From positions 1 through 64,000 of the IMG/VR virus record IMGVR_UViG_3300025288_000013: a stretch of 64,000 nt of DNA. One strand, given 5' to 3'. The stretch is from a virus. The notes under the pieces are model-generated. The model was not told where the DNA came from, did no database searches, and was given only the letters and a program-made list of their open reading frames with translations. Positions 1 through 64,000 of the stretch are shown one piece after another. How positions within the stretch are numbered: the first letter of the stretch is position 1; each line of letters opens with the position of its first letter. The position numbers and the translations under genes are program-made.

Positions 1-1045
1 GTCTTAATTGATTGTGTGAAGTCCACCCATGAGCAAATACTAATGAAAGGATTTCTTGGTTAATTGATTGTGCCAACTCTTCGGTTCCAATAATGTCACC
101 CATTTCACGCAAGTCCACATCCTCCTCCATTAACATATCCTGATACATTTCACGTGTAAAAGCGATTTTAACTTTGTGGGTTTGTGCACTAAAATTACTA
201 CTCCATTTTCTAAAACCAACGGTTCTGTAATCTCTTGCCTCGCCAACTTGTCTTGAATTACCTTTATGAATTGTTGAACCATCATGTCCACCAGTTCTAT
301 AAACGTCTGTATCATTTAAACCAGCTGCAGCAAACCCCTGTATGTGGTTCATGTTAGCAGAAGTATAATCAACAGTTGTTGGATCAAAACCAAAGAAATT
401 ACCAATACTTGTATAAATACCAGCAGTAGCAGTCCCTAACATTGTTTCAATTGTATCCGTAGCAAAAGCAGGATCAACCGCACCAGTTCTAAATACGGCG
501 TAACCAAGAGATCTGTCCAATCCAATATAAGTCACAGCAAGTATTTGATTACCAGCATTTGCATCAGTTATATTGTAAGAAGTACCAACAACTAATGCTG
601 TGGGTGCACCTGTAACAGCCAATTTTACAACAAATATTGATGGTAAGTTTGCATTGGTACTTGTACCATTGATAACTCCACCGGCATAAACTGGCTCCAA
701 AATATTAACTTGCAAATTTGATTTTGTCATTTGCTTACTATGTATGATATCAAATCCAACCGTAGTTGCATAAGCATCAACAAATAAACCAAACAATTCA
801 TCAAACATTTCGCCTGATCCTCTTGATTTGTCACCAGCATTGTTTGGGTTATTACCAAAACTAAAAGTACCTCTACCAACAGTATTACCTGGCGTAGCAG
901 CCTCTAAGAATTTTTTACGTACTAAAGCTGCTTCAACCATTCTTTGTAATTTTGATGGTGTAACTTTTATACCTCTTTCGTCTAATCTTGCAGAGATTTT
1001 ACTCTTATAAGTTTCGACCATTTTTTGTTTAATTATTCTGTTCAT
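1..1045 (-). CDS. Major capsid protein, T4 gp23-like (5' part; runs off the window start)
   Basis: Not in the ORF track because it is truncated. Manual translation from ATG at 1045 gives MNRIIKQKMVE...FLEAATPGNTVGRG...TVGFDIIHSKQM...YAGG; near the window start it reads AQTHKVKIAFTREMYQDML...EELAQSINQEIL, resembling the gp23 motif A-x-SR-x-LKA-x-Y-x-x-E-x-x-QDL...EINREV. It lies directly downstream of the prohead protease. Confidence 0.85.
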   Translation of the reverse strand, partial: MNRIIKQKMVETYKSKISARLDERGIKVTPSKLQRMVEAALVRKKFLEAATPGNTVGRGTFSFGNNPNNAGDKSRGSGEMFDELFGLFVDAYATTVGFDIIHSKQMTKSNLQVNILEPVYAGGVINGTSTNANLPSIFVVKLAVTGAPTALVVGTSYNITDANAGNQILAVTYIGLDRSLGYAVFRTGAVDPAFATDTIETMLGTATAGIYTSIGNFFGFDPTTVDYTSANMNHIQGFAAAGLNDTDVYRTGGHDGSTIHKGNSRQVGEARDYRTVGFRKWSSNFSAQTHKVKIAFTREMYQDMLMEEDVDLREMGDIIGTEELAQSINQEILSLVFAHGWTSHNQLR

Positions 1046-1081
1046 CTTTTTTAATTTTAAAGTGTGTAAAAATTTATATAT

Positions 1082-4000
1082 TTATATTTTAGAACCATAT
1101 TCGTTTATTACCTCAACAATTTCTGTATCATTTAACATACCTACAGCTTCTAAAATTTCTTTTTGATTACTTTTGTCCAAATTACCAAACTTAATCAAAG
1201 ATTCTGAATCTTCTTTCAACATTTCTAACTCTGGATTTTCATCAAGTATTTTTTGTGATGCGTTAGCAACAGCAACCACATCAGCATTTTCTTTAAGTAT
1301 TCTAAGGGTTTTATTTCTTAATGAATTGTTTGATTCTTGTTCCAACAACCTTATGTGTTTTGATGCTGTTTCACAAAATTTTGACACTCTTTCAAGTTCT
1401 GATTCCATCATAGCAATCTTTTCAGCTTGTTCTGTTAACAGTGTGTTTACATTTTTTCTGTAAAAATCTGCACCTTTTTGAGTGATTTCATAATTAAATG
1501 GTACACCGCCACTAAGCAAACCATCTTTTACCAATTTATCATAGTCGTTTTTTAATTTTTTAATTCCATCACCTTTAACACCGAACCACTCAATTAAACC
1601 GCTCATGTGCCTACCGTTGGTACTAATGATTGGTGCCAGCAATTTAATTGCTGAACCAATATCTTCTGGTGATTCTGTTAATAATGTGTCACTATCTTCG
1701 GCTTCTGTTTCAACAATATAAACCTCGCCAGTTTCGCCATTTTCAACCATAATCATTTCTTCATTTTCTGAAATAACTGTGTAATCAATATTGTCCTGAT
1801 CATCTGTTATACCATGAATTTCAATACTATTTTCGTCAGTTTCAACCATCGTAACCTCTTCATCAGTTTCAACCTCTTCAATAGAGTCATCGAGATTAGC
1901 CATTTCTTCATTTTCAAACAATTTTATAGCATTTGCTCTTCTTGATTTACTTCTTGAAACTGATTCAATAAGTTTTTTGACTGATTTCACTTTTTTGGAT
2001 TCTGTTAATGCTGATTTTGAAATTTCTTTAATTGATTTGAAGTTGTTTTCTTCAGCATAATCAAAGAATGCTTTTCTTGAATCTTTATCCATCATTTTGA
2101 ACAAGTCATTCATTTGTTTTCTCTGACCATTAATAAGACTTTCTTCTATATAATCAAAAAATTCAATATCAGTCGTGAAATCATGATCTTTTGCTAAATC
2201 TTTTGCTGATTTTGATTCTGTTAACATATCACATTCGTTTTCAATCATAACTTTTTTACCATAAGTATCAAAAACCCAATCTTTGAGATCGACATAATCT
2301 TGATCCATGCCTTTAACAATTTCACCTTTATCAGATATAATTTGTAAAGATTTGGCAAAAGTGTTGGATATTCTATCAATGATGCCAGCCTTTTTGCCCT
2401 CTCTTACTTCCATATCAGCCCATTTAACAACACCAGTAGGTAATTTTGATGAAAAATCATTTTCAGTTAATTTTTTATTATCCATCAATTCTTTGAACTG
2501 ATCAAGTGACAATTTAATTGATTTTCCATCTTTGTCTAATATTCTGTTAGTACCATCATACTTAGATAAAGTGTATTCACCAGAACCAACAACAGTACCA
2601 TCTGACAATGTTTTATCTTTTGGTATACGTATTTTATCACCAACTGTTTCAGTTAATTTTATTGATTCATCATCTGTTTCAAACAATTTTTCTGTTTTAT
2701 CAGTTAATCCGCCAAGTTTTTTTAATTCAGCCTTAGCACCATCAGCATCTTTTCTAATTTTGTCAGCCTTATCATTATCACCATCTGCAAGAGCATTTCT
2801 CCAAGCATTAGCCATCCTTGATAATTTTTCTCTTAGGTTAAGAATTTCTGTATCATTAGCATTTTCTGTTAGTTCTTCAGTTTCCACAACAAGTATGTCA
2901 CCTGTTTCTTCGTTTTCAACCATTAATGTTTGATCGCCAAATTCATCAACTTCTGTTTCAGAAATAACTGAATAAGTTGTTGGTTCTTCATTAACACCAA
3001 CGATTTCAACGTGATTTTCATCGGTTTCAGTTATTTCAACTGTATCATTGATTTCAACATCTTCAAGAGTTTTATCAAGTTTAGCTATTTCTTCTGATTC
3101 AAACAATCTAATGGCTTTACCTCTTTTAGAAATGTTTTTTGACACAGATTCAACAAGACGTTTTACAGATTTTACTTTGATTGTTTTCATGTTTTCTGTT
3201 AGTTTTACCGATTCAAACAAAAATTCATAAAAATCTGGATCAATATTCCAAGCATTTTTAATATATTTTAAAACTTCATCGGATGACATTTGCTCTATAT
3301 TTTCATTATCATAATCACGAGCATCCATTTCTGATCTCAAAGCCTTTTTTATTTTTTCTCCGTCTTCACCATATTTTTTTAGAAATTTATCAAGCGTATT
3401 AGAATTTTCCGTTAATTTTATCATTTTTTCTAAACCTTTGTTGATATTTTCTTTCTTAATTTTTATGTCACCATTGGCAACAATAAAGAAATCAACACCA
3501 TTTTTAAAATTTTTTTCCAAATAATCAATTAATTCTTCAAATTTCTTGAATTTATCAATATCATGTGTTGGTTTATTGATGTGAATAGTATCTTCCATAG
3601 AGTTTTCTGTTAATTTTAATAAATCACTTAGTTCTAACTCCCCTGGAGAATCATCTTTATATATATCATCCCCATCTGGGTCTGACCAAATTTTTACTTT
3701 GTTTCCGTTTTTGTCAATAAAACTAAATTCTTTGCTGTTTTCAATATCTTTTGACGCTAATAGTTCGCTAATAGTTTTACCAACCTTTGATTTTTTTATG
3801 GTTTCATAAGCTTTGTCTATTGTTGATTCGGTTAATTCGGTTTTATCAAGATTTTCCAATTCATCAACAATTTCCATTTGTAAAGTTTCCTTTTCTTCTT
3901 CAGACATAGAATCATTTTCAACCAATTTTCTGTATTTTCTGTTGATTTTAACAGTTTCTAACAAGGCTTTTGTATTATTTGATTTTTTAGCTTTTAATCT

Positions 4001-5269
4001 TATTGATTCCAACAATTCTTTAACTTCTTCTTCTGATTTTGGTTCTTCGTTTTCAAACATGTGACCTAAACCAACCAATTCTGAAACAACTAAATCAGTC
4101 AGTTCAATGTCACCACCTTTGCTTTTTATATAATCTTCCAAATCTTTAACTTTTTTTATTTTGTCAGCCAATTCTTTGTCAGCCACAATTTCTTTTGCGA
4201 TTCCTTTTTCAACGCTATCAGTTGATCCAGTTTCAGTCAATTTTTTGTCTAAAAGTTCAATTTCATCAATTATTTTTTCCTCTTCAGCGGTTTTTTCCTC
4301 TTCAGGCATAGAGTTATTTTCAACCAATTTTTTGTATCTTGTTTTGACACGTTTTGCTTCAAAAAGCACTTTCATGTTTTTCACAGTTTTTGCCTTTCCT
4401 CTAATAGATTCAATCATTTCCAATAATGGATCATCTTCGTCTTCAACTATTTCCCAAGATTCCTTGTTTTCGTTATACATAACTTCAGTTTTAGTACCAT
4501 CGATGTCAATCTTAGAAAACCATGCACCGTTATTTTTATGGGGTTTTTCCAATAAATTGTGTTCAGCACCATTAATTATTATGGCTTCATTTCCATTATA
4601 TTCTGCTATATTCATTTCTGTTAATTTTTGGTTATCTATTTTATTTTTTGGTACAATTTTTACTGATTCTGTTAAATTTTCTCCGCTCTTAGCATCATAA
4701 ACTCTTAATGTTGTACCACCCATACCACCAGATCCAACAACATCATATGTATAAAGCGTATCAAGATAAGCCTCACTTGTATCTTCGTTTAAATATCCTA
4801 TTGCTCTTGAAGAAATTGAAAGAATCCCACCATTTTCAAGAACAACTATTAAATCATAACCACCGCCAATAAGTGTTGGTATTATGGTTAATCTAATATA
4901 ACAACAATCTTCTTCTTCATCATACCACAATTTATTTATGATACCACAAATTTCTTTTGTTTTTGCTATGAAATCATCTTCCTCGTTTGGGTGGTCGGCT
5001 GATGAAAATAATCTACCATCTTCGGCAAGTTTGGCTATTCTATCAAATTCTTCAAGATAGCTTTCTTTATTGTAAAATCTTTCATTTGACGACCACCCAT
5101 TTTTAAAATCAATACATTTTCCCTCAAGAACGACAGAATCCTTGTTCTTTAAGTTTGAATTGACTAAATTAGCTGATTCGATAAGTTTTTTAGTAACTTT
5201 CTTCTTGTCTACAACTTTTAAACTAGCACCATCTTCGAAAAGTATTGTAATTTTTTTTGATTTGCTCAT
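1082..5269 (-). CDS. Prohead protease (T4 gp21-like) fused to a ~1200-aa acidic scaffold/core polyprotein
   Basis: N-terminal ~190 aa has NERFY, SADHP, ISSRAIG and YTYDVV (gp21/U9 His-Ser-Asp motifs). The remainder is acidic with many LTE/LVE/LFE motifs and internal duplications. Confidence 0.85.
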   Translation of the reverse strand: MSKSKKITILFEDGASLKVVDKKKVTKKLIESANLVNSNLKNKDSVVLEGKCIDFKNGWSSNERFYNKESYLEEFDRIAKLAEDGRLFSSADHPNEEDDFIAKTKEICGIINKLWYDEEEDCCYIRLTIIPTLIGGGYDLIVVLENGGILSISSRAIGYLNEDTSEAYLDTLYTYDVVGSGGMGGTTLRVYDAKSGENLTESVKIVPKNKIDNQKLTEMNIAEYNGNEAIIINGAEHNLLEKPHKNNGAWFSKIDIDGTKTEVMYNENKESWEIVEDEDDPLLEMIESIRGKAKTVKNMKVLFEAKRVKTRYKKLVENNSMPEEEKTAEEEKIIDEIELLDKKLTETGSTDSVEKGIAKEIVADKELADKIKKVKDLEDYIKSKGGDIELTDLVVSELVGLGHMFENEEPKSEEEVKELLESIRLKAKKSNNTKALLETVKINRKYRKLVENDSMSEEEKETLQMEIVDELENLDKTELTESTIDKAYETIKKSKVGKTISELLASKDIENSKEFSFIDKNGNKVKIWSDPDGDDIYKDDSPGELELSDLLKLTENSMEDTIHINKPTHDIDKFKKFEELIDYLEKNFKNGVDFFIVANGDIKIKKENINKGLEKMIKLTENSNTLDKFLKKYGEDGEKIKKALRSEMDARDYDNENIEQMSSDEVLKYIKNAWNIDPDFYEFLFESVKLTENMKTIKVKSVKRLVESVSKNISKRGKAIRLFESEEIAKLDKTLEDVEINDTVEITETDENHVEIVGVNEEPTTYSVISETEVDEFGDQTLMVENEETGDILVVETEELTENANDTEILNLREKLSRMANAWRNALADGDNDKADKIRKDADGAKAELKKLGGLTDKTEKLFETDDESIKLTETVGDKIRIPKDKTLSDGTVVGSGEYTLSKYDGTNRILDKDGKSIKLSLDQFKELMDNKKLTENDFSSKLPTGVVKWADMEVREGKKAGIIDRISNTFAKSLQIISDKGEIVKGMDQDYVDLKDWVFDTYGKKVMIENECDMLTESKSAKDLAKDHDFTTDIEFFDYIEESLINGQRKQMNDLFKMMDKDSRKAFFDYAEENNFKSIKEISKSALTESKKVKSVKKLIESVSRSKSRRANAIKLFENEEMANLDDSIEEVETDEEVTMVETDENSIEIHGITDDQDNIDYTVISENEEMIMVENGETGEVYIVETEAEDSDTLLTESPEDIGSAIKLLAPIISTNGRHMSGLIEWFGVKGDGIKKLKNDYDKLVKDGLLSGGVPFNYEITQKGADFYRKNVNTLLTEQAEKIAMMESELERVSKFCETASKHIRLLEQESNNSLRNKTLRILKENADVVAVANASQKILDENPELEMLKEDSESLIKFGNLDKSNQKEILEAVGMLNDTEIVEVINEYGSKI

Positions 5270-5300
5270 TCTTGATTATATTTTCAGTATTTATTGTAGT

Positions 5301-5329
5301 TGTAACAATATTATTTGCCTATGGTTTTT
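5301..5329 (+). promoter_or_regulatory. TGTAACAA-N15-GTT promoter (HD hydrolase/clamp loader operon)
   Basis: One of 13 exact-spacing copies. Confidence 0.8.
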
Positions 5330-5349
5330 ATAAAACAAAATTCAATTCT

Positions 5350-5955
5350 ATGAATAAAAATGTTCTTAAGGGTATCCATAATACAAATCCTGATTTATGC
5401 AAGGATGGTGTAATAACATGTGGTAATCTTATGCCATATGATCTTATTAATTTTGATAAAAGTATGGTAGATATGGATTTTATGATAAATTCTGTATCAA
5501 AAATAAACAGATACAATGGTCACAACAAACACAAAAACGGTTATTCTGTGGCACAACATTCGCACATAATGGCTATGTCTGCTTTAATGTGCTATGGTGA
5601 CATAGAACTGGCAAGACAATGTTTGTTCCATGATTTACCAGAGGCATATGTTATGGACATGGTAAAACCCATGAAAAATCTAATGGGAAAAACATATGCT
5701 GATGTGGAAAAACATGTAGAAAAAGTTGTCTATAAATTTTTAGATTTACCAGAAAAATTGGATTGTAGAGTCAAAGAAATAGACAAAAATATGGCACAAT
5801 TCGAAATGAGTATAATTTTACATGATTCAGAAAATGTTTATGGTTCGTTTGATATTTGGTCAGCAAAAAAATCAAGAATGGAATTTTCAAGAATGGTAGT
5901 TATGTTACTTGAATTATGCAAATACCAAGATAAAAATATAGTTAATTTAAAATAA
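5350..5955 (+). CDS. HD-domain deoxynucleotide phosphohydrolase (YfdR/YfbR/DatZ-like)
   Basis: Motifs INRYNGH, YSVAQHS, LFHDLPEAYVMDMVKPMK and KEIDK. Start moved to ATG 5350, downstream of the TGTAACAA-N15-GTT site. Confidence 0.85.
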   Translation: MNKNVLKGIHNTNPDLCKDGVITCGNLMPYDLINFDKSMVDMDFMINSVSKINRYNGHNKHKNGYSVAQHSHIMAMSALMCYGDIELARQCLFHDLPEAYVMDMVKPMKNLMGKTYADVEKHVEKVVYKFLDLPEKLDCRVKEIDKNMAQFEMSIILHDSENVYGSFDIWSAKKSRMEFSRMVVMLLELCKYQDKNIVNLK

Positions 5956-5958
5956 AAC

Positions 5959-6933
5959 ATGGAAACAGTAACCAAAAATAGATTGTATATAGATAAATTG
6001 TTCACAGAAACGTTTGAACCAAAAGATTACAAAAATTTCGTATTACCAAAAAGAATAAAAAGCCATTTCCCAAATGGCGAGATTCTCAACAATAGTTTGC
6101 TTTGTGGAACCGCTGGTTGTGGTAAATCGTCTTTTGCTAAGTATCTTGGTAGAATTAATAATAATAATTTTTATTATTTGAATTCATCACTTGACACATC
6201 AAAAGGTATTCTTGAAGAGGGTAGCGAATTACACACATTTTGTTCAACATTTTCATTCGAGGGCAAAAGAAAAGTTGTATTGTTTGATGAAATTGACGGT
6301 GTATCAGCAAGTTTTTTTAATGCATTGAAAGGTTTTATGGATACATTCAATAAGGTTAGATTTATTGCCACAACGAACCATATAGAAAACATACCCGCAC
6401 CAATTTTATCAAGATTTTCTGTTATAGATTACAATTTTGAAAGTAAAGAAGAGGAGCAAGAGCAATTTGATGGATATAAGATAAGAATTTATAAAATAAT
6501 GACACATCTTGGTATAGCCGTTGATTCAAAGAATTTGAATGAGTTATGTAAGCGTTATTTTCCAGATTTTAGATCAAGTTTACAATTGTTACAAAGGCTA
6601 ATAAACAACAACATAAAAACAATAGACGAAAATGTTGTTAACAGAAAAAGTTTTGAACATAACGAACTTTATTCTTTAATATTAAATGCAACAACCACAG
6701 ACAATAGGCACATACACACAGAACTAACGTCAATATCGAATCCACTATATGCTATTCATACAATGGACAATGACTTTATGGATTACCTTGAGAAAAATAA
6801 TGCGTCTAAAGTCATTCACTATGGCGATATAATAATAACAATAGCTAAATACAATAACATGGTCAACAATAGAGTTGATCCAATGATATGTTTGAAAGCA
6901 TTAGTATTTGAATTAATAAAAATTGTTAGATAA
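5959..6933 (+). CDS. Sliding-clamp loader AAA+ subunit (T4 gp44/RFC-like)
   Basis: Walker A GTAGCGKS, Walker B VVLFDEID, sensor ATTN, PILSRF and FPDFR. Confidence 0.9.
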   Translation: METVTKNRLYIDKLFTETFEPKDYKNFVLPKRIKSHFPNGEILNNSLLCGTAGCGKSSFAKYLGRINNNNFYYLNSSLDTSKGILEEGSELHTFCSTFSFEGKRKVVLFDEIDGVSASFFNALKGFMDTFNKVRFIATTNHIENIPAPILSRFSVIDYNFESKEEEQEQFDGYKIRIYKIMTHLGIAVDSKNLNELCKRYFPDFRSSLQLLQRLINNNIKTIDENVVNRKSFEHNELYSLILNATTTDNRHIHTELTSISNPLYAIHTMDNDFMDYLEKNNASKVIHYGDIIITIAKYNNMVNNRVDPMICLKALVFELIKIVR

Positions 6934-6941
6934 GCTTTTAT

Positions 6942-7688
6942 TTAATCAAGAAGCATTGTACCATCACCCATAGAATCTTCCCAGGTTTTTTCTATGTCCG
7001 TTATTTTTTTCTCTGCTTCTTTTCTCATTTCGTCAAAATTAATTTCTCTATTACCAATCAATTTTGTTTTGATAAAATTGTTTATTTTTATAAAAATAAG
7101 TGTTATACCTGCCACAACATATTCTTCGAAATCATTCATGTTATACATATGTTCCTCTTCAAGTTTCACACTTACTTCAGCAAACAAATTTCTTAGTGGT
7201 GGTGCCAATAATATTAACTCACAACTGTGTTCACTGTAATCGTATGGTATAAATCGTATGGTGTTTAATTTTAGTAAGCTGTTATATAACCCAATAGAAA
7301 CTTGATTAATAACACCACCTGTACCAACACCAGATCTTGATGATACACCAGATATTGGGTCTGTCCCAACCAATAAGCCTATACTTGTTTGTGAGTGTTC
7401 AAGTCTTGTAACAGATAAAATGTTTCCTGGCAATTTTATAGTGGAACAATTTTGACCATATGAACTTGTGTCTATGAACAAAATGTTTTCCTGTGATGCC
7501 CTATTATCATATTCATAAAATTTTTTTAATGATTTTTCTATTGTCCTTAATATGGTTTTTGGCGGCACATTAAAAGGAAGAATACCATCAATCGACACAT
7601 CGCTAATAACATTATCTATGAATTCTTTTTTTGTCAAAATTTCTACTTTTGTGTATATATTTACTAATAAATAGTAAAATACCACCAT
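6942..7688 (-). CDS. Neck protein, T4 gp13-like (start uncertain)
   Basis: C-terminal LIGNREINFDEMRKEAEKKITDIE resembles the gp13 C-terminus; size is consistent. Confidence 0.55.
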   Translation of the reverse strand: MVVFYYLLVNIYTKVEILTKKEFIDNVISDVSIDGILPFNVPPKTILRTIEKSLKKFYEYDNRASQENILFIDTSSYGQNCSTIKLPGNILSVTRLEHSQTSIGLLVGTDPISGVSSRSGVGTGGVINQVSIGLYNSLLKLNTIRFIPYDYSEHSCELILLAPPLRNLFAEVSVKLEEEHMYNMNDFEEYVVAGITLIFIKINNFIKTKLIGNREINFDEMRKEAEKKITDIEKTWEDSMGDGTMLLD

Positions 7689-7694
7689 ATAAGA

Positions 7695-10253
7695 ATGAAC
7701 AATTTAAGCAATATAAAGTTTTACAATTCTAAGGGGTTTCTTGTGAATAGTAGAATAGAAGAAGACACAATGTATGTGTACATTAATATGGACACAACAT
7801 CTGTTGGACTTGTTCAAAGCCAGACGATTTATGTTTTAGAAGATGTATATAATGGTGGCACAAATGTCCTTAGCAAACCAAAATTAAAATCTGATAATAC
7901 CATATCACTTATTGATAACGAATTTTCTTTATTTAAGGTTGATAATGATTTAAAAGAAATCATAACAAGTTTTGATCATCAGACACTTATATCAGACAAT
8001 TTTGATGATTCTGTGGAAACTTTTGTTGGTGGCAAAAGACAAGAATTATTACCTGTACCAACACCAATAGTTCTAAATGTTATGTTTAGATCAAATGAAG
8101 ACGGCAATTATACGGCTGATTTGACGTTAACAAATAATGAATATAAAATTGTTATTGTTCTTTATTGTGAAAGTGAGGGTACTGACGATAGATTAATAAC
8201 ATTGCTATCAAGATTTGGCGAAAACATAACAAAAAACGAAGAGATAATATTTAGAGAAAGTGATATATCAGATGATATTCAATCAAGTATAATACTTAAT
8301 CAGAAAAGAAAGGACTTATTAAACAACATAAGTAGCCTACCATACTTATCATCAATAAAAGGTTTAGAATTTATAATAGAATTTTTTGGTTACAGCGACA
8401 TAATGACTGTAAAAGAATTCTATTATGATACTGATAACGATAAAATAATCATGTTCGAACATGATGACACAAAATCAAATAGAACAAATTATCAAAAATT
8501 ATCAAATTTTGGATTATTCTATCAACTAAATAAAATTGTTGATGATAGCTTTGATGAATTCAATAATCCAAACACAGAGGATGTTTTTACTATACCGATA
8601 GAGGATATAATAATAAAATTATTTGCCTTAAAAAATTATATAAGTAGTAGACAAATAGGAGGTGTTTCAAGAATCATTGACATAATTGGTGAAAGAATAA
8701 ATTTTAGATCGTATAGAATACAAAATTGGAATAAACATGTTGAATATGTTTCCGTTGATAAACAAGTTTACCCAGAGTTGGAATTAAGTGATTTTACAAA
8801 ATATATAATAGACCTTAGAACCTTAAATATTGGTGTTTGTCATTTGGATCCAGACGATGATTTGAATCCTTTACAGATTGGAACTATACAAAACTGTTAC
8901 GTTGGTTACTTCTCAAATTATTATCAAACAGAATTAACGTTATTTGACGAACCAAACATAGATATTGGTGCGGTGGCTGTTTTAAGAAATTCGACATTTG
9001 ATATATCGTGGAATGAAGCAGATGTTTCTTGGTTTGTGGAAAATCAGCCAATAACAATAACATGGCTTAATATTGGCGGCTTATATTACCACACAACAAG
9101 ATTCAAGATTTACAAAGACGGCTTTTCAAAAACAATAGAGATTGATAATTTATCTGGTGACAGTATAGAAATAATTCTTCCATATATTGGTAAATATAAT
9201 GTAACATTGACATTGATTGGTTATAATAACTTGATAAGTAAGAGAACATTCTATGATTATTTCGAGGTAAAACAAAAAGAGGTAGAATTTACACAATTCT
9301 TTAGGTATCATGATAAAAACCTACAAGTTTTTGAAACAAATAATATGTCATTTGATATACTTTATAATGATTGGAATTCTGTTATATATGATAATGGTGA
9401 GTTTAACATTGATAATGGTGAGGTAAATTTCAAAACATATGAGTTGATAAATTTTATAACACACAAAAATAAACGTGGATTTGGCGAATTAAATTGGGAA
9501 GAATATAATGATGATTCTTGGATAAACTTGGAATACTTGTCATGGAGAGATACTCAATATAACACGAAAAAACTTGCCATTGGTATAATAGACAATTTTG
9601 TTCTTGGTGAAACAATACAGATAAACAATTTTGAATACACAATACCACTTACACATAACGTAAGTAATTATGCTGGTTTGGCTAATATCTTAAATAACTT
9701 TACAGACGATTATACATTCACGCACAAAAAAGATTATCTCAATAACGATTTTATAGAGTTTGTTTCGCCATTTGATGGATTGGATACAAACTTTTATGTG
9801 GGGACAAATGGGAACACAGGCATAGAATCAAATATAAATTTGTGTTCATGGGACAAATTCATAAATGTAAATTTTAGTTCATGGGGTGATATGGTCGTGT
9901 CTTGGGACAACACAAACAAATTATATAGATCTGACGTTGTGGAAGAAGAATTTAATATAGATAACATTAGATATTATACCAATGAAATGGTTTGTCCAAC
10001 TTTTGTACCAATATTCTTTACAACAGACAACAGCAAAATTGTTGGTAAGACCAATGCCACCTATAATTTTTATGATATAAATAACAATATAATAGATACA
10101 ATAGATGGTCTAAATGTTTGTAAAAGATTTGAAAATAGTGGAATTTATACTGTTGAATGCATCATTACTGATACAAATGGTAATCAAACAAAGATAATCA
10201 AACAAAAGATAATCAAAATACTTAAACACAATGAGTTTAGACTGTACAAATAA
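7695..10253 (+). CDS. Large virion structural protein (baseplate/tail-associated, PKD-like C-terminus)
   Basis: 852 aa, beta-rich with W-spaced repeats; C-terminal FENSGIYTVECIITDTNGN is PKD-like; AATAAATA box upstream. Confidence 0.5.
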   Translation: MNNLSNIKFYNSKGFLVNSRIEEDTMYVYINMDTTSVGLVQSQTIYVLEDVYNGGTNVLSKPKLKSDNTISLIDNEFSLFKVDNDLKEIITSFDHQTLISDNFDDSVETFVGGKRQELLPVPTPIVLNVMFRSNEDGNYTADLTLTNNEYKIVIVLYCESEGTDDRLITLLSRFGENITKNEEIIFRESDISDDIQSSIILNQKRKDLLNNISSLPYLSSIKGLEFIIEFFGYSDIMTVKEFYYDTDNDKIIMFEHDDTKSNRTNYQKLSNFGLFYQLNKIVDDSFDEFNNPNTEDVFTIPIEDIIIKLFALKNYISSRQIGGVSRIIDIIGERINFRSYRIQNWNKHVEYVSVDKQVYPELELSDFTKYIIDLRTLNIGVCHLDPDDDLNPLQIGTIQNCYVGYFSNYYQTELTLFDEPNIDIGAVAVLRNSTFDISWNEADVSWFVENQPITITWLNIGGLYYHTTRFKIYKDGFSKTIEIDNLSGDSIEIILPYIGKYNVTLTLIGYNNLISKRTFYDYFEVKQKEVEFTQFFRYHDKNLQVFETNNMSFDILYNDWNSVIYDNGEFNIDNGEVNFKTYELINFITHKNKRGFGELNWEEYNDDSWINLEYLSWRDTQYNTKKLAIGIIDNFVLGETIQINNFEYTIPLTHNVSNYAGLANILNNFTDDYTFTHKKDYLNNDFIEFVSPFDGLDTNFYVGTNGNTGIESNINLCSWDKFINVNFSSWGDMVVSWDNTNKLYRSDVVEEEFNIDNIRYYTNEMVCPTFVPIFFTTDNSKIVGKTNATYNFYDINNNIIDTIDGLNVCKRFENSGIYTVECIITDTNGNQTKIIKQKIIKILKHNEFRLYK

Positions 10254-10638
10254 AATAAAATACCTTTCATCCCAACATTCATTCTCATCAGGTAAGGATG
10301 TTATAAATAATAACTTTACATCAATGAAGAGTTGTTTGCTTGATATGATAGATCAAATAACTACTATAAACAACACACTTCAGATAGATTTTCCAATCAT
10401 TTTTCCACAAAACCCAAATCCATTATCATTTTATAATATGATTTATAGTAACGGCAAATGGTTCTTATCACAAACAAGTGGAAGCGGTGTTGGTGAGGGT
10501 GCTAATAAATATTGGATATTAAGCGGTGAAACACTGACCGTTAAAGCGAGATCACAGAAGCTTGTTCATGATAACCTTATAATAGAGGCTGGTGGGAATC
10601 TGATAATAGAGGCGACTGGACAGTTGGTTATATTATGA
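10231..10638 (+). CDS. Hypothetical, probably virion/fiber-associated protein
   Basis: Overlaps the upstream structural gene; repeated LIIEA-x-G at the C-terminus. Confidence 0.4.
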   Translation: MSLDCTNKIKYLSSQHSFSSGKDVINNNFTSMKSCLLDMIDQITTINNTLQIDFPIIFPQNPNPLSFYNMIYSNGKWFLSQTSGSGVGEGANKYWILSGETLTVKARSQKLVHDNLIIEAGGNLIIEATGQLVIL

Positions 10639-10641
10639 TAG

Positions 10642-10670
10642 TGTAACAAATCAACCTATCCACAGTTTAT
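10642..10670 (+). promoter_or_regulatory. TGTAACAA-N15-GTT promoter (gp62/deaminase operon)
   Basis: Exact motif and spacing. Confidence 0.8.
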
Positions 10671-10686
10671 ATTAAAAAAACTGAAT

Positions 10687-11118
10687 ATGATAGACCTCTT
10701 TGGATTTGTTGATGCCCTATTCTGTAAAACTACCTGGAAAAATGTTTCTGACAATGATAAATACAAGCATTCTTACATGGTTAATAGATTTCTTTCCATA
10801 AGATACCCAATAGAGATAAATAATTGTCAAATAGTTGGACTTGGAAAAAAGAACACTATTCGATTAATGAACTATTGGCATCACATTTTGTCAAAAAGTT
10901 ATCAAAGACCCCCATTCTGGCTAAAGACAAAAAGTGGCACAAAGAAAACACAAAATGATTTATTAAAAGTGTTTGATAAAGAACATATAGCTGCTTACAG
11001 TAGAACTTATATGATCGATACCAAAACATTGAACGATTTGTGTCAATTTTTTCCAAAAGAACTTGTTGCTGATATGAAATCGTTTAATAAAAAAGACGAA
11101 TTAAAGAAAACAAAATGA
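10687..11118 (+). CDS. Clamp-loader small subunit (T4 gp62-like)
   Basis: YMVNRFLS and FWLK motifs with 143-aa size; middle-type promoter upstream. Confidence 0.55.
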   Translation: MIDLFGFVDALFCKTTWKNVSDNDKYKHSYMVNRFLSIRYPIEINNCQIVGLGKKNTIRLMNYWHHILSKSYQRPPFWLKTKSGTKKTQNDLLKVFDKEHIAAYSRTYMIDTKTLNDLCQFFPKELVADMKSFNKKDELKKTK

Positions 11119-12116
11119 ATTTAACAAGAAACGACATATTATTATTAGATAAGTCTGACTTACACGCCCACTTGGGTTCTATGGTCGGCAGCAAAAGGCT
11201 TTGGGAACTTGCACACGAACAAGGATTGAAATTACCAACAAAAGATTTTAGAAAATTCAATGATATAATAAGTGGGACTAATGATAGTGGATTAAATCAT
11301 AAAAAGTATTTGAATAAGTTCAATCTTACACAAAAAATACAAGGCTCACCATTAGCTGTTGAACAAAGTGTATTTAATGCCATTTCTGAATCTTATTTGA
11401 ATGATAACATAACACTTCTTGAATTAAGATTTAATCCATTCCTAAGAAACAGATCTGGGTTTTATGATGTTGACATGGTTATCTCCCATGCGTGTATTGG
11501 CTTGATTCGTGCAATGTCTATATATCCAGTAAAAGCTGGCATAATAATAAGCACCGATAGGTCGTTTGACAAAAAATTGACAAACATATTAGCCAAGAAA
11601 GCCATAAAATATAAAAACATTGGCGTAATTGGTTTTGATATGAGTGGAGGAAATGTTTCTGAATTTAACATAAAAGATTTCGAATCAGCATTTAAAATGG
11701 TGAAAGAAGCTGATATGGGTACAACAATCCACACGGCTGAAGTTGCTAACATATCTTTGGATGAAACCAAGTATATAGTTAAAAATTTTGATATCGATAG
11801 AATTGGTCATGGAATAAGAATCATTGAAGATATAAATTTGTTGACATACATAAGTTCAAAGAGGATACATTTAGAGATTTGTCCAACAAGTAATGTTATA
11901 ACAAAATGTGTAAATAATTATAAAGATTTTAATAAAATTTTGAACATTTTACAAATGAATCATGTTGATATTAGTATAAACACTGATGGGTGTGTATTTC
12001 TAAATACATCTGTTACAAATGAATATGACAAATTGCATGACATCGGTTTTGTTTATGACATTGAGCAGATAAAAGAATTAGAACAATCATCCATAAAAGC
12101 ATCATTTATAAGATGA
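11115..12116 (+). CDS. add: Adenosine/AMP deaminase family protein (atypical)
   Basis: DLHAH, ELRFNP, GFDMSG, IHTAE, RIGHG, HLEICPTSN and INTD motifs. Confidence 0.9.
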   Translation: MNLTRNDILLLDKSDLHAHLGSMVGSKRLWELAHEQGLKLPTKDFRKFNDIISGTNDSGLNHKKYLNKFNLTQKIQGSPLAVEQSVFNAISESYLNDNITLLELRFNPFLRNRSGFYDVDMVISHACIGLIRAMSIYPVKAGIIISTDRSFDKKLTNILAKKAIKYKNIGVIGFDMSGGNVSEFNIKDFESAFKMVKEADMGTTIHTAEVANISLDETKYIVKNFDIDRIGHGIRIIEDINLLTYISSKRIHLEICPTSNVITKCVNNYKDFNKILNILQMNHVDISINTDGCVFLNTSVTNEYDKLHDIGFVYDIEQIKELEQSSIKASFIR

Positions 12117-12355
12117 AAAATAATGAGAAAATAGAGATAAAGGGTTCATACCTTAATTATATACAATCGTTGATAGACAAATCACCAAATTTCTTTAAAT
12201 ACCAACAAACCATATTGAATTCTGTTAAAAAAACGAACGGTAAGGTTGAAAATGATGATTATTTTGTTATAACAAGTAGACAACTAAATGCTATAAAAAA
12301 TGTTGTGGGTGGAAAATTGAAAGATGAACAATTAAGATACAGCAGCAAAAATTAA
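12113..12355 (+). CDS. Hypothetical protein
   Basis: ATGA-coupled to the deaminase gene. Confidence 0.55.
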   Translation: MKNNEKIEIKGSYLNYIQSLIDKSPNFFKYQQTILNSVKKTNGKVENDDYFVITSRQLNAIKNVVGGKLKDEQLRYSSKN

Positions 12356-12433
12356 AACAGTACTATTTCTTTTTGTTAATAATTGTTGTGGTGTTTAAAT
12401 GTTACAATAGAAATTTGAGTGCAAAAGACAGCA

Positions 12434-12742
12434 TCAAAGATTTGCTTCTATTTCTTCCTTTATTTTCTTAGCATCTGATACTAAGAAATCTTTAGCAATT
12501 ATTTTCTGGCTACCAACACTATGTATAATAATATCTGATTTGATAATTCTTCTGTCTATTTCAACGCCAGATATTTTGCTATAGGGCATAAAAGTTTCAT
12601 CAACACCGATCAAATGTTTGTTACGTTTTTTGTATGTAACGCCCCTGTTACCAATTTCCAATCTATCTGGCGTAAGAATATCACCACCAACATAGAACTT
12701 TGATGAATAACTTGATTCGAATAATGGTATAAGTTTTTTCAT
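12434..12742 (-). CDS. Bacterial PH-domain-like protein with MKKLIPLFES leader (putative internal head protein)
   Basis: Beta-rich pattern with C-terminal helix (MPYSKISGVEI...DAKKIKEEIE); leader shared with the neighbouring gene. Confidence 0.55.
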   Translation of the reverse strand: MKKLIPLFESSYSSKFYVGGDILTPDRLEIGNRGVTYKKRNKHLIGVDETFMPYSKISGVEIDRRIIKSDIIIHSVGSQKIIAKDFLVSDAKKIKEEIEANL

Positions 12743-13291
12743 TTAGTTTTCTGTGTTTAAGAATACTCTTCGTGCTATAGGAATTGCTAATTCTATGTCT
12801 TCCATAGACCACACATGTTCATTGTTCAACCTTGATTTCACCAATTCATCATGTAAACCCTTTTCCATATATTTCAAAGCTTCGTTTATGATTTTTTGGT
12901 TTGGTTCAGAAGATTCGTTCAAAGTTATGTTGTGTGCTATTTCTATGGCTTGTTCTATCTCTTCAATATCAGTTTCGTCTGAAGAATCAATAAGTTTTGA
13001 TTTTACTGATTCATCATCTAAACCAGCCTCAATTTGTCCTTTGGCTATATCAACAAGACTTGCATCACCATTTTCTGATTCTGTCAATTTTCTAACTTTT
13101 GTGAAAATATCACCAAGTTTAGACCTTTCTTCATCAGACAATTCTTTCATTTCGTTACCATGTTCACCACCAAATAAGGATTTTAAGAAGTCTTTGTCTT
13201 CTTTTGGTAAATCAGCCTCTAACAATTTTTTAGATTTGTTTGTCAATGTGCTTTTAGTTTTTGACGATTCGAACAATGGTATCTTTTTCAT
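12743..13291 (-). CDS. Putative internal head protein with MKKIPLFES leader and duplicated helical module
   Basis: LFES, LLEA, LTES and LNES sites; two GL-x-DE-x-VKS-x-L...IE-x-AI-x-IA repeats; late box upstream. Confidence 0.6.
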   Translation of the reverse strand: MKKIPLFESSKTKSTLTNKSKKLLEADLPKEDKDFLKSLFGGEHGNEMKELSDEERSKLGDIFTKVRKLTESENGDASLVDIAKGQIEAGLDDESVKSKLIDSSDETDIEEIEQAIEIAHNITLNESSEPNQKIINEALKYMEKGLHDELVKSRLNNEHVWSMEDIELAIPIARRVFLNTEN

Positions 13292-13322
13292 TTCTTTGAT
13301 GTTTTATTTAAATGTTATTTAT

Positions 13323-16300
13323 TTAATTGACAGAAGACTTTTGATATTGCATAGTATAACTAAAATCAAAACTCAATAATTTTTGTAATTCAAGTTTATT
13401 TTCTTTTACAAGTATATCTATACCAATCTTCTTTGTGTATTTTATGTTGGTTACATTTGGAACACCACCTATGTTTCCTATGCCTGTGCTTCCTATTCCA
13501 TAATAATCTGTTAATCTACCAGAAACCGAAATTGGTATCAAAAGTCTTTTGTTACTATTGATAATCACCCCCTCATTTGAAAATTTGGTATCAGAAAAAA
13601 TACTATCATCATTCATAGCAAGATTAACATACAAACCACAGGTATTTCTTCCTATCAAATATTTATCATTTTCCATAAATTTTGCCTTTCTTGGAAAGTT
13701 TGATAATGTGGCGGAACCAAATGAGTTTGTACTGTATATATAATATGACAATTGTGATACCGTGTTTTCGTTGGAACTATATAAACTCTGAACAAACTCT
13801 GGGTAATAAACTTTTGAAATTGTTGCTGTGTTCATTGGTAGTGTTTGGAAAGCACCAGATTGATAATAATTATTGAAATTTGACATAAAATCAGAAGTGA
13901 GCTGTAACGCTGGGTGATCTGTGTGTACACAAAAATCTGTATAACCACCACCACCATTTGGATTAGTCAAAGTTTGTGATCCATCCCATATAAAAGATTG
14001 TACTGTTGATCCGCCAAATATTGGTAGAACATATCCGTTCTGATCATCTATCCACAAGTCATTATTTAATGTTATATCTTTTGCCCTTGACATAAGTATT
14101 TGTCCTTTTACTTGAGAACTTTGAAACGATGGTAACTCAACAAATGGTTCTGATAATTGTTTACTTGATAAAAAGTCATTATCATTTATTGTATTAAGCC
14201 TTACCATTGGTGCTAAATACGGTTGTCTGTATTGGTTATATTCGTTGATATTATATGAATAACCTGCATAGTTAGCAATCAATTTGTCATCTTTAGTACC
14301 TGTAACATATGGAAATAATTCTATGTTTCCGATACCAATATTTGTTATCTCTATGTAAAAAGTTTTATCAACAATGCTACCTTTTTTAACAGTATTACTA
14401 TCTATCAAATTTTTATAGTATTCAAGTAACTTTATTGTGCTATTGTTTGTTATGTCAGATAACGATTTTTCTTCTTCATCAAGCAATCTAACTCTTATGG
14501 AACCACCTGCACCAGATAAAGTTGTTTCTAACTGATTTATCCTATCTTTCATAGAGTTTATTATTGTCTGTGCATCAATTGGTTTGTTCTCTGGCGTAAG
14601 TTCATCAGTTCCAAGATTTTTAAGAAAATGTGCATAATAAAATTCACCTATAGTTGATGAATCAGCATTATGTATATCTAATCCCTTTTCAGCAAGTGAT
14701 TCAAAAATTCTGTTATAGATTATATCAGATTTCGATTGTTCTAATAATGACACAGTATCGTCTAACACTTCTTCTGGAAATTCAACAACTATAGGGTCAC
14801 TATAGTCACTATAATTTATGTTTAATGGATAACCAACTTCGGATATTGCTCTTGTGCGTATTTCTACTTTTTCATTGCTTGATATTGGTATTGTTATTTG
14901 ATTTATATTAAATTTATCAACATCACTTTCACTTTCTTCTAACCAATTACCATTAGCATCTTTTTCCCTAATTTTTGGGTTTGGCATCTTTAGCCATTTT
15001 GGTATTATTGATTTTTTGGTTATACCATCTTGTTCTATATCAAATGAGTTATTTTCGTCTTTTGTCTCATCTTTGTTGAGATATCTATATTCGGTTTCGT
15101 ATCCTATGACTTTCTGAACAGAACCATTTACCAAAACATCATCACTCTTTTTTATGAATCCATGAATTTGATATTTTGGTTTATAATCTTTAAAATCAGT
15201 TGCTATTGCGTTAAGTTCATTTACAGATGATGATAACTCCTTTGTAAAATTACCCATTTTCTCTTTTAAAGAGGTAAGTTCTTTTGATAATTTGTTTTTT
15301 GAAAAATTGTCGTCTGATGGAGTTATGTTTATTTGTTTTTCTGTTTTTGCTATATTATCTTGAACCATTTTCAAATTAGATTCCACAAGTTTTTTCTTAG
15401 AGAACCTATTTTTTAAATTATCAAGAGTATCTTTACCAGCTTTGTGCTTGTTAACATTAACAATTTTTATATCAGATGCTAATATTGATGGTTTGTTAGG
15501 TTTTATGAATTTATTGGCTGGTATAAGTTTTTCATTAGCAATTGATGATATTGATTCCCACAAATTATAGGTGTTTATTTCGCTTATGAGGTCTTCAGTA
15601 TTTATAGAATAACCTATGCCCCAATCATTACTCACAACGGACAAATTCGAATTTATTGGTTTTACAAAAAATGCTAAATATTCATTTCTGTTTATTGGTG
15701 CTTCAATATATGGGTCATCTATATCGCCAAAAAATTTGACAACACTAACTCCAGTAGTTACTGGTTCATATCCACTTATTAATTTTAGGCTTATAAAGTT
15801 TGTTGATTTATCCAAGAATGTTATCTCATATTTTGTGTTGTCACCAATCATGACAGGATCACCAACTTTCAGATATATGTCTGTATTTGTTTCAACATTT
15901 TTATAAAACAACGTATTCAATTTATAAACAATTTCTATATTGTCAGATGATGTTCCACTTATAATATCTTTTTTTTGTTTTATTGATAATATATCAAATG
16001 TTCCTATGTTCCTAAAATTTGATGCGGATATTTGTTTTTCTATATTTGATTCAGATTTTTCTATATCATTTGATTCCAATATAACAATGAGTTCATCGTA
16101 CCCAAGTTGTTTGTTTTTTATTGATGATTCAAATATGGACAACTTATCTTCTGTGTCAAGTGTTAATGTGATTTTGTTGATTAAACATTTATCATATGAT
16201 GGGTATATGTCCCTACTTATTGGTATTTTTATAAATAAGAACGGTGTAACAAATAAATGCTCTAATGGGTTGTTTTTTGAAGAATATGCTGATATATCAC

Positions 16301-16637
16301 CAATAACAAATGGGTTTGGTTCTTTGAATTGTTCATTCAATATTATTGTTCTTGTTGATCCATCACCAAGACGTATAACAGCACTTGATAAATTATCTAT
16401 ATTAGACAAACTTTTAACATTGCCCTCAAGATTATTTATCCTTTGTATAAGAGAACCTATAGATGAAACATTGTGACGTTCTGTGCTTCCATCAGATTTT
16501 GTCAAAACTATTTCAACGGTTTCATCTTCACTTGTTAATAAAGTTTGTTGTAATTCTAAAAATTCTAAAAGATTTTTATCTCTTCTGAATATTTCGTGCA
16601 ATATGGTTGATAGTGTATTATTTCTGTTGTCGGTCAT
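13323..16637 (-). CDS. Large virion structural protein with coiled coil
   Basis: Long ORF; likely start MTDNRN at 16637 downstream of an AATAAATA box. Confidence 0.5.
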   Translation of the reverse strand: MTDNRNNTLSTILHEIFRRDKNLLEFLELQQTLLTSEDETVEIVLTKSDGSTERHNVSSIGSLIQRINNLEGNVKSLSNIDNLSSAVIRLGDGSTRTIILNEQFKEPNPFVIGDISAYSSKNNPLEHLFVTPFLFIKIPISRDIYPSYDKCLINKITLTLDTEDKLSIFESSIKNKQLGYDELIVILESNDIEKSESNIEKQISASNFRNIGTFDILSIKQKKDIISGTSSDNIEIVYKLNTLFYKNVETNTDIYLKVGDPVMIGDNTKYEITFLDKSTNFISLKLISGYEPVTTGVSVVKFFGDIDDPYIEAPINRNEYLAFFVKPINSNLSVVSNDWGIGYSINTEDLISEINTYNLWESISSIANEKLIPANKFIKPNKPSILASDIKIVNVNKHKAGKDTLDNLKNRFSKKKLVESNLKMVQDNIAKTEKQINITPSDDNFSKNKLSKELTSLKEKMGNFTKELSSSVNELNAIATDFKDYKPKYQIHGFIKKSDDVLVNGSVQKVIGYETEYRYLNKDETKDENNSFDIEQDGITKKSIIPKWLKMPNPKIREKDANGNWLEESESDVDKFNINQITIPISSNEKVEIRTRAISEVGYPLNINYSDYSDPIVVEFPEEVLDDTVSLLEQSKSDIIYNRIFESLAEKGLDIHNADSSTIGEFYYAHFLKNLGTDELTPENKPIDAQTIINSMKDRINQLETTLSGAGGSIRVRLLDEEEKSLSDITNNSTIKLLEYYKNLIDSNTVKKGSIVDKTFYIEITNIGIGNIELFPYVTGTKDDKLIANYAGYSYNINEYNQYRQPYLAPMVRLNTINDNDFLSSKQLSEPFVELPSFQSSQVKGQILMSRAKDITLNNDLWIDDQNGYVLPIFGGSTVQSFIWDGSQTLTNPNGGGGYTDFCVHTDHPALQLTSDFMSNFNNYYQSGAFQTLPMNTATISKVYYPEFVQSLYSSNENTVSQLSYYIYSTNSFGSATLSNFPRKAKFMENDKYLIGRNTCGLYVNLAMNDDSIFSDTKFSNEGVIINSNKRLLIPISVSGRLTDYYGIGSTGIGNIGGVPNVTNIKYTKKIGIDILVKENKLELQKLLSFDFSYTMQYQKSSVN

Positions 16638-16694
16638 TTTGTTATAATAAATAAGATTACAAAATTTATTTATTAATAAAATACAAAAATACAA

Positions 16695-17537
16695 ATGGCA
16701 AATATAACAAACATTGATCCAACGAAATCAATAAGTTTAGCACCAGCTATAATCAATAACAATTTTGCAAATGTAAACAACGAATTAGCGGCAATAGCCA
16801 ATTTGTTGAATGTTGCAAATGATTCATTAGCATTGAATAAAAAAATTGCTGCACCGGCTAATGGTGTGGAGGCATCAGCAATAATATTAACAGCTATTTC
16901 TGGTTTGTTAATAAATGCCATGCCAAATGGTGTAAGTACAGTCTTTTCTGTATCAAATCTTGGAGAAATTGTGGCTCTAAAACTTGCTCTTGATCAAGCA
17001 CAATTATCAACTTTTGGTGGGGCAGAATTCTATGGCAATGTTGTTATAAAAGAAAAAATAACAATAGAAAAGACTATTGATTTAACTGCGGTTGGTTCTG
17101 CCATATTGTTAAAACACAATATAGTGGCAATAACACCAGCTAATATTGGTGCTGCAGCAACCAATCCAATTGATATAAGTAAATTGAACGAAATTTTATT
17201 TGATGCGGCAAATGGTGGCACCCAATTGGTTGCTCCTGGATCAGATGCTACAATAAACATTGACACAAGTAATATTCAAAAAGGTCAGATATTCACAATG
17301 AGATTGTTCATTAAAAATACGACAAATAAATTGAGATTGTTGAATGGCGATGTTACTGCCCCATTGTTTGCTGTTATAAATTATACAAACGGATATCAAG
17401 AAATAGCATATACAGTATTCCCAGAATTTGACGATGCTATTGCCGGACACGCTTGGATAAAAGTTCAATGGGTAGAAGTAACGCCATCAAATTTCAGATT
17501 TGTTGTACTTGATAGTAACAATATGGCTAATATTTAA
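16695..17537 (+). CDS. Virion structural protein (fiber/baseplate-like)
   Basis: N-terminal IINNNF motif, also seen as VINNNF at 10231; Ala/Asn-rich; late box upstream. Confidence 0.5.
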   Translation: MANITNIDPTKSISLAPAIINNNFANVNNELAAIANLLNVANDSLALNKKIAAPANGVEASAIILTAISGLLINAMPNGVSTVFSVSNLGEIVALKLALDQAQLSTFGGAEFYGNVVIKEKITIEKTIDLTAVGSAILLKHNIVAITPANIGAAATNPIDISKLNEILFDAANGGTQLVAPGSDATINIDTSNIQKGQIFTMRLFIKNTTNKLRLLNGDVTAPLFAVINYTNGYQEIAYTVFPEFDDAIAGHAWIKVQWVEVTPSNFRFVVLDSNNMANI

Positions 17538-17557
17538 ATAAACAAAACAGTAACACT

Positions 17558-18463
17558 ATGGAAAATAACGAAGAAGATATTTACTCCAAAGAACATGGAG
17601 GTAAAAAAACTAATGTACCCAGTAATAAATTGGACAATGTTGGATGGAAGATTATACCAAAGGATTCCATACCATGTATGTTCAGATACAACAAAAAGGA
17701 TGATGTATTAAGAGTAAAGGCATGTGATTTTGAACACATAAAACACTACTCCATGATGAATGAAAATGATCCACAAAGTGTAGATGAACACATAAACGAA
17801 ATTCTCATGAACAATTGTAAGATTGGCACAACTGGTGATTATAGAGATTTAACCATAACAAGCAAATTGCACGTGTTTTTTACCATAAGGGATTATACTC
17901 TCATGAACAACGAGAGCAATTCAAAAATTTATCTAAACTTTACAAGCACAAAAGGTGAAAAAGCAAAGATGGAAATAAACGCTAATGCCTTTGAATACTT
18001 TGATATACCAAAAGGAATAGACAAATGGTATGATGAAAATGAAAGATGTTTTGTTGTGAAACATGAAGATTTTTCAAAACCAATAAAAGTTTATGTTCCA
18101 AAAGTTGGCGTTATAAATTCTATGAAAAAATATGCTGAACACATAAATTCAATGAAACAAAATGGTGAAAACGTATATTTAGATAAAAATTTTGTGGTTT
18201 ATTCTCAATATCTCATAGATGATTGGAGGAAAATAGACGAGGATTTTAAATATATTGACAAAATCAAAGAGGAATTTGAATCCATGTCACCAGACGAACT
18301 ACAGACATTCGATTATGTTGTTGACAAATTGAAAATTGGAATAAAACCGACTGTAAAGGTAAAATTTGATTCAGGAAACGTGGAGGTGTTTCCCATGATA
18401 TTTCGAGAATACAAATCTCTTTTCTATATTTCAAATAAAATTAGAACCCTATTTGAGGATTAA
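17558..18463 (+). CDS. Baseplate hub/tail assembly chaperone (T4 gp26-like)
   Basis: DLTITSKLHVFFTIRD and YVPKVG patterns; followed by a gp51-like ORF. Confidence 0.5.
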   Translation: MENNEEDIYSKEHGGKKTNVPSNKLDNVGWKIIPKDSIPCMFRYNKKDDVLRVKACDFEHIKHYSMMNENDPQSVDEHINEILMNNCKIGTTGDYRDLTITSKLHVFFTIRDYTLMNNESNSKIYLNFTSTKGEKAKMEINANAFEYFDIPKGIDKWYDENERCFVVKHEDFSKPIKVYVPKVGVINSMKKYAEHINSMKQNGENVYLDKNFVVYSQYLIDDWRKIDEDFKYIDKIKEEFESMSPDELQTFDYVVDKLKIGIKPTVKVKFDSGNVEVFPMIFREYKSLFYISNKIRTLFED

Positions 18464-18671
18464 CACAAAACTTGTATTAGACAAATCAATACCATTGTGT
18501 ACTTGGAACAAAATTCCTATGTGGGAGTATGACTTGGTTATATCTGATTATATAGAAGAGTTGAAAGAAAGGAAAAAACAAAACGATAAACAAAACGAAA
18601 AAAACAAAAACGCTAATACCAAAAATAGGTTACCAAAAGTACCAAAATTTAAAGTACCAAAATATAAATAA
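18453..18671 (+). CDS. gp51-like chaperone segment, probably the +1 frameshift extension of the upstream gene
   Basis: IPMWEYDLVI resembles the gp51-type IPWEREIY. Only a TTG start is available at the 5' end, and the frame is open from 18399. Confidence 0.55.
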   Translation: MRINTKLVLDKSIPLCTWNKIPMWEYDLVISDYIEELKERKKQNDKQNEKNKNANTKNRLPKVPKFKVPKYK

Positions 18672-19402
18672 TGATGACAGTAATTGGCATAGACTATTCG
18701 ATGAACAGTGTGGGAATATGCGTTTATAGAAACAAAAAATACGAATTTTATTCTGTATTAAACACATATTCATTAACGTCTTCAACAAAAGAGGATATCC
18801 ACAATAATTATTACAATCATTGTTCTGATGACATAAAAAAAACATTTTTAAGCCTTGATGATATAGAATTGTACACAAGAAAACCAAATTCATTGAATCT
18901 TAAGAAAACCCACAAATCAGATAAAAATAATGAATTAAACAAATGGCATAGAAAAACATTAGTCGATTCAAATCATTTATCAAATACAGTTATTGGTTTA
19001 CTAATAAGAAAGGGTTTGTTTAATGGTGATACTAAGTTCGTGATAGAGAATTATATAACAAATAGGAATGGTGGTGATACAACGATACAAATAATAGAGT
19101 TCACAAAATCATTTAAGGACAGATTGTTTGAAAAAGTTAAGTTGAACAACATATTCATAGTGACAGCACCAGAGATAAAAATGTTGGCTGGTTCTGGCAA
19201 CTATACAAAATCAAACATGTTTGATGCTTTCATAAATGAAAAAATTGACTCTAAATTTATTGATTATTGTAAATCAAATAAAAAATACTTAAAAGTTGGT
19301 TCTAAAGATGTAAAAAAACCAATAGATGATGTAATAGATGGATATTATCTCACAAAATGGTATTTAGAAAAAATGAAGAAAGAAAAACTATCAATTTTTT
19401 GA
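18671..19402 (+). CDS. RuvC-like (RNase H fold) Holliday junction resolvase/nuclease
   Basis: VIGIDYSMNSVG, VIENY, APEIKMLAGSGNYTK and DDVIDGY. Confidence 0.75.
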   Translation: MMTVIGIDYSMNSVGICVYRNKKYEFYSVLNTYSLTSSTKEDIHNNYYNHCSDDIKKTFLSLDDIELYTRKPNSLNLKKTHKSDKNNELNKWHRKTLVDSNHLSNTVIGLLIRKGLFNGDTKFVIENYITNRNGGDTTIQIIEFTKSFKDRLFEKVKLNNIFIVTAPEIKMLAGSGNYTKSNMFDAFINEKIDSKFIDYCKSNKKYLKVGSKDVKKPIDDVIDGYYLTKWYLEKMKKEKLSIF

Positions 19403-19741
19403 TGCAGCAACTTCTGAAGAAAAATCAGTAAAAATAGAATGTGCTGTATTTATGACATCTATCTTTGCGGTTATCTTTGCAGACTTTAAATAATTTTTTG
19501 AGGTATCAATATCATACCTTTCTTTTGTTAATTTGTTAATTTGTATGGGCAAAGTCTTTATTTTATTGAATATGTGTGTTTCAACATTATCACATTTTTC
19601 CAACTCTTCCAACTCTTCCAACTTTGTTGATTCAAACGTATTTTTATATGAATCATTATACTCCTTGTCAATTGGGTTCGTTGGATTAGAATTTAAACAA
19701 ACTATGCCGTTTTTCATTTCTTTTATTAATCTGTCTTTCAT
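19391..19741 (-). CDS. Hypothetical protein
   Basis: ORF with its own TGTAACAA-N15-GTT site upstream. Confidence 0.55.
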   Translation of the reverse strand: MKDRLIKEMKNGIVCLNSNPTNPIDKEYNDSYKNTFESTKLEELEELEKCDNVETHIFNKIKTLPIQINKLTKERYDIDTSKNYLKSAKITAKIDVINTAHSIFTDFSSEVAASKN

Positions 19742-19758
19742 ATTATTAAGTTTTAATA

Positions 19759-19787
19759 AAAAACCGTTTCATATGAATTTTGTTACA
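19759..19787 (-). promoter_or_regulatory. TGTAACAA-N15-GTT promoter
   Basis: Exact motif upstream of the ORF starting at 19741. Confidence 0.75.
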
Positions 19788-19796
19788 GGTGTTTTA

Positions 19797-21440
19797 TTAA
19801 TTTTTGTATATTTTCTTACACAACCGTTTGTATCTGCTCTGTATTATCATTTTATTGCCATGCAATTTATATAGAATGTCTTTGTGAAATTCTATGTTTA
19901 TGTTATCAATCTTTTCACTCTCTATTTCATATAATATGTTTCCATGCATATATACCATTCTATCAAACGAATAGCCATATCTAACAAATTCATTGTCATA
20001 TATCAACGAAAATTGAGATTTTAACGATTTTATTAATAGTGTAGGATTTTGTGACGTGACACTACATATATATACATATCTTTTGACCAGTTTTGTTATT
20101 CTTTGGTGAGACATTTCTTTTATCATTTTGCTTATCTGACTTTTTGAAAGATCAAACAACTCTGAAATTTTTTTGAAACCATATCTGTATTCTAAACCAA
20201 AATCGCAACTCATTAACTTATAATATTGTTTCGGTGACATAACTAATAGGTTATTCAAATATTCGATATCCTTTATTTTTATATAAATTGGATCACAACA
20301 TGAATGTGAAACGTCTATTGAATTATTTATGCTTAGTCTTGGCACATTATAATTTTTTATCAACAACGATATGTTTTTATCCAGAACACAATGATTTTTT
20401 GATATCATATCATCTGTTTTATCATCATAATACTGATTTTCTGATATCATGTTTCCCATTTTTCTTATTGATTCGGCATTTTTCTTGAAATTTTTTTTTC
20501 TATTTATGTTAGAATGTAGTGATGAAATTTCCCCCAAAATGCTCCTGTTCTGCACTTCTAAAATGTTTTTGTTGTCAATAGCTATATTTTTGTTGTTCTT
20601 CAATCTTTCCTCTATTATGTTTGTTTGTCTGTCTTCAATGTTTATTAGTCTAACGCCAAGCCTAATAACGGAGTTATTTTTGTTTTTAAATAAATGGTGA
20701 TATAAATTTTGCGGATTAGACCCCCTTATTCTGTTGAAAACATAACGATACACAGAGTTAAATTCACTAGATTTTTTGTTACCAACATATTTGTTTTGTA
20801 CGCTGTAATTGTTTTCTGTTAAGACAAAATAATCGCCATTTTTTGGTAGTTTCTTTTTCTTTGACATAGAAAATTCTCTGTTCATTGATCTTTTTATGTT
20901 CATTGATATTTTTCTTTTTTCCAAATGTTCAGCATATTTTATGTATATGTACCTAAGAACATATTGGACATACTTAAAATCAAAATTTTCTGCGGTCGCA
21001 GAAGCCATGTCATTGTTGTTGAGTTTTAAAACAGAATCTATACCATTTTCACAATAATATGTGTTATATTCCTCCAAAACTTTTATACAAAGTCTATTCA
21101 GTGATATCAATCTTAGGGTTTTGTTATCTTTATCAAATGTTGCCATACCACATTGTATCATATTTTGAATATACCTATAATAAGATCTATCAGATATGTT
21201 GAATTTTGTACAAATTTTGTTCTTTGTGTGTTGTGATTTATAGTTATTGATTGTTTTGTGCTTATACAAATTTGATATAAGTGTGTGGAACACATATGCT
21301 TTTTCCCTCGTGTCATTTCTTTTGTGTTTTAAAATATCTGGTAGATTGTGATATTCATCAGATAGTGAATCCATTAATTTTCTTCTTAAGCCACCATAAA
21401 TAAATGGCATTATGCCAACATTCATTCTTATTAATCCCAT
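19797..21440 (-). CDS. Basic DNA-binding protein with two putative (w)HTH regions
   Basis: ICTKFNISDRSYYRYIQNMIQCG and FKKISELFDLSKSQISKMIKEM; K/N-rich. Confidence 0.5.
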   Translation of the reverse strand: MGLIRMNVGIMPFIYGGLRRKLMDSLSDEYHNLPDILKHKRNDTREKAYVFHTLISNLYKHKTINNYKSQHTKNKICTKFNISDRSYYRYIQNMIQCGMATFDKDNKTLRLISLNRLCIKVLEEYNTYYCENGIDSVLKLNNNDMASATAENFDFKYVQYVLRYIYIKYAEHLEKRKISMNIKRSMNREFSMSKKKKLPKNGDYFVLTENNYSVQNKYVGNKKSSEFNSVYRYVFNRIRGSNPQNLYHHLFKNKNNSVIRLGVRLINIEDRQTNIIEERLKNNKNIAIDNKNILEVQNRSILGEISSLHSNINRKKNFKKNAESIRKMGNMISENQYYDDKTDDMISKNHCVLDKNISLLIKNYNVPRLSINNSIDVSHSCCDPIYIKIKDIEYLNNLLVMSPKQYYKLMSCDFGLEYRYGFKKISELFDLSKSQISKMIKEMSHQRITKLVKRYVYICSVTSQNPTLLIKSLKSQFSLIYDNEFVRYGYSFDRMVYMHGNILYEIESEKIDNINIEFHKDILYKLHGNKMIIQSRYKRLCKKIYKN

Positions 21441-21551
21441 AAATTAAAAACCATAGAGTTATTGTTGTGTTGCAACATATTGATAAATATGAAGTTTATA
21501 AAAATATGAAAAAAATCAATTAAATATTACATATCAAATACTTGGGGTCTT

Positions 21552-21740
21552 GTGGAGTTTAAAATATCTGATACTGATGTAAAAGTTTCAAAAGACATGT
21601 TCGTTTCAGAAATGTCAATGGTATTATCAACCTATGAATGTAGTTCTGTGATTGATCAAATGGTAAAAGAACTTGAAATAAATGGTTCTATGTCAGTAAG
21701 GAAAATAAAAACCAAAAAATTCACCATAAAATATAATTGA
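21552..21740 (+). CDS. Small hypothetical protein
   Basis: ORF coupled to the next gene. Confidence 0.4.
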   Translation: MEFKISDTDVKVSKDMFVSEMSMVLSTYECSSVIDQMVKELEINGSMSVRKIKTKKFTIKYN

Positions 21741-22027
21741 CCATGTTCGAAGTAATTTGTATAAACGATTCAAATAGACCAGATGGTATACCGATACCAA
21801 AATGGGTTAAAAAAGGAAATAAGTACACAGTTATAAAGATGGATCACTTAAACGTACAGAATAGGATTCTTGGATTTCAACTTGAAGAAATAGACTTATC
21901 AGATTGCTTTCCAATAACTTATTTTCTTGCTAGCAGGTTTGTACCAATATCAGATTTGGATAAAGAAGCCGAAGAAAAGGTTAAACAATTGTTAGAAGAA
22001 TCTTTGAGTACTGTTCATATAAATTAG
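21737..22027 (+). CDS. Hypothetical protein (SH3-like phage family)
   Basis: VICINDS...KGNKYTV...YFLASRF pattern common in small phage proteins. Confidence 0.55.
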   Translation: MTMFEVICINDSNRPDGIPIPKWVKKGNKYTVIKMDHLNVQNRILGFQLEEIDLSDCFPITYFLASRFVPISDLDKEAEEKVKQLLEESLSTVHIN

Positions 22028-22036
22028 ATCACAACA

Positions 22037-22058
22037 TAAAGCTTGGCACGATTTTTGC
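22037..22058 (+). promoter_or_regulatory. Sigma54-type (-24/-12) promoter, copy 1
   Basis: TAAAGCTTGGCACGATTTTTGC matches TGGCACG-N4-TTGC; identical 22-mer at 48964. Confidence 0.7.
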
Positions 22059-22095
22059 GGTGTATATTATATAAACCAATTAAATTTGTATAAAA

Positions 22096-22299
22096 ATGTA
22101 CAAAGCCCACTTATTTCAAAGCATTGGAAACAATAAACTTCATCCAAGCAGAACACAATGTGGAAGACGCCTATTTAGGAACAATAGAGGAACACATGTT
22201 GTCAAAGGAAAAGAATTTAAAAGACAATATGATGAAGATTCAACTGTTTTGTGTGAAAAATGTTTAGAATGGGCAAAAGAAAACGGAAAGATAATATGA
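22096..22299 (+). CDS. Small Zn-binding hypothetical protein
   Basis: AH...TQCG...CEKC pattern; first gene after the sigma54-type site. Confidence 0.6.
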   Translation: MYKAHLFQSIGNNKLHPSRTQCGRRLFRNNRGTHVVKGKEFKRQYDEDSTVLCEKCLEWAKENGKII

Positions 22300-23120
22300 A
22301 AAAATTTAATTCATTAAAAGATTTGTCGTCAATTTTATCAGATAAAGATAAAAAGGAAATAGAAAAAACATATATCAGTAAACAAAATAAACAAATACCA
22401 AAAATAAAGAAACTTGGTGTATTAAGACTTGTTAAAGAGGCGGTAGAAGATGATATCAATTCATATAAACAAGATGAATTGAGAGATATCAACGTTAAAT
22501 TGTTAAAAGATGTCTTGGATAGAAACAAGGACAACAAACCTTATGACAAGGAATCAATACACGAATATCTAACAGCATTAGGCTGCAAATACATTGTTTA
22601 TGATGATCTATCAGTTGACATCATTGGTGATATCAACATAATTGGTTTCAGAAATTTTATCCCAATAAAGTTTAAAAGCGTTACGAGAAATTTTGTTGTC
22701 AGGGGTGTCAGCATAACAACCATGAAAAACTTTCCAAAAATAATTGGTGGCAATTTGATCGTTTGTAATACTTTATTAAGAGATTTGTCAGAATTCCCAG
22801 AAGTTGTTAATGGGGACATAGATTTACATGGAAACAAAAAACTATTATCTGTTACATTTGGTTTACCAAGTGGTATCGGTAATTTGGATTTAAGTAATTG
22901 TGGTATATCAGTATTCATGCCATTTGATACAATAATTAATGGTAACATTAATCTTAGCAATAACCAATTGAGAACAATAAGTTTAGATTGTATAAACAAA
23001 TCAAGTTCAATAGATTTATCGAGCAATTTTATAATAACAAAGTTAAAAACTAATATAAGCATAGATTATTCTAATAACCCCTGTCAACCAGACGATTCAT
23101 ATGAATCAGCTATGTGGTAG
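22296..23120 (+). CDS. Leucine-rich-repeat-like protein
   Basis: Repeats such as FPKIIGGNL, FPEVVNGDIDLHGN, LDLSNCGI, INLSNNQL and IDLSSNFI. Confidence 0.7.
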   Translation: MKKFNSLKDLSSILSDKDKKEIEKTYISKQNKQIPKIKKLGVLRLVKEAVEDDINSYKQDELRDINVKLLKDVLDRNKDNKPYDKESIHEYLTALGCKYIVYDDLSVDIIGDINIIGFRNFIPIKFKSVTRNFVVRGVSITTMKNFPKIIGGNLIVCNTLLRDLSEFPEVVNGDIDLHGNKKLLSVTFGLPSGIGNLDLSNCGISVFMPFDTIINGNINLSNNQLRTISLDCINKSSSIDLSSNFIITKLKTNISIDYSNNPCQPDDSYESAMW

Positions 23121-23122
23121 TG

Positions 23123-24019
23123 TCACAGGACATTGTTCATAGTAAAACCAACAAGTTTATTATCAATTATATATTGATCACGTGCTTGTGCTGCATCAAA
23201 TTCATCAATAAAAGAGCCAATATGTTTTTGTTTATTGTTTACACAGATTTTTGATATGAATACCGAATCCCTTTTCGAATAATATATGCCAACATATTGA
23301 CTTGTTCTATTTTCTTGTTTTCTTTTATTTCTGTTTTGTATTGATAATGTTGCCCATCTACAATTTGATGGCTCATATCCTTTGTTATTATCAATTCTAT
23401 CAATAGTTAAATCTTTTGTCCACCCATTAGCAATTGACCAATCATAAAAGGCTTTAAAATCATTTTTCCACTCCTCACAAACAGTTATTCCACGACCACC
23501 ATATATTTTAAATGATTTATCGTTTTTATTGTAACATCTTTTTATCATACTGTTATATTTGACATATAACAGATGTTTGCTTAAACCATGTTTATATCCA
23601 TGATTTGACTTACCGAACCTTTTGCAACCACAAGACACAATATCGTTTGATGATACTTGATGTATTGTGGTTTCCCATTCATTTCCACAATGACACAAAA
23701 ATAATGCCTTTCTTTCTTCTCTTCCATCTGGTCTTTTGTATGGATTAACTTCTTTTATAAATTTTATGTTGTTATCCCCAATTTCTTGATCAATACAATA
23801 TTTTATTATGTTTGAACTATTTTTTCTGCACCCACAAGACTTTGTGATATCAGATTTTACTTTGGCTATAATTGCGGAAAAATTTTTGCCACAATGACAT
23901 AAAAATTTACCTCTTCTAAAGATTTTATTTTTTGGAGAAATATATGGTTCAATTTCTTTTATAAACTTTATATTATTATTACCCAATATTTGGTTTTGTG
24001 TATACTTTATTTTAGCCAT
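23123..24019 (-). mobile_element. Free-standing HNH/AP2 homing endonuclease
   Basis: Two FLCHCG...SCGC zinc-ribbon repeats, MIKRCY, YGGRGITVCEEW, TIDRIDNNKGYEPSNCRWAT and a C-terminal AP2 domain. Likely start MAKIKY at 24019. Confidence 0.85.
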
Positions 24020-24024
24020 ATTAA

Positions 24025-24053
24025 AATAACCAAAACAAATAGTTTTTGTTACA
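24025..24053 (-). promoter_or_regulatory. TGTAACAA-N15-GTT promoter (homing endonuclease)
   Basis: Exact motif just upstream of ATG 24019. Confidence 0.7.
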
Positions 24054-24066
24054 ATATCATTTTGTA

Positions 24067-24723
24067 TCAAAATTTAAGTTTTTTCTCACCACCCCTACGA
24101 AAAGGGTCTATATTAATGCTTCGTTTATAGAGAATATAAACAGCTCGAATGTCCTTTTTCTGAACAAATTTGCTTGGAAAAGTTGCCAAACGCCACCAAT
24201 CATAATACGTTAACAACAGCGGTTTGGAACTAATTCTTCCCATTATATAAGACCTAATAGCAAAGGAGAACCCACTACCCTTTAGATATTTTTTTAGATC
24301 AAAATAATTAGTGTTCAATTGTCTTTTGCTTACGCCAGATTTTGCAATATACTTATTAGCCATATCGATCCCACTTTGGTTGACCTCGACAATTTTATCA
24401 AGTATTTTTAACCGTATTTGTGGTGGTATGAACATTAATGCAAGAAACAATGGATGTTTAGTTGTTTGGTGATACCCAACGAATACCCCTATGGGAACGC
24501 TGTTCCAGAATAGTAATTCATCTTTGTATTTTGGATCAAAATAAAAAAAAGTGTAACATTTACCAATTATAAATTGTTTTGCTGATTGATTGTATTCTAT
24601 AAGATCAGCTTCATTTCTGCCAGAGTAATATAACTCTTCGAACCATTTTAAATTTCTATATGACATGGTTGATTCGTTTGTATAAGCTTTTAGCCTCTGT
24701 ATGGTTACGCTTGGTGACTCCAT
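24067..24723 (-). CDS. DNA end-protector protein (T4 gp2-like)
   Basis: GKCYTFFYFDPKYKDELLFWNSVP and FIPPQIR resemble gp2. Confidence 0.7.
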   Translation of the reverse strand: MESPSVTIQRLKAYTNESTMSYRNLKWFEELYYSGRNEADLIEYNQSAKQFIIGKCYTFFYFDPKYKDELLFWNSVPIGVFVGYHQTTKHPLFLALMFIPPQIRLKILDKIVEVNQSGIDMANKYIAKSGVSKRQLNTNYFDLKKYLKGSGFSFAIRSYIMGRISSKPLLLTYYDWWRLATFPSKFVQKKDIRAVYILYKRSINIDPFRRGGEKKLKF

Positions 24724-26285
24724 TAGTTATTTATGTGTTCAATGCCTAACGTTATTGATTCACTTATTACCTCCCCATCTTCAGTTGTAAAGTTATTTGA
24801 TGGTAAGGCTATTTCGTCAACATTTAATATTATGTTTCCTATTGAATCCAGCATGGAGTTTTGTTCAACAATGAACTCAACATAAACAGAATCGATACCA
24901 GCAATATTGTCAACTATTTTTATTATGTCACTTTTTGGTATTTTATTTGTCCTCTTCATAGAAAGCATATAATCGCTAATTTCCTTTCTTATATTTGATC
25001 TTAATTCGTCTATGTTTACTTGTAAGCCATTTGATCCGTTTCTAAATGCATCAGCCTTTATAATCATTGAGTATGACTTTATTGTTGGGTTATATATAAC
25101 AACATCTATGTTTTGACTTCTTTTCACGTTTATCATCTGTAGCAATCTGTCCTTTGTTGTGCTGTTCAACAATATCTTTTTGTGATTAAAATTAAAATAA
25201 TCCTCACTGTCACCAACTATGTTTATTAATTTTGGGAAAAGATATGTTTCAAACAAATTTGGTTGGTTATTGTTAAAAATTTTTACATCACCAAAAAGAT
25301 TAAGTTTTCTTAAGAAATAATCAAGACTTTTCATATCATGGATTATTCTGTTTTTGTTTGCGTTTGGTGCTAATAATTTTGTTTCCTCTATATCTTCTGG
25401 ATCCGAACCAAACAGCAATTCTTGTTCTGGTTTTATTAAGAAAAATCTTTTCATATCAACAGGCTCACCATTTGATTTGTAAGCCACATCTATAAACTCA
25501 AAGATTGGAAAACTCTCATTACCTTTTGACCCATGAATTATTGGATAAAAACACCTTATCTCATTACCAGCCAAAGGTATTTTTGAATTTATAGACTTGC
25601 CAAAAATAATGTCTATGCCGCCAGTCAAACCAGTTCTAACCATAACATTTAATTCTCCATAGACAAAATCTTCAATACCATCATGTATGTCAGCATTTTC
25701 TCCATTTACTTGTATAGTTATATGATTTGTATCTATCATATCACTTTTTGTTGGTATAGAATATGTTTGTATGTCCCGACCATTGCCAACAAATGTTGTT
25801 ATCTTCATTTCGCCCTGAATAACGTTCAGTGACATTTTTTTATCATTAATTATATCATATTTTATGAAGTCATCGCCCAAATTAACATAATATATCAAAT
25901 CGTTTTTTATACATCTTAATTTCATATAATTTGGAAGATATATGATATTTGTTAGTTCTGATAAATCAAGACCTTTGTTCAAAGATAAAGCAATTGAACA
26001 TGTTGCACCCGTGCCTCTATGGGCAGAGTGACCATTTAATTCAGCAAGACCATAGATTGATTCTCTTCTATTGGCTGTTTGATATGACATTTCATTTAAC
26101 GAATCTTTCACATAGTAAACAAGAATCTTAAGATGATTATTGAGAACCAATATTATTTGACCAAATGGATCAGAATAACTGAATATTTGTTTTATCTGTT
26201 TATATTTTTTTATAAAATGGTCAATAGTCTTATCTATGAGTTGTTGACCCTTTATATCCTTTTTATCTAAAAACTGTTGTGACAT
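24723..26285 (-). CDS. Baseplate wedge protein (T4 gp6-like)
   Basis: TANRRESIYGLAELNGH, IIFG...KIP and GSDPEDIEE; exact TATAAATA upstream. Confidence 0.75.
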   Translation of the reverse strand: MSQQFLDKKDIKGQQLIDKTIDHFIKKYKQIKQIFSYSDPFGQIILVLNNHLKILVYYVKDSLNEMSYQTANRRESIYGLAELNGHSAHRGTGATCSIALSLNKGLDLSELTNIIYLPNYMKLRCIKNDLIYYVNLGDDFIKYDIINDKKMSLNVIQGEMKITTFVGNGRDIQTYSIPTKSDMIDTNHITIQVNGENADIHDGIEDFVYGELNVMVRTGLTGGIDIIFGKSINSKIPLAGNEIRCFYPIIHGSKGNESFPIFEFIDVAYKSNGEPVDMKRFFLIKPEQELLFGSDPEDIEETKLLAPNANKNRIIHDMKSLDYFLRKLNLFGDVKIFNNNQPNLFETYLFPKLINIVGDSEDYFNFNHKKILLNSTTKDRLLQMINVKRSQNIDVVIYNPTIKSYSMIIKADAFRNGSNGLQVNIDELRSNIRKEISDYMLSMKRTNKIPKSDIIKIVDNIAGIDSVYVEFIVEQNSMLDSIGNIILNVDEIALPSNNFTTEDGEVISESITLGIEHINN

Positions 26286-26303
26286 ACCAAAATTTTCATT
26301 ATG

Positions 26304-26311
26304 TATTTATA
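26304..26311 (-). promoter_or_regulatory. T4-type late promoter TATAAATA (baseplate wedge)
   Basis: Exact T4 late consensus 19 nt upstream of the start. Confidence 0.6.
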
Positions 26312-26322
26312 CACATATACAA

Positions 26323-26351
26323 GAAAGGAGAGATATGATACCTCTCCTTTC
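26323..26351. terminator. Hairpin downstream of SSB, probable terminator
   Basis: GAAAGGAGAG...CTCTCCTTTC 10-bp stem. Confidence 0.55.
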
Positions 26352-26377
26352 ATGAGTTAATAGAAAAATAAAACTAT

Positions 26378-27535
26378 TTAATCTTTTGAGAATTCTGCAA
26401 ATTCATCATCCTCTTCTAATCCAGCTGGTAGTTCATCATTTTCAGCATAAACGCCATTATTTTCTGGTTCCACATTTGTTTCTGCAAATTCATCTGTGGT
26501 TTCTATCTCTTCAACTTCTTCTTCAACTTCTCCTTCAACTTCCATCTTCATACCACTTTTTGAAACTGTTTTACCAGATGCAACTGTTTTACCTGCACCA
26601 AAATAAGACTTACCATATGTCTTTTTATAAACAGTATCAAACACGTGATCATCTTCCAAAGTCATTCTAACAGATTCAATAATCATTTGCTCAAGTTCTG
26701 GCGTCCATTCTTTTGCTTCATAGTCAGCCAGATTTGGTGATTCAGCTTTTAGGTAGTTAAAAATGGCAACTACATATTCTTTTGATTTTTCAATCTTACC
26801 CTCGTATCCAGGGATTTTTAGGATAGTTGTGTTCTTTTGGAATTCAGATTGCTCATAACTTGTCATAGTTTTCTTTTGACCAGTTTTGTCATCTTCATAT
26901 TCTTTTTCACGAACATCAACAATAAAATTCACACCATCAAATGGGTGACTATAATTAACCCCAACCTTTTCAACAGATGGATCACTTGTTGTGACCTTTT
27001 CAATGATTTCTTCAACTTGTTTAGCAAATCTAAAGATTTTTACTTTTCCATTGAGGTCTGGTTGTATCGAATCTTTTATTATTTGAAATAAAGTGAAAGA
27101 ATACTGTTTTCTGCTGAAATGTCTTTTACCAAGAGATTTCAATGCTGGTGAACTTGAATTTCTACAATAGAAAAACGCCTTTGTTATGATGTTATCTCTT
27201 TGTCCCCAATTTGATGTACAATCAACAACCAATTTACCATCTGGGTTATCTGGGTTTGGTAAAAAGTACATGAATTTCGTTAGAACATTCAATTTTTTCT
27301 CTGGCGTATTAAAAGGATTTGGAACAAATCTTCCTAACGCTCTGTAATTTTTGTTTAATACACCATCTTGTGACAATGAAAGATTATAGATATTTTCATC
27401 ACCACCGCCAGAATCAGCTACTTCATGTACAACAACATCATCAATTGTGTTGTCCATTATGCCGCCAAATTCTAAATTTTCTTCTACTTGTTTTTTGACA
27501 GATTCTTTGCTGTCTTGCTTTTTTGTGTCAGCCAT
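26378..27535 (-). CDS. Single-stranded DNA-binding protein (T4 gp32-like)
   Basis: RFVP, GKVKIFRF, HPFDGVNF and SYEQSEF motifs; long acidic tail. Confidence 0.8.
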   Translation of the reverse strand: MADTKKQDSKESVKKQVEENLEFGGIMDNTIDDVVVHEVADSGGGDENIYNLSLSQDGVLNKNYRALGRFVPNPFNTPEKKLNVLTKFMYFLPNPDNPDGKLVVDCTSNWGQRDNIITKAFFYCRNSSSPALKSLGKRHFSRKQYSFTLFQIIKDSIQPDLNGKVKIFRFAKQVEEIIEKVTTSDPSVEKVGVNYSHPFDGVNFIVDVREKEYEDDKTGQKKTMTSYEQSEFQKNTTILKIPGYEGKIEKSKEYVVAIFNYLKAESPNLADYEAKEWTPELEQMIIESVRMTLEDDHVFDTVYKKTYGKSYFGAGKTVASGKTVSKSGMKMEVEGEVEEEVEEIETTDEFAETNVEPENNGVYAENDELPAGLEEDDEFAEFSKD

Positions 27536-27582
27536 GTTTTTAATTTTAATTAATATTATTGATTTAAATGATTTTACATAAA

Positions 27583-27611
27583 ATAAACCATGAATTATTA
27601 GGATTGTTACA
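27583..27611 (-). promoter_or_regulatory. TGTAACAA-N15-GTT promoter (SSB)
   Basis: Exact motif and spacing. Confidence 0.8.
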
Positions 27612-28263
27612 AACTATAAAACAAATAAAATTTTCTACCATTTATTATATGTTCAGATGATTTTCTCGTTGTATTTGATTTAATACAATCATACATGGCT
27701 ATTTTTTCTTTGTTATCAGATAAACTATCAAATTTATCATAAATATTTATAGAATGAGATTTGTCTTCCATGTTATCATAAAGATATTTACACAAATAAA
27801 AGAACTCCATATCATTAATGTCACAATTGTTTTTCGTGCCAGCATAAACGAATACGCCCATAGTGACAACACAATCATCCATTCTAAACCATTCTACAAA
27901 ATCGAGATAATCGAGATAATCTATAAAAGTTCTTATGCCATTCTCTTTTGTCTGCCCCCAAGTACCGTCACCAAATAATTCATATATTATTGTTTCACCA
28001 TCAGAGTCAACAACTATGTTGGTAGTGGTTATAATATCAAAATCTTCACTAACAGCCGTATTGTCAATAACACATATGTTATTAAAATCAAATTTTTTGG
28101 TTGTACTCACAACATTATATAAAATAAATCTATCATTATTAGACATTTTACCCATTGTTTTTTTGTCAAAGAATAATTGTAGATAATATGATATATAATC
28201 CAAATAAGGTTTATCATACCTTATCTCGTCAAGATTGTGATTATTTATATAATTTATTACCAA
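27607..28263 (-). CDS. Hypothetical protein
   Basis: Coupled to the polymerase gene. Confidence 0.55.
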   Translation of the reverse strand: MVINYINNHNLDEIRYDKPYLDYISYYLQLFFDKKTMGKMSNNDRFILYNVVSTTKKFDFNNICVIDNTAVSEDFDIITTTNIVVDSDGETIIYELFGDGTWGQTKENGIRTFIDYLDYLDFVEWFRMDDCVVTMGVFVYAGTKNNCDINDMEFFYLCKYLYDNMEDKSHSINIYDKFDSLSDNKEKIAMYDCIKSNTTRKSSEHIINGRKFYLFYSL

Positions 28264-31094
28264 AACAATGCTCCGTTTATATCGTTTAAATCATATTTTA
28301 GTTCATTAGCCCCATCGATAAGCTTAAGCATACTGTTTACAGGTGCTAATATCAATGTTTCAAATTGTTTTTTGTAATCTGCTTTTGGGTGTGTGTGTGG
28401 CAATCCTTCATTTATAGGAAAACCAAAAACCATTGTTTTTTTGGTACTACCCTTTACATAATAGACACCTATTCTGTCACCATTTGATATGAGTTTATAT
28501 TTTTCGCACCCAGTTTGTGTTTTTATCCAGTTATTATAATAACCAGCTGCTTTACTGTTCATTGGTGCGCCAGAAACAAATGTTAATGGGTTGTCTGATG
28601 ATATGTATTTGTAAACATCGTTGACCCTTTCAACAGCACATATGTCTTGTATATCACATTTATTGAACATTTCTTTTATTTGTTTTACTTCATCTATTAT
28701 GGGTTTCATCTTAAAATCAGATGTTTGTTCCATAATCTTTATTGTTATTTTTTTAAGACTTTCTCTAACAAATTTTGGCTTACTTCCTTGATTCATTTCA
28801 ACACCCTTTGGGTTAAGTTTTTCTAACAATTTGTAAAAAGAACCCTCTGACCAACTTGTGTTTTTTATATATTTTTTCTTTTTTATAAAAAGGATTGATG
28901 CATTTATTTGTTCCAATCCAAGCCCGAAACTTTCTTCACCATCTGGTTTTGTTCTGAACGCCCCCCATTTATCACAATACTTTTTCATGGATTGTATAGA
29001 GAATTCATTTAAAATGTGTTTATGTGTATCTAAACAAAATTCCCTCCTCCAGGAGTTTATCTCATTTGCCTTATCATTTAGCAGATTTGTTTTATCGGTT
29101 AAAGATAAACCAACTAATTTGTCTTCGTATTTTAAATCAGTATCCTTTTTGAATTTTATCCATTCTTCTGTGTTATTTATGACATTCTTCATGTGAACAA
29201 AAACAGAATCAGTATCAGCATAAACAATAACATCTTCGTCTAATTCTTTTGTCACGGTTATCCCCATTAATTTGTGTGATTCTTTGTCATTGTGCCACTT
29301 ATTTCTGAAGTAATCGTTGAACTCTGAAATTGTATATTTTAGTAAATCTCTACTTTGCGACGTGACACTACTTGCAACATCTATATTAAACAATGGAAAT
29401 CCAGACCAACCAAGAACACCATAAATAGAATTCATTATAATTTTCATGGCTGCAGCCTCATTACCATAAATCATAGACAGTTTTTCAAGCCTACTTATTT
29501 CTTCTGCCCTATTTATACTATAATTGTCGATATTTATGTGTTTTGGGTTATCAATTTTCGTCCCATTTTTGATAGCATTTAATTCGGCATCGATTTCCTT
29601 ATTCCATACCTTACGTTGAACCCTACCATTAAACAACGAGAATACCATTTTTCTTAAAGAAGAATCACCTTTATCTTTTAAATAAACTATTCCGTTTGGT
29701 GATATTATGTGTTTAGATTTATCTATTTTTATTTCCTTTTCGTCAGCATCAGATGCAAATGTTATGTAATCAGATGTTTTTCCAATCTTTGTGTCTATTC
29801 CATAATTAAAAGCCATCATACCAGATGGAAACATGGACGTAAAATCATATATCATAACATCATCGACCATACCTCTTTTAAGCGGTTCCAAAACATATCC
29901 GCCAGCGTATGTTGAATTTTCATTGTTGAATTTGTTTATGAATACTTGATTGTTTTCATAATACCAGTCACAAAACAACTTTTCGCACATCATACCAGCA
30001 AACAATGAATCATGTATGGGAACGCCAACAAAAGATGAAAGTGCCAAAGGCGTATCAAATGTGTTTGTTTTCCTGTCTATAAGTTGAACGAGAATGCTAT
30101 CAACGGCATTATAAAATAAAAATGTTTTATAATCATTTCTGTAAAGTTCGTCAAGAGTTGACGGGTGATGAACTTTATTGATACCAAGAACATTTTCAGC
30201 AACAGCATCAAGAGATAAAGCTGTTTTTAATGACCTATCAAATTTTCCATAAATTTCCATATAATCAAGAGTTGGTGAATGATATGGTACAGGAATGTTT
30301 ATCTTCTCTTGATTTTTTGCATATTTATCAGCAACACGTAAAACAAAATGGTTATTTGTTGGACTAGCCTTGTGCATAAACTTATAATTTCTTTTATATT
30401 GTTCAATATTATCAAGATCAAACCCATACATTGTTATACCACGATTTGACAAATATTGATCATCAAATTTCAAACTGTTCCAACCAAACAACATGTTTAT
30501 TTCATGTTTTCTTTTATTGTTCATAGCTGTCATAAGCCGCTCTTCTGATTCATACATTGTGTAATTAACAATATATGGTTCTTTCAACAAACTTTTGTCC
30601 TTTATCTTTTTGACGTGTTCATTTATCCTTAATTCTATGCCATTTATGTCACTCATTGATAATTGTTTCAATCCGAAGATTTCAACTAAATATCCCGTTA
30701 CAAAAACATTTGATAACACAGCATGTTTTGGGTTACCCGCATTTGGGAAAGAACCTATGGATTCAGTTTCTATATCGAAAAATGTTTTTTCTGGTTGATT
30801 CTGTTTATAAAACAACTCTTTTAGGTCTTTCGGTAAACCCTGAAGAAGTTCATATATTCTATATTTTGATAATTTTTTATATTTTTTAAGGGGTATTTTC
30901 CTTACAGAATTACCGTATGCGGATTTAAAATTTTTATCAGCATATGGGTTGTTTGGATTGCACTCTTCCCATTCGTACAACTCTTTTTTTGATATGTTTA
31001 ATTTTTTTAGCTGTTTTTTACCATTGTTGTCCCAATAAGAAATGAATATATGTGATGGCAGACCATCTACTAAAACTTGTTCTAAATGTATCAT
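28257..31094 (-). CDS. polB: Family B DNA polymerase (T4 gp43-like)
   Basis: Exonuclease motifs FDIET, GWNSLKFD and YNAVD; polymerase motifs YDFTSMFPS, KIIMNSIYG, YADTDS and KKKKY. Confidence 0.95.
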   Translation of the reverse strand: MIHLEQVLVDGLPSHIFISYWDNNGKKQLKKLNISKKELYEWEECNPNNPYADKNFKSAYGNSVRKIPLKKYKKLSKYRIYELLQGLPKDLKELFYKQNQPEKTFFDIETESIGSFPNAGNPKHAVLSNVFVTGYLVEIFGLKQLSMSDINGIELRINEHVKKIKDKSLLKEPYIVNYTMYESEERLMTAMNNKRKHEINMLFGWNSLKFDDQYLSNRGITMYGFDLDNIEQYKRNYKFMHKASPTNNHFVLRVADKYAKNQEKINIPVPYHSPTLDYMEIYGKFDRSLKTALSLDAVAENVLGINKVHHPSTLDELYRNDYKTFLFYNAVDSILVQLIDRKTNTFDTPLALSSFVGVPIHDSLFAGMMCEKLFCDWYYENNQVFINKFNNENSTYAGGYVLEPLKRGMVDDVMIYDFTSMFPSGMMAFNYGIDTKIGKTSDYITFASDADEKEIKIDKSKHIISPNGIVYLKDKGDSSLRKMVFSLFNGRVQRKVWNKEIDAELNAIKNGTKIDNPKHINIDNYSINRAEEISRLEKLSMIYGNEAAAMKIIMNSIYGVLGWSGFPLFNIDVASSVTSQSRDLLKYTISEFNDYFRNKWHNDKESHKLMGITVTKELDEDVIVYADTDSVFVHMKNVINNTEEWIKFKKDTDLKYEDKLVGLSLTDKTNLLNDKANEINSWRREFCLDTHKHILNEFSIQSMKKYCDKWGAFRTKPDGEESFGLGLEQINASILFIKKKKYIKNTSWSEGSFYKLLEKLNPKGVEMNQGSKPKFVRESLKKITIKIMEQTSDFKMKPIIDEVKQIKEMFNKCDIQDICAVERVNDVYKYISSDNPLTFVSGAPMNSKAAGYYNNWIKTQTGCEKYKLISNGDRIGVYYVKGSTKKTMVFGFPINEGLPHTHPKADYKKQFETLILAPVNSMLKLIDGANELKYDLNDINGALFW

Positions 31095-31117
31095 TTTTTT
31101 GTTAAAATTTACAATTA

Positions 31118-31146
31118 AAAAACTGTTGGAACAAAAAATTGTTACA
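31118..31146 (-). promoter_or_regulatory. TGTAACAA-N15-GTT promoter (DNA polymerase)
   Basis: Exact motif and spacing. Confidence 0.8.
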
Positions 31147-32833
31147 ATTCACTGTCATTAGCCTTTTTACTGTTTTTTATTGATTCATTCTCGTTCCATT
31201 CCTCTTGTGTCATAAAGTTAAACCTTTTAACAAACAAATATTCTAAATCAAACGCTGGTTCTCTATCAGCACCAGTAAATCTTGTCATTTGATCTATATT
31301 TGATAGAACCTTTGTGTTCTTTTCAGCCTCTTTTGCCTCTATATAATGACTAAATGATTCCCATCTATATTTTATTTTATTTTTTATACCTTTATCAAGT
31401 ATGGATTCTGGGTGTTTTATATAAACAAGTGCTAATGTTGGCTGTTTTATTAAATTTGAAAATTGGTGTAACACCCTATCCAAATAGTTATAAAAGTTTA
31501 TTTCGTCATAAGGAACCCCATCAGCCTTGTACAATGATAATTGACCAACATTACCACCCTTATTGTATCTACTTGATGGTATTTTTGAACTTCTTATGAA
31601 GTTCTCTCTAAAATAATCCACTATGTCCATATTTTTCAAATCCCAACCACTAAATTTGACGGTGTCAACTTCTGGTTTTCTGCCGTTTCTTTCAGCAACA
31701 ACTATATTATTCATATAATTAAATGATGATTCTCCATTGATTCTAACAATACCGTTGTTGTCAACTTCAAAATTGTCCATATATTTGTTTCTTATTTTTG
31801 ATATAGCCATTTTTGCTTTGTGCGACACTTTTGTCATTATTGGAACAACCATCTTCTGCCTATACATAGAATTTAATATGGTCCAAGCAACAATGGAGAT
31901 TTCTATTCTATTCATTATATTGAAATCTCTAATTATGCTGTCAGCATAACTAATCTTTCTATTGTAAACCATAGTCATTCTTGACTTTGGCAGATTGTTT
32001 CCATCTATGTAATTATAATCAACAACAATTATCTCGTCCTGATCATAATAATTTTGTTTATATTGCCATATCTTCCTTTTTGGGTTATCATCATATCTAC
32101 CCTCTTTTAAGTAAATTACGTTTAATTTTTTGATACTATCTATACCAACAACAACAACACTATCATATTCAGCTTTTTCGTTTTCTTTGTCATAGCCAGT
32201 CATTATAGTTTTATATTTTACACTTTCAAGAAGTTTAATTTTTTTTATTGAAGCGTTTTTGCTTTCAAACAATTTTTTTCTATTTGTCTTGTCTTTATTT
32301 AAATCTATATCTACTAATTTCAGATGTTCTTTCGTTTTCTCTATCTCTTTTTCTATCTCTGATTTCTTTCTGTATTGAAATTTTATTCTATAGGCAAGTT
32401 TACCATAACATGACCATTCAAAAAATCTTGACCATGCCTCTATATGATTGTCGAACCCAAGAAGAGATAATACCTTTTTGTCACTTTCTATTATTGTTTT
32501 TTCTATTGATTCGCTAACCCCAGACACGCCCAATTCATAGAATCTTCCACTTGTGTCAGGAACAATGGCATTATCACACAATTTTTCTATTGTATCTTTT
32601 AATTCGTTGTTCAAATCCACTTGTTTTCTTATATAATCATACTTTTCATCAACATTCATATCATGTGTATCATCATTCATGACATCTTGTGTATCATCAT
32701 ACAATTCGTCATCATCAAGTTCTCTATCCATGCTGCTGCCAGACATTTTTGATACGGCACGTGAGTTATTGTTCAGCCTGCTCTTTGAAATCAATTTTGT
32801 TGTGGAAATTCTGTTGTAATAATTATAGATCAT
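31142..32833 (-). CDS. Portal protein (T4 gp20-like)
   Basis: IEKLCDNAIV, FFEWSCYGK, IEISIVAWTI, DIVDYF, KIPSSR and DEINF. Confidence 0.8.
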   Translation of the reverse strand: MIYNYYNRISTTKLISKSRLNNNSRAVSKMSGSSMDRELDDDELYDDTQDVMNDDTHDMNVDEKYDYIRKQVDLNNELKDTIEKLCDNAIVPDTSGRFYELGVSGVSESIEKTIIESDKKVLSLLGFDNHIEAWSRFFEWSCYGKLAYRIKFQYRKKSEIEKEIEKTKEHLKLVDIDLNKDKTNRKKLFESKNASIKKIKLLESVKYKTIMTGYDKENEKAEYDSVVVVGIDSIKKLNVIYLKEGRYDDNPKRKIWQYKQNYYDQDEIIVVDYNYIDGNNLPKSRMTMVYNRKISYADSIIRDFNIMNRIEISIVAWTILNSMYRQKMVVPIMTKVSHKAKMAISKIRNKYMDNFEVDNNGIVRINGESSFNYMNNIVVAERNGRKPEVDTVKFSGWDLKNMDIVDYFRENFIRSSKIPSSRYNKGGNVGQLSLYKADGVPYDEINFYNYLDRVLHQFSNLIKQPTLALVYIKHPESILDKGIKNKIKYRWESFSHYIEAKEAEKNTKVLSNIDQMTRFTGADREPAFDLEYLFVKRFNFMTQEEWNENESIKNSKKANDSEL

Positions 32834-32897
32834 AATGTTTGTGTGTATGTTGATACATAAATAATAAAATATATTTATTAGTTTTTGTTACAACAAG

Positions 32898-33638
32898 ATG
32901 GAAGTACTAAAAGGCACAATTGTTAAAATAAGCGATGACACGTTTTCTGGTATCATAAAATGTAGGATCAATGGGTTGTACAACAGTGAATCAATAGGAA
33001 ACATAAGCGACAATGATTTGCCAAACATATACCCAATGTACTCACCCAACCAAAATTCTTTTTATACGCCAAAATTGGGTGATGAGGTATATGTTGTTAT
33101 GGATAGGGATAACAAGTATTCTGGGTTGTGGTTCGCTAAATCAAAATTAACAGAATATCTTAAAAACAAATTGAGCAGTGATTATGAGGGATTTAAATCA
33201 ATAGTTGTGGACGAAGAAGAAAAATTAGAAATATATTATTCGAGGGGGGATGGCGTTATTATAAAATTGGATAAAACATTTATAAACATAAAAAACAACG
33301 AAATTGTTTCCACAAACGAAAATAGGACTCTTCATATAAAAGACGACATGATATCTCTTGGTACATTAGACATATCCGCAGAACCATGTACTCTTGGCAA
33401 TAAAAATGTGGATGCTTTAAATGAAATTTCTGATGAAGTAATAAGTTTTGCTGATGAAGTAATAAAGTATTGTTTAGCACAAAAATCTGTAACATCGTCA
33501 ATAGCGTATTTAGCTCCATTAAATGCTGGGTATTTGCCATTAGAACTTGGAGCAACTCTAATAAAAAATATAATAGAGAACAAAATAAAATCAGTAACGA
33601 TACCAAAAACTTTAAGTGAATTAACGTCTTTGGATTAA
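32898..33638 (+). CDS. Baseplate spike/hub protein (gp5/gpV N-terminal OB fold)
   Basis: DDTFSGIIKCRI and TPKLGDEVYV. Confidence 0.65.
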   Translation: MEVLKGTIVKISDDTFSGIIKCRINGLYNSESIGNISDNDLPNIYPMYSPNQNSFYTPKLGDEVYVVMDRDNKYSGLWFAKSKLTEYLKNKLSSDYEGFKSIVVDEEEKLEIYYSRGDGVIIKLDKTFINIKNNEIVSTNENRTLHIKDDMISLGTLDISAEPCTLGNKNVDALNEISDEVISFADEVIKYCLAQKSVTSSIAYLAPLNAGYLPLELGATLIKNIIENKIKSVTIPKTLSELTSLD

Positions 33639-34024
33639 GGAGTATCTTTTTTTATATACTTCATAATTTCTTCAGACAATTTTATTGACGGTCTATCGTC
33701 ACCACTATTTTGTGAAGCAAACCCCCCAGCTGCATTTTTAAATATACCATTGTTTCTTATGGGGTTGTTTTCATCATTATATGGTTTGTTACTATTTTCA
33801 CGTATGGCAAAAGCCGCTCTAATGTATTCATCTATAATGGTTGACATAGAATCATGTATAAGTTCAGAAAATTTTGTGCCAAATCTGACAGACATTCTTG
33901 TTATATGGTGTTCTGGCTTACCAATTGTATATGGCGTTTTCATGGCAAATTCAAACGCTTCCCTTGAACTTTTGTCCACAACAGATTTTATATTAATTGA
34001 TAGTTTGTTTTTGTCTAATCCCAT
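33635..34024 (-). CDS. Hypothetical protein
   Basis: Last ORF of a minus-strand operon. Confidence 0.5.
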   Translation of the reverse strand: MGLDKNKLSINIKSVVDKSSREAFEFAMKTPYTIGKPEHHITRMSVRFGTKFSELIHDSMSTIIDEYIRAAFAIRENSNKPYNDENNPIRNNGIFKNAAGGFASQNSGDDRPSIKLSEEIMKYIKKDTP

Positions 34025-34351
34025 TTATTTTATTTTATATATAACATCTGATATAACATAATATGTTTTGTCTATCTTTATATGAGTAGGTATTATCAAT
34101 TCATTGTATATGACAACCACAACATTTTTTTGTTTTTCATCAGAATATTCATGTATTATCATTTTCTTTTGTTTGTTTTCTTTTGTAAATGAAGAAAAAA
34201 TAAAAAAAGATTGTTCTCCAAACAAATTTAATGTATCATTTGATACCACTATGCTGCCACCATCTGTCACATAGGTAACGTCATCTGTTTGTTGGGAAAA
34301 TAGCTGTGAGGAAATTATGAGTGTTGAAATTAATGTTATTATTTTTTTCAT
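34025..34351 (-). CDS. Secreted hypothetical protein
   Basis: Signal peptide MKKIITLISTLIISSQLFSQ; cleavage before Q is a Bacteroidetes-like trait. Confidence 0.55.
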   Translation of the reverse strand: MKKIITLISTLIISSQLFSQQTDDVTYVTDGGSIVVSNDTLNLFGEQSFFIFSSFTKENKQKKMIIHEYSDEKQKNVVVVIYNELIIPTHIKIDKTYYVISDVIYKIK

Positions 34352-34812
34352 AAAAATTCTGGGGGTTTATAATTTATGCTTTTTAATATTTTATGATCTG
34401 ACACCCTATATATAACATAGATATTGTGCTTTTCATTAAACCTATAATAAGTTTTTATACCATCTAAACCATATTTATTAACTGATTCAATGGCTTCATC
34501 TATGGTTTTACAAAATTTTGACATATTGCTTTTGTGGACTTTTTCCAGATCTCCAAAAACCATATCAGCTATACCTCTTTCGTGTGCGAAACCAATGATA
34601 ACATATATTAAATCAGCTATGGCATCTCTTTGTTCAATATGATTGTTATTTATTGTCGCCATTGATAATTCGAAAAATTCTTCTTCTATCAAGTCAAGTC
34701 TAAGATTTGTTCTTTCTTCTGACATGTCTGTCAATTTATTGGAAATTGGTTGTTCACCACATTCCATGAATTCTCTTACCATACTAATTAGTTTGTTCAT
34801 TTTATTATTCAA
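34348..34812 (-). CDS. MazG-like all-alpha NTP pyrophosphatase
   Basis: LIEEEFFEL, DAIADLIYV, VHKSNMSK and KILKS. Confidence 0.85.
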   Translation of the reverse strand: MNNKMNKLISMVREFMECGEQPISNKLTDMSEERTNLRLDLIEEEFFELSMATINNNHIEQRDAIADLIYVIIGFAHERGIADMVFGDLEKVHKSNMSKFCKTIDEAIESVNKYGLDGIKTYYRFNEKHNIYVIYRVSDHKILKSINYKPPEFL

Positions 34813-35161
34813 TTATGTTTATGTGGAGTTCATTTTTTATAAATTTGAACCCTATTTCTAAAAATTCTGTTGATATATTAAATCTCCTTTTTGTTTCAGA
34901 TAAACCCAAGAGAGATATATGGTTTAATAACAATGGATATGTAGTCATGTTTGTCCTTTTATACCCATTTTTTGTTTTACACGCAATAATTATAGATTCT
35001 ATCAGATTACTGTTTTCACACAAGTTCGATTTGAAAAATTTTTTGTCCCATTGTGGCAACAATGATGGTGTGTGACATTCGCCCACAACATCTTTTAATT
35101 CCAGTGCCATTATTGGGTGCTCTTTTTTTACCACATTATAATCATATAATTTCATAATCAA
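34805..35161 (-). CDS. Hypothetical protein
   Basis: Operon member with overlapping gene boundaries. Confidence 0.5.
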   Translation of the reverse strand: MIMKLYDYNVVKKEHPIMALELKDVVGECHTPSLLPQWDKKFFKSNLCENSNLIESIIIACKTKNGYKRTNMTTYPLLLNHISLLGLSETKRRFNISTEFLEIGFKFIKNELHINIIE

Positions 35162-35628
35162 AATTTTAGTTTTATGTTACGCAATATTATCGCATAATCG
35201 CTATTTTCTGGACAATAACCCCTTTTCAACAAATAATCCAAATAATCTTCGCCATTTTTTATGGGTCTATAATTTTGCCATAATTTATAATCATCTATAC
35301 TTTCTTTCCAAGAGTTATATATAGAGTGATTATCGTTAGTCTTTCCTATTGAAGTTGTTTCTCTTAATTTTGGTACTTTCATGCCAAACAAATTGTTATA
35401 TTTTAAACATTTCTTGCTTTTTAAGTGACCTGTTTCCAACATGATTTGTTTCCAAATTATATCTGGGTTATCAAAATTTTGTTTGCAATATTCATAAACA
35501 TTTTTCTTTGTTAATTCGTTATCGATTTTATTTTCGACAACCACAAACGATTCTGTTTTAGCATCAATTGATCCAACGCTGTTCAATAAAAAGGTGGTGA
35601 TTAGTAATAGAATTACCATTTTTTTCAT
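35158..35628 (-). CDS. Secreted glucosaminidase/lysozyme-like cell-wall hydrolase (GH73-like)
   Basis: Signal peptide; QIMLETG, NNLFGMK, SWKESIDDY and GY. Confidence 0.75.
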   Translation of the reverse strand: MKKMVILLLITTFLLNSVGSIDAKTESFVVVENKIDNELTKKNVYEYCKQNFDNPDIIWKQIMLETGHLKSKKCLKYNNLFGMKVPKLRETTSIGKTNDNHSIYNSWKESIDDYKLWQNYRPIKNGEDYLDYLLKRGYCPENSDYAIILRNIKLKF

Positions 35629-35653
35629 AACTTGGAGCTTTTATTAAAAAATA

Positions 35654-35682
35654 ATAAACCCACTTATGTTCATCTTGTTACA
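35654..35682 (-). promoter_or_regulatory. TGTAACAA-N15-GTT promoter (hydrolase/MazG operon)
   Basis: Exact motif and spacing. Confidence 0.75.
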
Positions 35683-35697
35683 TTACAAATATATGTT

Positions 35698-35745
35698 TTT
35701 TTTATTATATGTCGCCTATTTTATAGGGTTGCATTTGTGACAGTT
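35698..35745. repeat. 48-bp direct repeat, copy 1
   Basis: TTTTTTATTATATGTCGCCTATTTTATAGGGTTGCATTTGTGACAGTT, identical to 38481-38528. Confidence 0.9.
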
Positions 35746-38443
35746 AAACTATGTCGTTGCTGTTCTTGACTTTTATTGTTTTATTTAACCTTTGGTTTAT
35801 TTTTTCCAAAGACGAACCATTGTCGGAAACAGACGAATTTATATTCGTCAAAAGAGTTGACAAATTTTCTATGGCTGACAGAAGTTTAGTGCTGCCATTG
35901 GCGTCACCATTGTCTGAAACCAACGGTTGATCTGACGGTTGATCTGACGGTGCTTTGTCCACTTCTGGTATGTTTATACCATTAACAGAGCCAATCACTT
36001 CGTGTGTTACTTCGTTTATGTTTTTGTTTTGTAATTCTAATGATTTGACCCCACCAAGATTTTCCATAGCCGATGTTAGTAAATCAAATTTTTCTATGGT
36101 ATCTTTATCAAGTGTATTCAAAACAGATATGGTTTCACCAAGATTTTTGTTGAACAGCGGTAAACTTTTTGAAAACTTTGATAATGGATCAGCCATCATT
36201 TTCAATTTTACTATTGATTCGATCTCGATCAATTTCAAGCCATTCTGTAGACCAGCAAACATATAACTTATTGATAAGCCCAAATCCTTTGCATCGCTGC
36301 CTGTTTCAGATGAAGATGATAATGATGATATCAAATCAGATACAGTTTTTAGTGGGGCTGATAAATCATTAACCAAACCTATGCCCTTTTCTATGTCACC
36401 ACCACCCCAATCAAAGAATCCATCTGTTTCAGAATCAGCCCTACCAACAGATGCAAACAATGATGGTATAACATCTAAAATTGATGCTATGTTTGTTCTA
36501 ACTGTGCCTATATCAAAATCAATAACTTGCCAGGCTTTTATGCCATCTGCCAAGTCTATCAAATTTTTTCCTAAACCCATTGTAGAACTTATACCCTTTT
36601 CTACATCGCCTTGACCCCAACCAAAAAAACTTTCACCTGCTTCATCTTCTCTGCCAACAGATGCAAACAATGATGGTATAACATCTAAAATAGATTTAAC
36701 ATTTGTTCTAACCAAATTTATATCAAAATCGATGGTTTCCCACGCCTTTATGCCGTCTGCTAATTTTATCAGGTTTTCACCCATATCCATTGTAGAACTT
36801 ATACCCTTTTCTACATCGCCTTGACCCCAACCAAAAAATCCTTCGCCAGCTTCATCGCTTTTGCCAATTTCTGAAAATATGAATGGCAACGTGTTTAACA
36901 CCGTTGATACGTTGTCTTTAACTAATTCGATATCAAATGTTAAACTCTCCCATGCCTTTATGCCGTCTGCTAATTTGTGCAAATTCTCGCCCAAATCCAT
37001 AGTCGCATCTATACCATCTTCAACATCATCCCAATCAATCCCATCCTGTGAAAAAGCTTCAGCAAACGAACTTATCGAATAATTAAATTCGTCTGCATTT
37101 TCTCTTGACCACCCACCAGCATCTTTGTATGTTTCCATACCATAACCAAGAGTGGATAAAGCTAAAGCCATTGATAATATGGCTGGTATTTTAAATGGTA
37201 TTGTTAGTGTATCCTTTAGACTTATCTGATTAAATCCACCCGTTATACCAGATATTATGTTAGAAAATTTGTCCCCCTCAAAATCGCCAACCTCATTTAA
37301 TTTTTTTAATCCAAATGATAGTGGTATCAAAGAAGCACCAACCGCAGCGAACGCCAAAGCACCCAATACCATAAACCCAGCCACCACCGGTATACCAGCT
37401 AATGCATATACACCACCAAGTGCAGTTAACATAATTGGTAGTTTCCACAGCATATCACTATTGTCTTTCATAACGTCTGAAATTGTTTGTAGTGGTGACG
37501 ATATTATCCACAAAGATATACCAATTGCAGCAAATGCCAGTGACCCAAGCAATATGTTTTTTGCAAATTCTCCTGCTATACCAAAAATAATGGCTGTGCC
37601 ACCAAGTGCCAACGCTAATAATCCCAAGTTAGCCAATCCAACGTCTGCCACATTGTTGGACGATATACCTAACATATAGCTAAAAGCCAATAATGATAAT
37701 CCCATACCAAACACTGAAAGCGATCCTTTATTTATGTTATCATTGTGTTCCCCAATCAATGAAAAAACTATGGCTGACAACGCCATAAAACCAAATGCAG
37801 CCATAAGTCCGATTATACCACTACCAGACAAAGTTGTACCAAGTATTAGTGCAGATAGCCCCAAAGAGCCACTAAATGCCAGTAAACCTATACCAACACT
37901 TTTTAGTGCATCACCACCCCTATCCATACTATCCAATGTTTCTGGCGTTAGAAAAGAAAAAGCTTTTGATAATGACCACATTATTGGTATTAATAAAAAT
38001 GAACCAATAGCAGAAATGGATAATAGGGGTGTTGCGATACCTATTAGTGCAGCAGTACCCAATATACCTTTCGTTGCTGTTGATAAATCATTTAGCGATT
38101 GTATCTTGTCTTTGTCCAAATCAACCTTGTTTATAGCGTTGCTTATTGATGATATTGTAGAAGTTAATGATTCTGAATTTACAGAGAGTGATTTTGAATC
38201 TATGTCGCTTATTGATTTAACTAAATCTATTATTGATTTACTTTTTTCCTTGTCTAAACCATTTATAGATTCTATCATAGATTCTACTGAACCCGATGAA
38301 AGCGGTGAACCAACTTGACTTGGTTGGCTGCCCTGTGGTTGTTCGTTTGGTTTAGAAGACACGAATTGTTCAAGAATATTATTTAACGCATCATTTGTTT
38401 TTGATGTTTCTTCAACAATTCTTTCTAATAAGTCTATATACAT
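35744..38443 (-). CDS. Tape-measure-like protein
   Basis: Helical N-terminus, long Gly/Ala hydrophobic region and 70-aa W/F-containing repeats. Confidence 0.7.
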   Translation of the reverse strand: MYIDLLERIVEETSKTNDALNNILEQFVSSKPNEQPQGSQPSQVGSPLSSGSVESMIESINGLDKEKSKSIIDLVKSISDIDSKSLSVNSESLTSTISSISNAINKVDLDKDKIQSLNDLSTATKGILGTAALIGIATPLLSISAIGSFLLIPIMWSLSKAFSFLTPETLDSMDRGGDALKSVGIGLLAFSGSLGLSALILGTTLSGSGIIGLMAAFGFMALSAIVFSLIGEHNDNINKGSLSVFGMGLSLLAFSYMLGISSNNVADVGLANLGLLALALGGTAIIFGIAGEFAKNILLGSLAFAAIGISLWIISSPLQTISDVMKDNSDMLWKLPIMLTALGGVYALAGIPVVAGFMVLGALAFAAVGASLIPLSFGLKKLNEVGDFEGDKFSNIISGITGGFNQISLKDTLTIPFKIPAILSMALALSTLGYGMETYKDAGGWSRENADEFNYSISSFAEAFSQDGIDWDDVEDGIDATMDLGENLHKLADGIKAWESLTFDIELVKDNVSTVLNTLPFIFSEIGKSDEAGEGFFGWGQGDVEKGISSTMDMGENLIKLADGIKAWETIDFDINLVRTNVKSILDVIPSLFASVGREDEAGESFFGWGQGDVEKGISSTMGLGKNLIDLADGIKAWQVIDFDIGTVRTNIASILDVIPSLFASVGRADSETDGFFDWGGGDIEKGIGLVNDLSAPLKTVSDLISSLSSSSETGSDAKDLGLSISYMFAGLQNGLKLIEIESIVKLKMMADPLSKFSKSLPLFNKNLGETISVLNTLDKDTIEKFDLLTSAMENLGGVKSLELQNKNINEVTHEVIGSVNGINIPEVDKAPSDQPSDQPLVSDNGDANGSTKLLSAIENLSTLLTNINSSVSDNGSSLEKINQRLNKTIKVKNSNDIV
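36370..37040 (-). repeat. 210-bp (70-aa) intragenic tandem repeats, about three copies
   Basis: Related ATACCCTTTT-type blocks at 36381, 36591, 36801 and (degenerate) 37011. Confidence 0.85.
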
Positions 38444-38480
38444 TCTTATCTTTTGATTATATATTCATATGTGCTTTATG

Positions 38481-38528
38481 TTTTTTATTATATGTCGCCT
38501 ATTTTATAGGGTTGCATTTGTGACAGTT
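38481..38528. repeat. 48-bp direct repeat, copy 2
   Basis: Identical to 35698-35745. Confidence 0.9.
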
Positions 38529-38556
38529 CAACTACAAAAACCATAAACAAACATGG

Positions 38557-38585
38557 TGTAACAAGATTATTTATAAAATGTTTAT
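38557..38585 (+). promoter_or_regulatory. TGTAACAA-N15-GTT promoter (kinase)
   Basis: Exact motif and spacing. Confidence 0.8.
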
Positions 38586-38602
38586 ACTAACAAAATTGTA
38601 GC

Positions 38603-39262
38603 ATGATAAAAAAAGAAAAAATAAGATTTGGTCTTGAAAGAATAACCAATACGCATTGTTTTATAAAAACTTATATAAATGGCGTTATAGAATATGCAAA
38701 TGTTTCTGATGGTATTTCTAGTGGGTTCAACTTTATACCAGAGGAAGAGTATGATACAATAAATCACTATTTTGTTGAAAAGAAAATTGTTCTTGTTGGC
38801 GGAGGTGCTTGTGGTAAGGATTATTACAAAGATTATATGATTGGCGTTGGGTTGATACCGGACATATCGTACACAACAAGACAAAAAAGACAAAAAGAAG
38901 TTGATGGAGTATCATATAATTATATATCAAGAGAAAAATTTGAAAGCATGATTGTTGGAGCAGAATTTTTGCAATGGAACAAATTTGGAAATGACAATTA
39001 TTATGGTACTACAAAAGAATCATTTAAAAGCAGTGATATCTTTATAATGACACCAAATGTTCTTAATTGTATGGATAACAGTGTTAGAGAAAAATTTTTT
39101 GTCATATTTTTCGACATAGACGAAGGCTTAAGAAGAGAGAGGCTTAAGAAGAGAGGTTATTCAGATAAAGATTGTGAAAAAAGATTTGATATAGATAAAA
39201 AAACCTTTGATAATTTTAATAGCTTTGATATGGTTGTAACAAATCCAAATTTTATACCTTAG
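38603..39262 (+). CDS. gmk: Guanylate kinase-like nucleotide monophosphate kinase
   Basis: GGGACGKD P-loop, SYTTRQKRQKEVDGVSYNYIS, NYYGT and ERLKKRG. Confidence 0.85.
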   Translation: MIKKEKIRFGLERITNTHCFIKTYINGVIEYANVSDGISSGFNFIPEEEYDTINHYFVEKKIVLVGGGACGKDYYKDYMIGVGLIPDISYTTRQKRQKEVDGVSYNYISREKFESMIVGAEFLQWNKFGNDNYYGTTKESFKSSDIFIMTPNVLNCMDNSVREKFFVIFFDIDEGLRRERLKKRGYSDKDCEKRFDIDKKTFDNFNSFDMVVTNPNFIP

Positions 39263-40758
39263 TCTGGCTTGAAATTAGATTCTATTGCTCTTGGGTTATT
39301 ATTTATGTCTTGTGCATCGTCTATTATATAAGCTAAACTTGGTTTTTCAACCATCGTTTTGCTCATTAATCTTGCTGTTATTTCTTTTGGCACCACCTTT
39401 TTGAAAATTCTTATCATACCTATATCGTGGTCACCAAACATCAGGCTAACACTACCAAGTTCTATTGTTTTTGGTCTAATTATGTTATCATCATATGTGA
39501 TCTGTTTAAAAACATTCTCTACTTTTTCCAGTATTTGTATAGAATTCAAGTGATCCGATATGTTTATTGCTACATAAATTTTTTTGTCGTTTGGTATAAT
39601 TATGTTTGTATTTCTACCGAAAATTACCATTTTGTTGTCAATGATTTCTATATAACCATTGCCTATTTTTATCAACCTCGTATCAGAGTAAATTCTTGTG
39701 TGGAAAACAATACCAAATTCTTTATTTGTTATTTTATTTATATACTTAACAGATTCACCATCACCACCAAACATTGTGTACCCATCAGAATTAAACACAA
39801 CACCCTCAATGACTTCTTCTCTACTCATATCTCTATATATTTGTGGTGACATGTTTTGTCTTAAGTTTATGTGGTCTTCTTCTTCATTGTTGAACTCCTC
39901 TCTGAATATATCATCATCTATATCAATATTCTCATGTAACCCATCGTTTTTGTTCAGAACTGATTTGTCATCGACATAATTCCCAAAAGTGAGATTCCAA
40001 AATGTTGGTTTGCCATTTATTCCTCTTTGTAAAATTGAACTCTCAACAACATACATACTGTTTGTTTGTTTTATATATATATAATCACCATCAAATGGTT
40101 TTTCACCATTACCAAAAATTGATTGGAAGTAATAATAGTCAATTTGTGCATCAAAGGTGTTGAACTCTGCCCCCCACTCACTTATAACTATTTCATCTAT
40201 TTTTGGTAATTCGTTGTCTTCTGTTATTAAATTTAGCTCTTTTTGTTCCACAAATTCTTTTTCTGCGTACTCTTTAAATCTATTATCTTGCGACATTGGC
40301 TTTATTCTGTTATATAGAACACATGTTATACCGTCATTAGCATTTATAAAGGAGTTTAAGTCCCTTTCTATTTTTTCTGCCAGAATGCCAAATTTGTGTA
40401 ATCCTATATTGTTTGTAAATTTAAAATCACTGAATTCTTTTGTCGGTAAGACATTTTTATATTTTATGATAAACCCAATAATTTTATCAACATTTGATGT
40501 GTTTTTTATGTAGAGTTTTATGCTATCTGGCGAACCGATTGAGTTTATTTTGTCTATGTTATTTTCTTTAGATATTTTGTTGTTTGTTGTTTCAGAAAAT
40601 GTGAATAATATATCATTATCATAACCATCTGTGAACTTTATGTTGAAATCAGTGATACTGAAATCAAACTTTATATTAATGGTTTCAAGTCTGTTTGGAC
40701 CAATTGTTATTTCTTTTGTTATTATTTCTATATCCATTTTTGTAACAAAATAAATCAT
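39259..40758 (-). CDS. Neck protein (T4 gp14-like) with extra beta-sandwich domains
   Basis: KPFDGDYIYIKQTNSMYVVE resembles gp14 P-x-EGDLIY; late box upstream. Confidence 0.55.
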   Translation of the reverse strand: MIYFVTKMDIEIITKEITIGPNRLETINIKFDFSITDFNIKFTDGYDNDILFTFSETTNNKISKENNIDKINSIGSPDSIKLYIKNTSNVDKIIGFIIKYKNVLPTKEFSDFKFTNNIGLHKFGILAEKIERDLNSFINANDGITCVLYNRIKPMSQDNRFKEYAEKEFVEQKELNLITEDNELPKIDEIVISEWGAEFNTFDAQIDYYYFQSIFGNGEKPFDGDYIYIKQTNSMYVVESSILQRGINGKPTFWNLTFGNYVDDKSVLNKNDGLHENIDIDDDIFREEFNNEEEDHINLRQNMSPQIYRDMSREEVIEGVVFNSDGYTMFGGDGESVKYINKITNKEFGIVFHTRIYSDTRLIKIGNGYIEIIDNKMVIFGRNTNIIIPNDKKIYVAINISDHLNSIQILEKVENVFKQITYDDNIIRPKTIELGSVSLMFGDHDIGMIRIFKKVVPKEITARLMSKTMVEKPSLAYIIDDAQDINNNPRAIESNFKPD

Positions 40759-40769
40759 TTACAGTTAAT
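40741..40769 (+). promoter_or_regulatory. TGTAACAA-N15-GTT promoter
   Basis: Exact motif upstream of 40786. Confidence 0.7.
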
Positions 40770-40785
40770 GTAAAAATTATTTATT

Positions 40786-41238
40786 ATGGAATTTACAAAA
40801 ATTATGTTTTACATAAATTTGCTTGGACAAATACAGACATATAGACTTGCTCGTGAAATATTAAAACAATCATATGAAAATGTGGGAATGTTTGATTATT
40901 ACAAACTAATTGATAACAATGGCAGAAAAATAGAGAACCCTGTCATAACCAACAACAACATAAAACTTATGTTACCAATACCAGATGACATAAGGGATGA
41001 AAAAACAATTGATATCTACATAAACGATCAAAAACAAATAATAGACGTTCTCATATACGAGGCTGGTGTCGGTTCTATGTTTTATATAACTTTTGATAAC
41101 ATGTTCACAGAAGATGATGAAAAATTGGTTGTTGTTATAAATTATAAATTAGAAATGAAAAATCTGTTGATTTCCACTCTTCTGTGGATTTTTATTCTTT
41201 TGTCTTTCCTTGCTGAATCTATGTTATATTTTAAATAA
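40786..41238 (+). CDS. Hypothetical protein with C-terminal TM helix
   Basis: LLISTLLWIFILLSFLA. Confidence 0.55.
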   Translation: MEFTKIMFYINLLGQIQTYRLAREILKQSYENVGMFDYYKLIDNNGRKIENPVITNNNIKLMLPIPDDIRDEKTIDIYINDQKQIIDVLIYEAGVGSMFYITFDNMFTEDDEKLVVVINYKLEMKNLLISTLLWIFILLSFLAESMLYFK

Positions 41239-41256
41239 ATAACATAAATTCTATTT

Positions 41257-42135
41257 ATGATACCATATAACCTAACAAAGGGTAATTGCAAGCCCAAAAA
41301 TAAATCAAACATATTCAGATTTATATCTGGCGGCATATTAAATTTATCAGAAGAGTTGTTTTTTGATTTATCAGAATCAGATATGTTTATATGTAGTAGC
41401 ACAAGGCAGAAAATAAAATTAGATCCGAAACAAGTTGTGAGAATCGATTGCAATTTCATAGCATTACATGATAAATGTGACAATTTTTTATTGGCAAACG
41501 CCATAAAAAATAGGACAAACGACTCCAGAATAGAGGTTAGTATAACCTCTATCGTTAATGATAATGTGGAGGATTTCTCTCTTGATATTGTTTATGAAAA
41601 CATGTTAGATGAAAATGTTTATAATTGGTCTAATTTTGATAATCAACCATATAATTATTCTATAACCAATTGGGATGAAATTGTTGGATCATGGAGTTTT
41701 TATTCTACCATTAATTCTACCACCAATATAATAATGTTTAAAGATTTTACAATTTCTGGCTATGAGTTTCAGGTTGTTAATGGTGCTGACACAATTTTTT
41801 ATGTTGAAAAAATAGAAAACAACAGTAGAATGGTTCTTGAACTTAAATACTCATCTGGGTTAATAACACTGATATCAATATCAATTAATGGCAGATTTGT
41901 CGTTGATGAAACAAAAATAGTTTATGGTTTAACTGATCAAACCAATTCAAATAGCGAGGTATTTTTTAGATATGTTAGTGTTTTTGATGAAATCATAAAG
42001 CATTTTGTATCACATTCTCTTAATAAAAAAGAATACTATATCTATAATCACAATGATTCATCAACAACAATAGATTCACTTAGTGGAACTTTGTGTGAAG
42101 ACGAAGATTTATTGTTGGATTCTGATTGTTTGTAA
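41257..42135 (+). CDS. Hypothetical late protein
   Basis: ORF with AATAAATA box upstream. Confidence 0.5.
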   Translation: MIPYNLTKGNCKPKNKSNIFRFISGGILNLSEELFFDLSESDMFICSSTRQKIKLDPKQVVRIDCNFIALHDKCDNFLLANAIKNRTNDSRIEVSITSIVNDNVEDFSLDIVYENMLDENVYNWSNFDNQPYNYSITNWDEIVGSWSFYSTINSTTNIIMFKDFTISGYEFQVVNGADTIFYVEKIENNSRMVLELKYSSGLITLISISINGRFVVDETKIVYGLTDQTNSNSEVFFRYVSVFDEIIKHFVSHSLNKKEYYIYNHNDSSTTIDSLSGTLCEDEDLLLDSDCL

Positions 42136-42146
42136 AAACAAATACT

Positions 42147-42175
42147 TGTAACAATCTAACACTACAAAGGTTTTT
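42147..42175 (+). promoter_or_regulatory. TGTAACAA-N15-GTT promoter (HU)
   Basis: Exact motif and spacing. Confidence 0.8.
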
Positions 42176-42221
42176 TATGGGTAAATAATTTAAATATTAA
42201 TCAATTAAAAACAGAAAAATT

Positions 42222-42527
42222 ATGACAAAAGCTGATTTAATTACTGGCGTAAAAGCTGCAGTAGAAAAAGAAACTGGTAAAGACGTTTCAAAAAAAATGG
42301 TAAAATCCGTAATCGATTCCACGTTGGAAGCTATTAATGGATGTATGGAAAAAGGTGAAGAATTATTGTTACAACCTGTCGGAAGATTTGGTGTAAAATT
42401 CAGAAACCCTCGTAAAGCAACTAACATGACAACTGGTGAGCCTATTGCTGTTCCAGCCAAATATGTTCCCCATTTTTCTCCAACTAGCAAATTGAAAGAT
42501 GCTGTTGCCTCACTACCTGTTGAGTAA
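42222..42527 (+). CDS. hup: HU/IHF-family DNA-binding protein
   Basis: MTKADLI, GRFGVKFRNPRKATNMTTGEPIAVPAK and FSPTSKLK. Confidence 0.9.
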   Translation: MTKADLITGVKAAVEKETGKDVSKKMVKSVIDSTLEAINGCMEKGEELLLQPVGRFGVKFRNPRKATNMTTGEPIAVPAKYVPHFSPTSKLKDAVASLPVE

Positions 42528-42549
42528 CTACAAATTTACAGTTTAAGTT

Positions 42550-42583
42550 AAAAGCCTATGGTAAAAATATCATAGGCTTTTTT
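42550..42583 (+). terminator. Rho-independent terminator after HU
   Basis: AAAAGCCTATG-loop-CATAGGCTTTTTT. Confidence 0.8.
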
Positions 42584-42611
42584 GTAACAATCTATTCATA
42601 AAACAGTTTAT
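42583..42611 (+). promoter_or_regulatory. TGTAACAA-N15-GTT promoter (primase-exonuclease-GroES-purZ operon)
   Basis: Exact motif, immediately after the HU terminator. Confidence 0.8.
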
Positions 42612-42616
42612 AACAT

Positions 42617-43666
42617 ATGTTAAACTTACAAATAGATTTCACAAAACATGATACTGAAAATGTTGTAAAAATATCAACAGATAACATAAGAAAAGAAATC
42701 GAAAGCATATTATTAAGGGTTCACACACAATCACAAAAACAAGAAGTTGTTGATAGGGATGGCGGTTTCAATATAGCTTGTCCCTTTTGTGGTGATTCAA
42801 AAGATAACCCAAACAAAAAAAGAGGAAACATATATTTGGACACAAACACGTTCAAATGCTACAATTGTACAATATGGATGCCTCTTGAGGAATTTTTCCT
42901 AAAATTCAACTCTGATGTTGGTTTTAAAATAGCCAAGTTTGATCTTGAAAATTTTGTGTCCAAAACAAAAACAAAAATTTCGTTGTATGATATATATGAT
43001 ATAGGCAACCAATACATAGAAAGAGGGTCACTAATGAAAGAAATGAAATTGAAAAATATAGTAGACGATTATAAGACGGCAAAATATTTGGAAAGTAGAA
43101 AGATAGATATAAATGATAGAAGATTGGCTGTTAATAGTTTTTCAAGAAGTATAGTATTTTTTAATATGCATGATGATAAGGTCATAGGTTTACAAAAAAG
43201 AATACATGAGCCAACAAATGGCAACAGATTCATATCATATGATTATGGTAGCATAATGGAAAAAATTATTAAAAGTGATTATGACAAAGATAGAGCCTTA
43301 AAGATAAAACGCATATCGTTACTGTATAACATATTAAATGTTGATTTTTCTAAGAAAATTAACACATTCGAATCATCAATAGACAGCCATCATTTTACTA
43401 ACAGCATTGCGTGTTGGGGTTCAAATTCCATACTTAAATTACCAAATTGTCAGTATGGCATGGATGATGACGTTGCCGGTAGGAAAGCGTCTATAAAATT
43501 ATTAAAATCTGGCTATAAAGTGTTCATGTGGGGTGAGTTCAAACATAACAATACAATTTATCGTAATTGCAAAGATTTTAATGACATATTTAAATTAAAA
43601 CCAATAAGCCAAAAAACATTTGAAAGTTATTTAACAGATTCAGAATTAGACATAATATCATTATGA
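42617..43666 (+). CDS. DNA primase (T4 gp61-like)
   Basis: ACPFCGDS...KCYNC zinc finger; TOPRIM ESSID, DDDVAG and KDFND. Confidence 0.85.
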   Translation: MLNLQIDFTKHDTENVVKISTDNIRKEIESILLRVHTQSQKQEVVDRDGGFNIACPFCGDSKDNPNKKRGNIYLDTNTFKCYNCTIWMPLEEFFLKFNSDVGFKIAKFDLENFVSKTKTKISLYDIYDIGNQYIERGSLMKEMKLKNIVDDYKTAKYLESRKIDINDRRLAVNSFSRSIVFFNMHDDKVIGLQKRIHEPTNGNRFISYDYGSIMEKIIKSDYDKDRALKIKRISLLYNILNVDFSKKINTFESSIDSHHFTNSIACWGSNSILKLPNCQYGMDDDVAGRKASIKLLKSGYKVFMWGEFKHNNTIYRNCKDFNDIFKLKPISQKTFESYLTDSELDIISL

Positions 43667-44256
43667 AAAAAACAATAATATTCGACACAGAAACAACAGG
43701 CATTGTGCCAAAAGGTATGATGTACAAAGACCCAAATTATCCAAGATTATTACAACTTGCATGGGTAATATTAGATGAAGATGGGAACGAATTAGACAAA
43801 AGAAAAAACTATATAAAACCGAATGGGTTTTTAGTACCAAACACAGAATTTCACAAAGCAAATGGTTTGACACAAGAGGTGTGTGACAAAGGTGAAAACC
43901 CAATAGACGAATTGAATTTTTTGCTTGATGCTATTGAAAAATCAGAAGTTTTGTTGGCACATAATATGTTATTTGATTATTTTATAATAGCTTCAGAATT
44001 ACACAAAAACAACATAATTAGGAAAATAGAAAGGAAACCTAAGTATTGTACAATGATGTCAACAATAGATTTTTGCCAACTACCGTCACCATATGGAAGA
44101 GGATTTAAATTTCCTCGTTTGGAAGAACTTTATAAAAAATTGTTCAACGAAACTTTTGAAAATGCACATGATGCGTTTGCTGATGTAAAGGCTACCGCAA
44201 GATGCTATGTTGAATTAAATAGACTTGGTGTACCAATAAAAGAAGTATTAAAATGA
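43663..44256 (+). CDS. DEDDh 3'-5' exonuclease (DnaQ-like)
   Basis: FDTETTG, AHNMLFD and AHDAFADV. Confidence 0.9.
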   Translation: MKKTIIFDTETTGIVPKGMMYKDPNYPRLLQLAWVILDEDGNELDKRKNYIKPNGFLVPNTEFHKANGLTQEVCDKGENPIDELNFLLDAIEKSEVLLAHNMLFDYFIIASELHKNNIIRKIERKPKYCTMMSTIDFCQLPSPYGRGFKFPRLEELYKKLFNETFENAHDAFADVKATARCYVELNRLGVPIKEVLK

Positions 44257-44624
44257 GAGTACCAGGAACCAACATAATAGTTGAACAAAATAGCGATCCA
44301 AATAAGGTTATTGGTAATATCATATTTGATCATAGCAAGAAATATACAAAAAATATGGGTGTTGTTAAATACCTTAGTAAGTTTTGTGAAACAAATCGTG
44401 GAACAATTTGTGATATAAATATTGGCGATATAGTTCACTTTTCTGATGAAGCTGGTGTATATATTGACAAAAAAAACATGAAAAACATTCTATTGATAGA
44501 TTACAGAGAAATAATACTAATATCTGAATCAGAAGAAAACGAAATTTTTGTTGGCGAGGACATGAGATTTTATTTAGAAGAGGACATAGCAAACAGACAA
44601 ATGGAAAAAACATCTAATAATTAA
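44253..44624 (+). CDS. GroES-like co-chaperonin
   Basis: GVV...INIGDIVHFSDEAG...LLIDYREII. Confidence 0.55.
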   Translation: MRVPGTNIIVEQNSDPNKVIGNIIFDHSKKYTKNMGVVKYLSKFCETNRGTICDINIGDIVHFSDEAGVYIDKKNMKNILLIDYREIILISESEENEIFVGEDMRFYLEEDIANRQMEKTSNN

Positions 44625-44635
44625 ACAAACACAAA

Positions 44636-45919
44636 ATGAAACAAACAAAACGAACAAAAACGAACAATTTCTTTAAAAATGGTAAAATATCATTTGTAAT
44701 GGATGGTGCAGCTGGTAGTTCAGGCAAAAGCTTAATATCGTCGTATTTAGTGAAACATGCTAACAATGTTGATTTTATATTATCAGCCTTTACGCCAAAC
44801 GCAAGTCACACAGTTATAGATGATGATGGCAAAGAATTTGTTTTTAAAATTTTTGCAGGTGGTTCACAATACCACGAAAAACTAAAAGCTGTTTATATAA
44901 CAGATAATGCTGCAATAGAGTTAAAAACTCTGTGGAAAGAGATTGACTATCTTGGTATACCAAAAGAAAAGGTTAGAATTTCTCCAATGTGCATGATAGT
45001 TCAACAAATAGACATTGATTATGAAGCTGGACTGTGTGATCTTGATGGAAATTATTATTCAAAGAACGAGTTGAGGGATGGTACTGTTAAAACAGGGAGC
45101 ACTTGTTCTGGTAGTGGCACTGTTTTGGCTAAAAAGGTTCTTAGAAATAAGACACTGGTAAAAGCCAAAGATGTTGAAGAACTGAAAGAGTTTTTGTATG
45201 AAATGGATGAAATAATTTCAAGACTTGAAACAGGTGATAGAGGTTTAATGGAAATGGCACAAGGGTTTCCATTGTCAGTGAATCATCACATGTTTGCACC
45301 GCATACAACAAGTAGAAATGTTACAGTTACTAATGCTATGAATGATGCTATGATACCACCAAGATTTGCTGGTAACGTTTTAATCAACTTTAGAACGTAT
45401 CCAATCAAAATTCATAGTAATAAGTATAAATGTAACAAAACCGGTAAGTTTCTTACATGGGATGAGGTGAACAAGATGAAGACTGATATTGATTATGTTG
45501 TTGTTGAATCAAATTCTGGCGACTTTTATCCTGATCAAACAGAAATGAGTTGGGATCAAATAACCAAAGAATCTGGGTCTGAAAAGAAACTCATGGAATG
45601 CACAACACTTACAAAATTACCAAGAAGAATAGCTTCATTTAGTAAACAAAATCTTGTAGAGGCAATTAGATTCAATGACACAGGTGGTCAAATTTGGTTA
45701 TGTGTTAATTTTGTTAATTATGTTGTTTCTGGAATCTATGGTGAAAGGGAGTATTTTAACTTACACATTGACTTTGAAAAATATGAAAAACTTCACAATT
45801 GGATTCATGAAAACATAACCAGAGTTATATATGCAGACAATTCTATAGACGAAACAAGAGTTTCTCTTAAATATCTTGGTACAGGTGAAAAAATCGAAGA
45901 TAGAATAGAAATGCCATAA
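44636..45919 (+). CDS. purZ: PurZ-type N6-succino-2-amino-dAMP synthase (adenylosuccinate synthetase paralog)
   Basis: GSSGKS (Ser in place of the PurA catalytic Asp), PNASHT, GSTCSG, AQGF, TTSRNVT, RTYPIK, TTLTKLPRR (Leu at the PurA Arg303 position) and NFVNY (instead of TKLD). Confidence 0.85.
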   Translation: MKQTKRTKTNNFFKNGKISFVMDGAAGSSGKSLISSYLVKHANNVDFILSAFTPNASHTVIDDDGKEFVFKIFAGGSQYHEKLKAVYITDNAAIELKTLWKEIDYLGIPKEKVRISPMCMIVQQIDIDYEAGLCDLDGNYYSKNELRDGTVKTGSTCSGSGTVLAKKVLRNKTLVKAKDVEELKEFLYEMDEIISRLETGDRGLMEMAQGFPLSVNHHMFAPHTTSRNVTVTNAMNDAMIPPRFAGNVLINFRTYPIKIHSNKYKCNKTGKFLTWDEVNKMKTDIDYVVVESNSGDFYPDQTEMSWDQITKESGSEKKLMECTTLTKLPRRIASFSKQNLVEAIRFNDTGGQIWLCVNFVNYVVSGIYGEREYFNLHIDFEKYEKLHNWIHENITRVIYADNSIDETRVSLKYLGTGEKIEDRIEMP

Positions 45920-45979
45920 CCAAAATCATTTCACAAAACAACGCTCATAAAATAAATAACTAAACAGTAAATCTATTTT

Positions 45980-47773
45980 ATGAGCGTTGTTGTAAATGAG
46001 CGTTGGTCAACAAAAAGAATTGATGAACTTATAAAGAATTTCAATAAAATTGGCGTTATACCAGACAAGCATCCATTCTTTAATAGAAAAATAGGTAAAA
46101 GGAAAGGTGAAATCAACTTCAGTTGGACACAAGAAGAACTTTTAGAATTATCAAGATGTGAAAATGATATAGTTTACTTCGCAAATACTTTTTGTAAAAT
46201 TCTTACTGATGGTCACGGAAGACAATTTTTAAAAGATGTTGGCGGTATAAGAGATTATCAGGAAGATCTTTTAAAAATGTTTCAGGACAGCCAATTCAAC
46301 ATTGTTTTGGCTTCAAGACAAATTGGTAAGTCTATTACAGTTGCTATATATGTGTGTTGGTATTTGTTGTTTAATGATGATGCTAACATACTTCTTTTAT
46401 CAGAAACAGGTACAAAAGCAAAAGATTTACTTAAAAAGATAAAAGACATACAGGACAACTTACCATTTTACATGCAAGTTGGTTTATTATATGATTCAAC
46501 ACAACGAAGAATTTATGATAATGGTTGCACACTTATTAGTGAAAACACAACAGAAAATAGCGGTGTTTCTGGGTCGTATCAATTCGTTTATTGGGATGAA
46601 ATGGCATTATTAGACGCACCAACACAAGAAAAGATTTTTACTGGTGTATTCCCAACAATGGCAAGTTTTGGTAATAAAGCCAAGTTTATTATAACAAGCA
46701 CACCAAGAGGAAGAAACAATAAATTTCATAACATATGGAACGGTGCTACAAGTGAACTAGATTCACCAGAATATGTGCCGTTTTCATATGCAAAGGTCAT
46801 GTGGCATCAGGTCAAGGGTAGGGGTGAAGAATGGGAAAGAAAAGAAAGGAAAATAATGGGGGATGATGGTTTTGATAGAGAGTATGGATTATCTTTTGAT
46901 GCTGATGGCGATTTGCTTATAAGTGACGAAAATAAAAAGAAAATAAGCAGCAATTTTGTTAAATATGTAAGATATGAAAAAGATCACAAATTTTACAAAT
47001 TATTCAGTCATCACCCAGATTTCAAAGTATCCATGTTATCTGATCCAGAAAGAAAATTTCATATATCAATCGACATAGCTGGTGGAAAGAAGAGAGATTA
47101 TACTGTGTTTAATATATTTGAATTGAAATTCAAATCTTATGATGAAATAAAAGATATGGATTTTATCGTTGACGAAATGGACTTCTTTAAATTAGAACAA
47201 GTTGCTATAATAAGAAGTAATGTTATAAAAACAGAAATAATGGCTATGTACCTTTATGACTTTATCATAAAGTATATGATTCCACATAATATTAGAATAA
47301 CCATAGAAATTAATTTTGAGGGCAAGTTTTTTCTAAAGAATTTGTTTGATTATAAAGGTAGAAAGAATGAACTTAATAATTCAAGAGAAGATATGATTGT
47401 AGAATATCCACTGAACATGAATTTTGATAAAGACAATGCCATATATGAATTTGGAATAGTTCAAAACGAAAAAACTAAACAAGATACATGCAAGACCATA
47501 AACACGGTTATTCGTGACAACCATATTGTTATAAACCACAGTGTAACTGTTGAGGAGGGTTTGGCGTTTGGCTTGAACAAAAAAGGCAAATATCAAGGTT
47601 TATCAAAAAACGATGATTGCTTCATGACTGTTTTGAATATAGCAAATTATAAAAAAACAGATGAATATGAAGAGCAGGTTAATGAAATAATAAATAATTT
47701 GGATTCTTATCAATTAGAACTAATAAGCAAAATAGTTGGTGAAGATGATGAAGAAGATGATGACATATATTAA
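45980..47773 (+). CDS. Terminase large subunit (T4 gp17-like)
   Basis: DYQ, SRQIGKS, YWDEMA, ITSTPRG, SIDIAGG...DY and NDDCFM. Confidence 0.95.
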   Translation: MSVVVNERWSTKRIDELIKNFNKIGVIPDKHPFFNRKIGKRKGEINFSWTQEELLELSRCENDIVYFANTFCKILTDGHGRQFLKDVGGIRDYQEDLLKMFQDSQFNIVLASRQIGKSITVAIYVCWYLLFNDDANILLLSETGTKAKDLLKKIKDIQDNLPFYMQVGLLYDSTQRRIYDNGCTLISENTTENSGVSGSYQFVYWDEMALLDAPTQEKIFTGVFPTMASFGNKAKFIITSTPRGRNNKFHNIWNGATSELDSPEYVPFSYAKVMWHQVKGRGEEWERKERKIMGDDGFDREYGLSFDADGDLLISDENKKKISSNFVKYVRYEKDHKFYKLFSHHPDFKVSMLSDPERKFHISIDIAGGKKRDYTVFNIFELKFKSYDEIKDMDFIVDEMDFFKLEQVAIIRSNVIKTEIMAMYLYDFIIKYMIPHNIRITIEINFEGKFFLKNLFDYKGRKNELNNSREDMIVEYPLNMNFDKDNAIYEFGIVQNEKTKQDTCKTINTVIRDNHIVINHSVTVEEGLAFGLNKKGKYQGLSKNDDCFMTVLNIANYKKTDEYEEQVNEIINNLDSYQLELISKIVGEDDEEDDDIY

Positions 47774-47802
47774 TGTAACAAAAGTTAATATTGTGGGTTT
47801 TT
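47774..47802 (+). promoter_or_regulatory. TGTAACAA-N15-GTT promoter
   Basis: Exact motif upstream of 47837. Confidence 0.75.
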
Positions 47803-47836
47803 TATTAAATTATTATTAACTAAAACAGTAAAAATT

Positions 47837-48364
47837 ATGAAAAACATTAAATTTAACATATCATCATTGGTGATATGGACCAGGTTTCTTTGGCTAATAC
47901 CATACAAAAAAGAAACAAAAACTTGTATTGATTCCATAACAATTGATGGTGTCGATAAAACAGCTGAAGATGGAATAAGAAGTATTGATGAAGCACTTGC
48001 AGATTGGTCTTCAATAAATCAATCTGTTAATAGGGAATTATCACAAGCCAAAGATATATGTAATAAGCTATCAAATCACATAGCCATAAAATCATGTGAC
48101 CCAATACTACCAAGTTTCAGATCTCTTGTTGCAGAATTATTTGTCGCACAAACCATTAGAGAGTTTGAAAAAGGAACAAAAATTGGTGAAAATTTGAAAA
48201 CCTTTATGTCACTAAACCGAATTGATACCAATAAAAACCTGGACATTTCTGTTTATGAAGATATTTGGGCAATAACCAAGAAAAAATTACATGTTTTTCA
48301 TAGAAACGTTTATTGTTTCAAGATGATAATGGATGATAAAATGTTTACCATAACTTTCAAGTGA
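47837..48364 (+). CDS. Hypothetical protein
   Basis: Middle-type promoter upstream. Confidence 0.55.
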   Translation: MKNIKFNISSLVIWTRFLWLIPYKKETKTCIDSITIDGVDKTAEDGIRSIDEALADWSSINQSVNRELSQAKDICNKLSNHIAIKSCDPILPSFRSLVAELFVAQTIREFEKGTKIGENLKTFMSLNRIDTNKNLDISVYEDIWAITKKKLHVFHRNVYCFKMIMDDKMFTITFK

Positions 48365-48966
48365 TAATTATTGTGGACGACAGAAAAGACATAAATTATA
48401 AAACGGTTGAACTATTTGATGATAGTTCAACCGTTTTTATAAATAAGAATGTTGTGTCCTCTGAATACCTATCATCTGATGAAATCCAAAAATACCAAGA
48501 CAACGAATTATTTGAAAGCATAGTAAAAACGTTTTACAAAATAAATCACAAAATAAATCCAAAATATAGAACTTGTATTGATTCTATTTTAACAGATGCT
48601 TATTTAGTTAACACACCAATTTCTTACGACAATTGTAACGACTATAAAATTTTGTACAGAAGAGATAATACGTGCATAATATCAAATGGAAAAAATGTCT
48701 TAGAGGTTAATATCAACAACATTAGTATAGAACATGGCAATATAGGTTCAGAAGTTATATCATATATTTTTTCAGAGATTTACAAAATTTTAAAAAACGA
48801 CATAAATGATTATACAAAATTTTTCATTTATTTTTCAGACATTTTTAACATAGAATACAAAGATTTGTATGACAATGTGTCATATAAACATAGAACAACC
48901 ATAGAATCAACCATAAAAAACAAATTCAAGTATTTGTTTTCAAACACAGATGCAGCAATGTGGTAA
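48361..48966 (+). CDS. Hypothetical protein
   Basis: GTGA-coupled to the previous gene. Confidence 0.55.
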   Translation: MIIIVDDRKDINYKTVELFDDSSTVFINKNVVSSEYLSSDEIQKYQDNELFESIVKTFYKINHKINPKYRTCIDSILTDAYLVNTPISYDNCNDYKILYRRDNTCIISNGKNVLEVNINNISIEHGNIGSEVISYIFSEIYKILKNDINDYTKFFIYFSDIFNIEYKDLYDNVSYKHRTTIESTIKNKFKYLFSNTDAAMW

Positions 48967-48985
48967 AGCTTGGCACGATTTTTGC
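48964..48985 (+). promoter_or_regulatory. Sigma54-type (-24/-12) promoter, copy 2, upstream of the sigma factor
   Basis: TAAAGCTTGGCACGATTTTTGC, identical to 22037-22058. Confidence 0.7.
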
Positions 48986-49037
48986 TGTGTTATAGTATGA
49001 ATTTAAAACTTAACTTAAACTTAACTTAAACTTAAAC

Positions 49038-50120
49038 ATGGAACAAGAAAAAATTTATGTGAACAATTTCACAAAACTATCACAAAATTATTTTGAATCA
49101 AGATCACAAAAAGATTTTGCCAAAATTTATGCAGAAATAAGAATAATAGCCATGTCTGCAGCTAAAGGGCTAACAGTAGATTCACATGATTACGAAAGTA
49201 TAGTTGACGATATTTCTATGAAGCTTTATTTGAACTTTGATAAATATTATCAAGAAAATAAAAGTCTTTTATCTTTTGTCTTTGTTTCATGTAAACGAAA
49301 GTATTATACACTCAAGAAGACATACAACAAAAGTATTTGTGAATCAGACATGATAATAATAAATGACAAAGACGGTGGAGAAACATCAAAATTTAATCAG
49401 GCTTTGACAAATTATTATGGCGATTTTGTTGACCAAGAAAATGTGGAGGTTGATGCAGCCGATAACATGTTGCATTTATCGACAGATAGACAGATAGACA
49501 GAGTTAAAGAAATTGTTAAAGAAATGTGCTATAACGATAAAGGTGAGTTTAATGAAGACGAACATACCAAAATGATAGATATTCTTACACTAAGAAACGG
49601 CGAGTTTTCTCTTGGTGAAAATTTGGAAGAGTTAATACCATATATAAAAAATGAAGAAGTTGGAAGCGTGTCAGACTTTATTAGTCCAACCATAATTTCT
49701 AATAAATATGGTATAAAGAACAGAGCAACTGTGTCGGCAAAAAGAACAAGAGCCATAGAAAAAATAAGAAACATAATTTTGTCTGATATATCAAATTCAG
49801 AGATTTTTGACAAAGTAAATTATACAGGGACAAAAATTGTTAAAAAAGACATAAATGGCAAAATATACACACACACATATGAACTCATAGATGGTGTTGC
49901 AAATGGGGAATACAAAAAAGAAATTTTGATTAATTCAAAGAAAACAACTCTAACAATAGGAAAATTTGAAAATGGTAAAAAAATAGGCATATGGCATCAT
50001 TTTTTTGTTGAAAACGGATCTTATATGGGATATGTAGATTATAATAGTGGTAAAAGTTTTGAATATACTGATATGGACGAAACAAGTATGGAAACACGTA
50101 TAATGAAATTGTCTGTGTAA
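49038..50120 (+). CDS. Sigma70/ECF-like RNA polymerase sigma factor with C-terminal MORN-like extension
   Basis: Region 2-like FAKIY...DYESIVDDISMKLYLNFDKY...LLSFVFVSCKR; region 4-like ISNKYGIKNRATVSAKRTRAIEKIR; tail DGVANGEY...GKFENGKKIGIW. Confidence 0.65.
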   Translation: MEQEKIYVNNFTKLSQNYFESRSQKDFAKIYAEIRIIAMSAAKGLTVDSHDYESIVDDISMKLYLNFDKYYQENKSLLSFVFVSCKRKYYTLKKTYNKSICESDMIIINDKDGGETSKFNQALTNYYGDFVDQENVEVDAADNMLHLSTDRQIDRVKEIVKEMCYNDKGEFNEDEHTKMIDILTLRNGEFSLGENLEELIPYIKNEEVGSVSDFISPTIISNKYGIKNRATVSAKRTRAIEKIRNIILSDISNSEIFDKVNYTGTKIVKKDINGKIYTHTYELIDGVANGEYKKEILINSKKTTLTIGKFENGKKIGIWHHFFVENGSYMGYVDYNSGKSFEYTDMDETSMETRIMKLSV

Positions 50121-50121
50121 T

Positions 50122-50769
50122 ATGAAGTATAACGAATTTTATGACGCTATTTTTTCTGTTGGTGAGAATCTTATTGTTAAGGCAGATTGCTCAAACAGTT
50201 GTTTTAAGCAATCTTCTGACTATGTTACCATAATAGATATTTTTATAGATAATGGTATCATATGTTTCCATGTTGAATGTGAGGGAGAAGTGTTGCAAGA
50301 TACTGATATGTGTCTGGAAACAAATGGCGTGTTTGATATAACAGCTGATGACATATTGAGTGTAGAAACCAACCAATATACAACAAAATACCTTAGCGAT
50401 CTTGTTGATAGCAACAATGTTATAAACATTGATTTGGTTGATATATCTGATATTACATTGACATCAATTATAGATATAAAAATGGATGTGGATATTGAGA
50501 TAAAGAACTTGTCTGAATTAATAAATAAAACCATAAACAACATAACATATTTGTCAAATAATTTGTTGTTTAATTTTACTGAAAAACAAATTATGATTTT
50601 GAACAAAAATGGAACCAATTATTATGGTTATGATGAATTGGTTGGCGTGCCAGAATCATGTGAACCATGTGACCACATGGTTTTATATAATAAACTTAAA
50701 CAACAAAAATCTTATTTAAGATCATTAAAAACAATAAAAACAATAATTAAAAACAACAAAAATGGATAA
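50122..50769 (+). CDS. Hypothetical protein
   Basis: Operon member. Confidence 0.5.
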   Translation: MKYNEFYDAIFSVGENLIVKADCSNSCFKQSSDYVTIIDIFIDNGIICFHVECEGEVLQDTDMCLETNGVFDITADDILSVETNQYTTKYLSDLVDSNNVINIDLVDISDITLTSIIDIKMDVDIEIKNLSELINKTINNITYLSNNLLFNFTEKQIMILNKNGTNYYGYDELVGVPESCEPCDHMVLYNKLKQQKSYLRSLKTIKTIIKNNKNG

Positions 50770-51253
50770 AGTTAAAAAAAGAGATTTAAGCAACATTAAA
50801 CAAAAATTAAACAAGGCAAACTCAATAGAGTGCACGAAATTAGCATTAGCTTTGATGGAAAACCACAAAATAATTGATAAAGAACTCAATAAGTTATCAC
50901 ATCAAGTAACTTCTAATAGTTTGACTGAAAAAACAGAAGGATATGAACAAATTGTTGAATTTGAAGAACAAATGAGAGGATCATATCCAACATTTTGCAA
51001 AGAGGTTCCAGGTGGTGGATTGCAACTTGTTGATAAAGATGGCTGGACAAAAAAACTTGAAGAGTTAAAAGAAAAATACCCTTTGGGTAGAAAATTTTTT
51101 GATGAGAATGAAATCAGAATAAATGGTATACTTGAAGAAGAAGTTGAACTTAATTTTAAAAAATTAAACATAAATTCTATACCAGATTTGAGTTTGGACA
51201 TGATTAATACAATAAGTTTCATGTTTAGTGTAAACCTTGTTAAATTAAGTTAA
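50762..51253 (+). CDS. Hypothetical helical protein
   Basis: Operon member. Confidence 0.55.
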   Translation: MDKVKKRDLSNIKQKLNKANSIECTKLALALMENHKIIDKELNKLSHQVTSNSLTEKTEGYEQIVEFEEQMRGSYPTFCKEVPGGGLQLVDKDGWTKKLEELKEKYPLGRKFFDENEIRINGILEEEVELNFKKLNINSIPDLSLDMINTISFMFSVNLVKLS

Positions 51254-51285
51254 TCGTATCATCATAAAGGACATATAATAAAAAT

Positions 51286-51741
51286 GTGTCCTTTTATCAC
51301 ACTAATATGAACAATAATAATTATAATTACAATTTATCAAAGATAATGGATTCTTTGATTGAAGATTATAAAGACAACAAAATCAACAAATCTTTAATAG
51401 ATAACTGTGTAATCTCATCAATAATAAGAAGTATTGGATATTATAACTCTGATTGGTATCAAAAATTGGATTTGTATAGAAACAAAATGTGTGACAACAT
51501 ATCAAATTTTTATGGTACCGGTATGACATTGGAACAAATTGATAAAATAGAGAGAGTGTTTATGTCAAAATACGTGAACAATAAATTGGCTACATTAGAA
51601 GCAAATTTTAGGGCGACATTATCTTTGGTTTCTTATTGTAAGGGTCTTAGGGGCAGCATGATTGAAAATGAAATAAATAAAAGAATGAATCCACCAAATG
51701 TCAATAAAAAATTTCAAACCAATACGAAACAGTCCATATAA
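51286..51741 (+). CDS. Hypothetical protein
   Basis: ORF; start may be ATG at 51307. Confidence 0.45.
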   Translation: MSFYHTNMNNNNYNYNLSKIMDSLIEDYKDNKINKSLIDNCVISSIIRSIGYYNSDWYQKLDLYRNKMCDNISNFYGTGMTLEQIDKIERVFMSKYVNNKLATLEANFRATLSLVSYCKGLRGSMIENEINKRMNPPNVNKKFQTNTKQSI

Positions 51742-52192
51742 TCAGGGTTATTACAAGTGCAAAAACCCACAAAAATATATTGGCGACTTAAAGAAAATAA
51801 TCTATAGATCTTCCCTTGAGTTAAAGGCGTACACAGAGTTTGATCTTGATGATACAGTTGTGCGTTGGTCTGTAGAACCGCCACAATTGAAGATATCATA
51901 TTTGTATGTTGTTGATGGCAAAAGACACTCTTATAATCCAGATGCATATATAGAAAAAATCAACAAAAACGGTTTCTTAAACAAATTTGTCATAGAAATA
52001 AAGCCAAAGAGTTTACTTATAAAGCCAAATAAACCAATCGTGGCTGATAGGAAAAAATATGTGGCATATAAAAAAAGATTGGCATTTTGGCTAAAGATAA
52101 TGAACAAAAAAATGGCTGCAGAAAAATTTTGTGAATCAAAAGGTATGAAATATATCTTTATGACAGAATCTTATATTAACAGAAATCTTTAA
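51698..52192 (+). CDS. Head-completion nuclease (T4 gp4/TnsA-like)
   Basis: KNPQKYIGD, IIYRSSLE, WSVE, YNPD, IEIKP and FMTE. Confidence 0.85.
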   Translation: MSIKNFKPIRNSPYNQGYYKCKNPQKYIGDLKKIIYRSSLELKAYTEFDLDDTVVRWSVEPPQLKISYLYVVDGKRHSYNPDAYIEKINKNGFLNKFVIEIKPKSLLIKPNKPIVADRKKYVAYKKRLAFWLKIMNKKMAAEKFCESKGMKYIFMTESYINRNL

Positions 52193-54234
52193 ACACCAAA
52201 TTTTTGTATGGTGCAATCCACACTTAGCGATGTTGTTCTATGACCCATAGTTATTCTATATCTTATGTCGGCTGGTATAATTACAGTAGCACTACCATAT
52301 CCAACCACTCTTCCAACCACTCTGAATATATTAGTTCCTATACCTGTTTCCAAAAATATCTGTATGTCAGTGTCACCAACGCCTTGTGTATAGGTATATA
52401 ATATTCTATCATATTCTTTTGCTGACAAAGACGTAATAGAAGTTGAAACAGAACCAGATGTATTAGTAAGATAAACCAAAGAACCAGATGTGTTTCCAAC
52501 TATGTTCCAACTAGCATCAAATGTTGGATTTATCGTGCTGACATTATTTATCAATTTTACTCTGCCTTTTGTTGAACCAGCCCCACCAACTAAGTTTATA
52601 TGCCCTCCTCTACTTGTTTGGCTTGAACCACCAGCAATATTAATATCACCGCCTCTACCAACTCCAAATCCACTGTTAACATTATATCCGCCAATAACAT
52701 TTATGTCACCTCCATCAAATCCACTTTTTCTACCTATGATATTTAGAACATTAGATATTGATGTGTATATGTTTGCTTGGAAACCATCTGGCGTTAACTT
52801 TGCTAAATGTACGCTTGGTATCGGTATAAGCGTTTCACCAGCAATGGTTTGTGCTGATCCAAAAACAGACATCAAAAACTCTCCATTTTTAGATGCTGCA
52901 TAATTTGAACTGTTGAACTTTATCCTACTTTCAGATGATGTTATTTCTAAGCCAACGCTATTATTAAAAATAATGGTTATAGAAGTTAACCCAATATCAA
53001 TTTTCTGATTAGCCGAGTTTGATAAAACAACATTGGTTGAATTCATGGAGAGATTTCTATTAGTATCATATATCATACTAATAATTGTTGGTGTTATTTC
53101 AAATTTGTGTGACGAATGTTCCATCAACAGTTTTGTTCCATCCATTGTCATATCACCAATATTTGTTGGGAATGATGGGTTTGGATAAACGAATCTAAAA
53201 GTCCCCATACCATGCAATGTGTGTGTTGGTACGCCTGTCCCAGTACCAATACCAACTCTGTCATTGTGTATTGTGATGTTATTTTGATTACCAATTCTTA
53301 ATTTTTCTGTGGTTGGGAATGTTAACAACCAAATGGATTGTGATTTTGAAAATATTAATGAATTTGTGGTGCCCATATTTTCTATATCAGACACTCCGCC
53401 AGAGAATACTAGTCTATTGGTATTAATCATTTTGCTGGTTACACCAGAATTTATGTCATTTTTTGTGCCAAATTCTGCTTGGTTATTTTTTATAACAGAC
53501 CATTCAACATTTGATTTTATATAATATATGAAATCCATAGATGTTAAACTTGCTGATCCAGTGGGGGTGTTTCTAAATTTTAAATTTAATTGTGAGAACG
53601 GTTTAGAATCAGTACCAAACGCATCGGCTATTTGGCTGGGGGTTGTGTTTGATTCTCCCAATATGTTACACAACGTCAACGTGTCCAGATCTGAACCCAC
53701 AAACGTGTTATTACCAATAATCAATCTCATGTATTCAGCATCGCCACCTATTCTTTTTGCCAATAATATATTTGATTCAGCATTTATTGTGTCAAAATGC
53801 CTCAATTTATGATTGGAAATGATACCCTGCGTACCAAAAATTAATTCATCAACAAAATCTGATGGAACATTTGGTGTATAAGCCAAATCATATTTCAAAA
53901 TACCATTGTCATCTATGATTTCAAAATATTGACCAGCATCATTAACCACTATGTCACCCAAATTATAGTTTGGATTCAAAACCAAACCACCATCTGTTGG
54001 AATATTATCAAAATGAAAGACACTACCAACATCCCCCTTATCCCCCTTATCCCCCTTAATTGATAAACCAGACCAACCTATGTCACCTTTGCTACCTTTG
54101 TTCATAACATTGACCGTGTGAAGATATATCTGATCAAAGTTGTGTTGAATTTTTTCTTTCAATGTCGATAGGGCATCACCATCTTGCAATTTCTTTAAAG
54201 TGATGTCTGGGTATGATGTAAAATTGTCAACCAT
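52189..54234 (-). CDS. Tail fiber/spike-like protein
   Basis: KIQHNFDQI, short collagen-like GDK repeats, RVGIGT and Gly-rich GGDINI repeats. Confidence 0.65.
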   Translation of the reverse strand: MVDNFTSYPDITLKKLQDGDALSTLKEKIQHNFDQIYLHTVNVMNKGSKGDIGWSGLSIKGDKGDKGDVGSVFHFDNIPTDGGLVLNPNYNLGDIVVNDAGQYFEIIDDNGILKYDLAYTPNVPSDFVDELIFGTQGIISNHKLRHFDTINAESNILLAKRIGGDAEYMRLIIGNNTFVGSDLDTLTLCNILGESNTTPSQIADAFGTDSKPFSQLNLKFRNTPTGSASLTSMDFIYYIKSNVEWSVIKNNQAEFGTKNDINSGVTSKMINTNRLVFSGGVSDIENMGTTNSLIFSKSQSIWLLTFPTTEKLRIGNQNNITIHNDRVGIGTGTGVPTHTLHGMGTFRFVYPNPSFPTNIGDMTMDGTKLLMEHSSHKFEITPTIISMIYDTNRNLSMNSTNVVLSNSANQKIDIGLTSITIIFNNSVGLEITSSESRIKFNSSNYAASKNGEFLMSVFGSAQTIAGETLIPIPSVHLAKLTPDGFQANIYTSISNVLNIIGRKSGFDGGDINVIGGYNVNSGFGVGRGGDINIAGGSSQTSRGGHINLVGGAGSTKGRVKLINNVSTINPTFDASWNIVGNTSGSLVYLTNTSGSVSTSITSLSAKEYDRILYTYTQGVGDTDIQIFLETGIGTNIFRVVGRVVGYGSATVIIPADIRYRITMGHRTTSLSVDCTIQKFGV

Positions 54235-54235
54235 C

Positions 54236-57200
54236 TTAATTTATATTTATATTTTTATTTAGTACTAAGCTTAATTTTGTCAATATGTTAACTGTGTCCC
54301 ACGTTTTGTCTTCTTCGTCCCACGTTTTATAATGAGTATACCAGTTATCATATACTGTGTCACCATTTATTAACGATAAGTTTTTGTTTGATATTATGTA
54401 TCCATCATTATATTTATTATTCGAACTTGGTTTTATGAACTTTATTTTTCCTATTTCAGAAGTATAATTAACATTTTCATCTGATATTATGTCTTTTATG
54501 TTAGAAAACGACAATATTGATTTCATTGATTCATAACATCTTGTAACATCAGATACCTGATACCAATCAAATTTTCTAAGGTCAATGAATCCTTTAACAT
54601 AACTGAATAGCATAACAGAATTTATAAGACTACCATTTAGTGCCAAAACAAAAATTTTATCATCAACAAATCTAATTGTGTTATTTGTTACATTAAATGG
54701 TAATGGGTTTGACGGATTCCATAATCCCAATCCATCAGCGTTAACGAATGTTGTTATTACTGATAAATCTTTATTATTTATACCAACCAAAGACCCAAAT
54801 TCACCATTTGATTGTTTTATCCAATTTGATACTTTCATTATATTACCATCGAATTCAATAGAATCTGGCGGTGTTGGCGAAACCGATAATTTGTTTTGCA
54901 ATTTAATACCTCTAAATTTGTCTGTTGGATTACTTAATGAATCTTGATAAACTAAATTTGGTATTGGTGGATATTCAAATTCGTCACCAAATAGAAAAGT
55001 TCCATTTGTGTATTTCTTTATGCCAAGCATAACATGTAAATATAAATAATCAAGTATTATCTCACCAGAATCAGTTATGGATTTCCAATCAGATATGCCT
55101 ATTTCTATAACAAGCACTATGGCTTTGTGATTATCGTTTTTTATGGTTTTTATTTCAAATGGTTTATTGCTGCCTTGATAGATTTCATGTATATCCCTTG
55201 TATTTAACACAACAGAAAATCTGTAACCATCCAATGACATATCAAAAGACAATTTAACGCCTCTGAATATTGTTTCGGATATATCAAAATCATTATTCAA
55301 TACTATGTTTGAATAATTTTTATCAAAATACTCCCTAAAATAGTCATATTTGGCACTTTTAAATAAACTTTCATCAAATATTCCCCCCATTAGATTTGAT
55401 ATGTGATACCAACTGTGTGTGTATAGTGATGTGTCTGATTCTTTTGTATCAAAATCTGGAGTTGTTATGCCATCCATATACATATTACCACCGTTTATGC
55501 TTATTGCGTTTCTTATGCACCAATTATATTCATTGTTAACTTGTTTGCCAAAATTTAACAAGGGTTTCACATTATCAACAAAAAATTGTACCTCATTATC
55601 ATCATTATAACTTTTTATCATAACTTTTGGGTTACCAGATATGATGGTAAAATTTTCATCTGTTGCCGCAAACGTATCAACCAACGTCACATTGTTTGAT
55701 ACACCATATTGAACGCCATCTGATTCAACAATAAATTCTGAAGAATCTCCTATTACTACATATGTTTCGCCAATTGTTAGTTTTGTCTGCTCTATATAAT
55801 TACTTAGATAATCTACAACATTTGATCTGTTTATTAGTATTTCTGATTCGATTTCTGATTCAGGATAAACAGATAACACACCATATTCAATTTTTTCTCT
55901 TTGGAATACTCTAATATCGTCCACAAAACCATTATAGTCACTTTCTGCACATGATATTATTTTGTTATTCATGTCAACTAATTCATCTAAGCCATTTGTG
56001 TTTTGGATATCAACGAATGTCAAGAATTTTGTTATTTTATGATATCCTATTTTACTTTTCATATAACCGCCCAAAACTTTATTTTTATTATCTATATCAA
56101 TGATAGATGTTATATAATTGTTGGTGAAACTTATGTCTGTATTATTAACAATTGTCAAGTCAACATTTGTTGATATGTTTTTTATGTCAAATGATAGGAA
56201 TTCGTTTGTTGATGATACTATTATTTTATTATCAATTGCTTTGGCTAATAAATTGTTGCTGTAGCCTACTTCGTTATTAAATGCTTTTGATATTGATATA
56301 CATTGTTCTGGTAACGTACCACTTGGATTAAACACAAATCTTTCTGCATCTGTTTTACCAAAATTTGGATTATTAAATAATTCATCAGCCAATAATATGA
56401 TGGACGTATTTTCAAAATCAAAACGTATAGTATCGCTTTGTGACGTTGATGAATTCAATTCTAGAACTATTAACCTGGTGTAATTTTCAAGTATTTCAAA
56501 ATCAATTGGTTCTTTTTCTTTGAATTTTGATAGCAATTGATCTGTTATGGTTATTTCGTTTTCTATTATTTTTGATGATGATGATATCTTGTTATCGCAT
56601 TTACAATAATTATATGGAACATCACTAAGTTCGTTTATTACTATACCATCAAAATCTTCTATTTCTATGTTCCCACTTACCAATGCATCATATATGGTTG
56701 GAACAAAATCCTTATTGTGTGTTTTTTTATAGAATTCACCAAGTTTTATATCATCCACAAATAACCAATAATCATCTTCTTCTAAATCATCTATGTAGAA
56801 TGCAAATTGGAAAATTGAATTCGGTATGATTTTGTTTTCCAAAAAAGTGTTGGTTATCGTATCATTTGTTATTAAATCAAACCCAGAAACTTTTGATACA
56901 ATAGATCCATTCAACAAATCAACTCCGTTAACAGTTATGGATTTGTTATCAAAATCTATGTTTATGGGATCATATTTTATATTAAGTTCTGATAGGTGAT
57001 TTGTTATATACTTACCTATTTTAGAGTTTATGGATAAGTCATATGTCTTTTTTATCGTATGATCATTTTTATTATCACTACCATTTTTTGACATAACAAC
57101 AAATCTACTTGGTAAAGATTCATTTACAACAAGAGTAACTATTATTCTGTTCTCAATAGTTTCAAAATCATCGCCAGAAAACAAAATTTTGTTCTCCACT

Positions 57201-57388
57201 TCACCAAATATCCTATGTAAATCTGATGAATATCTTCCGTCTGGATTAACAATCGCATCTTTAAATTGATGATCTGATAATGAACTCTCTGACAAAGCTG
57301 ATGAAAGTTTTATTGTATTATCGTCTACCATTAATAATATGTTTCCACATATTTTAGATATTTTTCTATTTAGATAAAATGTACCCAT
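54236..57388 (-). CDS. Large virion structural protein
   Basis: 1050-aa ORF in the late operon. Confidence 0.5.
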   Translation of the reverse strand: MGTFYLNRKISKICGNILLMVDDNTIKLSSALSESSLSDHQFKDAIVNPDGRYSSDLHRIFGEVENKILFSGDDFETIENRIIVTLVVNESLPSRFVVMSKNGSDNKNDHTIKKTYDLSINSKIGKYITNHLSELNIKYDPINIDFDNKSITVNGVDLLNGSIVSKVSGFDLITNDTITNTFLENKIIPNSIFQFAFYIDDLEEDDYWLFVDDIKLGEFYKKTHNKDFVPTIYDALVSGNIEIEDFDGIVINELSDVPYNYCKCDNKISSSSKIIENEITITDQLLSKFKEKEPIDFEILENYTRLIVLELNSSTSQSDTIRFDFENTSIILLADELFNNPNFGKTDAERFVFNPSGTLPEQCISISKAFNNEVGYSNNLLAKAIDNKIIVSSTNEFLSFDIKNISTNVDLTIVNNTDISFTNNYITSIIDIDNKNKVLGGYMKSKIGYHKITKFLTFVDIQNTNGLDELVDMNNKIISCAESDYNGFVDDIRVFQREKIEYGVLSVYPESEIESEILINRSNVVDYLSNYIEQTKLTIGETYVVIGDSSEFIVESDGVQYGVSNNVTLVDTFAATDENFTIISGNPKVMIKSYNDDNEVQFFVDNVKPLLNFGKQVNNEYNWCIRNAISINGGNMYMDGITTPDFDTKESDTSLYTHSWYHISNLMGGIFDESLFKSAKYDYFREYFDKNYSNIVLNNDFDISETIFRGVKLSFDMSLDGYRFSVVLNTRDIHEIYQGSNKPFEIKTIKNDNHKAIVLVIEIGISDWKSITDSGEIILDYLYLHVMLGIKKYTNGTFLFGDEFEYPPIPNLVYQDSLSNPTDKFRGIKLQNKLSVSPTPPDSIEFDGNIMKVSNWIKQSNGEFGSLVGINNKDLSVITTFVNADGLGLWNPSNPLPFNVTNNTIRFVDDKIFVLALNGSLINSVMLFSYVKGFIDLRKFDWYQVSDVTRCYESMKSILSFSNIKDIISDENVNYTSEIGKIKFIKPSSNNKYNDGYIISNKNLSLINGDTVYDNWYTHYKTWDEEDKTWDTVNILTKLSLVLNKNININ

Positions 57389-59406
57389 TAACCTATTATT
57401 ATAAATTCATAATTGGTTTTGTTTATGCAAACAACTTCAACAACATTTGATGTTGGTTTTATACTACCTATTTCAAGACCAAGAGAGGTATTTGTGAATT
57501 GTGAATTTATGTCAGTAAAGATTCTAACACTTTTACCATTTATATCTATATTCCTTGATAAAACTATTTTGAAAGATTGATTAATATCCCATTTCATATC
57601 GTCTTCTATGTAAACATTTATATCGTCTTGTGCAATAATTGGGTCTGAACTCAAATAACCAATTTTATTCCTCTTGCCAAGTTTAAAATTGTTTTTGTTG
57701 TTATATTTAACATCAGCCATTTTATTAGAAACGCCATTATAAAAACTGTTAGAAAGTGCAATAGACAATGTGCTTCCAAGTAATTTAGCATCAACTCCAT
57801 CCTTTCCTATTATTGATAGAATTATTTCGCTACTTATTTTTGTCTTATTTGTTAATATGTCAACTATCAACTTGCTATTTTTGTTAACAAGTTCTGATAT
57901 AGTATCAAATTCTGTGCTTGTTAATAATTTTGAATTTATTTGGTTTAATATAGTTTCTATGTTTGATTCTCGTGAAGCTATTATCATGTTCAATAATTCT
58001 TCATTTTTGTTTCTCAAATTAACATTCTCTGATATTATGTTTTCATAATTGTCTGTTATTTCAGCCATCCTTGAAACAGCTTCAGAGAATAATTGCATAG
58101 AAAACACATTATAATCGTTTATATCATGGAACACATCAACAGCCACATTCGCATTTGTTGTGTCTATTCTAAAATTCAACTTATATCCATATCCATTACC
58201 AGATTGATTTAATACGCTTGAATTTTTTATTTTTGGTTGTGTTCTTATTATAGATTGACCACCTGTAACTTCCACAACATCGTCTAAAAATAAAACTCCA
58301 TATAAATTTCTTTCAACAACTCCGTTTTCTTCAACTTCATAATACAATGCAACACAATTAAAATCAAATCCAAATGACGTATTTGATGAATTAAATTGGT
58401 TGAACGACTTTAAACTTTGATCGTTGAATGCAACATATGATGTTTTATCAAAGTCTATGCCAACACCATCAAGTCTATTTCTTATATAAGTTTTTTGCAA
58501 AGCACTTGTCGGGTGCGTAACGGTGATTTCATCATTTGATGGATCGGAAAATGTTTTATCAGTTAAATAAGCATCCGCCCCAGTATAATAATCAAACCAT
58601 AAATCTGTATCATTATTATCAACATCATTTACAGAAGAATAAACAAGTCCAACAACATCTATGTCATATTGTGCTAATAAATCAAGTCCATTGGCTGGTG
58701 GTGGTGATAATGAGTTATATCCCTCTATATACTCTCTGTCTGGCATACTGTTCCTCTGCATAATCATATTTTCGTTATAATTATTATCAGAAAGAGTATT
58801 AAACAAAACAACTGGGGTGTAACCAGCTTGTGACGGCACTAACATATAAATTTCTTCAAAGTTATTTTTGTTTGAAGTGTTTTTGTTTTGCATTTCAATT
58901 TCACCAACATATTGGATCAATCTTGAGTATAAATTGCCTGAACCAACATTAGAGTTATCATCCTCTTCTACATAATTTGGTGTTAGGTTATTGCTTTCTG
59001 AATTTGTTGCACTTCTATATCTAACAGCACCAATTTCTTTTAACCACTTAAAAAAAATACGCTCTGATGTGGTTTTTAAATTATTATTATTGTATTCTGG
59101 TTTTGAGGTCAAAATTTCTTCAAAGTTTAAAACATAGTTTTGTAATGATTCTGATAAATCTATGGAATCACCAAGTGATGGTGGTGTAACGACAGAGTTA
59201 CCAACAATAAATCTTGATTGTATTCTTTCAAAATCTGATACATTTTCATTGTTTGATGCTGTTTTTATTTCTGGTACGTTTAATAACACAAAATGTGAAA
59301 ATCTGAATTTCTTATCACTTCTATTAAATAATTCTATATCTTCTAAACCACTCTTAAATGTGATTAATGAATCTTTTTTTATCCTTGTTATTAATGAAGT
59401 CGACAT
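57388..59406 (-). CDS. Virion structural (baseplate-like) protein
   Basis: Late box upstream; FDFNCVALYY...NLYGVLFLD. Confidence 0.5.
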   Translation of the reverse strand: MSTSLITRIKKDSLITFKSGLEDIELFNRSDKKFRFSHFVLLNVPEIKTASNNENVSDFERIQSRFIVGNSVVTPPSLGDSIDLSESLQNYVLNFEEILTSKPEYNNNNLKTTSERIFFKWLKEIGAVRYRSATNSESNNLTPNYVEEDDNSNVGSGNLYSRLIQYVGEIEMQNKNTSNKNNFEEIYMLVPSQAGYTPVVLFNTLSDNNYNENMIMQRNSMPDREYIEGYNSLSPPPANGLDLLAQYDIDVVGLVYSSVNDVDNNDTDLWFDYYTGADAYLTDKTFSDPSNDEITVTHPTSALQKTYIRNRLDGVGIDFDKTSYVAFNDQSLKSFNQFNSSNTSFGFDFNCVALYYEVEENGVVERNLYGVLFLDDVVEVTGGQSIIRTQPKIKNSSVLNQSGNGYGYKLNFRIDTTNANVAVDVFHDINDYNVFSMQLFSEAVSRMAEITDNYENIISENVNLRNKNEELLNMIIASRESNIETILNQINSKLLTSTEFDTISELVNKNSKLIVDILTNKTKISSEIILSIIGKDGVDAKLLGSTLSIALSNSFYNGVSNKMADVKYNNKNNFKLGKRNKIGYLSSDPIIAQDDINVYIEDDMKWDINQSFKIVLSRNIDINGKSVRIFTDINSQFTNTSLGLEIGSIKPTSNVVEVVCINKTNYEFIIIG

Positions 59407-59503
59407 GTTATTTCTTTATTGATAGTTTATACAAAAGTTATTTATTAAATGAACATTACTAAAATATATAAGATTTAATCAAAATCAGATAAATAACAAA
59501 AAT

Positions 59504-59511
59504 TATAAATA
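59504..59511 (+). promoter_or_regulatory. T4-type late promoter TATAAATA (tail tube)
   Basis: Exact T4 late consensus upstream of the start. Confidence 0.6.
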
Positions 59512-59526
59512 TAAAATCTAACTAAA

Positions 59527-60087
59527 ATGGCAAAAAAATTATATTCGTTTTCTGCATCAAAAACAAATCAAAATAAAGACATGCCGTTATTCTTAACGAA
59601 ATATGTCATAACATTTATCCTACCAGATGCATTAAAGGCTAAATATGGATCAGAAATTTTGTCAGAAGCCATAAACGAAATAGATGGTATGGAATTTGAT
59701 AAAATGCCAGAACCAGTTGAACAAAAATATAAAGGTATATCAAGAAGATTTGGTGGTTCTGTTGCTGATACAAATGTTGACTTAGCTATGGTATTTGCTG
59801 TTAATGTTGATAAAGAGGGTAGAATTTATCCGTTAAATGTGATACGTGATTGGTGTAGATTGATTTACAATAGTGATGGAATCGTTTTAACCAAAGAAGA
59901 ATATGCTGGTGCTGCGGTTATAGAAGTTCACAATGTTAAAGGTGAAATTTTAAGAAAGGTAAAAATTCCTATATTTTTCCCAATGACTAACATTGCTGCG
60001 ATGAAACTTGATTATCACAATGATGAAATTTTCGAATTACCAATGACATGGGTTGCGGAAAATGCCGCAGACACATACATAGATTAA
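59527..60087 (+). CDS. Tail tube protein (T4 gp19-like)
   Basis: 186 aa; VEQKYKG, IRDWCRLIYN, KEEYAG and FFP; exact TATAAATA upstream and a strong terminator downstream. Confidence 0.7.
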   Translation: MAKKLYSFSASKTNQNKDMPLFLTKYVITFILPDALKAKYGSEILSEAINEIDGMEFDKMPEPVEQKYKGISRRFGGSVADTNVDLAMVFAVNVDKEGRIYPLNVIRDWCRLIYNSDGIVLTKEEYAGAAVIEVHNVKGEILRKVKIPIFFPMTNIAAMKLDYHNDEIFELPMTWVAENAADTYID

Positions 60088-60119
60088 GAATTTAAGTTTG
60101 AGTAGTTTTTTTAATAGGT

Positions 60120-60156
60120 AAAAGCCGAACAACTTTATCAATTGTTCGGCTTTTTT
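60120..60156. terminator. Bidirectional rho-independent terminator
   Basis: AAAAGCCGAACAA-loop-TTGTTCGGCTTTTTT between convergent genes. Confidence 0.85.
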
Positions 60157-60208
60157 GTGTAGAAAAGACCCCTCAAGTGTGCTTCTATGATAGGCAAGAA
60201 GAGTTTAT

Positions 60209-61288
60209 TTACTGTCTTTCACCATTTACATAAGATTCAACAGTGTTATCAGAATCATAAAAATCATCTAATTTATAATGTCCGTTTTTAGTTTTATTTA
60301 TGTGTTGAATAACACCACCCTCTTTGGTTGTTATTTCTATGGCTTCTTTTCTAACTTCGTCCAAATTGTTATTGTCTGATTCGTTCATTTTTATCAGTTC
60401 GTTCAACGGTTCATAATCTTCAGCATAATCACCCATAAAATCTTTCTTAAACAATACAGATAAGAATGCTCTCATATCCCCCTCATTATCGGTGCACCAA
60501 CTATCATTTTTGCTTATTATTTTTAACGCTCTATCTGTGTACTTTTTATCATATGTTGAACTAACAAAATTTTTGAAAGCATCTTTGTCCTTTTTGTTGT
60601 CTAAACAATACCACCCAGCATTTTGTTTTATTGACCTTAATAATGAATCAACAAAATTGCTATCGTTTTCCAACAAATCTTCATATTTTTCACCAGAACC
60701 CTTTGATTTGTCTGTTTGATTTGATGGATCGTTACCAAATGATGCTTCACCTCTGCCTGGAACAGTTGAAGTGGCTGATTCTGATTCAACCATTTTGGTA
60801 ATATCTTTCAATTTATTAATATCTGATTCTGTTAATTTTATCCCTCTGTTAATTTTGTTACCAATACTATCATTCTCAAGAATTTTACCAATTGCATTTT
60901 TAAAATTCGTTTCATATTTTTTCCTTAATCTCATTGACACAGGTTTATATGATTCTTTTAATTCAACCAATGCCTTTTTGGCTTCATCACCAGTTTTACC
61001 AATCAATTCTTCAGTTCCATCAAGTTCCATTTCTTCAAATAATGAAACCTTATCAGATAGTTTTGATACGTCATCAAGCATTTGAAGAAAATCATCTGTT
61101 GATTTACCATCATAATCTTCACCAAATAGATCAAAATCTTTATTATCACGTGCAAACACATTCAGCTTTCCATTAAAATTTTCAAGCATTTCATAGGTAA
61201 TATCTTTTTCACTAAATACTTTACCTCTCACATTGTTTAGTGTGAATAGTTTTGCTAATTCTTCTTTTGTTATTGATTTTGGTGTCAT
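60209..61288 (-). CDS. Putative head-associated protein with LxE sites and a capsid N-arm-like segment
   Basis: LTES, MVES, LLEN and MNES sites; GRGEASFGNDPSNQTDKSKGSGE is similar to the MCP N-terminus. Confidence 0.6.
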   Translation of the reverse strand: MTPKSITKEELAKLFTLNNVRGKVFSEKDITYEMLENFNGKLNVFARDNKDFDLFGEDYDGKSTDDFLQMLDDVSKLSDKVSLFEEMELDGTEELIGKTGDEAKKALVELKESYKPVSMRLRKKYETNFKNAIGKILENDSIGNKINRGIKLTESDINKLKDITKMVESESATSTVPGRGEASFGNDPSNQTDKSKGSGEKYEDLLENDSNFVDSLLRSIKQNAGWYCLDNKKDKDAFKNFVSSTYDKKYTDRALKIISKNDSWCTDNEGDMRAFLSVLFKKDFMGDYAEDYEPLNELIKMNESDNNNLDEVRKEAIEITTKEGGVIQHINKTKNGHYKLDDFYDSDNTVESYVNGERQ

Positions 61289-61305
61289 AGTAAGTTATTT
61301 TTGTG

Positions 61306-61334
61306 ATAAACTTTTAAATTTGGTTTTTGTTACA
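61306..61334 (-). promoter_or_regulatory. TGTAACAA-N15-GTT promoter
   Basis: Exact motif upstream of the ORF starting at 61288. Confidence 0.75.
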
Positions 61335-63968
61335 TTAATCTTTTAATAATTCATCAGCTAGATCACCAATGCCTTTTATCAACGGATTGTTTTCAAATGC
61401 TTTAACGATTTTATCTTTCTTTTCTTTCAAATCATCAATAGCCAATTTTATCTTTTCTTTAGCTGTTGGGTCTTCTTCACCAGCCAATTCTTTCTTTAAA
61501 TCTTCTATTTCTTTGTCAAGTTTTAACTTATCTTCAAGATTTTTTATAACCAACTCCTCTTTTTCTATATTAGTTTTTAACTTTTCAATAGATTCTTCAT
61601 TGGTTTCATCAGCTAATTTTTGTTTAAGTTCAAGTATATCTTCTTTTGATTCTTTGATTCTTTGTTCAATTTTAACCAATTTTTCCTCACGTTTTTTAAC
61701 TGCCTCTGAATCTTCTGCCTCTGTTAATTCTTTATTTTCAAATACCATACTTGCTAATTCCTTGTATCTATCAACGTTACCAAAAATGATATCATAATTA
61801 CCAAGTTGTTCAGGTTTCACCCAAGCATATTCAGAATGTTCTTCTGACAAAACAACCTCTTCACTATTTGATAAACCAGAATAATAGTGGGAAACGCTAC
61901 CATCATTTGTGAATTCTTTTAATCGCTTCACATCGCTAAATGTTAGCCCAGATTCCTCATTTGCCTCACGAATAGCAGCTTCTTCAGTTGTTTCACCGTC
62001 TTCAACTTTACCACCAGCTAAACCCCATTGGTTCGGTGCAACTTCTTCATCAACTGTTCTTTTTAATAACAAAAGTTCGCCCTTATCATTATAAATGACC
62101 ATATCAGCATAAGTTTTTATCTCTCCAACACCATTTTCATTTTCAACTAATTTCTTTAATATACCACTTATTTTTGTTTGACACGATTCAGTTAATTTAC
62201 CAAATTTGGTTGACGAACCCTCTTTCATTTCTATTAACGCATCATATACTTCGTTAACATCTTCGTTTTCTGATAATTCTGATATGAGTTGTAAATCTTC
62301 ATCGTCTAATTGATTAACAATTTCAATTTCTGATACAATTTCTGTTGGTTCAACGATTTCGTTTTCTACCAATGGCGTCTTAAAAATCACGCCAGTCATT
62401 GTGTCGTAATCCCATATACCAATAAAGTTACCATCTTGGTCTTTAAACCAATCTTGGTCACCTCTTGATTCTATGCTACCATCACCAACATAAGATAAAC
62501 CTTGTGAAAATGAATTAAAGTTATCATATTTGTCACCACCAAGTTTTGATATGTCTTTAAATGATTCAGTCAATTTTGCTGATTCTAATACCTTATGTTT
62601 TTTTAATAATTCAATATCATCAACAGTCACAGGAAACCCAAATCCGTCACTTAATGTTTTCATAAGTTTCTTTTCATTACTTGCAGCATCAGTAACTTGT
62701 GGTATCAGTTTACCATACTGATCAAGTATTGCTTTGTCTGTGTTGGTTCCATCTTCAAACCCCCCCAAAACCTTTATAATTTTAAAGCCAATTGAATTCT
62801 TAAGATCACCATCACTTTCAGTTAATTTTGCTGATTCTGTTAGTTCAACAATAACTTCAACATCTTCTTTATCATCATAAATTGATAGAGTTTTGTTTTC
62901 AACATCAAAATCCAATTCAAAATCGCCAAAGTCTGATCGCCATGATTCTTTCGTACCATATTTTTTGAATAACGATTTTATACCATCAATATCTTTTTTC
63001 CCAAAATGTAATCTTGAATTATCATCTTCAATTGATGAATTTTTTTCTATATGTTTTATAATTTTATCAATTGGTGTTGATTCACTTTCAGTTAATTTTG
63101 ATTCAACAAATCTCAAATCTGAAGATGGCACATTAAGTTTGTTTTCATTTTCTATTTCTAGTTCATTTTCAGTTAACTTGTTTATTGGTGTTACAGAATA
63201 TTTGTTTTCATCTATGGCAAATACGTCATAATCTTTACCATCAACTCCTAATTGTACACCTGCACTACCGTTTATTGGTGTCCCCAATATCATTGATAAT
63301 TCAGAACCACTAAACATTTTTTTGACCTTATCTTTATCAACAACAATTTCTTTACTTTCAGTTAACTTTTTTGGTTTAAAATGAATTGGGTGTGCCTTTT
63401 CCTTAGTATTTTTATCAATTATCCAATTATCTTTAGTTATTTCACCGATTTCAAACGGTTCACCAAGAACTGTACCAACATCACCAACTTTTAAACCACG
63501 TCCTTTGATATTGGTTTCTCTTTGGTGATTATCAGCATAGCCCTCATTCAAAACCGTTAAATAATCAAATGCTATTGTTTCTACACCAAGAAATTTTCCA
63601 TTTTTGTCAAACACAGACACATCAACATCATAATCGTTTTGACCAGTTTTATCAAGTCTATCAACAATACCATAATAATCTGGATATTTTTTATCACCTA
63701 TAAGAATTTTAACTTTGTCATTAACTTTTGGTAATACTGCTTCAGTTAGTTTATCTACACCGTTCACTTCAACATCACCAATTTTATAAGTACCATTTTC
63801 TTTCAGTGCTTTTATAATTTTGTTGCTTTCAACAAGCATAACAAATTTACCTTTTTGTATTTTGGCTGCTTCCGTTAGTCCAACCACTTCAACCACTTCA
63901 GATATAGTCATTTCATTTTCATTATCTAAGTTTGATAAAATCTGTGCAACAGTTGAATCATTGCTCAT
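61335..63968 (-). CDS. LTE-punctuated acidic polyprotein with an embedded Nudix hydrolase domain
   Basis: Nudix box GGKVEDGETTEEAAIREANEESGL; about 10 LTE motifs; C-terminal coiled coil. Confidence 0.75.
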   Translation of the reverse strand: MSNDSTVAQILSNLDNENEMTISEVVEVVGLTEAAKIQKGKFVMLVESNKIIKALKENGTYKIGDVEVNGVDKLTEAVLPKVNDKVKILIGDKKYPDYYGIVDRLDKTGQNDYDVDVSVFDKNGKFLGVETIAFDYLTVLNEGYADNHQRETNIKGRGLKVGDVGTVLGEPFEIGEITKDNWIIDKNTKEKAHPIHFKPKKLTESKEIVVDKDKVKKMFSGSELSMILGTPINGSAGVQLGVDGKDYDVFAIDENKYSVTPINKLTENELEIENENKLNVPSSDLRFVESKLTESESTPIDKIIKHIEKNSSIEDDNSRLHFGKKDIDGIKSLFKKYGTKESWRSDFGDFELDFDVENKTLSIYDDKEDVEVIVELTESAKLTESDGDLKNSIGFKIIKVLGGFEDGTNTDKAILDQYGKLIPQVTDAASNEKKLMKTLSDGFGFPVTVDDIELLKKHKVLESAKLTESFKDISKLGGDKYDNFNSFSQGLSYVGDGSIESRGDQDWFKDQDGNFIGIWDYDTMTGVIFKTPLVENEIVEPTEIVSEIEIVNQLDDEDLQLISELSENEDVNEVYDALIEMKEGSSTKFGKLTESCQTKISGILKKLVENENGVGEIKTYADMVIYNDKGELLLLKRTVDEEVAPNQWGLAGGKVEDGETTEEAAIREANEESGLTFSDVKRLKEFTNDGSVSHYYSGLSNSEEVVLSEEHSEYAWVKPEQLGNYDIIFGNVDRYKELASMVFENKELTEAEDSEAVKKREEKLVKIEQRIKESKEDILELKQKLADETNEESIEKLKTNIEKEELVIKNLEDKLKLDKEIEDLKKELAGEEDPTAKEKIKLAIDDLKEKKDKIVKAFENNPLIKGIGDLADELLKD

Positions 63969-64000
63969 TTCTAAATGTTGATAAATGTGATCTCTGAATT

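Follow-up and report, generated by a model that had tools for sequence, protein, structure and literature searches.

The locus analysed here lies in a window of 64,000 nt (positions 1 to 64,000 of IMG/VR record IMGVR_UViG_3300025288_000013). It raises a simple question: is its PurZ-like gene an active PurZ, a derivative with changed specificity, an ordinary PurA or a dead protein of this family? A sequence-only reading had described a deep-branching PurZ with several unusual residues, and suggested that it may have altered nucleotide or amine specificity, or produce a different modified purine. All the motifs on which this reading was based (GSSGK, TKLPRR, NF, DGAAGS, GKS, NASHT and EMAQG) are found where it had placed them. 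They are listed in Table 1, together with the genes discussed below. The residue equivalences come from an alignment of the ORF with E. coli PurA and phiVC8 PurZ.

Table 1. Position of the PurZ-like gene, its motifs and other features of the window.
Feature	Position	Strand	Remarks
HD_3/YfbR-like phosphohydrolase	5257..5955	+	Pfam; same Pfam families as DatZ
Adenosine-deaminase family protein	11115..12116	+	Pfam PF00962, E 3e-45; candidate sink for adenine nucleosides/nucleotides
Family B DNA polymerase	28257..31094	-	Pfam PF00136, PF03104; only replicative polymerase found
MazG/HisE-type NTP pyrophosphohydrolase	34348..34812	-	Pfam PRA-PH PF01503, E 1e-11; candidate for dGTP to dGMP
Guanylate kinase homologue	38603..39262	+	Pfam PF00625, E 6e-15; matches PDB guanylate kinases; promoter-like motif at 38557; candidate for dZMP to dZDP
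Promoter-like motif, TGTAACAA-N15-GTT	42583..42608	+	Heads the block primase, exonuclease, Cpn10-like, PurZ-like, TerL
PurZ-like ORF	44636..45919	+	427 aa
D23-G-A-A-G-S	44702-44719	+
P-loop G27-S28-S29-G30-K31-S32	44714..44731	+	S28 replaces PurA Asp13 (phiVC8 S14)
N55-A-S57-H58-T59	44798..44812	+	H58 equivalent to catalytic His41; S57 for Gly40
E206-M-A-Q209-G210	45251..45265	+	EGAQG motif; Q209 equivalent to Gln224
K258-I259 and insert of about 30 residues (aa 260-292)	45407..45511	+	I259 equivalent to Val273 / S-2L V241
T323-T-L-T326-K-L328-P-R330-R331	45602..45628	+	Aspartate/ribose loop; L328 for PurA Arg303 (phiVC8 K267); T326-K-L-P-R-R at 45611-45628
N358-F359-V-N361-Y362	45707..45721	+	ATP-type base pocket; phiVC8 N294-F295-C-N297-Y298; F359/N361 equivalent to PurA Lys331/Asp333; N358-F at 45707-45712
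Large terminase (TerL)	45980..47773	+	Pfam Terminase_6N; directly downstream of the PurZ-like gene

Homology, fold and conserved residues

The ORF is open and intact. It matches Pfam family PF00709 (E 4e-12), and a sequence search of the PDB finds phiVC8 PurZ (E 1.6e-22). The AF2 model of the protein has a confident fold (pLDDT 91.6), which matches known PurZ in Foldseek (E 1e-27, target TM 0.82). Both by sequence and by fold, phiVC8 and S-2L PurZ rank above archaeal PurA, PurZ0 and bacterial PurA in the PDB. The top NCBIfam model is also that of PurZ, NF038379, although its score of 140 bits is under the 300-bit cut-off; MaF61, a Flavobacterium phage of the same clade, and three further clade members score 122–145 bits. 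PurA models remain far under their cut-offs: 49 bits for TIGR00184 (cut-off 395.55) and 103 bits for the archaeal-type NF003295 (cut-off 368). Judged by these matches, the ORF is an adenylosuccinate-synthetase homologue, and it most likely codes for a working PurZ, the enzyme which opens the synthesis of 2-aminoadenine (Z) for DNA.

The query shares the overall fold and presumably the two-step mechanism with PurA, both that of E. coli and the short archaeal one of Pyrococcus horikoshii, at an identity of only 13–22%. Its catalytic core is retained (K31, N55, H58, T156, R170, Q209, T225 and R330), with the equivalents of PurA Lys16, Asn38, His41, Thr129, Arg143, Gln224, Thr239 and Arg305 conserved. 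The residues which discriminate PurZ are also retained: S28 (S14), T323 (T262), P256, Y298, W306, S334, F359, N361 and Y362. On the other hand, Asp13 of PurA, with a conservation of 99% among true PurA according to the literature, and its GTP-specific Lys331 and Asp333 are Ser, Phe and Asn in the query. The roles of phiVC8 F295, N297 and Y298 in the ATP pocket are known from the PurZ structure literature. At the level of sequence, two residues suggest a preference for deoxyribose: Leu328 takes the place of the Arg303 which holds the 2'-OH, while Ile259, which is branched and aliphatic, aligns with Val273 (V241 in S-2L), the neighbour of sugar carbon C2' (PMC8342488).

In order to judge how unusual the query is, we compared it with 93 other PurZ-like representatives, while its own clade was sampled as 36 or 120 members. 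S28 is Ser in all 120 family members and in 91 of the 93 others. H58, Q209 and G210 are invariant in the family, the T323-R331 loop is nearly so, and the N-F-x-N-Y pocket is well kept (F 36/36, N 32/36, Y 27/36). The earlier statement that usually invariant positions differ is correct for the Gly of NAGHT, position 57 (83/93 Gly and 9/93 Ser in the others, 77 Ser and 43 Gly in the family), for the aromatic residue before G-S, replaced by Ala26 (F, W or Y in 87/93), for the Gln preceding it (78/93) and for the last Gly of GKG (91/93), where Ser is found in just 4/36 members of the query's clade. It is not correct for the Gly of EGAQG (position 207), which is Gly in just 26/93 other sequences and I, L, V or M in the family. 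Position 259 is Ile in 34/36 family members and Val in 92/93 others. The insert which follows it has about 30 residues in the clade, compared with 12–13 in other PurZ and about one in E. coli, and exceeds 200 residues in some clade members.

Whether such substitutions are common in PurZ had been proposed as a check, and the answer is divided. The change in EGAQG is common, and TKLPRR is also found in the PurZ of Salmonella phage PMBT28 (TKLTRR in that of SH-Ab 15497). In contrast, the truly clade-specific changes in these alignments are Ala26 in place of an aromatic residue, the Ser of NASHT, Ile instead of Val next to C2' and the insert of about 30 residues. MaF61 keeps Phe at the position of Ala26, though it belongs to the same clade. 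Ala26, Ile259 and the insert line the dGMP pocket, and may tune its specificity. In phiVC8 the aromatic residue, F12, reportedly helps to make room for the 2-amino group of the purine; in S-2L PurZ only its backbone atoms form the pocket.

A long-form PurZ clade

Clustered at 90% identity, the proteins of this clade, about 400–480 aa long, make up no fewer than 243 clusters. These clusters are 38–71% identical and have about 50 invariant positions in common, which points to purifying selection and would favour an active PurZ. Some members contain inteins inside the gene. The prokaryote genome scan gave one clade-level match and no archaeal PurA, so the trees (IQ-TREE, LG+G4, 81 rows) were rooted on E. 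coli PurA alone, with archaeal PurA and S-2L left out. With this root, the query's clade is nested inside an ATP-type PurZ crown of 72 rows (support 100/89). Within the crown, a 65-row group (93/92) contains it together with phiVC8, SH-Ab 15497 and PMBT28; support is 94/95 for the family and 100/99 for the long clade. We take the PMBT28 enzyme as a PurZ because of its GSTGKG and NFCNY motifs and a bioRxiv paper. PurZ0-like sequences are basal to the crown and form a clade of their own (98/86), with the query outside. Contrary to the sequence-only reading, the query is thus not deep-branching in this tree. Its assignment to PurZ and not to PurA agrees with the top matches, S28 and the ATP-type pocket, and its lineage is distinct and well supported. 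Both bracketing groups, ATP-type PurZ and PurZ0, are dGMP enzymes in the literature.

PurZ0 (the GTP-using enzyme of Arthrobacter and Gordonia phages, Wayne and Ghobes among them; PDB 7vf6) has Ser at the Asp13 position and a short archaeal-type PurA fold, as the query does. Nevertheless, the P-loop is G-S-E-G-K-G in PurZ0-like sequences, and their GTP motif (x-x-x-D) still has its Asp, whereas the query has G-S-S-G-K-S and N-F-V-N. The resemblance to known PurZ is closer: the same fold, Ser for Asp13, an ATP-type N-F-x-N-Y, the loss of Arg303, the catalytic His, Gln, Lys and Arg, the same crown clade and a TKLPRR identical to that of PMBT28. The query differs from these enzymes in its low identity (24–30%), in its length (427 aa instead of 343–387), and in a Ser for Thr after G-S, besides the clade-specific changes. 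The query belongs to a large long-form branch, hitherto undescribed, carried by big T4-like phages.

Gene context and candidate pathway partners

The genome has 30% G+C. The TGTAACAA-N15-GTT motif occurs 18 times in the window, where 4.1 occurrences would be expected, and 18 or more copies were found in 0/100 shuffles. A copy precedes each of the genes for guanylate kinase, the PRA-PH/MazG-like protein, adenosine deaminase, the HD_3 protein and PolB; the true start of the HD_3 gene is probably downstream of the copy at 5301. The HD_3 protein was considered as a DatZ, a name we do not give it: its top PDB match is Atu1052, and its closest phage homologues are generic 5'-deoxynucleotidases of phages which do not have Z. 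The Pfam MazG model PF03819 matches no gene in the contig, where the pyrophosphohydrolase is found under PRA-PH only. A megablast of positions 40–60 kb of the window against isolate phages gave no match. The stretch is present in Logan contigs of groundwater and aquifer metagenomes from 2017, with small shares elsewhere.

The carriers of this gene family are large PolB phages of 110–250 kb, and the sole isolate is MaF61, whose paper reports no biochemistry or DNA composition. This phage, whose host is Flavobacterium sp. B330, also has the PurZ-like gene next to TerL (ORF141-ORF142), and it encodes PurB (ORF149) and guanylate kinase (ORF95). TerL is 0.5–8 kb from the PurZ-like gene in a subset of relatives. 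Among family-bearing records, PurB and guanylate kinase are each found in 11/29 (3/5 and 4/5 of the complete ones), adenosine deaminase and MazG each in 9/18, and HD_3 in 5/18. In a complete 150-kb phage, the PurZ-like gene, PurB and MazG are all located inside 6 kb. As a contrast, 50,697 isolate phage records contain 14 PurB, 25 guanylate kinases and 5 adenosine deaminases; the carriers, in contrast, are from IMG/VR and not from this isolate collection, whose base rates were used because a single-protein TerL scan for PurZ-negative relatives gave one locus only. All 5 genomes tested have PolB and lack PolA. Searches of five genomes for DUF550, NDK and PolA were negative, and the DUF550 model did not match any control genome either, which makes the DUF550 negative a weak one.

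Known PurZ carriers are 40–60-kb PolA or PrimPol phages of Pseudomonadota, Cyanobacteriota and Actinomycetota, different from the phages of this clade, many of which have genes for PurB and guanylate kinase themselves. Of the usual Z-cluster (MazZ, PurZ and DatZ, with DpoZ), this genome has a PurZ-type enzyme and candidate counterparts of MazZ and DatZ, namely an NTP pyrophosphohydrolase of the all-alpha type and an HD_3/YfbR-like hydrolase, and some relatives do have PurZ-like, PurB and MazG genes in a cluster. In the query genome these genes are scattered, the polymerase is a PolB and not DpoZ or PrimPol, and no orthology of the partners with MazZ or DatZ could be demonstrated. Guanylate kinase, adenosine deaminase and, in relatives, a phage PurB are additional; PurB and GMP kinase are described as host functions in known Z phages.

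Explanations for the PurZ-like gene

The explanation we consider probable is an active long-form PurZ-type N6-succino-2-amino-2'-deoxyadenylate synthase, which would feed a largely phage-encoded dZTP route. The substrates we infer are dGMP, perhaps supplied by the MazG/HisE-type pyrophosphohydrolase, and L-aspartate: O6 of dGMP would be phosphorylated with ATP or dATP, and aspartate would then displace the phosphate to give dSMP. Aspartate is the expected amine, and a succinyl-purine nucleotide the expected product, because PurB accompanies the gene in many relatives. A phage or host PurB would convert dSMP to dZMP, the phage guanylate kinase would produce dZDP (GMP kinase acts on dZMP, as described in a bioRxiv paper) and a host nucleoside-diphosphate kinase would give dZTP. 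The HD_3 hydrolase and the adenosine deaminase would deplete adenine deoxynucleotides. The family B polymerase would then place Z opposite T, and Z would be expected in virion DNA. Several observations count against this explanation: the equivalent of phiVC8 F12 is Ala, a large insert lies beside the nucleotide site, and the PurZ model score is less than half its cut-off. Exclusion of dATP is also harder to account for, since a DpoZ-type PolA, DUF550 and a clear DatZ orthologue were searched for and not found, and PurB was not found in the 110-kb contig, which is itself 64% complete.

The residues which differ could instead reflect a changed specificity, for another 6-oxopurine nucleotide (dIMP, dXMP, GMP or a substituted dGMP) or another amine, leading to a modified purine other than Z. 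Ala next to the purine 2-position, Ile at the sugar contact, Ser beside the catalytic His, the long insert and the low PurZ model score all fit this idea. Nevertheless, the Ser which confers selectivity for dGMP is conserved, as is every other contact to base, sugar or phosphate named in the PurZ structure papers, the aromatic residue contributes nothing but backbone atoms to the pocket of S-2L PurZ and is still Phe in MaF61, several of the odd residues are common variants, PurB implies a succinyl adduct and a guanylate kinase suits a guanine-like or Z-like monophosphate. We thus regard the other amine or purine of the sequence-only reading as rather unlikely, and we give the same low probability to a PurZ-derived enzyme which, with the phage PurB, makes a non-Z purine deoxynucleotide, or Z plus a further derivative.

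An ordinary supply of adenylate appears improbable. A PurA-like enzyme acting on IMP or dIMP might, with PurB, boost AMP and dAMP for a 70% A+T genome, or run a purine-nucleotide cycle together with the deaminase. This agrees with a fold and a Pfam family shared with PurA, with the company of PurB and deaminase and with the base composition. Against it are the Ser found at Asp13 throughout the family, the ATP-type F/N pair, the Leu for Arg303, the poor PurA model scores (49 bits, with cut-offs near 400), the nesting of the clade among PurZ sequences and the type of the accompanying kinase, which acts on guanylate and not on adenylate by its family. It is very improbable that the protein is catalytically dead, or merely structural or regulatory. 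Some residues which PurA conserves have changed (Gly40 to Ser, the EGAQG Gly to Met, GKG to GKS), but these positions also vary in other PurZ-like proteins, while all catalytic and ligand-binding residues, the invariant positions of a large family and a confident fold are kept, and inteins are typical of functionally important genes.

If the clade is active as a PurZ, the range of 2-aminoadenine DNA would widen to include large T4-like phages replicated by PolB, among them a Flavobacterium phage in culture and numerous uncultured relatives. Literature hosts of Z-genome phages are Pseudomonadota, Cyanobacteriota and Actinomycetota, with polymerases of the PolA-type DpoZ or PrimPol. The dZTP route of these phages would be largely self-encoded, with MazG-type, PurZ, PurB and guanylate kinase enzymes, while a deaminase and an HD hydrolase would clear adenine. 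Z would then represent about a third of all bases in a genome with 30% G+C. The prediction is directly testable, MaF61 and its host being in culture, and the enzymes would be new parts for making Z-DNA.

The PurZ-like protein and its active site

The window (30% G+C, phage DNA) covers the opening 64 kb of an IMG/VR virus contig of 110,222 bp, which is 64% complete according to CheckV. The PurZ-like gene codes without interruption for 427 residues, and all the motifs named in the sequence-only reading occur in it at the positions given there. The protein is assigned to the adenylosuccinate synthetases by Pfam (PF00709, E 4e-12). Its top sequence match in PDB is phiVC8 PurZ (E 1.6e-22), followed by S-2L PurZ (8e-17) and the short Pyrococcus horikoshii PurA (7e-14), with E. 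coli PurA far lower (7e-4). AlphaFold2, given an alignment of 40 family sequences, yields a confident model (pLDDT 91.6, pTM 0.90). The Foldseek ranking of matches is almost identical: phiVC8 PurZ/DgsS (E 1e-27, target TM 0.82), S-2L PurZ, P. horikoshii PurA, PurZ0, and then bacterial and eukaryotic PurA. The curated NCBI PurZ model gives the best score, yet its 140 bits fall short of the cut-off (300 bits); PurA models reach 49–103 bits, with cut-offs of 368–395.

Residues were compared in an alignment that includes both E. coli PurA and phiVC8 PurZ, the numbering of the latter being verified against the literature. The catalytic core common to PurA and PurZ is unbroken: E. coli Lys16, Asn38, His41, Thr129, Arg143, Gln224, Thr239 and Arg305 correspond to K31, N55, H58, T156, R170, Q209, T225 and R330. 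Most residues which separate PurZ from PurA in the literature are also found: S28 in place of PurA Asp13 (phiVC8 S14), T323 (T262), P256 (P233), Y298 (Y244), W306 (W252) and S334 (S273). In the ATP-adenine pocket, F359, N361 and Y362 are equivalent to phiVC8 F295, N297 and Y298. Arg303, which contacts the ribose 2'-OH in PurA, is replaced by Leu, as in PMBT28 PurZ (TKLPRR) and SH-Ab 15497 PurZ (TKLTRR). PurZ has a Val pressing on the sugar C2' (PMC8342488); here it is Ile.

Coordinates of features in the window
Feature	Position	Strand	Remark
PurZ-like gene	44636-45919	+	427 residues
D-G-A-A-G-S	44702-44719	+	motif check
G27-S-S-G-K	from 44714	+	motif check
N-A-S-H-T	44798-44812	+	motif check
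E-M-A-Q-G	45251-45265	+	motif check
T-K-L-P-R-R	45611-45628	+	motif check
N-F	45707-45712	+	motif check
HD_3/YfbR-like protein	5257-5955		orthologue of MaF61 HD protein
Adenosine-deaminase family protein	11115-12116	+	
PolB	28257-31094		orthologue of MaF61 PolB
PRA-PH/MazG-HisE-type pyrophosphohydrolase	34348-34812		
Guanylate kinase	38603-39262		orthologue of MaF61 kinase
Cpn10/GroES-like gene	44253-44624	+	Pfam E 2e-5; directly upstream of PurZ-like gene
TGTAACAA-N15-GTT, example sites	5301, 10642, 31121(-), 35657(-), 38557, 40741, 42147, 42583, 47774		promoter-like motif

A long-form clade among ATP-type enzymes

Trees of PurZ-like sequences obtained with FastTree (135 sequences) and IQ-TREE (81 rows, LG+G4; support as ultrafast bootstrap/SH-aLRT) are concordant. 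With E. coli PurA alone as root, archaeal PurA and S-2L left out, and sampling biased to relatives of the window protein, the PurZ0-like sequences are basal, as one group (98/86) that has a G-S-E-G-K-G P-loop and retains the GTP-motif Asp. One crown (100/89) takes in every ATP-type sequence. A 65-row group inside it (93/92) contains the phiVC8, SH-Ab 15497 and PMBT28 PurZ together with a clade of long-form proteins (100/99), which includes the family of the window protein (94/95). The lineage is therefore separate and well supported, but the deep branching proposed from the sequence is not supported: the long-form clade is nested in the ATP-type crown. The groups which bracket it are described in the literature as dGMP-using enzymes. 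The dutZ/dmtZ section of PMC12884076 contains a statement opposite to the motifs (Asp kept in PurZ0-like sequences, N-F-x-N in PurZ) and to a bioRxiv paper, probably a slip.

Close relatives form at least 243 clusters at 90% identity among 5.8 billion proteins searched, with 400–480 aa and 38–71% identity. Among 1.8 billion representatives, a graded series leads from them to ordinary PurZ-like proteins of 340–390 aa. About 50 positions are invariant within the clade, catalytic and PurZ-type residues included.

Residues in 36 clade members and 93 other PurZ-like representatives
Position	Clade	Others	Distribution
Residue preceding G-S	Ala 28/36	F/W/Y 87/93	clade-special
Gln ahead of it	not Gln	Gln 78/93	clade-special
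Residue following G-S	Ser 33/36	Thr or Glu 76/93	clade-special
NAGHT Gly	Ser 24/36	Gly 83/93	clade-special
Sugar-contact residue	Ile 34/36	Val 92/93	clade-special
Insert following sugar contact	~30 residues	12-13; E. coli ~1	clade-special
GKG last residue	Ser 4/36	Gly 91/93	sub-branch of the window protein
EGAQG Gly	I/L/V/M	Gly only 26/93	not clade-special

Several usually invariant positions had been said to differ. This is correct for the aromatic residue and Gln before G-S and for the NAGHT Gly; the EGAQG Gly is not generally conserved, and GKS is limited to a sub-branch. Judged by this comparison of sequences, the active site is conserved at the positions for chemistry and altered only at a few second-shell and pocket-lining places.

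Length variation is concentrated in the insert after the Ile, from about 30 residues in the window protein to over 200 in some relatives. In P0027, P0055, P0071 and P0112 (551–666 aa) the extra part has no Pfam match. Three others (P0122, P0126 and P0138, 790–816 aa) carry inteins (Hint and LAGLIDADG homing endonuclease) at two distinct sites, near the G-S-T156 and T225-S-R synthetase motifs; the PurZ literature covered does not mention inteins. The only clade-level match among 185,579 prokaryote genomes is in a Pirellulales MAG (441-kb contig, L093, 114437-135369; 42% identity over residues 9-308 only); a prophage, phage DNA placed in the wrong bin or a gene that is interrupted might account for it.

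Partner genes

The closest isolate is Flavobacterium phage MaF61, a myovirus of 167.8 kb from a Finnish lake. It alone belongs to the clade among the 187 matches in 50,697 records of isolate phages. ORF141 of MaF61 shares 43% identity with the window protein, and in both phages the large terminase gene follows directly downstream. Neither this gene nor the DNA chemistry is discussed in the MaF61 paper. MaF61 also encodes adenylosuccinate lyase (PurB; Lyase_1 and ASL_C), guanylate kinase, a MazG-like protein, an HD_3/YfbR-like hydrolase and PolB. Orthology was not detected between the MazG-type proteins of the two phages, and the nearest phage homologues of the HD protein are generic deoxynucleotidases. 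PurB was not found on the 64% complete contig of the window. MaF61 encodes Cpn10-like and Cpn60-like chaperonins as well, and its ORF92 (L005:16474-17625) is a thymidylate-synthase homologue of 384 aa, longer than the usual ThyA, in which the Pfam model is matched in two stretches.

Partner genes in IMG/VR records with the clade gene and MaF61, and in isolate phage records, where part of the matches resemble host fragments
Gene	Family-bearing records	Records >=90% complete	Isolate phage records
PurB	11/29	3/5	14/50,697
Guanylate kinase	11/29	4/5	25/50,697
Adenosine deaminase	9/18	3/5	5/50,697
MazG	9/18	3/5	
HD_3	5/18	3/5	

In one complete phage genome of 150 kb, which has terminal repeats, the PurZ-like gene, PurB and MazG all fall inside 6 kb. 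PolB is present in all five genomes tested; PolA, NDK and DUF550 were found in none of the five, and none of the known kinds of Z-selective polymerase was found. In two 150-kb IMG/VR phages (G009 and G011, via loci L037 and L042) the PolB matches lie in two far-apart open frames of about 410–420 and 517–527 aa, which suggests a split PolB.

The promoter-like motif TGTAACAA-N15-GTT has 18 copies in the window, a four-fold excess over the 4.1 expected. It fronts replication and nucleotide-metabolism genes, namely those for the HD protein, PolB and the kinase, as well as the deaminase, MazG-type and primase-exonuclease-Cpn10-PurZ-terminase blocks.

A predicted phage-encoded pathway

The most economical reading of these sequences is that the protein would be a functional PurZ, acting in a dZTP pathway encoded largely by the phage. 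Among the contextual arguments, the rare PurB lyase, which accompanies the gene in many relatives, weighs most: it implies that the synthetase product should be a succinyl-purine nucleotide made with aspartate. Guanylate kinase would fit the step following the lyase. This reading is weakened by the generic nature of the nearest phage homologues of the HD protein, by the MazG-type proteins not being detectably orthologous, by the negative result for a known Z-selective polymerase and by the missing PurB on the incomplete contig. Published work assigns the conversion of dSMP to dZTP to PurB and GMP kinase of the host, and describes HD_3/YfbR-like domains in DatZ. The changes in the pocket could instead shift the substrate, as the sequence-only reading proposed. 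The protein could also be a PurA supplying AMP; the Ser found in all members, the ATP-type pocket, the absence of Arg303, the position in the tree and the kinase type are all against it.

As a functional PurZ, the protein would extend what has been described. In the literature covered, the hosts named for PurZ phages are Pseudomonadota, Cyanobacteriota and Actinomycetota, the polymerases are PolA-type DpoZ or PrimPol, and PurB and GMP kinase are supplied by the host. Bacteroidota phages, PolB replicases and phage PurB are not mentioned there. What is new is a predicted clade of long-form PurZ carried by large PolB phages, whose self-encoded pathway would be more complete. MaF61 is in culture: The prediction is open to direct testing.

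What the first reader, a model, noticed from the sequence alone, without database searches (positions are those of the whole stretch)
60680..60795. A non-capsid protein carries a copy of the major capsid protein's N-terminal arm
Seen: MVE-SESATSTVPGRGEASFGNDPSNQTDKSKGSGEKYEDL aligns with MCP FLE-AATPGNTVGRGTFSFGNNPNNAGDKSRGSGEMFDEL (about 800-905). Both follow a predicted x-x-E cleavage site, and the copy is closed by LLEN. The rest of the protein is not capsid-like. Inference: a mimic peptide that substitutes for an MCP arm, for example at the portal vertex, or anchors cargo to the shell. Its middle-type promoter suggests it is made before assembly.
Basis: partly seen in the sequence, partly recalled or inferred. 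Interest (0 to 1): 0.7.

Follow-up and report, generated by a model that had tools for sequence, protein, structure and literature searches.

The report
Capsid-arm copy inside packaged head polyprotein
An uncultured T4-like phage encodes a protease-cut internal head protein that carries a well-preserved copy of the flexible N-terminal arm of its own major capsid protein, starting at the same cut site; phage T4 has an unstudied counterpart (gene 61.1), and the copy probably addresses or anchors protein in the head.

Summary
Residues 166-206 of a 359-aa protein (window 60209-61288, minus strand) match the major capsid protein (MCP) from its predicted maturation site through the first ~36 mature residues (BLASTP E 3e-12; z 18.6 against shuffles). 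Nothing else in the protein resembles the MCP.

The protein is a mosaic. A propeptide-like N module is followed by the arm copy, bracketed by MVE|S and LLE|N, and then by two small cargo domains. Stand-alone homologues of those domains carry T4-style capsid-targeting leaders. The L-x-E-[S/N/T] motif is concentrated in this protein, the protease-scaffold protein and a neighbouring NUDIX protein, so all three look like prohead-protease substrates.

The copy is old: synonymous sites are saturated. It still keeps 11 of 12 MCP-invariant positions.

No relative (MaF61, three complete IMG/VR genomes), no IMG/VR or JGI contig and no protein database entry has a second copy, so covariation within this clade cannot be tested.

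Following a lead from earlier notes of this scan, which had reported capsid-arm copies on other DNA, I confirmed that T4 gp61.1 copies gp23's cut site and N-fist (E 6e-9). Long forms share the same layout.

Best reading: an MCP-arm mimic used as a head address or anchor. The mechanism is untested.

The parts
60209..61288 (-). Gene for the 359-aa mosaic head polyprotein (stop codon included)
   Evidence: ORF list. It has seven [LM]-x-E|[SN] sites, after residues 36, 112, 138, 154, 168, 207 and 303. No Pfam or PHROG family matches.
61306..61334 (-). Promoter-like motif TGTAAC-N17-GTTTAT. It starts right after the stop of the upstream NUDIX gene and ends 17 nt before the ATG.
   Evidence: 17 matches in the window against 2.5 expected. 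The other copies precede DNA polymerase, SSB, primase, guanylate kinase and dNMP phosphatase genes. Function as a promoter is inferred.
60785..61288 (-). N module, residues 1-168: a propeptide-like region ending in KLTE|S (after residue 154) and MVE|S (after residue 168)
   Evidence: Homologues P0002, P0004, P0006, P0008, P0009 and P0010 carry this module in front of different C-terminal parts. In MaF61 it sits near the C-end of the NUDIX protein. AF2 gives residues 1-85 as a helical domain with pLDDT about 90 and residues 87-173 as lower-confidence helices.
60668..60784 (-). Copy of the MCP N-terminal arm, residues 169-207. The core G-R-G...G-S-G-E is residues 178-200. The last residues, KYEDLLE, could instead be a remnant of a targeting leader.
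   Evidence: for significance. 17/28 identical to the own MCP in the core, pS 0.65 and pN 0.31. It keeps 11 of 12 MCP-invariant columns. It is absent from all homologues of the flanking modules. It is disordered in both AF2 models, pLDDT 33-50.
60380..60667 (-). Cargo module M, residues 208-303: a helical bundle with two conserved Cys motifs (W-Y-C and S-W-C-T-D-N)
   Evidence: Homologues P0005, P0011, P0012, P0018 and others. Stand-alone homologues start with an MK-x-IK-x-FE-x-F-x-NE|S type leader, cut 15-22 residues before the first Cys motif, the same place as LLE|N here. AF2 pLDDT is above 90. No fold match.
60212..60379 (-). Cargo module C, residues 304-359, after MNE|S: one helix plus a three-stranded sheet
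   Evidence: Many homologues, such as P0007 and P0013. AF2 pLDDT is above 90 when an alignment is supplied.
794..910 (-). Template: the MCP maturation site FLE|A (902-910) and the mature N-terminal arm, residues 49-84 (794-901)
   Evidence: The MCP belongs to Pfam Gp23, PF07068. The site [ILV]-[FYL]-E|[SA] and the arm motif are conserved in seven related MCPs.
1082..5269 (-). 1395-aa protease-scaffold protein, the presumed source of the cleaving activity and core
   Evidence: 23 strict L-[TVIFL]-E-[SNT] motifs. The N-terminal 220 residues match Peptidase_S80 weakly (E 1.9e-4, 21.2 bits, cut-off 23.4) and Peptidase_S77 at E 0.038. The MaF61 orthologue is annotated as prohead scaffold.
61335..63968 (-). 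Upstream neighbour: an 877-aa NUDIX-domain protein with 10 strict cleavage motifs
   Evidence: Pfam NUDIX E 3e-20; motif count. The MaF61 orthologue (924 aa) has the N module fused at its C-end.

Best explanation
The 359-aa protein is a prohead-protease-processed internal head polyprotein of a T4-like phage; the closest cultured relative infects Flavobacterium. Between its removable N module and two small cargo domains it carries a functional mimic of the MCP's N-terminal arm. By position, that arm corresponds to the T4 gp23* 'N-fist' plus the start of the N-arm. The mimic begins at a site aligned with the MCP maturation site, so the same protease would give it the same kind of free N-terminus as the mature MCP. 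I infer that it engages whatever the MCP arm engages: the scaffold core in the prohead and/or arm-docking sites in the shell. It would thus serve as an address or anchor that places the polyprotein and its products at the shell-core interface. A second cut at LLE|N would then release it as a 39-residue peptide and free the cargo. Shown here: the homology, its confinement to the arm, the mosaic architecture, the motif enrichment, the old age with retained constraint, and the T4 parallel. Inferred: actual cleavage, packaging, the binding partner and the role.
For: 1. Homology is confined to the arm.
2. The strict motif L-[TVIFL]-E-[SNT] occurs 23, 10 and 2 times in the scaffold, NUDIX and 359-aa proteins. 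It occurs 7 times in about 50 other ORFs. The MCP site is conserved in seven relatives.
3. Synonymous sites are saturated (pS 0.65) while pN is 0.31, similar to MCP-versus-MCP pairs. The copy keeps 11 of 12 MCP-invariant columns but only 6 of 16 variable ones (Fisher p 0.006). Its identity to MCP arms (13-17 of 28) lies within the MCP-to-MCP range of 13-23.
4. The arm is an insertion absent from all homologues of the flanking modules. Homologues of the cargo modules carry T4-like targeting leaders.
5. The arm is disordered on its own, as expected for a segment that orders only in a lattice.
6. In T4, gp23* residues 66-105 are disordered and inside the unexpanded head, probably touching the core. 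They later form the intercapsomer N-fist and arm (PMC9546572 and PMC7136217).
7. There is an independent parallel in T4. gp61.1 has a targeting-type leader followed by a copy of gp23 57-93, E 6e-9. Long forms in Acinetobacter and Aeromonas phages have an N domain, then LTE|S, then about 15 residues, then x-x-E-E|, then the arm copy. Each clade's copy matches only its own clade's MCP: scores 53-96 and 109 against 21-31 for cross-clade pairs.
Against: No relative has the copy: not MaF61, not the complete genomes G003 and G006, not IMG/VR or JGI contigs, and not the 5.8-billion or 1.8-billion protein sets. It is therefore dispensable in this clade, and covariation within the clade cannot be tested. 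One MCP-invariant residue of the core is changed (N to D), and a nearly invariant aromatic residue (F, or Y in one MCP) is Ala in the copy. The N module or a leader remnant could already suffice for targeting. In T4 the N-fist ends up on the outer surface, which an internal peptide could hardly reach. There is no expression, mass-spectrometry or structural evidence. The protease domain assignment falls below Pfam's cut-off.
Confidence: 0.5

Rival explanations
1. The copy acts as a free structural peptide. After both cuts, the 39-residue mimic stays in the head and fills arm-docking sites that lack an MCP arm, for example around the portal or at vertices, and so stabilises the shell.
For: The copy is bracketed by two good sites. 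LLE|N lies where stand-alone module-M homologues are cut. The T4 gp61.1 forms would also mature to peptides of about 44 residues that start like mature gp23. In T4 the N-fists of the five portal-facing subunits are disordered, so the lattice is irregular there (PMC7136217). Only one Gp23-family gene is detectable in MaF61, G003 and this record, so no separate vertex paralogue was found.
Against: There is no evidence for vacant docking sites or for retention of the peptide. T4 propeptide fragments are reported to leave the head (PMC5694885). In T4 the N-fist is external after expansion. Close relatives build heads without such a peptide.
Confidence: 0.18
2. The copy is an evolutionary scar or plain spacer. 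Head-protein genes of this phage shuffle modules at cleavage-site boundaries. A 5' piece of an MCP gene was captured, and it survives only as a linker that supplies a well-cut site.
For: The protein is clearly a mosaic, with the N, M and C modules found in many other contexts. The copy is unique to this phage. If the donor was an unsampled relative's MCP, the divergence from the own MCP would say nothing about constraint on the copy.
Against: A neutral linker of this age should have lost the MCP-invariant residues, yet 11 of 12 are kept with pN far below pS. A cleavage cassette does not need about 35 conserved residues on the P' side. The same device recurs independently in Straboviridae in 1389 phage records.
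Confidence: 0.14
3. The copy is a protease-directed decoy or timer. As a pseudo-substrate that imitates the MCP site and its P' side, it competes for or recruits the prohead protease and so tunes when the MCP is cut. It may be made earlier than the shell.
For: The similarity starts exactly at the cut site. The gene has the replication-gene type promoter motif. T4 61.1 also lies among replication genes, next to the primase gene.
Against: T4-type proteases are described as needing little beyond L/I-x-E (PMC9026906). There is no evidence that the protease reads P' residues out to +35. The protease is thought to act only inside the assembled prohead.
Confidence: 0.08

Closest known systems
T4 gene 61.1 product and its long forms in Straboviridae (conserved ORF, no function assigned; PMC1524935)
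   Same: It is a non-capsid protein in which a leader or N domain ends in an L-x-E type site and is followed directly by a copy of the own MCP's first mature residues. T4 gp61.1 matches gp23 57-93 at E 6e-9. The long forms have an N domain, then LTE|S, then about 15 residues, then a second site, then the copy, the same order as here. The gene lies among replication genes, and the gene here has a replication-class promoter motif.
   Different: There is no sequence homology to it. The copies match only their own clade's MCP, and the N domains are unrelated (hhalign E 0.72). In T4-type forms the copy is followed by a short basic tail. Here it is followed by a second cleavage site and two folded cargo domains. 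The device is near-universal in Straboviridae (1389 records) but unique to one phage in this clade.
T4 internal proteins IPI-III and Alt with a capsid targeting sequence (CTS)
   Same: A short N-terminal leader targets diverse cargo to the prohead core and is removed by gp21 at L/I-x-E (PMC9026906 and PMC3012670). Cargo modules M and C have homologues with such leaders. Cleavage motifs are enriched here.
   Different: A CTS is about 10 residues and is not described as a copy of the MCP. Here the MCP-like part lies after the cut and would persist as a mature N-terminus.
Long propeptides of giant-phage inner head proteins (SPN3US, phiKZ)
   Same: Propeptides longer than 100 residues with several protease sites are thought to target proteins into the prohead (PMC5694885). 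The 168-residue N module fits that picture.
   Different: The protease motif differs (A/S/G-x-E), and no MCP-derived segment is described there.
SaPI1 CpmB and the 80alpha scaffolding protein
   Same: This is an established case of motif mimicry in capsid assembly. CpmB competes with the scaffolding protein for the same site on the capsid protein, next to its N-arm (PMC5644958).
   Different: There the mimicked element belongs to the scaffold, not to the capsid protein, and the mimic comes from a parasite of the phage. It redirects capsid size.
P1 DarA-Hdf pairs on the inner capsid wall
   Same: They are internal, ejected proteins held at defined lattice positions. 55 pairs sit at penton-hexon junctions (PMC12810830).
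   Different: Binding there is through helical bundles, not through a copy of an MCP segment.

Membership tests
T4-type protease-processed internal head proteins (CTS or propeptide class) | Clustered prohead-protease motifs (L/I-x-E type) that are rare in non-head proteins | tested here: met
   The strict motif occurs 23, 10 and 2 times in the scaffold, NUDIX and 359-aa proteins, against 7 in about 50 other ORFs. The looser motif occurs 7 times in the 359-aa protein, always with P1' = S or N.
T4-type protease-processed internal head proteins (CTS or propeptide class) | A cognate prohead protease of the gp21 / phiKZ gp175 type in the genome | tested here: inconclusive
   The N-terminal 220 residues of the 1395-aa protein match Peptidase_S80 at E 1.9e-4 (21.2 bits, cut-off 23.4) and Peptidase_S77 at E 0.038. 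The orthologue in L018 gives E 7.7e-5. PDB sequence search finds nothing.
T4-type protease-processed internal head proteins (CTS or propeptide class) | Cargo domains that elsewhere carry an N-terminal targeting leader ending in a cleavage site | tested here: met
   Stand-alone homologues of modules M and C begin with MK-x-IK-x-FE-x-F-x-NE|S type leaders.
T4-type protease-processed internal head proteins (CTS or propeptide class) | Physical presence in proheads or virions, and cleavage at the predicted sites | not testable with these tools
   The phage is uncultured and no proteomics are available.
Gp23/gp24-type capsid protein paralogue (HK97 fold) | Sequence similarity to the MCP beyond the N-terminal arm, or a Pfam PF07068 match | tested here: not met
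   No Pfam family matches. With the arm masked, the best local score against the full 545-aa MCP is 36, against 37.7 +/- 5.5 for shuffles.
Gp23/gp24-type capsid protein paralogue (HK97 fold) | HK97-like fold | tested here: inconclusive
   The AF2 models are helical domains plus one helix-and-three-strand domain. No capsid protein is among the fold-search hits; the best Z values are 4.9 and 7.4, both generic helical matches. Absence from a hit list does not exclude a fold.
T4 gp61.1 family | Sequence homology to gp61.1 | tested here: not met
   No PHROG match. T4-type copies score 21-25 against this phage's MCP arm, and the window's copy scores 22-31 against T4-type MCPs. The N domains are unrelated.
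T4 gp61.1 family | Architecture: a leader or N domain, then a cleavage site, then a copy of the own MCP's mature N-terminus | tested here: met

The most novel reading that the evidence does not exclude
Separately encoded copies of the MCP N-terminal arm are a general, overlooked component of T4-like head assembly. They have been acquired or co-evolved independently in distant clades: Straboviridae gp61.1 and this Flavobacterium-phage-like clade. After cleavage at the MCP-like site, the copies dock into arm-binding sites of the lattice or core that symmetry breaking leaves empty (portal or vertices). There they either stabilise the shell or tether cargo or DNA. This phage delivers such a copy from a polyprotein.
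Probability: 0.15. Interest if true: 0.8.

Novelty: new variant of a known kind. Interest (0 to 1): 0.55.

Why it matters
Packaging of proteins into T4-type heads is explained today by short targeting leaders that bind the core. A conserved, protease-framed copy of the capsid protein's own arm in non-capsid proteins suggests a second principle, in which a protein is addressed or anchored by imitating the shell subunit. I confirmed such copies in two distant clades of T4-like phages, and each matches its own clade's capsid protein. T4 has a counterpart in gene 61.1, a conserved ORF with no assigned function, so the idea can be tested directly in a model phage. If it holds, it would give a new handle for loading cargo into phage heads. 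It could also explain irregular densities at symmetry-mismatched vertices.

Tried and rejected
1. Degenerate full-length MCP paralogue: rejected. There is no similarity outside the arm, no Pfam Gp23 match, and the predicted structure is not capsid-like.

2. Recent duplication or assembly chimera: rejected. Nucleotide identity is 52% and synonymous sites are saturated, and the same junctions occur on a second contig.

3. Real extension of the similarity into the MCP propeptide (RGIK-L/V-T): not established (hhalign E 0.012).

4. Orthologues with the copy: none found. The searches were:
- tblastn of INPHARED;
- The search for homologous proteins on the whole protein and on region 160-212;
- an exhaustive HMMER search of 1.8 billion representatives;
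- IMG/VR protein-pattern scans;
- a degenerate DNA pattern for the arm motif in IMG/VR and JGI metagenomes, which returned only MCPs and chance hits;
- each relative's own arm searched against its own genome.

5. Homology of the N module to the N domain of long-form gp61.1: none.

6. Function of the cargo modules: no fold or Atlas lead.

7. Alignment of the arm to the T4 N-fist: profile search of the PDB and hhalign against gp23 align only the spine-helix region. The N-fist equivalence is therefore positional only.

8. Fine-scale covariation within Straboviridae was uninformative, because their N-fists are nearly identical.

Full report
WHAT IS THERE. The window is the first 64 kb of a 110,222-bp IMG/VR virus record, estimated 64% complete. 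Its left end cuts through a Gp23-family major capsid protein (MCP) gene on the minus strand at 2-1045 (Pfam PF07068). A 3.9-kb JGI contig (L034) is 99.9% identical to the window's left end. It extends past that end and supplies the full 545-aa MCP. The closest cultured relative is Flavobacterium phage MaF61, with 42% MCP identity. Six further related MCPs came from IMG/VR and JGI contigs. The finding concerns a 359-aa ORF on the minus strand at 60209-61288.

- BLASTP of the 359-aa protein against the MCP gives E 3e-12 (30/77 identical).
- A search of the whole record with the segment finds only itself and the MCP, at E 1.7e-10.
- The local alignment score is 104, against 26.6 +/- 4.2 for 5000 shuffles.
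- The match runs from the residues M-V-E (166-168), aligned with F-L-E (46-48) of the MCP, to Leu205, aligned with Leu84.
- With the arm masked, the rest of the protein is no more similar to the full-length MCP than shuffled sequence is (36 against 37.7 +/- 5.5).
- The upstream resemblance to the MCP propeptide is not significant by itself.

THE CLEAVAGE-SITE PREMISE. The strict motif L-[TVIFL]-E-[SNT] occurs 23 times in the 1395-aa protein next to the MCP gene. It occurs 10 times in the 877-aa NUDIX protein, twice in the 359-aa protein, and only 7 times in about 50 other ORFs of the window. The 1395-aa protein starts with a weak, sub-threshold match to prohead proteases (Peptidase_S80 E 1.9e-4; S77 E 0.038), and its MaF61 orthologue is annotated as scaffold. 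The MCP site [ILV]-[FYL]-E|[SA] just before the arm is conserved in all seven related MCPs. In the 359-aa protein all seven candidate sites have Ser or Asn at P1' (after residues 36, 112, 138, 154, 168, 207 and 303). These three proteins therefore look like substrates of a T4-type prohead protease. Actual cleavage is inferred.

THE PROTEIN IS A MOSAIC, NOT A CAPSID PARALOGUE. An exhaustive HMMER search and inspection of the hits resolve four parts.
- N module (residues 1-168). It occurs in front of unrelated C-terminal parts in P0002, P0004, P0006, P0008, P0009 and P0010. It also occurs near the C-end of the MaF61 NUDIX protein. In the window, the NUDIX gene and this gene are adjacent but separate.
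- The arm copy (residues 169-207). No homologue of either flank has it.
- Module M (residues 208-303).
- Module C (residues 304-359).

Modules M and C are widespread small domains. Their stand-alone homologues begin with leaders of the type MK-x-IK-x-FE-x-F-x-NE|S, which resemble the T4 capsid targeting sequence. LLE|N lies where those leaders are cut, 15-22 residues before the first conserved Cys motif.

AF2 models give a confident helical domain for residues 1-85 and confident folds for M (helical bundle) and C (one helix plus three strands). The arm copy is disordered, with pLDDT 33-50. Fold searches return only generic helical matches, best Z 4.9 and 7.4.

AGE AND CONSTRAINT. The two DNA segments are 52% identical. 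Over the 28-codon core, pS is 0.65 (saturated) and pN is 0.31. That is close to the values for MCP arms of different phages, for example pS 0.62 and pN 0.24. The copy keeps 11 of the 12 columns that are invariant in seven MCPs, but only 6 of 16 variable columns match its own MCP (Fisher p 0.006). Its identity to MCP arms (13-17 of 28, highest to its own MCP) lies within the MCP-to-MCP range of 13-23. It therefore behaves like an MCP arm under arm-like constraint. One caveat applies: if the donor was an unsampled relative's MCP, part of this signal would reflect MCP evolution and not constraint on the copy.

NO ORTHOLOGUE CARRIES IT. MaF61 and the complete records G003 and G006 have the arm only in their MCP. 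This holds whether they are searched with the window's copy or with their own arm. The 5.8-billion protein set finds only an identical fragment when searched with the arm region. A degenerate DNA pattern for the arm motif finds only MCPs and chance hits in IMG/VR and JGI metagenomes.

WHAT THE MCP ARM DOES IN T4 (literature). gp23* residues 66-91 form the 'N-fist', followed by an extended N-arm. Residues 66-105 are disordered and point inward in the unexpanded head, where they probably touch the scaffolding core. After expansion they make intra- and intercapsomer contacts and contribute to the Soc site. The fists of the five portal-facing subunits stay disordered (PMC9546572 and PMC7136217). 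The equivalence of this phage's arm to the N-fist is positional only, because profile comparisons align only the spine-helix region.

A PARALLEL IN T4 ITSELF. Earlier notes of this scan, found by a word search, reported capsid-arm copies in other phages, among them T4 gene 61.1. I tested that lead. T4 gp61.1 (54 aa) has a targeting-type leader ending in I-K-E, followed by a copy of gp23 57-93, which spans the L-T-E|A site and the N-fist (BLASTP E 6e-9, 17/37 identical). Homologues occur in 1389 phage records. The only paper found that mentions the ORF lists it among conserved ORFs without function (PMC1524935).

The long forms in an Acinetobacter phage and an Aeromonas phage have an N domain of about 95 residues, then L-T-E|S, then about 15 residues, then a second x-x-E-E| site, then the arm copy, then a basic tail. 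That is the same order of elements as in the 359-aa protein. There is no sequence homology between the two systems. Each copy matches only the MCP of its own clade: scores are 53-96 and 109 within a clade and 21-31 across clades. The device is therefore either very old and co-evolving with the MCP, or it arose more than once. Either way, a mere scar is unlikely.

PROMOTER REMARK. The motif TGTAAC-N17-GTTTAT lies at 61306-61334, between the NUDIX stop and the ATG. The motif class has 17 hits against 2.5 expected. Elsewhere it precedes DNA polymerase, SSB, primase, guanylate kinase and dNMP phosphatase genes. The gene thus shares a signal with replication genes, as T4 61.1 shares its neighbourhood with the primase gene. 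The timing itself is not shown.

READING. I commit to the following. The segment is a functional mimic of the MCP arm, built into the processed part of an internal head polyprotein. It is cut by the prohead protease at the MCP-like site. It acts as an address or anchor through the partners of the real arm, which are the core in the prohead and/or the shell lattice (confidence 0.5). Whether it ends as a free 39-residue peptide with a structural role (0.18), is only a spacer or scar (0.14), or tunes the protease (0.08) cannot be settled without proteomics, genetics or structures. T4 gene 61.1 offers a direct experimental route.

Noticed in passing
window 61335-63968 (-): An 877-aa protein with a NUDIX hydrolase domain (Pfam E 3e-20) carries 10 strict protease motifs, so a NUDIX enzyme is probably packaged in the head and cut into pieces. 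In MaF61 the orthologue (ORF123, 924 aa) has the N module of the 359-aa protein fused at its C-end.
   Followed up: partly
window 1082-5269 (-): The 1395-aa 'scaffold' begins with a weak prohead-protease-like domain (Peptidase_S80/S77, below cut-off) and holds 23 strict cleavage motifs. By eye it also contains two long internal repeats that each start with a V-K-S-V-K-[RK]-L-[VI]-E-S motif. It looks like a protease-scaffold fusion.
   Followed up: partly
window 60212-60667 (-); proteins P0005, P0007, P0011, P0013, P0078: Modules M (two Cys motifs, W-Y-C and S-W-C-T-D-N) and C (Q-H-V-N-K ... D-W-Y-D-S-D) are widespread small phage domains without a Pfam family or a fold match. They often sit behind T4-like targeting leaders. 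P0078 (2043 aa) combines module M with SNF2-helicase and Zeta-toxin domains.
   Followed up: partly
L034 (JGI contig Ga0051980_10028457), 1-3899: This contig is 99.9% identical to window 1-1470 and runs about 2.4 kb beyond the record's left end. It gives the full-length MCP (545 aa, two ambiguous residues) and the next genes.
   Followed up: partly
window 961-976 (MCP residues 24-28) and 60827-60850 (residues 147-154): MCP propeptides of all seven relatives share K-G-[IVM]-K-x-x-E-[SK]. N modules of several phages end in G-I-K-L-T-E|S. The profile comparison aligns exactly these stretches but only at E 0.012. A shared propeptide element is possible.
   Followed up: partly
window, 17 sites, e.g. 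5301, 10642, 27583, 31118, 42583, 61306: The motif TGTAAC-N17-GTTTWT (17 hits against 2.5 expected) precedes replication and nucleotide-metabolism genes and the 359-aa gene. It is a candidate phage promoter class.
   Followed up: partly
L050:65-541 (Acinetobacter phage fHyAci03) and L051:104-553 (Aeromonas phage AS-yj): Long forms of T4 gp61.1 (158 and 149 aa) place an N domain of about 95 residues and two L-x-E type sites in front of the gp23-arm copy. They always lie next to the primase gene.
   Followed up: partly
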